Assembly: GCA_951406725.2 (NCBI GenBank)
Contig: OX597818.1
Coordinates: forward strand, 60,698,001-60,762,000
Origin: Octopus vulgaris
Taxonomy: Eukaryota
Length of the DNA: 64,000 nucleotides
Direction: 5' to 3'
Both the position numbers and the translations under genes were made by a program. This document shows positions 1 through 64,000 of the stretch, in pieces. Position 1 is the first letter of the stretch. Each line of letters starts with the position of its first letter. The notes below the pieces were generated by a model, which made no database searches, was not told the origin of the DNA, and saw only the letters and a list, made by a program, of their open reading frames with translations.

Positions 1-118
1 TTTGCTCAAAAAACCTAACGCATCACCCGGTCAGGGAGAATAGATAACCACGATGTTGTACCACATCCGAAGCACCAGGCCACATACCTTCAAAAGTCAA
101 ATATAAGAATATTTGAAA

Positions 119-665
119 GCGGCGAGCTGGCAGAAACGTTAGCACGCCGGGCGAAATGCTTGGCGGTATTTCGTATGCCGTTACGTTCTGAGTTCAAATT
201 CCGCCGAGGTTGACTTTGCCTTTCATCCTTTAGGGGTCGATTAAATAAATACCAGTTACGCACTGGGGTCGATGTAATCGACTTAATCCGTTTGTCAGTC
301 CTTGTTTGTCCCCTCTGTGTTTAGCCCCTTGTGGGTAGTAAACAAATAGGTATTTCGTCTGCCGCTACGTTCTGAGTTCAAATTCCACCGGGGTCGACTT
401 TGTCTTTCATTCTTTCGGAGTCGATAAGTTAAATGCCAGTTTCGTACTAGGGTCAATCTAATCGACTGTTCCCCTCCCCAAAAGTTCAGGCCTTCTGCCT
501 ACAGTAGAAAAGACTATTTAGTATTTCGTCTGTCTTTACGTTCTGAGTTCAAATTCCGTGGAGGTTGACTTTGCCTTTCATCCTTTCGGGGTCGATAAAT
601 TAAGTACCAGTTGACTACTGGGGTCGATTTAATCGACTGTCTCCCTCCCCCAAAAATTTAAGTCT
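119..665 (+). mobile_element. tRNA-derived SINE family A (Meta/MESC-like core), trimeric copy
   Basis: Head GGCGGCGAGCTGGCAGAAACGTTAGC (A-box-like), B-box GAGTTCAAATTCC and core GCCTTTCATCCTTTCGGGGTCGATAAATTAAGTACCAG. The body occurs three times with two different tails. More than 15 copies in the window. Confidence 0.88.
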
Positions 666-1129
666 CTAGACATGTTATATAAAAGGAAAAGAGAATACGA
701 ACACTTAAGTCGCGACTCAAATCAAGATACGTAATGAATTCTGTGACGTATTTATTACGTCACACGATTCAAGTGATCCTACCATGTCACAGAAATTCTT
801 ACTGGTTGCATATAAAGCAGGCAGTGTCCCATCAAGTGAGGAGGGGGTAACGTTTTTCAGAAGGATGTGATCAATTAGAACAAGGATTTCTCAGCCAAGG
901 GGACACAACCCAAGATTTAGAAACCAGAGTAAAATTCACAAGAATCATGAGATCTTTTATCTCTTACTTGTTTCAGTCATTAAACTGTGGCCATGAAATC
1001 GACAACGGGATTCTTTTTTTCTTTTTTAAGGTCGGCAATTAAGACATGTACGGGTTTGTTTACATCCCCATAATTTAGCGTTTAGGTAAAGGAGATCAAT
1101 AAAATAAGTGCTAATATGTATACATAGAT

Positions 1130-1214
<85 letters not shown>

Positions 1215-1220
<6 letters not shown>

Positions 1221-1346
1221 TATATAGAAGGAGTTTCTACAGGACTAGAACTGTTTCATTCAAGAGAAATCTTCAGGAAGCTTCCTGAAGATTTCTCTTG
1301 AATGAAACAGTTCTAGTCCTGTAGAAGCTCCTTCTATATAATAAAT
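1215..1346. repeat. 132-bp spacerless palindrome (PLE terminal-repeat-like foldback) flanked by (TA)n
   Basis: 66-bp arms centred on 1280/1281, one mismatch (1234 vs 1327). About 70 bp of unique sequence follows, then (TA)n. Confidence 0.95.
1279..1329 (+). ncRNA. Type I hammerhead ribozyme motif (mirror copy on the minus strand at 1232-1282)
   Basis: AGCTTC-CTGAAGA-TTTC tctt GAAT-GAAA-CAG ttctagtc CTG-TA^GAAGCT. Stem I is 6 bp, stem III is ACAG/CTGT, and the GUA cleavage triplet ends at 1323. The stem II closing pair is an atypical U.U. Confidence 0.65.
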
Positions 1347-1412
1347 TAATTTTACTCTGCTATGTATTGAGTACCTTATTTACTGTGGTTAACCCCGAAT
1401 CAACCCGGGACC

Positions 1413-1470
<58 letters not shown>

Positions 1471-1507
1471 TGCATATATATACAAATATATATATATATA
1501 TTTGTAT

Positions 1508-1540
<33 letters not shown>

Positions 1541-2415
1541 CATGCATATGCATCTGTACACACACATATATGCATGACAGGCTTCTTTCAGTTTCCGTCT
1601 ATCAAATCCACACACAAGAGTTAGGCAGACTGGAGGCATTACTAGAAGACACTTTCACAGTGTGCCACATAGCAGAACTGATCCTGAAACTCTATGCTTG
1701 GGGAGAAAACTTCATGCCATAAAGCTAGGCCAACCGTTGGGCTGCTCTGGTTCCTATTAGTATTTTGAATACGATGACTTGGTCACCTTTGACCACTGCT
1801 CTATTCAATAAGGCCGAACCGGAGCTAAACCATAAAATCAACAACCAAAGAATCGCGTTCCGTCTTACAAGTGGCTTACACTTGTCATCGACATCGTTTC
1901 AATGGGAAAGTTGTTGAGAGATGTGTTGTAAGAATCTAACAGTTTCATCTATTGAAAGAAGTCATTAACACTTAATAAAGCTACTTCCTGAATGGGATTC
2001 TTACTTTATTTATTCTCACAAATGAACTGTTTCCTCTGTAAGCAAAGGAACGATTCAAACTGAAAGCAGATACTTATTGGACATAAAATAATGGACAACA
2101 ATTTTGATCAGGAGAATTTTAATCGTTTATTTTTATCTTTTACATGGTGTCACTCAATTGGACTGCAGCGCCGTCTTGAAAGGATTGGGCGAACAAATTT
2201 CACACCCACCTCTCCAGTATATTTCTGTTTCTATGTTTGGTACCTATTATATGGGGCTCTCTTTACCATATTCTAAATTATGGTATGTAAACAAACACAA
2301 CGCAAAGACTTCCACATACACTCAATCATAATAACATATACATACACGCATACATGTATATGCGCGCATATGTGTGTACATGTGTGTATGTGTGTGTGCG
2401 TTTATATATATATAT

Positions 2416-2589
2416 AGGCGTAGGAGTGGCTGTGTGGTAAGTAGCTTGCTCACCAACCACATGGTTCCGGGTTCACTCCCACTGAGTAGCACCTTGGGCA
2501 CGTGTCTTCTACTATAGCCTCGGGCCCACCAAAGCCTTCTGAGTTGATTTGGTAGACGGAAACTAAAAGAAGCCCGTCGTATATATGTA

Positions 2590-2634
<45 letters not shown>

Positions 2635-2856
2635 GTGTGCGTATATGCTTGTGTGTCTGCGTTTGTTCCCCCAACTTCGCTTGACAACCGATGCTGGTGT
2701 GTTTAGGTCTTCGTAACTTAGCGGTTCAGCACAAGAGACTGATAGAATAAGTACTAGGCTTACAAAGAATAAGTTCTGGGACCGATTTGCTCGACTAAAG
2801 GCAGTGCTCCAGCATAGCCACAGTGAAATGACTGAAGCAAGTAAGAGAGTAAAAGA
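2416..2856 (+). mobile_element. SINE family B (tRNA head, CORE-like ACCTTGGGCAAGT box, internal TA/TG microsatellite, CR1-like tail), full length
   Basis: Head GGCGTAGGAGTGGCTGTGTGGTAAG with B-box GGGTTCACTCCC; tail GCAGTGCTCCAGCATAGCCACAGT...GACTGAAGCAAGTAAGAG. More than 10 copies in the window. Confidence 0.88.
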
Positions 2857-2867
2857 CTGTATATATG

Positions 2868-2900
<33 letters not shown>

Positions 2901-2904
<4 letters not shown>

Positions 2905-3108
2905 CAGAAAAGAAAATTAGATTTAGCTTTAAATGGAACATAGTAAGGAAAGCACAACCTTATAAAAATAGTAAATATGGATGTGAGCTTTGCTCCATGG
3001 AGATATATGAAATTTTGAAACAGAGATAATGTAAACTTATTAAATAACCGTTTTGAACTAGGGCGATCGTGTATACATTGTACTACTTGTACCTTTAAAT
3101 ATTTTTAA
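2901..3108 (+). pseudogene. Penelope-like element (Naiad-type) GIY-YIG endonuclease C-terminal remnant
   Basis: Translation FSFKWNIVRKAQPYKNSKYGCELCSMEIYEILK, then after a frameshift NLLNNRFELGRSCIH. This fits the KW.I...A.PY....C.LC..E...LLN.R.EL...C.H pattern of PLE endonuclease C-termini. It starts directly after (TA)n. Confidence 0.7.
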
Positions 3109-4195
3109 AAATAGCATTTTGTTATTTCTGAATTTTAGATCTTAATGGTTTTTAAAAATTAAAAAAAAGTAATAGCATAGCCTGCAATATTTATTTTTTA
3201 ATCAGCATTGCGTATTAAGAAATTTAATAACATAGACAAATTGAGTAAAGTTGAATAAAATAATTTCTTAAATTTCTAAAATCATTACATAAATCCTATA
3301 TATCTAATGAAGTTATTAAGTTGTTTACTTACTCCACAATAAGCTTTAGGGATTTGGTAATTCTCACATCTATTTCTACAAGAATTTTGCTCCACCTAAT
3401 CTTTTTCGATATTATAAATTAACCTTATATAAGCCTAAATTATTATACCCCATATAACCATACTTTACTCTTAATATAAAATATAGGATTTCCAAAAAAA
3501 TAATTCTATTTCTCTATAATTCCATTTTAAAAATTGCATTTTGGTTACCTCCCTTCCATTGTAATTTAAGGATTTTGGCATGTGATGCCTTATTTACTGG
3601 GAATCTCTTCTTAAAAAGATCTTTTAAATCTCCTTAATTAATATTTAAAACCTGATAAAAATAGATAATAATATTTAAAGTTTTGAGAAATTACTTGGTT
3701 TCTATTTCTCTCGATTAGCTCTACCCTCATGATCTTTGGATGTATTAGAAAGCTTTATAAAAATAAATTATAAAAGAAAATTAAAAAACAGTTTGTAAGT
3801 ACCAATTAATAATTATAAATTATCATATAAGGATTAATAATAGCATTTTCTTATATCTATAATAAAACCCATAATTTTATAGTTTTTGTCCAATAACTTG
3901 ATCACCTCTTTACCCGACATTAAACACTAGTCATTTATATATATTCTCATGATAAGTAAATATAAATTTTTGTCTAAAAATTTATGGACTTATAAAATTT
4001 CTTCTAACAACTTACCTTACCTATTAATATAAATAAGCTAAGTATATCTTATAATAAGTTTTTAGAACACAAATTTGTTCTACCCCTTGTCTATAACATT
4101 CTACAAAGATTTATATTTATATTTTTTTATTATATTCATTTTCATTTCTTTACTTTAATTTTAAACCAATTTCTTACCTATTTACTCACTATATC

Positions 4196-4500
4196 ATTTT
4201 ACGTAAAAAGCACCATCCGATCGTGGCCGTTTGCCAGCCTCGCCTGGCCTCCGTGCCGGTGGCACGTAAAAAGCACCATCCGACCGTGGCCGTTTGCCAG
4301 CCTCGTCTGGCACCTGTGCCGGTGGCACGTAAAAAGCACCCACTGCACTCATGGAGTGGTTGGCGTTAGGAAGGGCATCCAGCCGTAGAAACATTGCCAG
4401 ATCAGACTGGGCCTGGTGCAGCTTTCTGGCTTCCCAGACCCCATTTGCACCGTCCAACCCATGCCAGCATGGAAAGCGGACGCTAAACGATGATGATGAT
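4196..4500 (+). mobile_element. 5'-truncated RTE-related SINE with a 63-bp internal tandem repeat
   Basis: ACGTAAAAAGCACC at 4201, 4264 and 4327. RTE-type motif GGTTGGCGTTAGGAAGGGCATCCAGCCGTAGAAA; tail CCATGCCAGCATGGAAAGCGGACGCTAAAC(GAT)n. Confidence 0.75.
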
Positions 4501-4549
4501 ATTTCTATAAATTTCATACTCAACCTATAAAAAAACCATACATATAAAA

Positions 4550-5022
4550 CTTAGATATGTTTCGACCAAAGATTGGTCCAGGCCATGTCTAACTTAATAG
4601 CACCACCTGATAGGATTATCTAAATCCTGTTTAAGTCAAGTTTTGTTTATGGTCCATTCAAGTAGTGAGTTCTTGTTGGGTGAGTTATATCCAATTATGG
4701 GTGGCTTATCTGGTACTCCTTGAAGGAATCTATCCAGACTCCGTTTAAAGTTGATGGGATCTTTTCCTCTTTGATCTCTTTCGGGACAATGTTATATAGG
4801 GCAGGGCCTGTTGAAGAAAAGAAATTATGTTGCATTGTACATATATGCCTGAATTGGGCAGGGGACGTATGGCCCGTGGTCCCAGCCTTGGATGAACCTT
4901 GAAACTAATGTTCAGGTTGTTTGGGCAAAGTTGGCGGTATATTCTCCACATCGTACAAATGATGTACCACTCGCGGTGGCGCTGGAGAGAGTAGAGTTTC
5001 AAGGCTTTAAGGTGGTCCCAGC
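4550..5022 (-). mobile_element. CR1-clade LINE 3' end (ORF2 C-terminus plus tail), 5'-truncated
   Basis: WDHLKALKLYSLQRHREWYIICTMWRI...; shifted frames give GPALYNIVPKEIK and FKRSLDRFLQGVPDKPP. The tail hairpin ends in GAAAC. Confidence 0.85.
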
Positions 5023-6179
5023 ATATAAATATATAAATTTTTAACTTATTCCTTTAATTTAACTTTACTTTATTAATACCAAAAATTACTATTTAATAAT
5101 TAACCATAAATATATATTAAGTTAGTATAGAAATATATAAATATGGAATTATTTCTATATTCTCCATCCCTCTTTTGTGTAAAATACTGAAAATATTCTG
5201 AAATATTCTTTTTTTGTTTTTTTGGGTGTGAAAACAATCTCTAAAATGTACCTATGTATATAAAAATAACACTGGTTTTATGGCTGTCAAATAGTTAGTG
5301 CTTTATGTTTTACTCTCCCTACCCCATCAGCTTTAGCCTGCAAATTTTGGCTGAAATATATTCTTACTGAACCAAATGATTTTACTTCAAAGAAATCTTG
5401 ATTTATGACTCTGCCACTTAAACTGTCTTTTTACCCTATCCATAAAGGATAGATTCTAGTTTCTATTAGACTTGATAAACTAGTCTATAAATTAGAATTA
5501 CCCCCCACACACATTAGTAAATCTGAATAACAAAATAAAATCAATGATAAGTAGTGTCTTCCTTTGAAAAAAGATCTCAGTTACAACTATGATGTTGTTA
5601 ATGAAACATGTCCTATGTCTATCTACTTACCCTCTCTGTGATTTTGGATAATAAGAAAACTATACAAATGAATTCTATATTTTTATGCAGCTGAAGATTG
5701 CTCTACATTTTAAATTGATGTAATGATTGCATTGTTCAATTAAATGGAGTCACATGAAACGATCGTACTGCATTACCTCTGGATATCCTTGTTGTTTATT
5801 TTGATTGTAATCACCCCATTTTGAATTATGTGGATAATACCATACCAAATTCTGGTGCATTTAACTCAAGTACCATATTCAACTGAATCTAAATAGTATA
5901 TATATATCTATATATATACTATATATACTAATTAAATGTAATATATAAATTGAGTCTACAACAGTTTTTTTTTAAGCCCAGAAAGTTCTATGCAATATCA
6001 GTTAATGCATTATTCACCATCGTATATACTGAATCCGATCCTCATCTAAGGAAGTGACACAGAGGTGCATGGTATTGACAAGCTCCAAGTTGGACGAAAC
6101 GCAACTGTTCTCCTCGAGAGTCACCGCTACGAAGATATCTACCTCCGATATGCGTTGCGCTTTTAAAACAGTATTTCAT

Positions 6180-6575
6180 AGGCGCATGCGTGGCTGCGTG
6201 GTAAGATGCTTGCTTCCTAACCACATGGTTTCGGGTTCAGTCCCACTGCATGGTACCTTGGGCAAATGACTTTTACTATAGCCTCGGGCCTACCAAAGCC
6301 TTGTGAGTTGGTTGGGTGCGGTAGACGGAAACTGAAAGAAGCCCATCATGTGTGTGTGTGTGTGTGTCTGTGTCTATGTTTGTACCCCCAACATCGCTTG
6401 GCAGCCGATGCTGGTGTTTTTACATCCCCGTAACTTAGCGGCTCGGCAAAAGAAACCGATAGAATAAGTACTAGGCTTACAAAGAATAAGTCCTTGGGGT
6501 CGATTAGTTCGGCTAAAAGCGGTGCTCCAGCATGGCGGCTGTCAAATGACTGAAACAAATAAACGAATAAAATAA
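6180..6575 (+). mobile_element. SINE family B, full length
   Basis: Same head, core and tail as 2416-2856. Confidence 0.85.
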
Positions 6576-6691
6576 AGAGATTGTTGTATTTAGGGAGGGT
6601 CATGTTGCCAGTTTAGCCAATAAAACACACGCACTATATATTTCGTATTAATTTGCTTCATCTTTATTTTATTTTTACATTAATCGTATTT

Positions 6692-6737
6692 CGGCCAGAG
6701 TTCTTTCGTCACACTTCTGTGACCTCATCAGTGGTCG
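6692..6737 (-). ncRNA. Minimal PLE-type hammerhead ribozyme motif in a terminal-repeat-like remnant (about 6580-6960)
   Basis: Minus strand reads CGACCA-CTGATGA-G-GTCACA gaag TGTGAC-GAAA-GAACTC^TGGCCG. Stem I pairs 5/6, stem II is 6 bp, and stem III is minimal. Confidence 0.65.
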
Positions 6738-7899
6738 TTTGCTTTCTCCTTTCTTATTTGTGTGTCTTTCCTTACTAACGATCAGCCATTTTGTATGTTT
6801 TCTCTCAAACAAAAATCAAAGCATCCTGCTTTTGGCAGTGTAAATACATTTAGTACAATACACAAAAGGCCATTTAAATTTCTTAACTTCACTACAACCC
6901 AAACATTATATCTTCCTTTGCACTTTATACGTTTCAGCATAACAATGATGCGTTAAAAAGGAGATTCCTTTTAGTATTTCCGCTGTCGATAAAACAATAA
7001 AACAATACACGCAGTCAACTGTTGAACTGTCCCTGGTTTATCCTAGTTGAAAAGAAGGCTTTAAAACTAGAGATGTGAGACATCTGTTTTCTAGACATCC
7101 AAGGGGAGATCTCATTCCATGCCATGTGCTTAAAACTAGGTGAAATGAAGCGCTTGCAGTTAAGTGATTTGTTATGCGTAGTTCAAACCATCTGCACATC
7201 GGTTAGCACTCTAATATGATAAAAGTGCAGCCCGTTGGGACTTTCTTCACGGGTATTTACATATAGATATGCAAATGAAGGAATGGTCAATCTCAGTAAT
7301 GGACAGATAAGAAAGTGAAACTAGCTTTACATGGTTCGTAAACTCGTTGCTCAGCCTCGTGTCTCCAATAACCTTCTGTAAAGAAACAAATTTATAGGAA
7401 ATAAACCCAATACAAACATTTATTATACTAATTTATTTATTTTTAGGAAAGCGGAAAATAGAAATATTGTGAGTGATAAACATGGAGTGTTATCTTTTCA
7501 ATATCAAATGAAGGTTCTGGTACAATAAAGGAAAGATTTAGCCTGAAAACAATACGATTATCGACAAGCCAAAACGAGTTTAGCGCTGGTCTCCGGTGAA
7601 GCTAGTTTGACATTAATGTGAGTTTTACAGACCATTAATGTAACTGATTTCAGAAGCCAAGTTTGATAGTTCGATTACTTTAATCCCGTAAACAGAGAAG
7701 GTTAACTCAATGAAAGTTAACAACAGCTACAACAACAACAACAACAACAACATTAATAACAACCACAACAGCAGCTGCTGCAATAGTTACCACAAGCAAC
7801 TAGCAAGTAACAACTTGGAGAAGAGGAGGAACATTATCAAACAAAGAATGGAATTGGTGTTACATTGACATTTCGTGTTTTATCTACAAAGCTTGACTA

Positions 7900-8133
7900 A
7901 CGCATAGTGATACATACGCACATACGTACATACATACGTACATATATACATACATGCATACATACATACATACATATATGCATACATACATATATACATA
8001 CATGCATATAACATTCATACACACATAAGCATCTACATATAAATACATGCTTACATTTAAACATAGTTCACTAATATCTATAAAGAAAGAAAAAATGTAG
8101 ATATAGATATATGTATGTATATGTATATGTCTG

Positions 8134-8186
<53 letters not shown>

Positions 8187-8217
8187 TCATATTTATATAC
8201 ATATATGCATGTGCATA

Positions 8218-8252
<35 letters not shown>

Positions 8253-8378
8253 TCATATATATATATATATATTCATATTTATGTACATATATACATGTGC
8301 ATATGCATATGTATATATATATATATGCATATATGTGTGTATATATATGTATATATATATGTATATATACACACATTC

Positions 8379-8410
<32 letters not shown>

Positions 8411-8455
8411 TCATATATATATATATACGTAAAATACACATACATATGTGTGTGT

Positions 8456-8491
<36 letters not shown>

Positions 8492-8595
8492 ATATTGTGT
8501 ATATATTTGATATCAGTATCCCAGTAACAAGGTATCATTATATTAACGATGCAGTTGATTTTAGACTGAAAATTATTTATCAATTGCTAGCGTTA

Positions 8596-8630
<35 letters not shown>

Positions 8631-8800
8631 TACACATATCACACACACACTTATCCACACACACTTATGCACAGGCACACGTACACACACACACACACAT
8701 ACACGCACTTACACATAGGTACATCTACACGCATACTCTCTCTCTCTCTCACACACATACAGACACACTCGCATACACACACACACACACGCGCGCACAG
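7900..8800. repeat. Compound TACA/TA/TG/CA microsatellite block
   Basis: Seen directly. Confidence 0.95.
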
Positions 8801-8949
8801 AGTATTATTTATTAAGTTTCCATAATCTTGCCGGATGTTGTTGTTATTGTTATTGCGGTCGATATTGGTTCTGTTGTTGTTTTTATCTCCTCAACACAAT
8901 GAGCGTTATCATTTGGGAAGGCAATATTATCGAGAGGAACCACACAAGG

Positions 8950-9193
8950 AGCAGCAACATCACCAACACCAGCAGTAACAGCAGCAGCAGCAGCAGTAGT
9001 AGCAGTAGTAGTAGTAGTAGTAGCAGTAGTAGTAGTAGTGGTGGTGGTGGTGATGGTGGTGGTGGTGGTGGTGGTAGTAGTGGTGGCGGTGGTAGTGGTA
9101 TTAGTAGTAGTAGTGGTGGTGGTAGTGGTATTAGTAGTAATAGTAGTAGTAGTAGTAGTAGTAATAGTGGTGGTGGTGGTGGTGGTGGTGTAT

Positions 9194-9230
<37 letters not shown>

Positions 9231-9339
9231 GGTGGTGGTGGTAGTGGTGGTGGTGGTAGTGGTGGTAGTGGTAGTGGTGGTGGTAGTAGTAGTAGTAGTG
9301 GTGGTGGTGGTGGTGGTGATAGTGTTGGTAGTGGTAGTG

Positions 9340-9380
<41 letters not shown>

Positions 9381-9450
9381 GGTAGTAGTAGTAGTAGTGG
9401 TGGTGGTGGTAGTTGTGGTAGTGGTATTAGTAGTAGTAGTAGTAGCAGTG

Positions 9451-9486
<36 letters not shown>

Positions 9487-9495
9487 GCAGTGGTG

Positions 9496-9526
<31 letters not shown>

Positions 9527-9624
9527 CAGTGGTGGTGGTGGTGGTAGTAGTAGTAGTAGTAGTAAATTTTGTTGAACGTTTATGTTCTTGGCTGAAAATA
9601 TTAAGTATCAACAGTAACAAGAAA

Positions 9625-9690
<66 letters not shown>
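8950..9690. repeat. Mosaic (GCA)/(GTA)/(GTG) trinucleotide array followed by (AAT)n
   Basis: Seen directly; it generates the poly-S/G/V and poly-T/P/L ORFs. Confidence 0.95.
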
Positions 9691-9691
<1 letters not shown>

Positions 9692-9693
<2 letters not shown>

Positions 9694-10090
9694 CCTTTCT
9701 ACTTTTGGCACAAGGCCTGAAATTTCTGGGGAGCGGACTAGTCGATCGTATCGACCCTAGTGCGTAACTGGAACTTAATTTATCGACCCCGAAATGATGA
9801 AAGGCAAAGTCGACCTCGGTGGAATTTGAACTCAGAACGAAACGGCGACGAAATACCCATTTCTTTACTACCCACAAGGAGCTAAACACAGAGGAGACAA
9901 ACAAGGACAGACAGACGCATTAAGTCGATTATATCGACCCCAGTGCGAAACTGGTACTTAATTTATCGACCCCGAAAGGATGAAAGGCAAAGTCGACCTC
10001 GGCGGAATTTGAACCTCAGAACGTAGCGGCAGACGAAATACTGCTACGCATTTCGCTCGGTGTGCTAACGAATGTGCCAACTCGCCGCCT
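9692..10090 (-). mobile_element. SINE family A dimer
   Basis: Reverse complement of the head plus two bodies, ending in the alternative tail. Confidence 0.85.
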
Positions 10091-10119
10091 TAATAACTTA
10101 ATACCACCACTACTACTAC

Positions 10120-10183
10120 TATTAATAATGATAAGAATAATGATAATAATAATAATAATAATAGTAATAATAATAATAATAAT

Positions 10184-10214
<31 letters not shown>

Positions 10215-10240
10215 TTAATTATAATATAATTAATTATAAT

Positions 10241-10275
<35 letters not shown>

Positions 10276-10285
10276 TATTAATAAA

Positions 10286-10320
<35 letters not shown>

Positions 10321-10324
10321 TAAT

Positions 10325-10359
<35 letters not shown>

Positions 10360-10377
10360 TAATATTAATAATAATAA

Positions 10378-10452
<75 letters not shown>

Positions 10453-10479
10453 TAATATTAATAATAATAATAAAAATAA

Positions 10480-10553
<74 letters not shown>
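10120..10553. repeat. (AAT)n array
   Basis: Seen directly. Confidence 0.95.
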
Positions 10554-10554
<1 letters not shown>

Positions 10555-10984
10555 CACAGATTTGCTTGTCAGTTGTTTGACCTTAACCAGTTAAGCATGT
10601 CCCTTAGTGGCTGACGATATGTGCATCTCTGATCACGAGCAGAAGTAGTGGAGGAGCATCATAGCCACATGTTGAGAGGGGTTCTTTGGGGTTTGAATAA
10701 TTCACCTCTGGAAACATGGGTGGTTCTTTCAACATCCTTAAACAACCCTTATTCAGGGACCTTTTGAGTGGGATGGGCTACTCAACCTGAAGAAAATTCT
10801 AACTGGGCCCCACCTGCAAGGTCATACGCTGTTTATCTTGATATGAGATCACCATGTCGCGCACATATGGTTGTGATGCATGTGCCTGGTGTACCCTTAT
10901 CAGACGGGTAGTCATGATGGGTATATTGGGCTTCGTATATTTTACCCCAGTGTCACTTTGATGGCATGAACTGCTCTCTCACTC

Positions 10985-11015
<31 letters not shown>
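10554..11015 (+). mobile_element. Probable 3' UTR of a (TAA)n-targeting non-LTR retrotransposon (R4/Dong-like)
   Basis: About 430 bp of non-coding sequence embedded between (AAT)n tracts and ending CTCTCACTC(AAT)n. Clade assignment is inferred from the target repeat only. Confidence 0.5.
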
Positions 11016-11016
<1 letters not shown>

Positions 11017-11384
11017 TAAGTCAATAACGGGCGCAAAGAAATAGATAAATACAATGCTCTTAACCCATAAAGCATTGAGATTTGCACTTACATAGGCACT
11101 TACATAGGGCAGCTGAGCATATTTTATGAAAATGAGACAACCATGCACACATAAAGAACAAAAAATAGTTAAAATATCTTCTTAGTATATAATGGTGACA
11201 AGTTTTACATCATCTGGAAAGTCACTAGTTGAACTATTAGTCCTCTTGCAATCTTGGGGTTACCGGAGTGTCTGAGTGACATTAGACCCCAACAAATGAC
11301 CATAAATTAAATGCATTTATCTGGGCTACGATCGTGGCCTGTCGACTTGTACCTTACGGTCACGATCTTGGCCCGTCGCGCTTT

Positions 11385-11890
11385 ATGTCTTAAGGGTGAA
11401 ATAGCCCGGCTTTGGAAAATGAAGAAGGTGAAGATGGTGCAAATTATGGTCAGGTTCTGGGGGACAGTATCAGAGGTCATTAAGAAGAATATAAAGAAAA
11501 TAAGAATAGAGTGCCCAGAAGAACTCCTACAAAAGGGTACTCAGGAAATTATTAGATAGTTGAAGAGTACAGATAGCACGCCGGGCGAAATGCTCAGCGG
11601 TATTTCGTCTGCCGTTACGTTCTGAGTTCAAATTCCGCCGAGGTCGACTTTGCCTTTCATCCTTTCAGGGTCGATTAAATAAGTACCAGTTACGCACTGT
11701 GGTCGATATAATCGACTTAATCCCTTTATCTGTCCTTGTTTGTCCCCTCTACGTTTAGCCCCTTGTGGGCAATAAAGAAAGAAGAGAACAGATAGCACGG
11801 TACCGCAGGCTTCAGGCAGGAATCCCGCTACGCATGCTAAAACTCCAGAAGTTCCAACAAAAACTGATTTAAAAAAACAAAGTAAAATAA
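11385..11890 (+). mobile_element. R4/Dong-like LINE restriction-like endonuclease (REL) C-terminus and 3' UTR, interrupted by SINE A
   Basis: LKGEIARLWKMKKVKMVQIMVRFWGTVSEVIKKNIKKIRIECPEELLQKGTQEIIR matches the REL-domain end pattern L..EI.RLW....V.V.PIVVGALG.....ELLQK....GT..IIR. Confidence 0.72.
11573..11782 (+). mobile_element. SINE family A, 5'-clipped monomer
   Basis: Body plus tail; flanking duplication GAG(T/A)ACAGATAGCACG. Confidence 0.85.
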
Positions 11891-12117
11891 TTATAGTTTC
11901 ACATTTTTGGTAAAAGACCAACAGTTTCGAGGGAGTGGGTAAGTCGATTAGATCAACCTCAGTGCATAACTGGTATTTATTACATCGATCAGAAAGCTGA
12001 AAAGGCAAAATCGACCGCGGGTGAGTTTGAACTCAGAAGACGTTAAAAAAAAACTGGAAGAAACACCGCAAGCGTTTCCTTTCGACGTTTGAACGATCCC
12101 GACAATCCACAACCATT

Positions 12118-12585
<468 letters not shown>

Positions 12586-12589
12586 TTGT

Positions 12590-12845
12590 TTTTCGGGGAA
12601 GATTGAAAGATGGTGCATAGGACTTTGCATGATAAATATAGCGACTCATCAATATTAAGATAGATGATGGATTGTTGGAGAGGAAATATCATTTTTGCGT
12701 CCATCTTGTAGAAAATAAAGCAACTTACTGCTAGACTACGATTATATCTAAACGTCTTCAGAAATATACTATTGCACACTCTCAAGGGATGTGTTTATCT
12801 CGGAGAAAGTCGGAGAGAAAATATTCCAGTTTTGGTTTATCCTTC
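12590..12845 (+). pseudogene. Highly decayed REL-domain fragment (R4/Dong-like) abutting (TAA)n
   Basis: Frameshifted motifs MVHRTLHDKY, LVENKAT and LLDYD resemble the VHW.L..KY...VVEN....ILWD pattern. Confidence 0.4.
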
Positions 12846-13471
12846 CTGGAATCATTTAGTATTAATTTACACATAGTCTCCATACGAGATTCTGTTATTT
12901 GTTGATCTCTAGTTGCTGTATTTGCCTTGTATTACTTTTTGTATTTCGACTTTTATTTATTTATATATATAATATATATGTGTGTGAGTGTGTGTGTGTG
13001 TATATTTATGTAGCTCAGCTAGCTAGCTATCTATTCACTAATTTATTTATTTATTTCGATGGAAGATGTTTCTAGAACGTGGCGGTATTACACACATGGG
13101 GAAACACGGATATATTTCCGAATACGCTTTGAAAACTACACGATATATATTTTTTATATATATTTTTCTTAAACTTTCGCCGTTGTATTTTGTAGCTGTT
13201 ATATTTCTGATCGTTATATGTGTTGTTGCTGTTCTTCTTGTTGTTGTTGTCATTGTTGTTCATGTTGATGATGATGATGATGTTTATCCTTCAATGTAGT
13301 TTCTTTTTTCTTTCTTTAAATCGGTAAAGATAAAAATCAGGTTTCAGTAACAACTTAACAAAAAAATTTATATATATTTCTACGCAGATACAAGTGTGTG
13401 TATTCAGAGAAGCTATGCATACATACGTGTAAGCGTGTGTATCTATCTCTCGCCATACATACATTTATTAT

Positions 13472-13584
13472 TACTAAGCAAGAACGCTGTTAAAAGTGAC
13501 TTCGAAGTTCGGTCAGTCTAACGATGGCTTAGCTGACCTGAACTTCGAAGTCACTATCAACAACATTCTTATTTAAAATTAGTA
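13472..13584. repeat. Imperfect foldback (MITE-like)
   Basis: AGTGACTTCGAAGTTC-GGTCAG pairs with CTGACCTGAACTTCGAAGTCACT; weaker pairing extends to the outer TACTAA/TTAGTA. Confidence 0.7.
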
Positions 13585-13633
13585 AATTTGTACTTGACAA
13601 AAGCATAGAATAATCCCTCGGATTAATGTAAAG

Positions 13634-13690
<57 letters not shown>

Positions 13691-13704
13691 GAAAATGAAA
13701 AAAG

Positions 13705-13905
13705 CAGTGAGCTGGTAGAACCGTATGCAAACCGGAGAAAATGCTTAGCGGCATTTCGTCCGTTCTTACTTTCTGAGTTCAAATGCCACCGAAGTTGCCT
13801 TTGCCTTTCATCCTGTGCGGATCGATAGAATAAGTACCAGTTGGTAACTCGGGGCGATGTAATCGACTTAGACCTTATAACGAAACTGCTGGCCTTGTGT
13901 CGAAA
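13705..13905 (+). mobile_element. SINE family A, old diverged copy
   Basis: GAGCTGGTAGAA head, GAGTTCAAAT B-box, GCCTTTCATCC core. Confidence 0.7.
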
Positions 13906-14171
13906 TTAGAACTTTACATATATGAATATGCATATATACCTCCATATAATGTATATGCATGCATACATGTGTACATGTATGTATCCATGTATGTATGCAT
14001 GTATATATGCATATGTGTGTGTATGTTCGTATGTATACACATATGTATGCATGTATATCTCTGTCAGTGTGTGTGTGTTCATTTATGTATAAACTGGCAT
14101 TATGACCCGTCGTTGCCGGATCATAGTGCTAGTGCATGTATATATGTGTATATATATGTCTACATATTACA

Positions 14172-14225
<54 letters not shown>

Positions 14226-14309
14226 CACATAAAATACAAAATACAAAGTTATATCTTGATATCGCTAGTGATAACAATACTCAAAATATATAACAGACTG
14301 GAATTGTAG

Positions 14310-15100
14310 GCCCGTGTCTTGCAATTTCGATCAATTGTATCTTGTCCTCCCTCTTGTATAGAAGTGTAGCTACAATCCAGCCTACCTCTACTTCTGGGGG
14401 GGACATTTTTAATTTTTATCCGGGACGTTCTACGTCCCAAATATAAAGGTAAAAGTAGAATATTTCCACTTTGAATATTTCCAAGGTTCGAGTCGAGCAC
14501 TACCTTGCACGCTCCGTTGACTCGAACCTTGCTTCTATTGTGGCAAATTTACCGCCTCTGGTTAGATAACTTTCATAGTCGCAACAAGACACTTTTCGAT
14601 GGTGCTTTTCTCCAGGTGTTCAAATCGTTTTTTTTCTCTATATTGTACACTTTATAGACAATTGTCTTTTCTTTAATTTAATTTTTTATTTTGTTTGGTG
14701 ATGTTATCCTAGATTCACCGTCTTTGTCGGTGATCAATTCGTATTTCTTCCATTTTAATTCAATGAGTTCGCCCCCGCCGACGGCTGCAGCGAAATTCAT
14801 TTTTGGACTTTCTTCTATCGAAGGCATTCTAACAAAAATGCTTCCGTGTAAACGGTGAAAATATTGTCAATTTCCCCAAACAGGGACATAATTCAATTTT
14901 TAAACAATAACCAAAGCTCCTTCTCCCAAAGGGGGGGGGGTATAGTTTACAATTATTTAACAAATGCAACACAACAATGTTTCTTTTACGAAGAACCAAC
15001 AAACGTGATAACAATAGTTAAACAGTAATAATAATAACAACAAACCTAACTATGAATCAGAAAGCAGTAAGCAGTTGAAGCTTTAGTCCTTTATGTATAA
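14310..15100 (-). mobile_element. Probable Tx1/L1-like LINE 5' end (5' UTR plus decayed ORF1 start, ATG near 14827)
   Basis: Translates with stops and frameshifts as MPSIEESPKMNFAAAVGG...EKTIVYKVYN...GGKFATIEARFES...LLLPLYLGRRTSRIKIKNVPP-EVEVGW, which is RRM-like ORF1 in style. Confidence 0.55.
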
Positions 15101-15529
15101 GAAATAAACCTACAGCAGTATTCTGTTGGAGCGGCTGTTCGAGGAAACAGATTCAGCCAAACTTCATATAGATAATTAATGCTAGCTAATTAGCTGATAA
15201 TCTAATGTAAAAGCACAGCTCCATCTGGACTATTCCATTTCTGCACGCTAATTTTATTTTTAATTTATTCCCATTCATGTGAAACCACATATTCAAGTTC
15301 AAGTCATTGATGCAATTTTATACCAATTGCTATCTTTACTTTTGTTATGTTACGATTATATTATACTTTAGTTTGATTTTAATCATTACTTACTACATAT
15401 AATTCAATTGTTATTATTATTTTTATTGTTAAAGTGAAAGTATCTGACATAAAATAGAGAAATATTTTTGTTTCACTTTTAACACGTAATACTGAAATAG
15501 TGGAGAAGATATTGCTATGGGCTCGCTAC

Positions 15530-15644
15530 ATGGATCCTAAGTAAGGCATGTGTAAAATTTGAATGAAATTGGTTGTGTAGTTCTCAAGTTTTAGGGAAAA
15601 CACAGACAGACAGACGCACATTCTCAGTTTTATATATAGAGAGA
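15530..15644 (-). mobile_element. Possible Helitron 5'-terminal fragment
   Basis: Minus strand begins A|TCTCTCTATATATAAAACTGAGAATG...(CTGT)n, resembling non-autonomous Helitron 5' ends. No clear CTAG 3' end was found. Confidence 0.35.
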
Positions 15645-15649
15645 TATAT

Positions 15650-15785
15650 TCGACGAGCTTCTTTCAGTTTCCGTCTATCAAATCCACTCACAAAGTTTGC
15701 CCAAGATGCCACGCAGTGGAACTGAACCTGGAACCATGCGGTTCGTAAGCAAGCTACTTACCACACAGCCACTCCTACGCCTACC
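15650..15785 (-). mobile_element. SINE family B 5' fragment
   Basis: Reverse complement of the head and core. Confidence 0.75.
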
Positions 15786-16009
15786 TACATTTTTTTCACG
15801 AATACATCCCTTTAGATTTTGATTTCGTTCTTGGATGTTTCTGTTTCTTTAATTTTCAGGAACCAAACTTCAGCCGGTGAACCAAACTTCATCAATTCCT
15901 TCTATAACATTCGTGTGACCTTATGCCGGCGAATTGGCTGAGTCGGATGGAATAACTTGCGATATTTATTCCAACGTATGTCGTTTTGAGTGCAGTAACT
16001 CTCATAAAC

Positions 16010-16325
16010 TGACACTCCGTCGGTTGCGACGATGAGCGTACCAGTTGGTCAGATCAACGGGATAGCCTGCTTGCGGAATTAACGGGCAAGTGGCTGAGCA
16101 CTCCGCAGACATCCGTACCCTTAATGTAGTTCTCGGGGAGATTCAGCATGAAGCAGAATGGGACGAGGCTGGTCCCTTTGAATTGCAGATACAACTATTT
16201 TTTGCCTGCTGAGTGGATTAGGGGCAACGTGAAACAAGTGTCTTGCTCAAGGTCATAACGTGCCACCAGACATCTAACTCACGACATTACAATCTTGAAC
16301 CGACCACCCTAACCACTAAGCCACT
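16010..16325 (-). mobile_element. SINE family C (tRNA head, V/CORE-like CTTGAGCAAGACAC box)
   Basis: Homologous to 48595-48980 and 49535-49880 (CACTCCGTCGGTT.CGACGATGAG...GTGGCTGAGCACTCC). Confidence 0.75.
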
Positions 16326-16643
16326 CAGCCACTCATACCAGACATAATCAATTGTTTTATTGATCTCAAAGGCAACAATATTTTATTTCGGCAAATGAAA
16401 ACAAGAATCATGGAAAGCATCATTGCAACAAATAGTAAAACGTTAAACATCCGGGCATCTTCTATACGGATTTGATTTTTTTTTTTTTTTGGTGCATGTT
16501 CTGTCAAGCAGAGGCAACCATTTTCCATAAGACTTCAGACTTTCACTTTATAGATTGCTGCTAATCTGTACACGTTCTACGCCGATCTAGAAGATATTGT
16601 GATCGACAGTTCTAGCTCCATGGAAGCCATTTAGAAGGGTTCA

Positions 16644-16874
16644 GGCGGCGAGCTGGCAGAAACGTTAGCACGCCGGGCGAAATGCGTAGCCGTATTTCGT
16701 CTGCCGTTACGTTCTGGGTTCAAATTCCGCCGAGGTCGACTTTGCCTTTCATCCTTTCGGGGTCGATAAATTAAGTACCAGTTACGCACTGTGGTCGATA
16801 TAATCGACTTAATCCGTTTGTCTGTCCTTGTTTGTCCTCTCTGTGTTTAGCCCCTTGTGGGTAGTAAAGAAATA
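16644..16874 (+). mobile_element. SINE family A monomer with TSD
   Basis: CATTTAGA(A/G)GGGTTCA occurs on both sides. Confidence 0.92.
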
Positions 16875-17342
16875 CATTTAGAGGGGTTCAAATCCCACCA
16901 TAGCTAACATTATCTTCCAAGATTTTAGGGCCGATGAAAAGAGAACTAATCTGGGGTGATGGATTGGCAGGGTTGAGGGCTCGGGTGAGATCCTTTCCGG
17001 TATCTGTTCTGATCTTTTGTATTGTGACAGTGACGCCTGTAACGGCAATGGTACCAGTCTGTGTCGTCGGTGGTGGAAACAGAGATAGGTGCAACTTGGA
17101 TGCAAAGGTAACAAAAAAAAACCATGCCCAAGGCTGCTCATATACATACAGGTGAATGATCTAGCTTAAAGGGAATATCAAAAAATACCAATTACTAAAA
17201 GCTCTCTTTTTTCGTGAGGGTATAGTCTTAAGAACCGGCTTTCTCAAGAACGCCAATGTAGGACGGGTAAGGATGCCTTGGAATAGAACCTCAAGGAACT
17301 GTCGCCGATGACAGAGAAAGGGTATTAGTTATTCAGAGTTAA

Positions 17343-17757
17343 GGCGACGAGCTGGCAGAAGCGATAGCACGCCGGGCGAAATGCTTCGCGGTATTTCGTC
17401 TGCCGTTACGTTCTGCGTTCAAATTCCGCCGAGGTCGACTCTGCCTTTCATCCTTTCGGGGTCGATAAATTAAGTACCAGTTACGCACTGGAGTCGATGT
17501 AATCGACTTAATCCGTGTGTCTGTCCTTGTTTGTCCCCTCTGTGTTTAGTCCCTTGTGGCTAGTAAAGAAATAGGTATTTCGTCTGTCGTTACCTTCTGA
17601 GTTCAAATTCCGCCGTGGTCGACTTTGCCTTTCATCCTTTCGAGATCGATAAATTAAGTACCAGTTACGCACTGGGGTCGATGTAATCGACTTAATCCGT
17701 TTGTCTGTCCTTGTTTGTCCCTTCTGTGTTTAGCCCCTTGAGGGCAATAAAGAAATA
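17343..17757 (+). mobile_element. SINE family A dimer with TSD
   Basis: TTATTCAGAGT at 17329-17339 and 17760-17770. Confidence 0.92.
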
Positions 17758-17876
17758 ATTTATTCAGAGTGATGAGCCGAGTGCTACGCAGGAATACATG
17801 AGCTTCGAACGCTGCTGCATTGATCAGTTCTTTGAAAGCTGTTCGACGCGTTTCGGCATAATTCCCGACCAATTCC

Positions 17877-17963
<87 letters not shown>

Positions 17964-18954
17964 ACAAACGCACGCATGCGCACAGGCAGTACGTTTAACA
18001 GATTTGTCAGTGTTGATGTCACTCACGATTAGGCCTGATCAACAAATCAGACGCCACAGCAATGAGATCAATTAATAAAGAAGAAGAATGGAAATCCGTC
18101 CGTCCATCGATTTTGCGAACGGGGGGGGGAAGATGGTTTTGTTGCTATGGCTGTGATTGTTCTTGTCGTTGCTGATGATAATCTGTTAGAACCAGATCAT
18201 CCTTCTTTGAGCATACCTATGCCTATAAAACCTCCCGGCCATAAAAATATTCCATATTTTTGTATATCTAGGATGACAGTCCGAGACGTATTTCCGTTGT
18301 AGAGACATCAGAATGTGATATGATGGAATTTGACTGCAATTTAATGTAAGGCGCTGAAGAAGACAAATATATCAGAGAAGAAAGCCTTGAAGAAAAACAG
18401 CAGCGAATTTTTTTTTTGTTTCTTTTACGCTTTTATAATCTATTTTCCTTGTTATTATGTGTGAGACTGCTTTTTATAAATCTGCACATTTCCTTATTGT
18501 TTCAGGCAAATGGACATTATACTTGCGTGTAAAGCCTTACGTTGTAAATTAAGAATGACACATACTTTCACTACGAAACACCGAAGCAAGCAAAATGGCG
18601 TTGTTTTATTTGAAACACAAGGTTCGGTTTGAGACTATATTAAAATTTGTTTATGGAGGTGATTGTGTTTGAGATTATATTGAATTTTATGTCGGTAGTT
18701 ATGCTTAAAACTATACTGAATTTTATTCAAATTTAAAAGTTAATTACGTAATTAATCAAAGTCACTAGTTATTAACTTGTACCTGTGGCTATGAAACGTA
18801 GCTTATTTATTAGTAATGTACTAATAAATGAAATGAGCCGTATGAGGTCTGACAATATGAAGCCAAAAGTATTCTGACTTCGTTATAAATACTTAACCCC
18901 AATAATCTTAGGTTTGGACCTCTTGAAATACACTGGTGTACTTTAGGGGGGTTA

Positions 18955-19225
18955 ATCTCACGTGATCACGTGATCGACCAGACTAGCGAATGTTATTATA
19001 CATCGCTGATAACAATGCGCTTTGTATCGTTTTTTAGGTTTCGAGTAATGCCAACTCGCTGGCCGAGCGAGCGAGCAAACCAACATTTGCCCTGATCTGT
19101 AGGCTGCCTCGTTACTGGGTTACCCATTTATAGTTAAGGGGACTAGAACAACGCCAAGTTAAGCGTTTTGCTCAAAAATACAAATCGCTGTTCGGTACGA
19201 AAATCGAACCCACTATCTAAAGAAC
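18955..19225 (-). mobile_element. SINE family C variant with (CACGTGAT)n tail
   Basis: Similar to 46625-46870 (+), which also ends CACATGATCACGTGAT. Confidence 0.55.
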
Positions 19226-19515
19226 TCTAGTCACTTGTCCACTTGTCTTTAGGGGTTAATTTAGTGAATCTTGAAGAGAGTGTGCTTCACTAAATAGTTC
19301 CATTGAATTGATTATATAATTAAAGAGGGCGCCATTTACTTATTAATTTTCTTGAGTAAATTTCTCTACGGCAAAACATCAGATATTTTAAACATATGTT
19401 TTCTTTAATTATTAAAATGTTGAAATTTGCTCTTCACAAAATATGAGAAATTAAGTGTCTAAGAGCGCGCGCACGTGTGTGTGTACGTGTGTGTGTGTTT
19501 GTGAGTGTGTGTGTT

Positions 19516-19554
<39 letters not shown>

Positions 19555-19869
19555 TTACTCCTTTTCCTGAAAGCTTTACTGATGAAAGAGATAATAAATA
19601 GCCCTGATATACGGTAATGTTGGAAAGACTTTCTTACTTTGAGAATTTTATGCCAAAGAATTGTGAAGAATACATGAAAATATTCTCATAAATTACCGTT
19701 TGTTATTCCACCGAGGACGATTCATTTTAGTATAGCTCCTTCTCTACAAAAATTAATCCGATTTCTTACTTTTAAAACGTAATTATTTGATGTGTGGTGA
19801 GTTTGGATAGAAACTACCATAGTAACAAAATGAAGGTCTTAATAATACAGTAAGGAGAATGAAACAATG

Positions 19870-20130
19870 TATCTAGGGAGAGTAGTTGGGACTCCATTGC
19901 TTTTGCACGCTGATTCAGCCATGTTGAGAATCTTTGAAGAGGAAAAGCAATTGAAGGTGATAAAGGAGTCGATTATTTATGAAGTTTACTGTCTTCTTCA
20001 ACACCTTACAATAAATTGCAGGTTGGTAGTTGATAATATAAGAACAGGTTTTCGTTCAGGGAAACAGGGTTCACATAATGGTGTGGGTGATGAGCCATAC
20101 GTGTGAAACTGAAGAGACTTTCGGAGGGGT
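19870..20130 (-). pseudogene. Decayed LINE reverse-transcriptase N-terminal fragment (CR1/Jockey-like)
   Basis: Minus frame NYQPAIYCKVLKKTVNFINNRLLYHLQLLFLFKDSQHG resembles NYRPISL...KVLE..IN.RL..HL....L.DSQHGF. Confidence 0.55.
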
Positions 20131-20460
20131 TATGCTGTAAGTTATTTGTGGGCAACGTGTGAGTTCCAATAAAAACAAGAAACAAAATCTGAGTTTTCCT
20201 GATCAGGTGTGAAATTAACTGAACTCTTTTTTGCTGAGTATTGATGGCGGCCGAGTTGAGAGATAATTAAATATACAACTGCTTTGTGATAAAGAACACG
20301 TTACAAAGACTTCGTGTTTTTTTTTTTGTTTTTTCACACAACTATATATATTTAGAATCACAACGCTTCTATTGTTTGTTTTCTGTGCTCCAAAAGATAT
20401 TCAATGGATCACTCGGTGTTTTACAGTATTGTCGAGAGAAGTAAGTTTAAAAGGGATAAG

Positions 20461-21029
20461 GCGGCGAGCTGGCAGAAACGTTAGCACGCCGGGCGAAATG
20501 CTTAGCGGTATTTCGTCTGCCGTTACGTTGTGAGTTCGAATTCCGCCGAGGTCGACTTTGCCTTTCATCCTTTCGGGGTCGATAAATTAAGTACCAGTTA
20601 CGCACTGGGGTCGATGTAATCGACTTAATACCTATGTCTGTCCTTGTTTGTCCCCTCTGTGTTTAGCCCCTTGTGAGTAATAAAGAAATAGGTATTTCGT
20701 CTGCCGTTACGTTGTAAGTTCAAATTCTGCCGAGGTCGACTTTGCCTTTCATCCTTTCGGGGTCGATTAAATAAGTACTTAATCCGTTTGTCTGTCCTTG
20801 TTTGTCCCCTCTATGTTTAGCCCCTTGTGGGTAGTAAAGAAATAGGTATTTCGTCTGCCGCTACGTTCTGAGTTCAAATTCTACCGAAGTCGACTTTGCC
20901 TTTTATCCTTTCGGGGTCGATTAAATAAGTACCAGTTATGCACTGGGGTCGATATAATAGACTTAATCCGTTTGTCTGTCCTTGTTTGTCCCCTCTGTGT
21001 GTAGCCCCTTGTGGGTAGTAAAGAAATAG
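20461..21029 (+). mobile_element. SINE family A trimer with TSD
   Basis: One head and three bodies (the second has an internal deletion). TSD TAAG(T/G)TTAAAAGGGATA. Confidence 0.92.
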
Positions 21030-21487
21030 GTAAGGTTAAAAGGGATACATAATGCTCGAGCGTTCGACCTTTAAAAATTATATTCCAAAGGAGGAAATGA
21101 TTCCGTTTGCAGTTTGCTGAAATCTTCCCTACGTGCTCTTGGTTGAACCTAGACAATTTTTATTTAATGTGTGTGAGTGTGTGTGCGCGCTCGTTTGTAT
21201 ATATGTGTGTGTACGTGTGTGTTTGTGTATGTGGTTACTCTTGTATCAGGTTCTCACCAAAAGTTATTTTTCAAAAAGGGTTCGCATTTATATCAGGCGT
21301 CTCTATTAAAAGCAGTTCGTTACCCGAAATGTACGTAAAACGATTTGTTTGTGATGAGAGGCGTTCATAAACCGAATATCCACCGTGCTTAGAATTTTTT
21401 AAGTTGATAACCTAATAACTTCGATTTAACTCTTAATATGCATACGTACTCTGACATACACATTCAGGTAGCCATGTATAAAACATG

Positions 21488-21540
<53 letters not shown>

Positions 21541-21543
<3 letters not shown>

Positions 21544-21740
21544 TTTACTCTTTTACTTGTTTCAGTCATTTGACTGCGGTCATGCTGGAGCACCGCCTTT
21601 AGTCGAGCAAATCGACCCCGGGACTTATTCTTTGTAAGCCCAGTACTTATTCTATCGGTCTCTTTTGCCGAACCGCTAGGTGACGGGGACGTAAACACAC
21701 CAGCATCGGTTGTCAAGCAATACTAGGGGGACAAACACAG

Positions 21741-21775
<35 letters not shown>

Positions 21776-21935
21776 CATATATAGGCTTCTTTCAGTTTCC
21801 GTCTACCAAATCCACTCACAAGGCATTGGTCGGCCCGGGGCTATAGCAGAAGACACTTGCCCAAGATGCCACGCAGTGGACTGAACCCGGAACCATGTGG
21901 TTGATTAGCAAGCATACCACACAGCCACTCCTGCG

Positions 21936-21968
<33 letters not shown>

Positions 21969-22268
21969 TTTATATATATATATTCTTTATATATATATAT
22001 ATATATATATATATTCTTTTATTCTTTTATATTTTTCAGTCATTTGACTGTGGCTTGCTGGAGCACCGCCCTATAGTCGAACAAATCGACCCCAGGACAT
22101 ATCCTTTTAAAGCCTAGTACTTATTCTATCGGTGTCTTCTGCCGAACCGCTAAGTTACGGGGTACGTAAGTGCTCCAACATCGGTTGTCAAGCAATGGTG
22201 CGAGACAAACACAGGCGCACCAACACACACATACATACATACGCACACACACACACACACACATAAAC

Positions 22269-22311
<43 letters not shown>

Positions 22312-22338
22312 AACACATACATACGCACGCACACACAC

Positions 22339-22379
<41 letters not shown>

Positions 22380-22480
22380 CGACGGGCTTCTTTCAGTTTC
22401 CGTCTACCAAATCCACTGACAAGGCTTTGGTCGGCCTTTGGCTATAGTAGAAGCCATTTGCCCAAGTTGCCACGCAGTGG
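21541..22480 (-). mobile_element. Two tandem SINE family B copies (21541-21938 full length; 22020-22480 5'-clipped)
   Basis: Reverse complement of the family B consensus, separated by (TA)n. Confidence 0.85.
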
Positions 22481-22491
22481 GACTATATGTA

Positions 22492-22531
<40 letters not shown>

Positions 22532-22959
22532 TGTGTGCGTTTATGTGTGCGTGTGTGTACTCGAGTAAAGCCGTGTATAACTCACTCGAGCATAAAAGGA
22601 GGAGGGAAGGCCACCTGCACTGTGAATGCTTCCGGGAGAAAATTCTCTTCGGTAACACGCGTGCAAACACTTTGTGCTGTGAAAGTGACGCCACTGGATC
22701 GTGGGACGCATTGTAGTAGAAATAGCAAGTCTGTCCTACTCAGGCCAATAAGAATGAATTAATTTCGAATTAGTTACTTTCTTCTGGATGACGCGGAAGT
22801 GCGCAGAAACCCATGCAGCCTACGCTTGCACGACGCCATTCAGATCCTGGCTTCCGCAGCGGAAGGTCTGCCCACGTCCAAGTATGCTAGAGCATGTTAA
22901 AGATTACCGTACACGACACGATTATATTATATTCAACAACGCTACTGCTTCCGAATACA

Positions 22960-23009
<50 letters not shown>

Positions 23010-23022
23010 AATATATATATAC

Positions 23023-23053
<31 letters not shown>

Positions 23054-23399
23054 TGTATGTATGTATGCATGTATGTATATAGATATAGATATAGATAGGT
23101 AGATAGATAGATAGATGTTGATATACACACCCACCCACACACACAGACATATATGTATATATATATATACATACATACACACACACACACACATACACAC
23201 ACATATATATATAAATTAGAAAAGCCACCCTTTATCAAGTCAAAATGAAAAATTAAATTGCATCATGTAGAACATTAGATATAATAGAAATATATATATT
23301 ATATTTTGTGAAATTTGATTTAGTATTTCTAAATTGAATTTTTTCCCTGTAAGTTTGGAGTAATATTCCCTCAAATTATTATTATATTTGTATATACGA

Positions 23400-23914
23400 T
23401 TGCCACTTCTTTACAGAAGAAGGCCATCTCTTCAATTAATAAATACTGTCATGAGATCTTATATGACTAGCAAGCCCTGCTCTTGACAAACTCTACTGCA
23501 GAACTTACAAATATTTTTAGGCAGCAAAGCGTCTGGGATTGTATTTAAATCCTGTCTACGAATTCTTCGAGCTGCAAATACTTTACATCTATTGTAGATC
23601 CTTTGTTTCTAAACCGATCGATCTTGCGTCATCTGCTCCCAGTCTTCAACTTTCCCATCAAGAGCCTAAAGATTGCTTTTGACAGCATCCCTAAAACGTT
23701 TCTAGGGTTTATGTCTCGGACGTTTGCCACGCTGCAACTGCCCGTAAAACATCCGCTTTGGTAACCTGTCATCCTGCATCCTAGCAACGTGCCCAACCCA
23801 ACGCACCTGGTTGTGTATGAGGATCATTTCAATACTGGGTGTGTTAGCTTGCTGAAGAACAACGGTGCCTGATGTTAAAGATTGCTATTTGATGTCTAGT
23901 GTGCTCCTTAGGCA
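23400..23914 (-). mobile_element. RTE-clade LINE ORF C-terminal segment
   Basis: CLRSTLDIK*...VLQQANTPSIEMILIHNQVRWVGHVARMQDDRLPKRMFYGQLQRGKRPRHKP*KRFRDAVK...W...QDRS...CKFC. Confidence 0.9.
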
Positions 23915-24490
23915 ATTCTTTTTTCCATATATTTTGCTGTAACTATCTTCCACGCTTTCCAAGACTGTGATATCGGAGTCTATATTCGCTTCAGAACCAC
24001 AGTAAGGTATTTGATGTTAAACACCTTAATGCAAATTTGAAGACATTCCACGCCCTTGTTCGAGAGATCCTTTATACAGATGATGTAGTTCTCATTCCTT
24101 AAACCGAGGAGGGCATACACGCTATATTGGATCTCATCTCTAGAGCTTGTATTGCTTTTGGACTTACCATCAGTCTGAAGAAAACAAAGATCATGTTCTC
24201 TCAGCTACCAGGCCAACACTATATGGAACCTAACATCTTTGTCCAGGGTACAAGATTAGATGCGGTTGTCTTGTTCATCTACCTTGGCAGCACTCTCTCT
24301 AGAGATGGCTCCCTTGATTCTGAAATAAACTTGAGAATTGAAAAAGCCAGCAAAGCATTTGGAAGGCTTGAAAATCGCGTGTGATCTGATAGAGGTATCA
24401 CCTTCAAAACCAAGCTTACTATCCATAAATCTTGCATTTTAACGGTCCTCCTGTACTCTTCTGAGAACTGGACGACATATCGGCTCCACA
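23915..24490 (+). mobile_element. RTE-clade (BovB-like) RT segment, inverted relative to its C-terminus
   Basis: ILFSIYF...GVYIRFRT...REILYTDD...FGLTISLKKTKIM...FIYLGSTLSRDGSLDSEINLRIEKASKAFGRL...LLYSSENWTTYRLH. Confidence 0.92.
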
Positions 24491-24637
24491 CACACACACA
24501 CACCTACACACACACACATATATATATACACATACAAAAATGTAGACATGCACACATATGCCATATACATAGACACATACATACATACATACATACATAC
24601 ATACATACATACATACATACATACATACATACATACA

Positions 24638-24671
<34 letters not shown>

Positions 24672-25389
24672 CATACATATATGCCTACATACATATAACT
24701 ACATTCGAAAATCGAAACGTAGAATTCTTAATTGAGAATTGAGAATAAGCATACATAGTACCGAATATGTTTTAATGCAACGAGATTATATGTATTTAAA
24801 CACGTATGTACGTAGGCATTATATCTACCCTCAGCATTACTCAATATTATCCGGTGGCATTATTATACAGCCAGGTTCATGTTTGGGTATTCGTCGTGTG
24901 TGAATATAAAATTAAAGAAATTTGGGTCAAGAAGAATGAGTACGGTTGGACAGTTAGTTTTCATCACTATAATTGTTTGCACCCAATGTGGTTCTCAAAA
25001 ATACAGGTATTTGATTATACAGGTATTTGCTTAATGAGATCAAGTTGTATTTCCTCGGGTGATATTCGAGCGTTGTCTCCGTTAGTTTAAAATCTTTTTG
25101 AAGGCCATCCAATCTGTCCTCTTGGTTTGAATGCTGCAGCAGTTGGTAGATTCATGTTGATTGGTGGTAGAGCGTGTTCGTTGTACTGCTATGAGTGGTA
25201 GTCGATGGGTGTTCTGTTACCGACTGATCGCTGACCGGTTCTTCATGGTTGGCTGCACATGCGAATTTTATTAGCTAACCTTCAGTATTTAGTGATAGGA
25301 TATATACGCGCATACACACACAAAATCGAAGAGAGGTGACGGAACGATATGAAAGTGTATTAGTTTGACGCTCGAGAAAATGGAAAGGT

Positions 25390-25425
25390 CTTTTATGTTT
25401 CGAACTTACACTCTTCGACAGAAAG
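25390..25425 (-). ncRNA. Minimal HHR-like motif with CUGUCGA core, in a PLE-like repeat (about 25325-25480)
   Basis: CTTT-CTGTCGA-A-GAGT gtaa GTTC-GAAACATA^AAAG. Confidence 0.45.
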
Positions 25426-25500
25426 GAGTAAGAGGAAATAAATAGAGAGAGAATGAAAACAACGTGTTGAGTTCAGTGTTCCAATAGAGCGATGCATATA

Positions 25501-25581
<81 letters not shown>

Positions 25582-25629
25582 TAGGAAGAAATGGAGCTGA
25601 ACGAAGATTTAACAAAATTCCTTTTTATT

Positions 25630-25715
25630 ATTTTCTACATATGTTTCAAAGGTTGCAAAGTCCCTAATTCGGATTGAATAAGGAGTCCATTTTGCAGCCT
25701 TCTCTTCAGGAAAAT
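25630..25715 (-). ncRNA. Type I hammerhead ribozyme (mirror copy)
   Basis: Reverse complement of 25863-25948, with one C.A mismatch in stem II. Confidence 0.75.
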
Positions 25716-25862
25716 CCAGGAACTTAATTCTCCGACAAAATGCACAGCAAGCTTTTCGACAAACGCTCACGAGGAGCCCATGGAATAAATGGCACAAACT
25801 GTCTATCACTAGCGTTTGTCGAAAAGCTTGCTGTGCATTTTGTCGGAGAATTAAGTTCCTGG

Positions 25863-25948
25863 ATTTTCCTGAAGAGAAGGCTGCAAAATGGACTCCTTAT
25901 TCAATCCGAATTAGGGACTTTGCAGCCTTTGAAACATATGTAGAAAAT
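25863..25948 (+). ncRNA. Type I hammerhead ribozyme with extended stem II
   Basis: ATTTTC-CTGAAGA-GAAGGCTGCAAA...TTTGCAGCCTTT-GAAA-C ATAT G-TA^GAAAAT. Stem I is 6 bp, stem II is 12 bp around a 31-nt insert, stem III is the palindromic ACATATGT, and cleavage is predicted after 25942. Confidence 0.8.
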
Positions 25949-26271
25949 AATAAAAAGGAATTTTGTTAAATCTTCGTTCAGCTCCATTTCTTCCTACACT
26001 AAATATATAAAACTTCAAATTTCCGCACTAGGGCACGGATATTAGGCCCCATGGTCGTAACCTCAACCGTGATTTTCTGTTGTGATTTTTGCTACCCAGG
26101 TATCGGTTATCATTTGAATAATCCGTAATAAGATAATTCATTTATCTACTTCAATATATATATATATATATATATATGTAGGGAGAATTCACGAAAAAAA
26201 ACAAAAGACGAAGACAGGTAGTGTACTTAACAAACAGATGTATTAGTATAACGCTCAGGAATAGAAAAAGT

Positions 26272-26307
26272 CTTTTACGTTTCGAGCCTACGCTCTTCTA
26301 CAGAAAG
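26272..26307 (-). ncRNA. Minimal HHR-like motif with CUGUAGA core, in a PLE-like repeat (about 26178-26362)
   Basis: CTTT-CTGTAGA-A-GAGC gtag GCTC-GAAACGTA^AAAG. Confidence 0.55.
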
Positions 26308-26365
26308 GGACACAGAAAAAACAAGGAGAGAACAAAATGTGTGTAGTGGCTAATGATCTATGTGT

Positions 26366-26409
<44 letters not shown>

Positions 26410-26651
26410 GTTGCAAGGATCTTTTCCTAGTAAAAATTAATTTGATAGACTGCTTAAAAACATGAGTGATTCTTCAATTAATGTTCGGTTGGATTTTATA
26501 ACTTTACATGAAAATTAGACATTAATATGTTTACACACGTACACACATAGACACACAACATATATACGGGGAGGGTGTCTGCATACGTCATGCTGGATGG
26601 ATGTTTCAGTCTCTCTCTCTCTCTCTCTCTGCACACACATACACACACATA

Positions 26652-27207
26652 TATTCTTTTCTACTCTAGGCACAAGGCCCGATATTTCGGGGAAGGAGCC
26701 AGTCAATTAGATCGACCCAAGTACGCAACTGGTACTTAATTTATCGACCCTGAAAGGGTGAAAGGCAAAGTTGACCTGGGCGGAATTTGAACTCAGAACA
26801 TAAAGAGAGACAAAATACCTATTTCTTTACTACCCACAAGGGGCTAAACATAGAGGGGACAAACAAGGACAGACAAAGGGATTAAGTCGATTACATCGAC
26901 CCCAGTGCGTAACTGGTACTTATTTAATCGACCCCGAAAGGATGAAAGGCAAAGTCAACCTCGGCGGAATTTGAACTCAGAACGTAGCGGCAGACGAAAT
27001 ACCTATTTCTTTACTACCCACAAGGGGCTAAACATAGAGGGGATAAACAAGGACAGACAAAGGGATTAAGTCGGTTACATCGACCCCAGTGCGTAACTGG
27101 CACTTATTACATCGACCCCGAAAGGATGAAAGGCAAAGTCAACCGCGGCGGAATTTGAACTCAGAACGCAGCGGCAGACGAAATACTGCTAAGCATTTCG
27201 CCCGGCT
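26652..27207 (-). mobile_element. SINE family A trimer
   Basis: Three bodies; the distal one carries the alternative tail. Confidence 0.88.
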
Positions 27208-27251
27208 TATATATATACACATAAATACACACACACACATACACACACACA

Positions 27252-27300
<49 letters not shown>

Positions 27301-27589
27301 AATATGCATGTATATAATATATGCATCTACGTATAGCGTTATATTTTATAGTGTGTGTGTGTCTCTTCCCATGAGTATAATTTAGTTGTGCGCATTGAAG
27401 TGCATACGACTTTATAAAGAGGCGTATAGGATCCGGAGCGGAGTTCTGTATATTGGCGTGAATGTGAATATAACTATAAAACAAGTATGTCCCGTATAAT
27501 TAGATTAGTACGGAAAATGGGATATTTCTTTTCAGTTAAGTCAGAACTACACGCAGGCGCGCACACACACATGTTTATGATATGAAGGA

Positions 27590-27645
27590 GTATATATATA
27601 TATATATATACATAAGCCATGCTGAATCTGAGTGTCTATCTATCA

Positions 27646-27699
<54 letters not shown>

Positions 27700-27899
27700 A
27701 TTTCTATATATACACATACGTATATATGTAAATATATTTGTATTTATATATGTATATACACACACACACACACAAACACACACATATATACTTCTAGATG
27801 TTTAAATATGTATATATACATTTTCGTATATACGGATTAAAAATCTATGTGTGTATATGTTTGTATTTATATGTACGTATATATATGCATATATGTATA

Positions 27900-27933
<34 letters not shown>

Positions 27934-28097
27934 CACACACATATATATACATATATATATACATATATATATGTATGTATGTATATATATCAGCGTTTGT
28001 GCGCATGTTTGTGCGATGAGTGTGTATGTATATGAGAATGTATGTGTAAACATTCATATCTAAACACATACAGATATATATATATATATACATGTGT

Positions 28098-28168
<71 letters not shown>

Positions 28169-28468
28169 GCTCTAATGTTCAGAGGCAGAAGAGAAGCATT
28201 ACTGTTGCCTCCATCGTGTGTAAGAATAACTTTTCTGTAAATTTAGGTTTTCCTTAATATTCTAATTTTCTGAGCTCTGCCTCTATGCATAATACATGCA
28301 TGCATGCATGCATGCATACATACATACATACATACATACATACATACATACATACATACATGCATGCATGCATCCTTACATACATTCATATGTATGTGTG
28401 CATGCACGTATACATGTGTGCATGTATGTATGTACATGCGTATAATTATACCTATATGTGTATACATG

Positions 28469-28533
<65 letters not shown>

Positions 28534-28596
28534 CAATTGTAGTTTGTATTTTATTTTACATATATATATAGCGGCGTACGTACACTTTGTTTCTCT

Positions 28597-28637
<41 letters not shown>

Positions 28638-28790
28638 ATGTGTGTGTGTGAGTGTGTGTGTGTGTGTATATAAATATACATACATATATGTATAAATATG
28701 CATATATTTACGTATACATGTATGTATATAAATATACATATATATATATATGTCTGTACGTACATACTTACATGTACATATACCACCGCA
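27590..28790. repeat. Compound TATC/TA/CA/TACA microsatellite region
   Basis: Seen directly. Confidence 0.9.
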
Positions 28791-29269
28791 TGCACCCCCT
28801 GTACGATTATTCGTTATTTAATATATATAAAACCGTTCGTAAACATATTTATATACATAGTTTTAACACATGTCAAAATATCACTTGTATTAGACTCACG
28901 CCAGCTAAACTGATCTATTCCTAGAATTTTCTTGATTTATGAAAGCATTTATGGTTTCCACACGGAGACCATTAAAAATGTGATGTCTCAAAATACCAGA
29001 ACGTATTATTGCAACATCCAAAACATATCATTTACTTGAGAGCTGTTTAGTCAGAAATGGAAAGGTGGGTATGGAAGATCTGATAGTATCTAAATGATTT
29101 TGCCTTTAATGATTGGTTGAGTGTTCCATAGCCTAAAAGAAATCTACCAATATAATGGAAGGTCTCGATTACAGCCTTAAGCGCTGCCCCATTAAAGGAA
29201 CGCAAATAAACCATTATGTTTTTAACACTTACCCATTGTACATAAGCTCTCAAATGTATTTGAGCGAAA

Positions 29270-29985
29270 CTGCCTAACAATTCTGATGAATTTTTCATTG
29301 AGCCGAACTTTCCTATAATCTTCCAAAACCTTTCACGACTGACGGCATGAAAGGCCTTGGTTAGATCAACATACGATGTGTATAGACACCTGCTCTATTC
29401 TTGGAACTTTTGAAGCCATTTGCGTTCCTTTAATGGGGCAGTGCTTAAGACTGCTATCGAGACCTCATGGTCTTCCATTATATTGGTAGATTTCTTTTAG
29501 GCTTTCTTGAAGCCATACTGAGTCCCTGGCAGATAACCGTCTTACATGTGCAGAGAGAGTCCTCGAGGTTAACGAGGACTCTTGCGAGTGTCTTCCCAGC
29601 AATGACAAGGAGAGAAATTCCTCGGTGGTTGTCACAGGACTCCCTGTTTCCCTTCCTCTTATAAAGATGGACAATAGAAGCGGCGAGCTGGCACAAACGT
29701 TAGCACGCCGGGCGAAATGGTTAGCAGTATTTCGTCTGCCGCTACGTTCTGAGTTCAAATTCCGCCGAAGTCGACTTTGCCTTTCATTCTTTCGGGGTCG
29801 ACAAATTAAGTACCAGTTACGCACTGGGGTCGATGTAATCGACTTAATACCGTTGTCTGTCCTTGTTTGTCCCTTCTAAGTTAAGCCCCTTGTGGGCAAT
29901 ACAGAAAAAAATAGAAGCGTCCTTGAGCTCTTAAGGAACAAATTCCTCTTGCCACATTGTCCGAAAGAAATATGCGAGCTAACCT
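29270..29985 (-). mobile_element. RTE-clade RT N-terminal fragment, interrupted by SINE A and rearranged
   Basis: FRTMWQEEFVP*ELKDASI | VHLYKRKGNRESCDNHRGISLLVIAGKTLARVL ... YVDLTKAFHAVSRERFWKIIGKFG..EKFIRIVRQF. Confidence 0.88.
29679..29908 (+). mobile_element. SINE family A monomer nested in the RTE fragment
   Basis: AATAGAAGCG is duplicated at both ends, and the RTE frame resumes across the insertion. Confidence 0.92.
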
Positions 29986-30303
29986 TGTGATGTCTGGGTC
30001 CGGTGATTATCGATCACCACTGGCACGTTGCTTTCACGATCAGGCTGTTCCGTTGATCGGATCAACAGTAACCCTCGTCGTCGTAACCGACAGAGTGCTA
30101 CGACAACGAAATGTAATTTTGTAATCCAGAGTATACAAACTGAAGATTTCGAACTACTTGTCTATAATTATTATCTTCTTCTCTGATTTTCGACTCAAGC
30201 ACATGAACACATTACATACACACGTCATCTGTGTGTGATGATCCTTGATGCATTAAATCTTGTTATCAGCATTTTATGAATTCCCTGCCTCTCCCCCTCT
30301 TTC

Positions 30304-30535
30304 TTATTTCTTTATTACCCACAAGGGTCTAAACATAGAGAGGACAAACAAGGACAGACAAACGGATTAAGTCGATTACATCGACCCCAGTGCGTAACTG
30401 GTACTTAATTTATCGACCCCGAAATGATGAAAGACAAAGTCGACCTCGGCGGAATTTGAACTCAGAACGTAAAGACAGACGAAATACTACTAAGCATTTC
30501 GCCCGGCGCGCTAACGTTTCTGTCAGCTCGCTCAC
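30304..30535 (-). mobile_element. SINE family A monomer
   Basis: Reverse complement of the consensus. Confidence 0.88.
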
Positions 30536-30847
30536 CTCTCTCCCTCTTTCTCTACCTGACACACACACACGCATATACGATCTCAAACTGGTTCTTTTCC
30601 TTAGTGTTCTCGATGTTTCGGTCATCTTTCTTACCAGTGCATTTCCTCGACACACAGCTCTGGGAACGATCGACATGTTTCTCAGCAATTGCTCTCTGTG
30701 TTTAACTGTCATTGTGGATTGCGTCAATGACAGCCTTTTGGACAACAATCACCTCAAATATATTGAACATGAGAGTAAAACCTACCTCTTCATCGGGTTT
30801 AAGAGTGGATTTGGAAGATAGAAACTGTAAGAAGCATGTGGTATATT

Positions 30848-31760
30848 ACTCTTTTACTTGTTTCAGTTATTTGACTGCGGCCATGCAGAAGCACCGCCTT
30901 TAGTCGAGCAAATCCACCCCAAGACTTATTCTTTGTAAGCCTAGTACTTATTCTATCCGTCTCTTTTGCCGAACCGCTAGGCTACGGGGACGTAAACACA
31001 CCAGCATCGGTTGTCAAGCAATGTTGGGTGCACACACACATATATATACGACGGGCTTCTTTCAGTTTCTGTCTACCAAATCCACTCAGAAGGCTTTGGT
31101 CGGCCCGAGGTTATAGTAGAAGACACTTGCCCAAGGTGCCACGCAGTGGGACTGAACCCGGAACCATGTGGTTGGTAAGTAAGCTACTTACCACACAGCC
31201 ACTCCTACGCCTATATAGATATAAGAAGACCTTCGTAAATGTATATATTCTATATGTGTCTTTGTGTCCGTGTTTCTCCTCCGTCACCGAGTGACAACCG
31301 GTGTTGGTGTGATTACGTTCTCGTAACTTAGCGGTTCGGCTACTAAGTGCCAGGTTTTATAAAATAATAATGCGATCGATTCGTACAACTAAAATTTCTT
31401 AAGGCAGTGCTACAGCCTGGCCGCAATCTAATGACCAAAACAAATAAACGATATAAAAGAAAACAAATGAAATCATATGAAATCATGCAAACGTATTGAC
31501 TTGATGGAAACAGTGTGGAAGCCCTTCACTTACACATGTGGGAGTTTGCCATTGAATTCCCCATCACCACCACCACTACCGCTTGACAGCCGGTGTTAAT
31601 ATCTTTACGTCCCTGTCACATAGCGGTTCAGCAAAAGGCACCCGATAGAACAATTACCAGATTTACAAAAGCTAAACATTTTTTTTTTAATGGATTGACT
31701 TATTCCACAAAGCCCTTTCACGACGATGCCCCAGCATGGCCGCAGTCCAATGACAAAAAA
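30848..31760. mobile_element. SINE family B cluster (30848-31211 minus; older 3' halves at 31250-31460 and 31570-31760 plus)
   Basis: Family B motifs GTAACTTAGCGGTTCGGC and CCAGCATGGCCGCAGTC. Confidence 0.8.
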
Positions 31761-32053
31761 TAAATTTTAATAAGTGTAAAAACAATAACACAATACAGTT
31801 TGAGTTCTTTTATTGGTTTCGTTTTATTTTTCTGTATGTTTTTCTTTTGTCTTTTTGTTTTGTTTTGTTGTTGTTTTTTCTTCTTTTTCTGATACAATCA
31901 AAATTCGCAGAATTTTCGTTTTTTTTTTTCGTATATTTATTAGTCAACAACAATCATTCTGGAAATTAGTGGAGACTGTTCACCGACTCATGCGATGAAC
32001 TCCTGCCATATCCATTGTGTATAAGAATAATAGCTTTTTATGAATATACACAC

Positions 32054-32084
<31 letters not shown>

Positions 32085-32239
32085 CATATATTATTTATTT
32101 ATTTATTTATTTATTTGTGTGTTTCTTTAATATTTCTAATTTACTGAGACGACGCGCAATTATGTTCACACATTTGTGTATGTCAGGCATGCTTGTGCGT
32201 GATGAGGATTTGCAAGCACTTAAAAAATAAGAAAAGCAT

Positions 32240-33775
<1,536 letters not shown>

Positions 33776-34224
33776 AATTCTGGCCTACGCACGTCTGTTC
33801 GATGGCGCACAGTTCTCTGTGACTTTGATTGTAACGAACGTCAGAAGAGAAATTAAAATCCTCCTTCTCTATCTACACTTATTTTTAGACTCCAACTTAT
33901 TAAATACTCTCCAAACAATCAATACCCCGCCAGTTTACCTCTCGAAATGTCAACCTCTATTTATATATTTTGTTTACGTATTCCACTTTACAGCATCACG
34001 TAGAAAAATAATTTTCAAGAACGGAGAACAAGAAAAAAAAAAAAAAAAAATACACAAAATTGATAAAAAAAAATATGAAGAAGACCGAACCAAAATATAA
34101 TGATAATACAGAATATCAAAGAATATCAGAATCAAATTCTTTACAAGAGATATAAAGCTACGTATTTAAACACTTGTAGTTATGAAATCAGTCCTGTGTC
34201 TGTAAACACAGACATATAAATATA

Positions 34225-34280
<56 letters not shown>

Positions 34281-34304
34281 ATGCATACATACTTACATAC
34301 AGAC

Positions 34305-34347
<43 letters not shown>

Positions 34348-34898
34348 TGTATGTATCTATATATACAGAGACACAGATATTTTAAATACCTATAGATCTG
34401 TATATGTAGATAAAATATAAAGATATTTATGTAGATAAATACACATATATGTGAATGTGTGTGTATATGGTTGTGTGTGCATGTGTGTGTGTGTGCATGC
34501 GTGTGTGTCTGTGTCTGTGTATATGTGAGTGTGTGGGAAGCAGGAGAGAGGCGTGAGAGAGAGAAACAGAGATAGAATGCTATCACATCAATTGTCTCAC
34601 AAACCAAATACAAAGAAACGAAATATATGTATTATATAATATTATATAACACAATATACGTGCATACTTCTATGCATGTATATCTCGTGTATATGTGTGT
34701 GTATATGTCTGTGTGTGTGTGTGTTGACGTATTTAAATGCAGTCAACATTACGTAAACTCTCAATTTCTTGGCTCTACGAAGCCAAAAGTCAGGACGCAC
34801 GTGACTTAACAAAGCATTTTGATTAATACACTTATATTTGTCCAGGCGCTCCGCGAGCTCAATTTTAGTCGCTGATATTAAGTGTTTTGGTGGTTTAA

Positions 34899-36049
34899 GG
34901 CGCCGCGCTGGCAGAACCGTTAGCACGCCGGGCGAAATACGTAGCCGTATTTCGTCTGCCGTTACGTTGTGAGTTCAAATTACGCCGAGGTCGACTTTGC
35001 CTTTCATCTTTTCGGGGTCGATAAATTAAGTACCAGTTTAGCACTAGGATCGATGTAATCGACTTAATCCGTTTGTCTGTCCTTGTTTGTCCCCTCTGTG
35101 TTTAGCCCCTTTTGGGTAGTAAAGAAATAGGTATTTCGTCTGTCTTCATGTTCTGAGTTCAAATTCCGCCGAGGTCGACTTTGCTTTCATCCTTTCGGGG
35201 TCGGTAAATTAAGTTCCAGTTAAGCACTGGGGTCGATGTAATCGGCTTAATCCCTTTGTCTGTCCTTGTTTGTCCCCTCTACATTTATCCCCTTGTGGGT
35301 AGTAAAGAAATTGGTATTTCGTCTGCCGTTACGTACTGAGTTCAAATTCCGCCGAGGTCGACTTTGCCTTTCATCCTTTCGGGGTCGATAAATTAAGTAC
35401 CAGTTAAGCACTGAGGTCGATATAATCGACTTAATCCGTTTGTCTGTCCTTGTTTGTCCCCTCTACGTTTAGCCTCTTGTGGGTAGTAAAGAAATTGGTA
35501 TTTCGACTGCCGTTACGTACCGAGTTCAAATTCCGCCGAGGTCGACTTTGCCTTTCATCCTTTCGGGGTCGATAAATTAAGTACCAGTTAAGCACTGGGG
35601 TCGATGTAATCGGCTTAATCCGTTTGTCTGTCCTTGTTTGTCCGCTCTGTGTTTAGCCCCTTGTGGGCAGTAAAGAAATAAGTATTTCGTCTGCCGTTAC
35701 GTTCTGAGTTCAAATTCCGCCGGAGGTCGACTTTGCCTTTCATCCTTTCGGGGTCGATTAAATAATTACCAGTTGAGCACTGGGGTCGATGTAATCGACT
35801 TAATCCCTTCGTCTGTCCTTGTTTGTCCCCTCTGTGTTTAGCCCCTTGTGGGTAGTAAAGAAATAGGTATTTCGTCTGCCGCTACGTTCTGAGTTCAAAT
35901 TCCGCCGAGGTCGACTTTGCCTTTCATCCTTTCGGGGTCGATAAATTAAGTACCAGTTAAGCACTGGGGTCGATGTAATCGACTTAATCCCTTTGTCTGT
36001 CCTTGTTTGTCCCTTCTGTGTTTAGCCCCTTGTGGGTTGTAAAGAAATA
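34899..36049 (+). mobile_element. SINE family A hexamer: one head plus six bodies of about 184 bp inside one TSD
   Basis: Units restart at GTATTTCG near 34947, 35131, 35314, 35498, 35682 and 35867. Flanks are TATTAAGTGTTTTGGTGGTT and TATTAACTGTTTTAGTGGTT. Confidence 0.93.
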
Positions 36050-36370
36050 TGTATTAACTGTTTTAGTGGTTAGAAACTCTCGAGAGAGATAGACAGGAGA
36101 AGTTCCTTTGAGAAGTAACTAACCCCTCAGATAAGTGTTTTGGCCCTTAGCCTATAACACTCTAAGGGGTGCCCTTCTGCTGAAATTTACTTTTTAGCCA
36201 CCCGGATATCGGAGACTTGTGCAACTAAACTACTTGGAGATTTTATCTAATTTTGATTTCTCTCCGTTGACTCAGCTTACAAAACTTATATTTAAAGAAG
36301 AAAGAACGTTAGTTGTCATGGTTGCAGTGAAATACATCACTCAAAATTACTTCCATTAAAACGAAAATAT

Positions 36371-37047
36371 TTATTTCTATTGTAAGCACAAGGCCTTGAA
36401 AATTTTGGGTGTAGGGGGCAAGTCGATCAGATCGAACCCAGGTCGTAACTGATACTTATTTCATCGACCCCGAAAGGATGAAAGGCAAATTCAACCTCAG
36501 CGGAATTTAAACTCAGAACGTAAAAACAGACGAAATACTGCTGAGCATTTCGGCCGGCGTGCTAACGTTTCTGCCGGCTAGCCGCCTTTTAAAGCAAAAA
36601 TATTCTTTTCTACTCTAGGTATACGGCCCGAAATTTGTGGAGAGGTGGCCAGTCGATTAGATCGACCCCAGTGCGTAACTGGTACTTATTTAAACGGCCC
36701 CGAAAGGATGAAAGGCAAAGTAAACCTCAGCGGTATTTAAATCTCAGAACATAAAGACAGACGAAATACCGCTAAACATTTCGCCCAGCGTGTAAACGTT
36801 TCTGCCAGCTCGCCGCCTTTAAAATTAAATGTTTTACAATTCTAACCCCACTGTCCGAAAATTTTTGGGAGGGGGCCAGTCGATTACATCGACTCCAGAA
36901 AGCAGCTGGTACCTAATTTATCGACCCCCGAAAAGGTAAAAGGCAAAGTCGACCTCGAAGGAATTTGAACTCAGAACGTAAAGACAGACGAAATACCGCT
37001 AAATATTTCACCCGGCGTGATAATGTTTATGTCATCTCGCCGCCTTT
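36371..37047 (-). mobile_element. Three head-to-tail full SINE A monomers with the alternative tail
   Basis: Each unit has its own head (GCCGCC near 36587, 36817 and 37044) and a CCCC...AAATTT..GGCC-type tail. Confidence 0.85.
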
Positions 37048-37444
37048 AATACAAAAATATTGCCTTCAAACGGTATGGTGGTCGTTTTTTGTTCGTCCTT
37101 GACCAGGTCCTGCTGGAATATCTCTCCACTCTTACGTTGGTTTTAGGGCCTTGGTTCTGTTCATTCTTAACATATACTATTCCGACCAAGCGGTCCATGA
37201 GAGCAACTCAGTCGCATGCATTCGCTGTTTTAAGATCAAGCCGTGCTTTAAAAGTTGATCGAGTTATCTCCCTTAGGTATCTCCAACTGAGGAAGGTTAT
37301 ATAGTCAGAAACACGTCTGGGAGACCACTGAGCGGGGGCGGGGAAGATACTGTACAGATATTGTGTTTTTACGCCTTTTACCAAAAGCGAGAACATTTTC
37401 TCCGTCGTAATTTACGTTAAGAAGTTTTTTTTAACTAGCTTAAC

Positions 37445-38513
37445 GTTTACACACACACACACACAAACACACACACATACACACACACAGAGGCATAAGC
37501 ACACAAATACACACGCACATACACAAACATACACATATACTCACACACACACGCACACATACATATACACACGCACACACACATATACACGCACACATAC
37601 ATATACACACGCACACATACATATACACACGCACACATACACACGCACCTAGACAACACATGCACACACGCACACACATATACACACATACGCGCGCACA
37701 CACACATACACACATAAATACACACGCACACATACACAGAAACACACAATCACACACACAAGCACACACACACACATAGACACACACAAGCACACACACA
37801 CACATACACACAAACACACACTCACACACACAAGCACACACACGCACACACTCATACACACACAAACACACACACACACACACGCATACACACACAAGCA
37901 CACACACACATATAAGTATATTATTTTTTTACTTGTTTCAGCAAACAATCCTTCTTTTTAAGTCAGGTACATATTGTATCCGACTTTTGCCGATCCGCTA
38001 GGTTACGGGGATGTCAACACACCAACACTGGTTTGTCAAGCATTGGCGAAGACAAGCATCGACACAAAAAGGCACGCACACACACATGTATACATACACA
38101 CATTCACACACATACGTACATACATACATACGTACATACGTACGCGTGTGTATATATGTGTGTGTAAGTGTGTATGTGTGTATGTATGTGTGTATGTATG
38201 TGTATAGGTGTGTATATGTCTGTGTATCTGTGTATGCGTATGTGTGTATATGTGCACGTGTATGTGTGTATATGTGCATGTGTATGTGTGTGCGTATGTG
38301 TGTGCGTATGTGTGTGTGTATGTGTATGTGTGTGTATATGTCTGTGTATCTGTGTATGTGTATGTGTGTATGTGCATGTTGCGTGTATGTGTCTATGTGT
38401 GTGTGTGTGTGTGTGTGTATGTGTGTGTGTATGTATGTGTATGTGTGTGTATATGTCTGTGTATCTGTGTATGTGTATGTTGCGTGTATGTGTCTATGTG
38501 TGTGTGTGTGTGT

Positions 38514-38548
<35 letters not shown>
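37445..38548. repeat. (CA)-rich block and (TG)-rich block in opposite orientation, around and inside a SINE B remnant (37925-38600, minus)
   Basis: Seen directly. Confidence 0.85.
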
Positions 38549-38550
<2 letters not shown>

Positions 38551-38783
38551 GAGTGGGACTGAACCCCGAACTTTGAGGTTGCGAAGCAAACTTCTTACCA
38601 CATATTGTTTATGTTACCCATGGTTTTTGCTGTTGGTATTGTGGTTGACCGATTTTAGCACACACCCCCTCACTTTGCAAAGGCAGGAAGGACAGTAGAA
38701 GGTTTTCAGTCGAGCGTGACAGTTTGCGTAGGGGCATAGTTTGGTCCTCACCTAGAGAAGTCTTGGTACATCTGGGAAGATGT

Positions 38784-39192
38784 GTTTCTTTATTAGCCAC
38801 ACAGGGCTGCACACAGACGGGACAGATTACAAAGTAGAGCTTTTCTTTTTGAGGAGAAAAAAAGGTGGGTTAGGTTTCGATCAAAAGGGAAAGAAAAAAA
38901 AGAAAATGAAAAAAACGATCAATAGGGATCGTGTATCATAGAAATCTCATGATGTAAAGTGTAAAGGCGGAAGCAGATAGGGTTTATCCGTGGAAAGAAA
39001 AGCCTACGGAAAAGACCACGGTAACCTCGGTCAATAATGTTACATGTTACCACATTTGTTTGCAAGTAGGTAACCGCCTCTGTTTTAAATTTTTCCGGGT
39101 TCATAGGATTATGCTCAAGGTGGCTTCGTCATCCATACGTGCCATCCTTGCTACATTCACCCATCTTCTTTTCAAACATTCGCTAGACATCC
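38784..39192 (-). mobile_element. Tx1/L1-like LINE 3' end (last ORF2 codons plus 3' UTR)
   Basis: SSECLKRRWVNVARMARMDDEATLSIIL* (stop at 39101-39103), a T-rich 3' UTR, and the terminal CCCGTCTGTGTGCAGCCCTGTGTGGCTAATAAAGAAAC. Confidence 0.65.
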
Positions 39193-39509
39193 ATGGGACG
39201 ACACGCTAAACCGTTCGACTGTAACCCTGCGTGTTACAGATCTGTTTTACAGGAGCTGTTCTGCGGCTACAGAACACCAACAAAATCGATTAACGGAACA
39301 GTTACAGAGCCGCTTAACATGCTAGAAATAACAACCAAATTTCACTAAAATGTTAAAGATTAACGTCTTATAAAAGCAAGATTAAAGCATTTTTGAGCAG
39401 AAGTGAAACAAAACAAAACTAACGCCAAACCGTACTTATATTATTGAACGGTCTATGACGTAAGAGGCAGCCGAGTTGGACAGAAATTAAATTCAGAATG
39501 AATAATAAA

Positions 39510-39592
<83 letters not shown>

Positions 39593-40012
39593 TTGTAATG
39601 ATTAAATGTCTAAATGTCGGCGATAAATTGTAAAGTTTATAATCTTTCACATTCTTAACGATGTATTTTGAGAGGGAAGACACTTTTTTTCTTTTTGCAG
39701 TAATTTCATTAAGACTACATTCCGACAGGTTTGACCTCCGACCGTCATCAGGTTTTATTCTTCCACATTAATACGTACGTATATACTTATATACATATTT
39801 TACACACACTCACACACACATACACACACACACGTGTGTGTATATATGTGTGTGTGTGTGTAAATTATATATATACACGCAATATCAATATATATCAATA
39901 TATCAAAATTTATGCATATATATATATATATATATATATATGCGTTTGCGTATAGACCTATATGTATACATATTTATATGTGTGTGTGTGTACAACCATC
40001 TATATATATATA

Positions 40013-40078
<66 letters not shown>

Positions 40079-40340
40079 TATGTATGTATGTATGCAGTTA
40101 AAATTGTTTTTATAAGCGTAAAACAGACAACATTAGCTGAATATGGAGGAGTGACTATAAATGTATCGTCAGACATTTTTGATAATAATTTTATTGATTT
40201 CAAAGTTTCTCTGATCGTCGACCTCGGCTGTCGGACGAGGCTGAGAATCCTTGAAATGTCGAAGTCACTTTCGTAAGAAATCTTTAGATACATACATACA
40301 TACATTCACACATACATACATACATACATACATACATACA

Positions 40341-40374
<34 letters not shown>

Positions 40375-40520
40375 CATACATATATATACATACATACATA
40401 CATACATACATACATACATACATACATACATACATACATACATACATACATACATACATACATACATACATACATACATACATACATACATACATACATA
40501 CATACATACATACATACATA

Positions 40521-40712
40521 CCAATTTTGAAAAATTAATCTTCTCAAAACCAGAAAGGAGAAAGCTGATTCGAAGACTGCCGATTATAGTCATCACTGGA
40601 ACTGTAAAAATCTGTAGAACTTTCGATTAGTTTATCATTTCAGCATATATCAGCATGTCTAGTTTGGCAATTATCCGCATTCAAACAAAACATATTAATC
40701 TGCACATACATA
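40521..40712 (+). mobile_element. REL-type LINE C-terminal fragment embedded in (TACA)n
   Basis: NFEKLIFSKPERRKLIRRLPIIVITGTVKICRTF; homologous to 52460-52690 (minus). Confidence 0.7.
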
Positions 40713-40727
40713 CAAAGATATCCTGCT

Positions 40728-40886
<159 letters not shown>

Positions 40887-41905
40887 TCATACATACATAC
40901 ATATATTACCCAGATGGATTCGAACCCGCAATTTTTATTTCAATCATCACTGTTAGTTTAGATATGCAAGCCCTCAGTATAAATTCGTTGCATCAAATCT
41001 ATCCGCGCCCAAGTAAATGTGAACACTCAGTTCAGGAACAGAACCCTCAGTCCGTATGTGGTGAAACATAGCCGAAAGACACTGTTAACATGTTAGCGCT
41101 GATTCGTAATTTAATCCGAGCATCATGAATTTTAGTTACGGCAGATGAAGCAACGGCCTCAGCGCTGACAAGTACTCCTTCTATCAACGAAACAGTCTCT
41201 TACTTTGAATGCAGAATACAAGATTCAAAACTAAATACTACAGCAGCGTTTACTCTGTTGATCTATCAGTTCTAACTCTCCACTTTTAAATGCTAATATT
41301 GATTTTTAATATTTCCTCGCCACTGATCAGGTTAATTGTCCATAAATTGTATTTTTAAATATTGCAATACATTAACATATTTATCTACTTTTTCTCCTTA
41401 AAGGATTTCCTATATTCTCACTCGACCTGCTAAAAATAATTCACAAGTTTCTTTCATATCATACTGGTCGTCTTAAAACTGAAAAGGTACATTAGAGATT
41501 GCTGTCCTATATACGCTGTGCTGGAAAACGGTGAGACCGCCCCCCACTTTAATCAAAGGTTTTCTCTATCAGAGTTGACTTTGGCCAAAGATTAACAACA
41601 ATTGCTTTATCTATTTTAGTTTAAAACTTGGTTCTTGCTACAACATGAAGCCTCAAATGTATAGAATAAATGTACGAATGCCGTTCGTGTAATTGTAAGC
41701 CATCGGTGACACCAGGACGCAAAGGCTTTGTATTTTAGGGAGGTAGTTATCGAAACCAACTCAAAGCTGTTACCGCTGCTTGCAGCAGGGAATGACTTTG
41801 TTCGTAATATCTACGTTGAGTGAAATACTCTCGACTATTGAAAGACAACTATCTTATCAGTAAATAAAAGCAGCGATAGTGAGTGAGATTCTAACAGCTA
41901 ACCTA

Positions 41906-42320
41906 ATTCTTTACTGCCCACAAGGAACTAAATATAGAGGGGACAAACAAGGACAGACAAAGGTATTAAGTTGATGACATCGACCTCAGTGCGTAACTGG
42001 TGCTTAATTTATCGACCCCGAAAGGATGAAAGGCAAAGTCGACCTCGGCAGAATTTGAACTCAGAACGTAACGGCAGACGAAATACCTATTTCCTTATTA
42101 CCCACAAGGGGCTACACATATAGGGGAAAAACAAGGACAGACAAACTCATGAAGTCGATTTATCGACCCCCAGTGTGTAACTGGTACTTAATTTATCGAC
42201 CACCGAAAGGATGAAAGGCAAAGTCGACCTCGGCGGAATTTGAACTCAGAACGTAAAGGCAGACGAAATACGGCTACGCATTTCGCCCGGTTACTAACGT
42301 TTTTGCCAGCTCGCAGCCTT
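41906..42320 (-). mobile_element. SINE family A dimer with TSD
   Basis: AGATTC(T/A)AACAGCTAACCT occurs on both sides. Confidence 0.92.
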
Positions 42321-43034
42321 AGATTCAAACAGCTAACCTCCTCGATATTTGTATTGGAACCTGACAATTTTAACCCTTGTGCTTTCTTCCTTGTTAAGAG
42401 AAATCATTGAATTAACTTGGTATCAGATTTCCGGCATACAGTTCTTAAGTTCGAATTCGAATTTATTGCTGAATGTTCTGTCTCATTGCAAGACGCTCTA
42501 TTATATGTAGAGCCTCAATTCAACTAATCGTTAGGGGTACCAGGGAGATGGTCAGTTAAAGTTGAGACAGTGTCACGTGACAACTTGCTGGAGCTTGCTG
42601 CTGGAGCCTAGCAGCAGGTATTTAAAAGGGAAAAAATTTGACAAGTCAGTCAGTCGCCCGCTGACACTTGCTGACGCTACATCGAAGAGGCCAGGAAACA
42701 GAAGAAAGAAGACATGCACCCAACACCAGAGCCTGAAGACACCTCCGAAAGGGGGGGGGGGGGGGCTACGTCAAAACGGTAGAGGAGTAGGAGCCGAAAC
42801 CGGACGTGGTTCCTCCTAATGATATCTTGAACTAACTGGATCGTATAAAGGAGTTGTTGTGGTAGCAGATCACGAAACCCGGTTGAAATTCCTACCTGTG
42901 AAAGACCAGTACCCTTTATAGAGAAAGTTGTAACTCTTACCTCACTTCGCGAATCAGCTAAGAATTGATCTTTTAATCTATCACTTTTCACAGTCTTTGA
43001 ACTGCTGACGTATCGAAACACTATGGAGAATGGT

Positions 43035-43441
43035 CTCTTTTACTTGTTTCAGTCCTTTGACTGTGGCCATGATGGAGCACCGCCTTTAGGTCGAGCAAAT
43101 CGACCCCAGGACTTATTCTTTGTAAGCCTAGTACTTATTCTATCGGTCTCTTTTGCCGAACCGCTAAGTTACGGGGACGTAAACACACCAGCATAGGTTG
43201 TCAAGCAATGCTAGGGGGACAAAGAGACACACAAACATATACACACACACTTATATATATAAATATATGCATGTATACGACGGGCTTCTTTCAGTCTCCG
43301 TCTACCAAATCCACTCACAAGGCTTTGGTCGGCCCGATGCTATAGTAGAAGACACTTGCCCAAGGTGCCACGCAGCGGGACTGAACCCGGAACCATGTCG
43401 TTGATAAGCAAGCTACTTACCACGTAGCTACTCCTACGCCT
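43035..43441 (-). mobile_element. SINE family B, full length
   Basis: Reverse complement of the consensus. Confidence 0.88.
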
Positions 43442-44225
43442 ATCTACAATTAACGGTCCGTTGAACCACCTCAGTGCATTAGCAATAGTTTCTGTCTGAA
43501 TATGTGCTGTATTTAGTTACATTTAATATTCACGCCACTTGTTAGATTTAATTCGAAATAGCTTCAGTAGCTGTTTGGATTATCATCAGCCACTCCAGAA
43601 CCTAACCTTTTGTATGCGAGAAGATTCATTGTGAAACGTTTCGGCTAAATTGCTAGAGAAACGAGGCCTGTGTTGCTACAAAAAGTATACATTATCCACA
43701 ATTTGTGGATAATATATATATAGTTGTTGTCTAAATATATTATGTGTAGCTACATTCACGAATGGAACAGAGTTCTTTGTGTTGGCTGATAATTCTACTT
43801 CGAATTCTTCAGGCTATATTTACTTGAAAACCTTATTAAACATTCCACTGTCATTTACTGCACAATGGCGATCGATGAAACGGAAAGCGAAATAGAAATG
43901 ATTGACATTTATCTAGTCTGACTTAATAAGACATGTTATATATTGTAGTTGTTAAGCAAAGAGAAATATGCCCTGGTATGTATAGGATTTCGTACCCTCT
44001 GGGAGTTCTTTTACTTGGTTCATGATCAAATTTCAGACAGAGTTACAGTTGGTAAAATTAAGTGATTTATTCTTTGTTTGAGCGACTTTTAAAAGTAGTT
44101 AATCATTATTCTCTAATATTCGGATTAGTTTGGGGCAAACTCGAAGTGTTTATATCGAAATTTAAAAGTGAAATCACTCGGATTCTAACTCGTCAATATT
44201 CTGCTCTTAAATATTAATTTCTGAC

Positions 44226-45059
44226 GGCGGTGAGCTGGCAGAAACGTTAGCACGCCGGGCGGAATGCTTAGCGGTATTTCGTCCGTCTTTACGTTCTGAG
44301 TTCGAATTACACCGAGGTCGACTTTGCCTTTCATCCTTTCGCGGTTGATTAAATAACTACCAGTTGTGCACTGGGGTCGATGTAATCGACTGGACCCCTC
44401 TCCAAAAATTTCGGGCTTTGAGCTTAGCTTAGATTAGAAAAGAATACGAGGTGCGCTGAAGGCGGCGAGCTGGCAGAAACGTTAGCAGGCCGGGTGAAAT
44501 GCTTAGCGGTATTTCGTCTGCCGCTACGTTGTGAGTTCAAATTCCGCCGACGTCGACTTTGCTTTCATCTTTTCGGGGTCGATAAATTAAGTACCAGTTA
44601 CGCACTGGGGTCGATATAATCGATTTAATCCGTTTGTCTGTCCATGTTTGTCCCCTCTGTGTTTAGCCCCTTGTGGGTAGTAAAGAATTAGGTATTTCGT
44701 CTGCCGCTACGTTCTGAGTTCAAATTCCGCGGAGGTCGACTTTGCCTTTCATCCTTTCGGGGTCGATAAATTAAGTACCAGTTACGCACTGGGGTCGATG
44801 TAATCGACATAATCCCTTTGTCTGTTCTTGTTTGTCCCCTTGTGGGCAATAAAGAATTAAGAAACGTTAGATCGCCGGGAGAAATGCTTAGCGATATTTC
44901 GTCTATCCTTATGTTCTCAGTTCAAATTCCACGGAGGTCGACTTTGCCTTTCATCCTTTCGAGGTCGATAAATTAAGTACCAGTTGCGTACTGAGGTCGA
45001 TCTAATCGACTAGCGCCCCCCCCCAAAATCTCAGGCCTTTCTCCTAGAGTAGAAAAGAA
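44226..45059 (+). mobile_element. SINE family A monomer (44226-44445) followed by a trimer (44461-45059)
   Basis: Consensus head and bodies, with both tail types present. Confidence 0.88.
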
Positions 45060-45512
45060 TATATTAATATATTGGATGCTAAAATTTTAAGATGATGTTT
45101 GCTTTGCAATATTCTGTCTTGTTTATAACAGCGAGTATAGCTTCACTATTTTCTACTCAAAAAACCTTCTGTGGTTTTTGTGTTATCTTTTGTCTCCTAA
45201 TATAGTAAGTGAAGTATCTCTAATGCGACTACAGATGTTTTGTTCAGTCTTTATTATTTTGCACCAAAACAAATCTTCTATCGGGTTCTCCCTTTCTATT
45301 TTGCTTCACTCACTCCAACCCCACCGCAATATCGTGTTATTAAGAAAATGCAATAACTTTTCACTCAGGCAAATGCCGAAAACTTCATCAGCAATAACTT
45401 CCGCCCAAAGAAAGCCTGTCGGATTTATAACACCAAATTGTTTGTCTGTACCAGGAATTAGGATATTTTGGCAATATTTTTTCATGTGAAGTTTTGAGAG
45501 CTCAATGTTCTA

Positions 45513-46064
45513 TTGGGTTGTCCGGAAAGTTCGTGCCGATTTATAGTAGCTTACTTTTCGACTTATTTTAGAACATGGTTGAGTCCATAAAATAGGATTT
45601 GACTACACCTCCATTTAGAGCACAGTTTAAGCTATCTTTTTGTGGAAGAATGTTTATGTTCCTATAACCTGTGTTAATTCTGTAACCCTTTAAAATGGAA
45701 GATAAGAAAGTTCATTTTCGGTACTTGATGCTTTGGGAACCAGACAAAAATTGCTACAGCTCGGCTGGGATATGTTACCCCACCCTCCCTATTCCCCAGA
45801 TTTCCACTTATTCAAGTCTTTGCAGAATAGTCTTAATGTTAAACAAATCAATTCCTGGGATGACGTAAAAAGATACCTTGATGAATTCTTTGCCATGAAA
45901 CCATCTCCAGTTCTGGGAAGAGGCTATTTTCAAGTTAAAAGAAAGATGGAGACCCATTGTGCAACAAAATGGTTCATATTTGGTTGATTAAAAATGTAAT
46001 GGCAAGTATTTATTGACCTTTTTCTTTCCTTTAAAAACTGGCACGGACTTTCCGGACAACCCAA
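45513..46064 (+). mobile_element. Internally deleted mariner (DD34D-type) DNA transposon
   Basis: TIRs TTGGGTTGTCCGGAAAGTTCGTGCC and GGCACGGACTTTCCGGACAACCCAA, with TA on the left. MEDKKVHFRYLML is fused to TRQKLLQLGWDMLPHPPYSPD-FHLFKSLQNSL...ERWRPIVQQNGSY. Confidence 0.92.
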
Positions 46065-46624
46065 TGGATGGAAACTTGTTATCACATTGCTTCAATTCCA
46101 TTCGAATATTCTGTTTCATTTGTTACGGCAGTGCACAGGCAGAATTGTTAGCACGCCGGCAAAATATTTAGCGGTATTTCGTCTGTAGTTACGTTCTGAG
46201 TTCAAATTCCACCTAGGTCAACTTTGCCTTTCATCGTTTCGGGGTTTATAAAATAAGCACCAGTTAAGTGCTGGCATTGACGAAAAGAGTCACTTACTTA
46301 CAAGATCAACACCAGAGGTTCTTATGAATTGGGGATTAACTCAGTCCTGTCCAGTGAAATGAGTTATGAATGAGTAAAAGCCACTATAAATGTAAAGTAT
46401 TTGAAGGAACTACAATCGAGTATCGAAACCAAATTGCAGACTTTGCTCAGACTGTTCTTTTGGTTGGACGGGATTTGATTGGAGGGATTCAGTCTCACTG
46501 CTGGGGACCCTTAGGCAAGAGCCGTCTGCTATAATTTGGTCGAAGGAAACTACAGAAACCCATCATGTATACACACACACACACACACACACACACGTGT
46601 ATGTGTGTGTGCGTGTGTAAACAC

Positions 46625-46870
46625 TATAGTTCTCACGATCGCTAGATCGCGGGTTCGATTCTCTGACTGGGCGGCGCGTTGTGTTTTTGAGCAAGACATC
46701 TCATTTCACATTGCTCCAGTGCCCTTCGATCGGGGGGAGATAGTTGGCCTGCTCACTTAGACAGCGGGGTGGCGTCATTTGAAGGCTAAAACAATGCAAA
46801 AAATGTGCATCATTGCTAGTGATGTGAAACAATATCTGATAACCAGGTCAGTCACATGATCACGTGATAT
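46625..46870 (+). mobile_element. SINE family C variant
   Basis: B-box GGGTTCGATTC, TTGAGCAAGACA box, CACGTGAT tail. Confidence 0.65.
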
Positions 46871-47063
46871 ATACATTTGTGCGTGTGTGTAACATATTGT
46901 ATAATTATAAACAGGGCGAATTTTAGCCATTGCTCAGGAGACTGAAAAAATGATTAACACCCTTAATCGATTTTCGAACCTTATTGTAGAGGCGTCTACA
47001 TTATGTAGACGTCTACATTACTCTGACAGTCTCCACAGAAACAATCAGCTAAACTGTTTATAT

Positions 47064-47692
47064 ACTCTTTTTACTCTTTTACTTGTTTCAGTCATTTTGA
47101 CTGCGGCCATGCTGGAGCACCGCCTTTTAGTCGAGCAAATCGACCCCGGGACTTATTCTTTGTAAGCTCAGTACTTATTCTATCGGTCTCTTTTGCCGAA
47201 CCGCAAAGTGACGGGGACGTAAACACACCAGCATCGGTTGTCAAGCAATGCTAGGGGGACAAGACAGACACACAAACATATACACACACACTTCTATATA
47301 TATACGTATATACGACAGGCTTCTTTCAGTTTCCGTCTACCGAATCCACTATAGCAGAAGACACTTGCCCAAGATGCTACGCAGTGGGACTGAACCCGGA
47401 ACCATGTGGTTGGTTAGCAAGCTACTTAAGACACAGCCACTCCTGCGCCTATATATATATATATTTCTTTACTACCCACAAGGGGCTAAACACAGAGGGG
47501 ACAAACAAGGACAGACAAAGGGATTAAGTCGACTACATCGACCCCAGTGCGTAACTGGTACTTAATTTATCGACCCCGAAAGGATGAAAGGCAAAGTCGA
47601 CCTCGGCGGAATTTGAACTCGGAACGTAACGACAGACGAAATACGGCTACGAATTTCGCCCGGCGTGCTAACGTTTCTACCAGCTCGCCGCC
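47064..47692 (-). mobile_element. Adjacent SINE B (47064-47450) and SINE A (47462-47692)
   Basis: Reverse complements of both consensus sequences. Confidence 0.88.
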
Positions 47693-47818
47693 TATATATA
47701 TATATGTATATATATGTATATATGTATGTATGTATATGTATGTATATGTATGTATGTATGTATGTATATGTATGTATGTATATCTATGTATGTATATATA
47801 TATATTTCTGTATGTATA

Positions 47819-47872
<54 letters not shown>

Positions 47873-48594
47873 TACATGCATGCATACAAGCATACATACA
47901 TATATATATATACATACGTGTGTGTGTCGTTTATGTGTTAGTTTTTGTGCTGGTTTACAACCTCGTAACTTGCCAGTTGATACTGGGTTTGATTTAACCT
48001 GCTAAGTCCTTCAAGGTGCTGCTCCAGCATGACTGCTCTCTAATGACTGAAACGAGTAAATGCATAAATGTGTGTGTGTGTGTGTGTGTGTACAAGCTGT
48101 GTTCAGCAACTATATTACAAACACCAGCAAAGCTACAGATATATATAATGCGTTGCAGTCTTTTACTGTAGGTCTGTAAAGCGTTTATTTTGTGACACAA
48201 CAGCAGCATACGCAAATGTATATATTTCGTTAGACAGTAGCAATATGTTTGAATTGAATTCTTCTTTCGTTATCCTATCGAAAAATCTAAACATTTCTTC
48301 TTCCACTTATCTCACCTTCATCTGTTTTCTTTCATTTTGTGAAATTAATCCATTGTTGTTTTCGAAAGATTTCGAAAGCTCGGAATTATAACTTTGCTTT
48401 TGTTAAGTGAATTCATACAAGCCAGTGGAGTGTTCAAAAGATTTGTTAGAATATATGTTTACTGCGCCATAAACTGCTACACTAATGTGCATTTATATAT
48501 ATTAAATGAGGTGGTTCTATAGAAACATTGGTCTCCGTTTACCTGTCATAGAAACTTTCCAACAGACGGTTAACTATTTACACATGCATAAATG

Positions 48595-48980
48595 GAAGCA
48601 CTCCGTCGGTTACGACGATGAGGGTTCCGGTTGATCCGAATCAACGGAACAGCCTGCTCGTGAAATTAACGTGTAAGTGGCTGAGCACTCCACAGACACG
48701 TGCACCTTTAACGTAGTTCTCGGGGATATTCAGCGTGACACAGAGAGTGACAAGGCCGGCCCCTTGAAATACAGGTACAACAGAAACAGGAAGTAAGAGT
48801 GAGAGAAAGTTGTGGTGAAAGGGTACAGCAGGGATCACCACCATCCCCTGCCGGAGCCTCGTGGAGCTTTTAGGTGTTTTCGCTCAATAAACACACACAA
48901 CGCCCGGTCTGGGAATCGAAACCGCGATCCTATGACCGCGAGTCCGCTGCCCTAACCACTGGGTCATTGCGCCTCCACAC
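48595..48980 (-). mobile_element. SINE family C, full length
   Basis: Minus-strand head GTGGAGGCGCAATGACCCAGTGGTTAGGGCAGCGGACTCGCGGTCATAGGATCGCGGTTTCGATTCC (tRNA-like); tail GTCGTAACCGACGGAGTGC. Confidence 0.85.
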
Positions 48981-49461
48981 ATGCATATATATATACGTAA
49001 AGAAAGCATCTTCTTTTAACCATCATCCTTTAGATCTTAAGAAGATCTTGCAAATTTTTATAGTTTCAGTTTCAGGATCATTTGTAGCTTACGAATAAAG
49101 GATTTCCGTTCTCTCGCCAGAACCCCAGCTTCGGTCATACTTTGCTCCATAGGGTTGGTATGTAACCTGTTGCTCCAATAATAATTGGTATGAAGTTAAA
49201 AGTGTGTCTTGGGTACTGAGTTTGCGAACTGCTTTTCATTGGTTCATAGATATTATCTTTCTCTTGTAGTTTTCTAACCATATTGGTGTCTAGAGGGTAG
49301 CTGCAACAATATCTCTCCGGTTGTATTTTAATTTGGTAGCTTTACCCGTCGATCTCAATAAAGATTTCGGGGTTTGAATTCAAATAATTTAAGTAGTCTT
49401 TGTTGTTCATATTAAGCATCTCTAGCTCCCGCCTGTTGACCACATGCCTATACACAAACAA

Positions 49462-49519
<58 letters not shown>

Positions 49520-49534
49520 TTTTATATATAGGGC

Positions 49535-49880
49535 CACTCCATAGTTTACCACGACGTGGGTTCCAGTTGATCCGATTAACGGAACAGCCTGCTCGAGAAA
49601 TTAACGGGCTGAGCACTCCACAGACAAGTGTGCCCTTTACGTAGTTCTCAAAGATATTCAGCGTGACACAGATCGTGACAATCTGGCCCTTTGAAATAAT
49701 ACAGGTACTACTCATTTTTGCCATCTGAGTGAACTGGAGCAACATGAAGTAAAGTGTCTTGCTGGAGCAACATGAAGTAAAGTGTCTTGCTGAAGGACAC
49801 AACGCGTCACCGAGAATTGAACTCACGACCGTACGATCGTGAGCCGAATGCGTAAACCACTAAGCCACGTACCTTCACGA
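49535..49880 (-). mobile_element. SINE family C with a 29-bp internal tandem duplication
   Basis: CTGGAGCAACATGAAGTAAAGTGTCTTG occurs twice at about 49734-49790. Confidence 0.82.
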
Positions 49881-49884
49881 TAAC

Positions 49885-50832
49885 TGTGTGTATGTGTGTA
49901 TTGCTATACATTCTTATAAATGTATGTATGTATGTATGTATGTATGTATGTATGTATGTATGTATGTATGTATGTATGTATGTATGTATGTATGTATGTA
50001 TGTATGTATGTATGTATGCACGTATGTATGTATGTATGTATGTATGTATGATTGTATATATGTATGTATGAATGTATGTATGTATTAATATATGCATGTG
50101 TGTGTATTTACAAATGTATGTATGTAACTAATATGAGTGTATGTACGTAAGTATGTATGTATGCATGAATGTATGTATGTATGTATGCATGAATGTATGT
50201 ATGTATGTATGAATGCATTAATGTATGAATGTATGTATGTATGTATGTGTGTATGTATGATTGTATACATATATGTATGAAGATATGTATGTATGTGTAT
50301 ATGAATGTATGCATCTATTAATATATGTATGTGTGTGTATGTATGAAAGTATGTGTGTATTTACAAATGTATGTATGTAAGTACGTATGAATGTATGTAT
50401 GTATGCATATATGTATGTATGCATGAATGTATGTATGTATGTATGAATGAATTAATGTATGTATGTATGTATGTGTATATGTATGATTGTATACATGTAT
50501 GTATGAAGATATGTATGTATGTGTATATGAATGTATGTATCAATATATGTTTGTGTGTGTATGTATGAATGTATGTATGTATGCATGAATGTATGTATGT
50601 ATACATGAATGTATTATGTATGTATGTATGTATGTATGTATGTATGTATGAATGTATGTATGTAAGTATGCATGTATGTATGTATGTAAGTATGTATGTA
50701 TACATGAATGTATGTATGTATGTATGTATGTATGTATGTATGTATGTATGTATGTATGTATGTATGTATGTATGTATGTATGTATGTATGTATGTATGTA
50801 TGTATGTATGTATGTATGTATGTATGTATGTA
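49885..50832. repeat. (TATG)n array of about 950 bp with higher-order degenerate units
   Basis: Seen directly. Confidence 0.95.
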
Positions 50833-51619
50833 GATGGTTCTTCTTGAGTTTCATACAGCTCTGCAGATAAAGAAACAAATATTTAGCGTAAAAAAATATT
50901 TTATTCTTAAATTTTTACAAAAAAACTTTTCCTTCAAAACATCATTCTCAAGTGCTGTTGAATTTATCTGGAAAAGATCTATGTAAATATATGAGTGTGT
51001 GTGTGTGTGTGTGAGTATGTGTATGTATACCATACTAAAATATTTTTTATATCCATAGATTTTTACAGTCACTACATTAGTATATTAAATAGATTCTGTA
51101 GAAACATAAGACTGTCGTAAATATCTGTTACGTCTATACAATCTCACAGTGGACAAGAAAAGCGGGATCGACTGCACGGCGCCATTATAACTATCTGCAT
51201 ATTTCATCTGTAACCGTTTTTCCTCCGTTAGCTGCCGTTGCCAAGCTGTATTTTAAGCCACCGTTTTGCGATTATAACTAAAACAGAATTTGCATATTTG
51301 ACACATTTTCAGTAATTTGAATGAATATTGTTGTATCTGCATGTATGTATGTATGTATGTATGTATGTATGTATGTATGTATGTATGTATGTATGTATGT
51401 ATGTATGTATGTATGTATGTATGTATGTATGTATGTATGTATGTATTATGTAGGCTTGATTTTTCTTTGAGTTGAAGTTGTTTTAGAGAGTGTTCAAGCC
51501 GGTCGCTAACAAAGTGACAAGGCTTTTTGCGTTAAAAGGATTCCCGCTGTTTGTAAATATGTAACTAAGTTGGTATTTTGTTTGAACTGTCGATGTATAC
51601 ACCCAAGTGTGTACATCTG

Positions 51620-51980
51620 TTCACATACTGCATAGTGCCAAGGACTCCAAATTTGCCATCAAGATGTAGGACAAGATACTGCGATAGCCTGGGCTTCAGA
51701 GGTCCACAGCTCTTCAATATCCTCTCGAAGGACCTGAGAGACCTGCATGGGGTAGATGCAGATGTCTTCAAAATTAAGCTGGACCTCTTCCTGTCAGGTG
51801 TCCCAGATGAACCAACTTCATGGCAGGTGGTGTAGATGAGGGCAGCTGCATCAAACTCTCTCATGCACCAAATGTCAATTGCTAAAAAGCATTCGTGAAG
51901 TAAAATCATGTAGCAACACCGAATGGCGGTGCCCCAGCATGGCTACAGCTCGTGAGCTGAAACTAGATGAAATGAAAAAC
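51620..51980 (+). mobile_element. CR1-clade LINE 3' end
   Basis: YCIVPRTPNLPSRCRTRYCDSLGFRGPQLFNILSKDLRDLHGVDADVFKIKLDLFLSGVPDEP...AAASNSL; tail GGCGGTGCCCCAGCATGGCTACAGCTCGTGAGCTGAAAC. Confidence 0.88.
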
Positions 51981-52339
51981 AAAATATGAATCTCAGATGG
52001 AGAATTTTTAGAATGTCTCACAAATCTTCATTGTTCCACCAATAGATTAGATTTGGAGAATCCACGTTAATTTCTTTCGCTCTTTTTCCTTGAAACCGAA
52101 TTTTTCTAGAATTTTATGCAAATTTGTTGGTACATAACCTAATGCACCTATAACATTTTTACTGGGGCGTTCCACCAATATTCTTCTTTTAAAGGTGAGG
52201 TTACCTGCTGGTTGTCACATGTCTTTCATTTATACGTCAGGGCAGTCCTTCCTACGGATAGAATTGTAAATAGTCTTCGACTACATAAAACCTCAGGGAC
52301 AGGTAGCATCTCTATAAACATTTCGGGGAAGCTGCTGAT

Positions 52340-52695
52340 TATGTATGTCTTTATTCAGGTTTTTTCAAGATTTATTGCTCATAGAGAAAATGTATGTATG
52401 TATGTATGTATGTATGTATGTATGTATGTATGAATGTACGTATACGTGCAAATTTGTATGTTTTGATTTACGTATGTATTCTTATGCATATAGATGCATA
52501 TCTAGACATGTTCATATATATTAAATGATAAACATCTGGAAAGATTTTTACAGTTCCAGTGACGAAATGGATCTGTAGTCTTCGAATTAGCATTCTCCTT
52601 TCTGCTTTTGAGAAGCTTAATTTCTCAAGATTAGTATTTAGGAAGTGTGTTACATATCCCAGGGCCTCAACGATTACAGGTATCAACGTGAACTT
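52340..52695 (-). mobile_element. REL-type LINE C-terminus plus 3' UTR ending in (CATA)n
   Basis: IPVIVEALGYVTHFLNTNLEKLSFSKAERRMLIRRLQIHFVTGTVKI matches the IP.IVGALG...LQ....GT.KI pattern. Confidence 0.75.
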
Positions 52696-52807
52696 GAATC
52701 TTTTAGTGTATCTTAATTATGTATCAGCTCTTTTCTTACAGAAAGACTTCAAGTAATTAAAAAGAGAAGAGAATATTTATGTATATACATACATGTATAC
52801 ATAGGTA

Positions 52808-53185
52808 CAGGCGTGGCTGTGTGGTAAGAAGCTTGCTACCCAACCACATGTTTCCATGTTCAGTCCCACTAAGTGGCACCTTGGGCAAGTGTCTTCTACA
52901 ATGGCATCGGGCTGACCAAGGCCTTGTGAGTGGATTTGGCAGACAGAAACTGAAAAGAAGCCCGTCGTATATATGTATATGTATGTATATATTTATGTGT
53001 GTGTCTTTGTGTTTGTCCCCACACCTTCACTTAACAATCGATGTTGATGTGTTTACGTCCCTGTAACTTAGCGGTTCGGCAAAAGCAACCGATAGAATAA
53101 GTACCAGGCTTACAAAGAATAAGTCCTGTGGTCGATTTGTTCGACTAAAATACGGTGCTCCAGTATGGCTGCAGTCAACTGACTC
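52808..53185 (+). mobile_element. SINE family B
   Basis: Consensus head, core and tail. Confidence 0.85.
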
Positions 53186-53338
53186 TTTGTTTATGTATTT
53201 CACTCGTTTTTTCCTGGCTTGTTTACGTATTTCATGTTATGTCCTGTACCCATATATCCATGTATGTATGTATGTATGTATGTATGTATGTATGTATGTA
53301 TGTATGTATGTATGTATCTATGTACGTATGTATGTATG

Positions 53339-53409
<71 letters not shown>

Positions 53410-54139
53410 GTATACATATATACATATATACATATATCATTTATTACTTATTATTTAATTGAACGCGAGGCATCCATTTCGAAGCAAGTTTACATACAAA
53501 TATATTTATTATTTAATTGAATTCGAGAAATTCATTTCAAAATAAGTTTACATAATTACATACATACTGACCATGGAAGACAGGGTGGGCGGCCCTTCAA
53601 TTACAATCCAGTTCTCATAAACTACGATGTGCCTTTGGGATGTATTGATGGACAGGGTGAACCATATTCAGAGAACTGCAGCCTTAAATTCCGAGAAGCA
53701 GTATTCGTTGGAATAATTAAATAGTTTCTTAAGCACTTTACTCATCAGCTAGACATTCTGTCAATTGTGTTGCTTTCATCAGACGTTGAATCGGATGATT
53801 GTCTTTTAATCTTGTACCACTTCATAAACCTGGAGCATCCATGTTTCTGGGAAAGATAAAAGTGGATTCTTTCGGTATGAATTTATGATGTATCACAACA
53901 TATACATCTAGATTGTTCAGAATATCGATAGGTTGGTTTTTAATTTATAGCTTTGATCTCAAATAGCAGATCTCAAATAATTTATCTCTACGCAGCAGTT
54001 AAATAATTCGTTCACTCTTCATCTTAGCAGCCATATTGGTTCGAGCGAGGGATCTTATTTTTCACATATTGAACATTGGAAATGTTTTTCTAATTTAGTT
54101 TCTCACCTGGCCATGACAATTAGCTGATGTCAGTCACGA

Positions 54140-54630
54140 ATGTGTCCTCCTTTTTATCAACGAACTCAAATATGTTCTCTTTTTGATCAACGAACTCAAA
54201 TATTCTGTTGTGTTTGGGGAGAGTCATTTTCTTTTTGTGCCTTACAATTTAACACACTCACCAGTAAAATTTCCACTTTTTTCTTTTTTTATTCTCTTAA
54301 AATTTTCGTTGCATCTTGCAACCTTTTTAATAGTTTTGACTCTTGATTTCAATAGTCAAAACTATTGAAAATGTTGCAAGACGCAACGAAACTTTTAGAA
54401 AAATAAAAAATAAATAAGTGGAAATTTTACCGGTGAGTGCGTTAAATTGTAAGGCACAAAAAGAAAATGACTCTCCCCAGACACAACAGAATATGCTTCA
54501 ACACACGAACTCATATAAAGAATCTTGCAAACCAAATCCAAGAACTCAAATATATTCTCCTATTTCTACGAACTCAAATACGTCCACTTTTTGATCAACG
54601 AACTCAAACATGTCCACCTATTTTCTAACT
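54140..54630 (+). repeat. Minisatellite of about 30 bp (TCAACGAACTCAAATATGT...), interrupted by a MITE
   Basis: GAACTCAAA-type units near 54162, 54192, 54507, 54542, 54570 and 54600. Confidence 0.75.
54203..54491. mobile_element. MITE of about 290 bp, foldback along nearly its whole length, TA TSD
   Basis: TA|TTCTGTTGTGTTTGGGGAGAGTCATTTTCTTTTTGTGCCTTACAATTTAAC... pairs with ...GTTAAATTGTAAGGCACAAAAAGAAAATGACTCTCCCCAGACACAACAGAA|TA. Confidence 0.88.
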
Positions 54631-54997
54631 TTGAAAAGACTTCTAACCTCTGAATTTCAGTTTCGTCTATGTAAGCCCATTTGTTCGTATCCAGTTGCAG
54701 TTTCTGACCATGTATTCTCCAATTCCATGCTAACTTCTGATTCGATCAGCTTTTGTTGTCCTTAAACTGACTCGGAGTATCTGACGAAAGACTCCAGCTA
54801 AGACCGCTGTTATTCCATCGAAAGAAAAGTTTGATCCCTTGGTATCCCGAGCAGTTTTGCACAAAGTCTCAAACACATTTCTCTGGATTATAGTGCAAAC
54901 ATCGCAAATTACCTGCGAATACTGTTTTAGCCCTTCTACACTCTATTTTTAATGTATATTCTCTATCAACACATCTTGTACGCACCATGCACACACA

Positions 54998-55038
<41 letters not shown>

Positions 55039-55041
55039 ATA

Positions 55042-55098
<57 letters not shown>

Positions 55099-55683
55099 AT
55101 ACACACATATACTGATTATACACGAACGGTGTATGCTAACATACACACATTCGCAATATATCATTTTTATGTGAACCGAGGTCAACAAAGTCGTAAAATT
55201 ATGTTTGATCTCTGGTGGTTCTGTTTCTATCTCACTACTTCTCTTTCTCTCATCAACGACTCTCTCTCTCTCTCTCTCTAGCAGTCTAATAGTTCTCTCC
55301 TAGCTTTCTATTTATAATTGTCTTCCAGTCTGTCCCTATCTCTGACGTCACCCACAATTCAGCCAATACTGAGTCGTAATCAAATACAAATACACACACA
55401 CGGAATCACTGATATATATATATATATATATATATATAAGAGGAAAGCGAGTAATGTGTGAGTGTATGTGCATAGTTTTTTTTCTGTGTGTCCAAATTAT
55501 ATTCAGAAATGATAGAGTTTGACTGTCAACCTTTCCTTGTAATAGCTTAATAAATATGTACTTTACAAAAGACGCTATAGAGTAATCTTTCAGTTTAATT
55601 TTAAATTGATTCTATATTTAACTTGAGAAGAAGGCAAGCAGTATACATACATACATACATACATACATACGTACGTACATACA

Positions 55684-55715
<32 letters not shown>

Positions 55716-55846
55716 CATACATGTATATATATATATACATACATATACATATACATACACACATATATATATATACATACATGTATGTATATTTGTACTT
55801 ATATGTATGTATGTGCTCGCACGTGTGTTCATGTGTATATGTGTGT

Positions 55847-55896
<50 letters not shown>

Positions 55897-55904
55897 AATA
55901 AATA

Positions 55905-56098
55905 CGCCCTTTTAAAGCCTAGCCAGGCTCATGAACCCATTTCCCGGTTTCTATGGCGTATGTGTTCCCAAGTTGGACGAGACGCCAGTCCATCGCAGCG
56001 TTACTCATTTTTGGCAGCTGAGTGGACTGGAGCAACGTGAAACGAAGTGTTTTGCTCAAGAACACAACGCCTCGCCTGGTCTAGGAATCGAAACCACA
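55905..56098 (-). mobile_element. SINE family C variant (different 3' module)
   Basis: Shares CAGCTGAGTGGACTGGAGCAACGTGAA...TTGCTCAAGAACACAACG and the B-box. Confidence 0.7.
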
Positions 56099-56445
56099 AA
56101 CAGCGGAAGTGAGCTAAACTGTTAAAACTTAGTGCACCTGCACGACTGAGTGCAACGTCAATCTTTGCCAAGCGGTTTTACTCTGCGTTTTTTTTTTTAG
56201 TTTCGTTACTATGGCAACAGTCCCGATAATTATTGATCAAACCTCGTATACATATGGTAATATTTGATTTTTTATATCATCTGAGTAATAACTTTACAAC
56301 GTGCATACCAAGGCTTCTTTACAGTTGTAGGCTATCTTATGCTATCATTTTTACTGTATAATTTGTGAAACACTAAGCAACTAACAGCTGATGCTAATGA
56401 ACAGAAGCAGCTGTGAATTGGATTAAAGCCTGTCCATTCCAACTT

Positions 56446-57336
56446 CATGGTGCGGCAAAATGAACTGACACATTTGTAGGTTTAATAAAAGTAAAATACA
56501 GTAAAGAACAAAAAATGTGTTTTCATATTCTGAAAGTACATATAATGCCATTTTGTTTCAATAGATGCAATTTGTGATGCTTAGTTTTATTTTGTTTTCA
56601 GTGGACAAAATGTATGAGACGAGCATCGTGCTTTCATTATGGAAGCGTTTACCAAGAACAGCGAAACCATATCTATGTAACTATGTTCCATGTGCACTTA
56701 AGGCTTGGTAGACGTGATCCTGTACCTACTCAAAATTCTGCGGCAGCAGAATTCAGCATTTGGGGGTCCGTACTTCTTCGAAGAAGACAATGTTACAGTG
56801 ACTGTGAACTCTGATCGATATTGTGTGATGCTAGAGAACTTTCTGAAACCTAAATTGAATAAGCTTGACGATAGGGACAATGTTTGATTTCAACAGGATG
56901 AGGCAACAGCCCACACTCCGCGATGTGAGATGGGGATTTTGAGGAAGATGTTCCCCGGGCATTTGATCTCATTGCGCAGTGGCATCGGTCAGCCGATCAC
57001 CTGATTTGAACCCGTGCGATGTTTATCTCTGGAGATACATGAAATCAGAGGTATACACTCATCGCCCTCAATCTATTGAACAATTAAAAAGATGCCATTC
57101 ATCAAGAAATTGCTGCCATTCTTCATGGAATGACCGAGTAGGGGACAACTTTTGTGAACCCCTTGGACAGTATGTGGATAGTAACTGCGCCCACTTCACT
57201 GATTTAATTTTAAAAACCAAATGAAATAAAATGGCATTATATGTCCATTTCGGAAAGAAAAACACATCTTTCGTTCTTTACTCTATTTGACTTTTATTAA
57301 ACCTAAAAATATGTCAGTTCATTTTGCGGCACCCTA
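56446..57336 (+). mobile_element. Internally deleted Tc1/mariner element (rosa/DD41D-like) with decayed transposase
   Basis: TIRs CATGGTGCGGCAAAATGAACTGACACATTT and AAATATGTCAGTTCATTTTGCGGCACCCTA|TA. Peptide GPYFFEEDNVTVTVNSDRYCVML...FQQDEATAHT...FPGHLISLR...SRSPDLNPCDVYLWRYMKSEVY. Confidence 0.9.
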
Positions 57337-57488
57337 TATATATATATTTGTGTGTGTATGTGTGTATGTATATTTTTTATATAGAGTTAATCCAAACATG
57401 AAAACACAAAGAGAAAACACAACAACGCGAGGATATAGAACAAGTATAGTGTTATTGGACGCTCAGAAAAAGAAGGAAAGAAGGAGGA

Positions 57489-57521
57489 TTTAACGTTTCG
57501 AGCGGAGCTCTTCGTCAGAAA
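57489..57521 (-). ncRNA. Minimal PLE-type hammerhead motif in a repeat at about 57380-57595
   Basis: TTT-CTGACGA-A-GAGC tcc GCTC-GAAACGTT^AAA, with a palindromic AACGTT stem III. Confidence 0.65.
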
Positions 57522-57624
57522 CATAGGAAGAGGAAAGATCCAAGGAAGGGAAGACGGAAGAAAAAATCGCTAACGATACACACGCGGTCACATTTTGAAT
57601 ATATATTTAATAAAAGAATATATT

Positions 57625-58215
57625 CATTGACGCGTTTCAGCCCGAAGGCTGTGGCCATAGCGGAGCACCACCAATATCATCTGTTTATTGACCATTCTTA
57701 TTCGATTGGCTTTTGGTGAGGTGGGGACGTTGATATTGCTGAGCCCTTTTGAGTTCCTTACCATGATGCATGTTTATCTGGGCTCTTGGACAGGAGGTGG
57801 TAATGTTGTTATTTAAAACATCTACTCCCATTACATGTAGATCTCTCAGGCTTTTTTTTATTTCTTTATTGCCCACATGGGGTTAAACATAGAAGGGACA
57901 AACAAGGACAGACAAAGGGACTAAGTCGATTACATCGTCTCCAGTGTGTAACTGGTACTTATTCAATCGACCCCGAAAGGACGAAAGGCAAAGTCGACTT
58001 CGACGGAATTTGATCTCAGAACGTAACAGCAGACGAAATAGCGCTAAGCATTTAGTCCGGGGTGCTAACATTTCTGCCAGCTCGCCGCCCTATTTTTACA
58101 ATATATTAAATAGCTGTGGGCCGTTGGATCCCAAGCTATTGCAGTGTCTGGTCCACGCTCTAGACGGAATGGATGTTCTTCGGAACAGTGCAGTAATATG
58201 CTATTTGGGAGCTGG
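57625..58215 (-). mobile_element. CR1-clade LINE 3' end interrupted by SINE A (57859-58090, minus)
   Basis: SIPSRAWTRHCNSLGSNGPQLFNIL | SLRDLHVMGVDVL; tail GGTGGTGCTCCGCTATGGCCACAGCCTTCGGGCTGAAAC. Confidence 0.8.
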
Positions 58216-58337
58216 TATAGCAATCGCAGTTTAGTGAGAACTATATATATATATATATATATAGGGAGAGAGAGAGAGAGAAACTCAAACACTGAGGTAA
58301 AGGGGCATCACTTCTCATATCAATCTTTAGGTCATGG

Positions 58338-58385
<48 letters not shown>

Positions 58386-58559
58386 TTAATATATTATATA
58401 TACATGTGTGTATGCGTGTATGTGTTGTGCGTGCGTGCGTGTGTGTGTGTGTGTGTGTAAGCACACTTGTCATCTTCAAATGACATGTAAGACGAAACTT
58501 CGAATTCTGTACCAGCCTTTTCTGTTTGAATGCATATGTTTACAGAAAGACAGGCAGGC

Positions 58560-58583
58560 AGACATACAGACAGACAGACAGAC

Positions 58584-58637
<54 letters not shown>

Positions 58638-58644
58638 GTAGATT

Positions 58645-58735
<91 letters not shown>
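58560..58735. repeat. (GACA)/(GATA)n array
   Basis: Seen directly. Confidence 0.95.
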
Positions 58736-59493
58736 GTGTCTCAGCTGAGAAATAGAAATGACGGTTTATCAAATGGTTTGATATTGGAGTTTGCTACCCA
58801 TGTGGTTTCGTTTTATAATATGGGAAGTATCAATTGTGAATGCCTGTATTTATTTATTTAATGATACGCTGCAAATAGTTGAATTCCACGTTGATGTACT
58901 AGGGTCTAATTTCCTGAAATGCTAATGTGATTTCGAATTCAAACTGAACGTGACATCCTAGAAATTTATAGTTAATAGATATGCTTCTACTGAGAACCTC
59001 AGGAGACACGTTTTCATCGTTTATAAACTCATTCCTGGCTTCCATATCGAAAACGAAGGTATATTTGGCCTAATTAAATTTGATAGTTAGAATCTGTCTT
59101 TCCATATGTAAGGGCCTTCCTTCTATATATGTAAGAGGAAACTTATTGATAAAATTATTCATGCCCGTAGCATTTAACACGAAAAACCTAGACCCACTCT
59201 GCTACGAGAATGCATCACTGCCAACAAAATACGAAGAGCGTTGCACGTTTCAAACTCAATGTTCAGGGTATTTGTTTCGATATCAAAAAGGAAATTATAT
59301 TAAGCTTGATTAAATTTCATTATTGAAATTAATGTTTCCAGCGTAGACATGGCTGTACGGTTAATAAGCTCGCTTTGCACCCATGCGTTTTAAGGTTCGG
59401 CTCCACTGCGTAACACCTTCAACGGGTGTCTTCTACTATAGTCGAGGCTGACCAGTGAGTTGTGAGGGAATTTGCTAAGCGGAAACTATGTGT

Positions 59494-59538
<45 letters not shown>

Positions 59539-59624
59539 TATGTATGTATGTGTGTATGTATGTATGTATGTATGTATGTATGTATGTATGTATGTATGTT
59601 CTCACCCTGTTTATTTCTGTGTTC

Positions 59625-59660
59625 CTTTCTGTCTAGGAGCGTAGGCTCGAAACGTAAAAG
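59625..59660 (+). ncRNA. Degenerate minimal HHR-like motif (CUGU core family), in a repeat at about 59600-59738
   Basis: CTTT-CTGTCTA-G-GAGC gtag GCTC-GAAACGTA^AAAG; flanks are homologous to 26178-26362. Confidence 0.45.
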
Positions 59661-59737
59661 ACTTTCTCACTTCCCAAGAAGTTTGATGTTTATTGTTTAC
59701 ACACCTGTCTTCGTCTTTTGTTTATTTATAAATTCAC

Positions 59738-60133
59738 ACTGGCTGTGTGGTAAGTAGCTTGCTAACCAACCACATGGTTCCGGGTTCAGTCCCATTGCGT
59801 GGCATCTTGGGCAAGTGTCTTCTGCTATAGCCCCGGGCCGACCAATGCCTTGTGAGTGGATTTGGTAGACGGAAACTGAAAGAAGCCTGTCGTATATATG
59901 TATATATACATGCATGTGTGTTTCTTTATGTCTGTGTTTGTCCCCCTAGCATTGCTTGACAACCGATGCTGGTGTGTTTATGTCCCCGTTACTTAGCGGT
60001 TCGGCAAAAGAGACCGATAGAATAGGTACTGGGCTTACAAAAAGAATAAGTCCCGGGGTCGAATTGCTCGATTAAAGGTGGTGCTCCAGCATGGCCGCAG
60101 TCAAATGACTGAAACAAGTAAAAGAGTAAAAGA

Positions 60134-60135
<2 letters not shown>
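59738..60135 (+). mobile_element. SINE family B (further partial copies at 59340-59485 plus and 60842-61105 minus)
   Basis: Consensus core and tail. Confidence 0.88.
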
Positions 60136-60195
<60 letters not shown>

Positions 60196-61309
60196 GTTGT
60201 GTAAGATATAAGCTGGAGATAATATAACCTTCTAAGGGATAGATGTAGCCATAACTAATTATAAGACCATGGCTTTTAATAAACTCTCTTCTCTTTTATC
60301 CTCAGACTGATACAATGAATTATGGAAGTCACTAAAATGTAAGACTGTTGAATTAACGAACATTTTTCCTTTTTCCTTTCCTTTTCTTATATTTACTTTC
60401 TATTTTCCTTCTATTTATCTTTTGCCATATAACCGTTCTCATGATGTCTATCAATTGTTACGAGGTAAATACAAATTTTCCCCAGCATGCTATATAGAAA
60501 CAACTGTAAACATGCTCTCGTCTGAATTAAATATTAATGATCCACTTCTCAGTGTTAATTGCTCCATTTCTTATCCTCTCTCTCTCTCTCTCTCTGTCTC
60601 TATTGATATATATATAATTTATTTAAAGGTCGCAATATATGTAATGTGAGATTTGGCAGAATCTTTAGAGTCATTCGACTTAACAAGCAGTCACGTCACT
60701 CATATGGTAGTATGAATTTGCGATAAAAAGCCAACGGTAGGAGGTATATAATGTACTGATCTGTGATAGAAATTACAACATAAAAAGTATCCCTTTAAAT
60801 AAATATTTACCTCTCTTCGGATAGAGCACTTTTTTTTTTGTTGCTGGAGCACCGCCTTTAGTCGAGCAATAAGTCGGGACTTATTCTCTGTAAGCCTAGT
60901 ATTTTATCGGTCATTTTTGCCGAACCGCTAAGTTACGAGGAAGTAACTAGCATCGGTTGTCAAGCGATAGTGGCTAGACGGGGGAACGGAAATACACACA
61001 CAAACATGTATAAATATACGACGGGCTTTTTTCAGTTTCCGTCTACCAAATCCATTCACAAGGCTTTGGTCGGCCCGAGGCTATAGTAGGAAACACTTGC
61101 ACAAGGATTTTGTGAAAAAGAATTCGAACAGTTAATGTGCACATTACAAATAGAGTTTGTAAGTCGAACAATAAAGATATGCATGATTTTTCTAAGGTTT
61201 AAATTTGTGAATTTGTTTCTGTTATCGACATTCCAACGAAGAAGCTAAGTATCTTTATAACCAGCTCCCTCCTTTCAGGGAGACTTCAAATAACCAAAAG
61301 TAGAAGAGA

Positions 61310-61880
<571 letters not shown>

Positions 61881-62989
61881 GCGTATATGAAATTAGAAGA
61901 TACATCCATTAGTTTAAGCAATTCTGAGGTGTAAATAACTTGATACAAGCATGTAGAGTAGGTTACAAATTTTATTTCAAGCTGAAATTACATAGCTTCC
62001 GCATGAACGGGAAGTATTAGATGCAGATGGTTGAAAGCCTTATACAATAACGTTGCAACTACATCAAAAGGTTTTTGTATGCTTAATGTGTATATTCAAC
62101 GATATTTTTTTGTATTTTATCACATATAAAAATATAAAATTATTTCATTTATTTCATTGATTGCTTGAAAATCAGTAAACCATGAAACTAATAGTTGCAA
62201 TCGATGTAATTTCAGCTTAAAATATAATTTATAATCCATTCTACATCCTTCTGCCGAGTGTTTTTTTCTATCCATGGATTGTTTGCACTGTTGTGTATCT
62301 CCTTCCTACGTTGCTCCTGGATGTTGCGCCCTTTTCATATACGCAGGGATTCTGCTGAACATTGAATCAATATCCGTTGGAATTTTTTAACAAAATCGTT
62401 TCAGCAAAATAAAACAATTTATAAAATGACCATTACGAAACGTAAAGAATTTCTGGGAATTGCGTTGAAAAACGTTTTGCTTTGAGAAATATGACCCTTG
62501 CCTGCCTACGTGTAACTAGTTCGGTTTTAACCTTGAAAAATGTCTACTAAGACACAAGCGATTATGACCTTTCAAATCGAAGCTTTATATACCTGATTTA
62601 AAGGATGAAATTCGAAAATTTAGCCTACAACTTTCAGCAGAATTTAAATGAGAATTTAACGACAAACCAGTAAATATTTATGAAAAATTTTGTCATCTCT
62701 GAACAGCGGTAAAATTTATATGAAAATCAGAATAAAAGCTAAGATGTAATGATAATACGGATACTATAAAATTATCATTAGAATGCAAATTCATTAATCT
62801 GAAACCAAATAAAACTCTACAGATTTAGATGTACAAGACAGCAAAATTTTAGCTCAACGCAAATGTTATATTCAATCTAAGGACTACAATGAAAACTCTT
62901 TAAACCCAACAAAAAGTGGATTAGATAAATTAAGTCAAGTTCTCTTAAATAAGTAAGTGACTAGCCCTTATTAAAAAAAAAAAACATAG

Positions 62990-63185
62990 TGCGGTGACAA
63001 ACTGGCAAAATTGTCAATGTCGGAAAAATGCGATGCGGTAGTTTTGTGCTCAAATCCCGCCGCGGTCAACTTTGCCTTTCATACTTCTGGAGTTGGCAGA
63101 ATAAAGTACCAGTCAAGTATTGAGGTTAATGGTATCAAATAATCTTTACCCACAAAATTTCAGGTGCAGCGCCTATGTTAGAAGC
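62990..63185 (+). mobile_element. SINE family A, old diverged copy
   Basis: GGTCAACTTTGCCTTTCAT...ATAAAGTACCAG with a degenerate alternative tail. Confidence 0.65.
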
Positions 63186-64000
63186 AATTAGCTACTAGGA
63201 CAACAAGAGAAGGCAACTCACGCAATTGAGTGTTACCCATGGGTTGCCAAATCGCGATTTACAAGAACACTCTATTACACTGGAAACTACATATGAATGA
63301 TGATTCAAAAACAGAGAAATCGAGTGATGGGCGACTTAGATTCTGCCGTAAGCTGTGAACTCGTAGATCTTTATATTTTGCATCTGCTGAATTATGAATT
63401 CCATCATTTGTAATATGGTCTTTATAAAAATGATATAAAAATCATCACGTGGTAATTGTCTACCCAAGAATGAAATGAGTGTCGAGACGTAATGTTTTTT
63501 TAATTAGAGACTTGAACCAAAAACAATACGGTTCAAAGAAATTCGCATATTATTATCATTTGGGATTTAACGTTTGATCTGACTTCATACAAATACCCAG
63601 GTTTTAAGAAGCCAATTAAAAGGTTACAAAGCATATTGTCTTAAATATCCGCTTATTATTGATGAATTTTGTTTGTAAACTGTTACTTAATACATCATTC
63701 GATGAATTTCCCTTCAAGAAAATAAAATAATTCTTTCCTGTAATTAATAAACACGAATCAGGTTTAGAGTCAAAATTAATTATACATGAAAATTAATTTT
63801 ATGTTTCGCAGTATGAGACAACATAAAGGAATTGTTTAGAACTGAATTCAGGAACTACGTAAGAACTCGTATTGGTAACATTTATTTCAGGTAAACGCAT
63901 GGCTGAACAATTTAAATATTTTGAATCTTTTTTACAGGGATTTTCAAATTTAGCTTAGAAATAATTTAGTCTTAGCTTAGAAATAAGAAATATCAATAGT

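Follow-up and report, generated by a model that had tools for sequence, protein, structure and literature searches.

We consider it probable that the hammerhead-bearing locus at 25577-26152 of the window (the whole analysed stretch of 64,000 nucleotides) consists of two 5′-truncated copies of one high-copy repeat that meet head to head within a (TA)n tract, and that both were likely placed there in one insertion event by the enzymes of a Penelope-like element (PLE), its reverse transcriptase and endonuclease. Features of PLE insertion present at the locus are an inverted 5′-truncated copy, an extension at one end only and a hammerhead in the terminal repeat. In addition, (TA)n lies on both sides and the ends of the repeat family fall in microsatellites, in which the animal-type DNA of the window, with repeats reminiscent of octopus, is rich.

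The original prediction described 191-bp inverted arms with one mismatch, bounded by (TA)n on both sides and folding around a 43-bp spacer. The arms were confirmed by their coordinates (25577-25767 and 25811-26001, 191 bp each) and by the single difference between them, T at 25653 against G at 25925; their symmetry reaches 199 bp if the adjoining TA letters are counted. The gap between the arms, 25768-25810, is 43 bp long as stated, but it is no separate spacer, since its sequence belongs to the left copy as its upstream part. The locus thus reads as two truncated copies meeting head to head between 25810 and 25811, 234 bp on the minus and 342 bp on the plus strand, and it is asymmetric, with 151 bp (26002-26152) beyond the right arm only (Table 1).

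Table 1. Positions of the elements of the head-to-head locus in the window.
Feature	Position	Strand	Remarks
Left (TA)n, likely insertion target	about 25506-25578		Any target-site duplication unreadable within (TA)n
Left copy	25577..25810	-	234 bp, 5′-truncated at 25810; ends at the shorter family 3′ end (= plus 26001)
43-bp "spacer", upstream part of the left copy, no independent loop	25768..25810	-	From contig joints and loose ends
Left-copy hammerhead motif with C-A mismatch in stem II	25630..25715	-	Predicted cut 3′ of 25636, minus strand
Head-to-head junction between 25810 and 25811	25807..25816		GCGTT at 25812-25816; likely priming microhomology
Right copy	25811..26152	+	342 bp, 5′-truncated at 25811; ends at the longer family 3′ end
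Type I hammerhead motif	25863..25948	+	6-bp stem I, CUGAAGA, GAAA, palindromic stem III; predicted cut after 25942
Helix II domain, 55 nt	25876..25930	+	Outer 11-12 pairs, internal loop, inner ~9 pairs, 5-nt loop
Predicted distal stem I	25853-25860 with 25956-25963	+	Separated from stem I by an internal loop; pairs with a probability of at most ~0.47
Optional 3′ extension ("tail"), 151 bp, one copy only	26002..26152	+	TATA-box-like start at 26004-26012
Right (TA)n	26154..26177		Read from the sequence

Contigs of four public sequencing runs, X1 (organism A), X2 and X6 (both organism B) and X4 (organism C), were aligned on the 385 bases of 25768-26152; runs from organisms D, E and F were left out of the family counts. 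X1 is possibly the source sample, X6 was only guessed to be an RNA run, none of the runs listed as containing the repeat being recorded as RNA, and contig depth gives no copy number. The four runs from three organisms placed 874, 1,222, 558 and 37 contigs on this stretch, so the hammerhead-bearing repeat is a high-copy, variable family, and every bin of the right copy (25811-26152) was covered in all four of them. The reverse complement of 25768 onwards directly precedes 25811 in other copies, a joint held by four contigs of X1 and one of X6, and loose ends before 25811 show the same spacer-to-arm order of the left copy in four contigs of X2 and five of X4. Furthermore, the spacer continues into other family sequence behind 25807/25808 (eight contigs of X1) or 25798 (two contigs of X6). 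Thus the spacer is the upstream part of the left copy, and because it is parental sequence, the real inversion point lies between 25810 and 25811. The joint of 25768 with 25811, recorded as lying on opposite strands, was considered as a recurring foldback and dropped, as it is the parental order found in the left copy.

The original proposal that the foldback element is a unit finds no support in these results: what had been taken for a spacer is sequence that the left copy has from its parent, and no contig piece listed holds the junction. As an explanation of the locus, a whole foldback copied as such, as a non-autonomous unit with a hammerhead on both strands, would suit the nearly identical arms, the two complete motifs and the microsatellite on each side, and its junction could occur in contigs beyond the 32 of 2,691 records listed. 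However, other copies keep the parental order across 25811 and lead into different sequence beyond 25808, contig depth drops at 25807-25819 in X1 (7,626 versus 61,307 and 83,596 on either side) and also in X2, with no such dip in X4, the 64-kb window contains no further copy of the hammerhead-bearing repeat family, and the RNA is predicted to form a duplex that hides both ribozymes. We therefore regard such a unit as very improbable. An assembly or read-chimera artefact of the inverted arm is the least probable of the explanations considered. Among the 32 of 2,691 contig records listed, no piece bridges the junction and the same head-to-head junction was not recovered from a second source; nevertheless the symmetry does not run past the end of the element, its two flanks are unlike each other, one base distinguishes the arms, and both ends are natural family ends.

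The latter are seen repeatedly in the contigs. The family runs into TA repeats behind 26009 (nine contigs of X2, ten of X4) and behind 26146 (two contigs of X6) and into a trinucleotide repeat behind 25994 (two contigs of X4), and there is a branch behind 25988 (23, 43 and 33 contigs). Of the recurring 3′ ends, the left copy has the shorter and the right copy the longer one, which lies 151 bp further on. Towards the other end, in the three large runs, the spacer has a summed depth ~15- to 50-fold below that of the core, a figure that gives the shape of coverage and not copy number, as 5′ truncation of family copies would produce.

Both arms carry C at the position equivalent to 25844, where 99.7-100% of the placed depth has T in all four runs. 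This private allele implies that both arms derive from one template. The one difference in 191 bp would correspond to ~0.7 million years (0.02-4, Poisson limits) if the rate given in the available part of PMC13282606 applies, an estimate that depends on a presumed taxon and ignores gene conversion. Together, the arm difference and the shared rare allele agree with the youth that had been proposed for the locus. A shared private allele and a five-base microhomology would suit any foldback synthesis, and so also a single inserted copy whose inverted duplicate arose later, without the enzymes of the element, from DNA repair or a replication foldback at the microhomology. The inverted copy, however, stops at a recurring family 3′ end with no mirrored host flank, and published fresh PLE insertions normally show this layout, so we find this origin improbable.

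For an insertion by PLE enzymes, the following course may be envisaged. The endonuclease would have nicked TA-rich DNA, and DNA copying would have begun at two places on the element RNA, near 26001-26009 and near 26152, which would account for the one-sided extension. Just upstream of the arm, one copy may have stalled and then primed anew, with the five bases GCGTT, on itself or on the second copy, giving rise to the inverted partner. Self-priming and the joining of two copies would fit the locus equally well, and the one-sided extension would require the second start. The parental continuation of the left copy, read from loose ends in X1, holds GCGTT one base from the start of the right arm's GCGTT at 25812-25816; the X6 version of this continuation differs at one letter. 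Together, these stretches make an imperfect palindrome at the junction. The microhomology is a post-hoc interpretation, given that one or two letters at the junction do not match the parental continuation. The hammerhead, as part of the parent's terminal repeat, would process its transcript, likely as a dimer or with the help of a protein. The locus itself is most likely a one-off, dead copy pair. No reverse transcriptase or GIY-YIG reading frame was seen, the contigs showing up to 30 letters beyond the aligned stretch, so that we infer the PLE identity of the repeat from its layout, target and motif; on these grounds the PLE-derived origin originally proposed is supported. A 66-codon open frame through the left copy had 13 candidates among longer proteins, none at E 0.01, and no Pfam family; it was treated as non-coding, for which the lack of relatives or of a Pfam family is weak evidence. 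A bacterial promoter scan, a method ill-suited to animal-type DNA, found nothing.

On the plus strand the motif has the anatomy originally described, that of a type I hammerhead with a palindromic stem III and a cut after 25942. Stem I pairs 25863-25868 with 25943-25948 and flanks the core elements CUGAAGA (25869-25875) and GAAA (25931-25934), and 12 pairs of stem II (25876-25887 with 25919-25930) enclose 31 nt. The palindrome of stem III, ACAUAUGU, occupies 25934-25941 and is followed by the end of GUA at 25942, after which cleavage is predicted. The type I core (CUGANGA, GAAA, UH) is present and three helices are possible, helix III having only two pairs in the monomer. A strict descriptor (six pairs in stem I, five in stem II) gave two matches in the window, equal to one independent motif, and none in 100 shuffles (6.4 Mb); a looser hammerhead descriptor gave one match in 100 shuffles of the window. 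Moreover, the stem II domain folds with a z score of -4.9, and 0 of 200 shuffles were as good. These features support a hammerhead of PLE type, type I with a palindromic stem III. The G after CUGAAGA and the U before GAAA leave it with no G10.1-C11.1 pair and with no unpaired H of the minimal PLE consensus.

A complete hammerhead with a 12-bp stem II had been assigned to each arm. The motif does occur in both, but the single arm mismatch falls inside stem II of the minus copy as a C-A mismatch, and the 12-bp stem therefore holds for one arm only. Its pair probability is 0.2-0.4 in the 234-nt minus copy versus about 1.0 on plus, and the 86-nt motif folds with -16.0 kcal/mol on minus versus -22.7 kcal/mol on plus (z -0.9 versus -2.9). 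The predicted probability of stem I is 0.3-0.5 for the isolated motif, drops to 0.1 in the arm and does not exceed 0.02 when either copy is folded whole. The self-duplex of the 8-nt stem III palindrome amounts to -7.0 kcal/mol, or -6.0 kcal/mol with the common family allele, and the stem III dimer was not chosen in predictions in which two copies were folded together. The Rfam search proposed as a check came out negative: no family reached its gathering score in the window, and no hammerhead was found among 18 matches (E up to 10) in 25200-26500. This search is a weak test here, because the textbook minimal motifs at 25390-25426 and 26272-26307 in the same stretch were likewise missed.

In the head-to-head order, the antisense arm is made before the ribozyme in read-through from either side. 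The full-length RNAs are predicted to fold into hairpins of -374.6 and -374.4 kcal/mol, with a stem II probability of 0.000 on the plus strand. Because the antisense arm always comes first and would form the 191-bp duplex, the ribozyme is predicted to be zipped in and silent in read-through RNA, and only transcripts that start between the arms would be expected to free it. The competition between self-cleavage and a double-stranded hairpin that had been suggested is thus predicted to be lopsided, in favour of the hairpin. The long duplex RNA could feed small-RNA pathways.

Helix II is the feature that sets this family apart. The core halves are separated by 55 nt, compared with no more than 23 nt across 44 rows of Fig. 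S3 of PMC4209133, a contrast that covers those rows only, as earlier rows and the structure drawings of that paper may hold longer helices. Five contig pieces among those listed (records 2, 5, 19, 21 and 27), about 80-87% alike, span both core halves without gaps; records 5 and 21 may belong to one subfamily. In records 5 and 27, which reach beyond the motif on both sides, the match is confined to its surroundings. Hence the long helix II characterizes the family, and in these alignments the likeness among diverged copies is concentrated at the hammerhead motif. The original view that the long stem II is unusual for a minimal hammerhead was thereby borne out, and it extends to the family. One X1 contig lacks 25897-25928, a part of the helix II domain.

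Variants in the helices are one-sided and compatible with pairing: 25855 lies in distal stem I, 25886 in stem II and 25938 in the palindrome. At 25855, G>A would turn a G-U into an A-U pair in distal stem I, and the 25938 variant, which makes up 34-90% of the depth, keeps the palindrome through G-U. As regards covariation of stem II, proposed as a further check, the changes seen were one-sided and compatible, and no two-sided compensatory change occurred among 40 of the 66 variant rows, which come without haplotypes. Conservation of the core was not significant (1 of 31 versus 34 of 311 positions, p = 0.15). At 25879, most of the depth (58-73%) has G>A, with no partner change in X1; with A, stem II is predicted to begin either with a mismatch or in a shifted register that leaves a G unpaired behind the core and a C bulged, each with a probability of ~0.25-0.3. 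This majority allele weakens the base of stem II. Consequently the 12 bp describe the allele of the locus copy and not that of the family.

A stronger reading would be a PLE family with a new hammerhead variant, in which the 55-nt helix II is a selected module, either for protein docking or as a partner of distal stem I that allows cutting without a second copy, the 151-bp tail marks two far-apart reverse transcriptase starts, and tailed copies carry their own TATA-type promoter. We put this forward tentatively and judge it unlikely as a whole. If helix II is selected, it would offer a natural handle on what PLE hammerheads do and on how the protein of the element activates them, and descriptors restricted to a short helix II would overlook a high-copy family. 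The literature searched contained no report of this repeat family or of a PLE with a helix II of 55 nt. Within the helix II domain, an ATG in strong context opens an 8-codon frame (25888-25914, plus strand), whose stop is removed by a common family allele, with another stop following within the core. In the anole element the open reading frame starts at stem II, and the short frame is maybe relevant in full-length copies.

Four textbook minimal PLE-type hammerhead remnants were found in the window, at 25390-25426 (minus), 26272-26307 (minus), 57488-57522 (minus) and about 59625-59662 (plus). In these, the core is followed by an unpaired A, the short helix II varies in sequence and has G-C at its base, and the palindrome is 4 bases long; some of the cores are decayed. 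Two of them lie about 150 bp from the two-copy locus, one on either side, which gives the site the appearance of nested PLE-like ends around (TA)n. At 1215-1346 lies a 132-bp palindrome, 98% perfect, without a loop and with (TA)n at its left, whose halves contain CUGAAGA and GAAAC 12 nt apart just after the centre; stem I does not form. It looks like a head-to-head pair of another PLE-like family unrelated to the main locus, and suggests that this layout is common in the window. A 295-bp foldback at 54200-54494, about 90% symmetric and flanked by short repeated motifs, has no hammerhead core according to the scans and is possibly a MITE-like element. A very frequent, presumably SINE-like 184-bp unit, its copies 80-95% alike, occurs both in tandem and dispersed at 26701-27252 and many other places, among them 34928-36055, 44255-45011 and 20489-21032. 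The short frames at 24385-24490, 29047-29394 and 51565-51942, which had no Pfam match at E 0.1, presumably resemble pieces of LINE reverse transcriptases. Hammerhead pattern scans elsewhere gave no match with the strict and one with the looser pattern in metagenome contigs, and none in prokaryote genomes and viral contigs. The one metagenome locus (L001, match at 1200-1457) lies between 32-bp inverted repeats that are 91% alike, on a contig that starts with a 170-bp foldback; showing no blastn likeness to the window and no closing helix II, it was rejected as a relative and is a chance match or unrelated.

The repeat has also to be compared with other hammerhead-bearing kinds, a non-LTR retrozyme monomer or a SINE-like family, in which case the hammerhead would be canonical-like, built of the 6-bp stem I and the distal helix. 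The predicted internal loop and distal helix of stem I do resemble canonical type I motifs, and no open reading frame was seen. Retrozymes are defined as head-to-tail tandem repeats in the available text of PMC7229834 and bioRxiv 10.64898/2026.07.22.740005, however, and there is no head-to-tail joint among the five joints listed for the 385-base stretch, a scope that leaves room for a family unit longer than these 385 bases; furthermore, helix II is far from the canonical 4-bp size. This assignment is highly improbable. With animal non-LTR retrozymes the locus shares its non-coding nature, the type I hammerhead and a relation to PLEs, and differs from them as an inverted pair. Since the same preprint, as far as its available text goes, derives animal retrozymes from PLE repeats, a retrozyme would in any case be close kin of the PLE favoured here.

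Insertions of endonuclease-bearing PLEs, in the available parts of the papers that describe them, have a pseudo-LTR, an inverted 5′-truncated copy adjacent at the 5′ end, a one-sided tail of 30-40 bp and a (TA)n target (PMC8557442), and head-to-head junctions with palindromes were read as self-priming in elements with a TATA-like motif in the repeat (PMC3846280). Our locus is alike in the head-to-head join of 5′-truncated copies, the extension at one end, (TA)n on both sides without a visible target duplication, the imperfect palindrome at the junction and the TATA-like stretch near the 3′ end. In contrast, no open reading frame was seen at it, and its 151-bp extension is four to five times as long.

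Hammerhead pairs on opposite strands 100-700 bp apart are described for PLEs in the available part of PMC4209133. The metazoan PLE hammerheads of its Fig. S3 (rows such as Saccoglossus kowalevskii (2), Drosophila willistoni and Aedes) share with the locus the type I topology, the intact CUGANGA/GAAA/UH core, the palindromic helix III, U-rich 5′ and AU-rich 3′ flanks and the opposite-strand pairs, and the G-U/A-U base of helix II and the GUA site of the locus have precedent in those rows. The locus differs by its 6-bp stem I with a predicted distal helix and by the 55 nt between the core halves; in some Naiad elements these halves are 35-50 nt apart (PMC8557442, available part). The unpaired H and the G10.1-C11.1 pair of the minimal PLE consensus (Cervera and de la Pena 2014, as available) are missing at the locus, a departure with exceptions of its kind in Fig. 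S3, and the 55-nt domain does not fit a consensus helix II of up to about 8 bp with a small loop. PLE hammerheads cut poorly alone according to the accessible text of PMC4209133, and their cleavage as dimers was reported by Lunse et al. (via the available part of the review PMC6765202). The weak stem I and stem III predicted here are in line with such published hammerheads, which are poor alone or protein-dependent.

The tested mechanism of the Poseidon element PAc of Anolis carolinensis, as given in the available portion of PMC11167929, fits the locus: AT-rich DNA is nicked on both strands, the tail is explained by two internal start sites of the reverse transcriptase, and the hammerhead is active only with the element's protein. 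The two start sites of PAc are close together, and the likeness to the locus, known here from its sequence alone, would be one of mechanism. The junction would then represent a small, datable case of priming at an imperfect palindrome. The inverted layout is ordinary for PLEs, and it is the long helix II and the long tail that make the family a modest variant.
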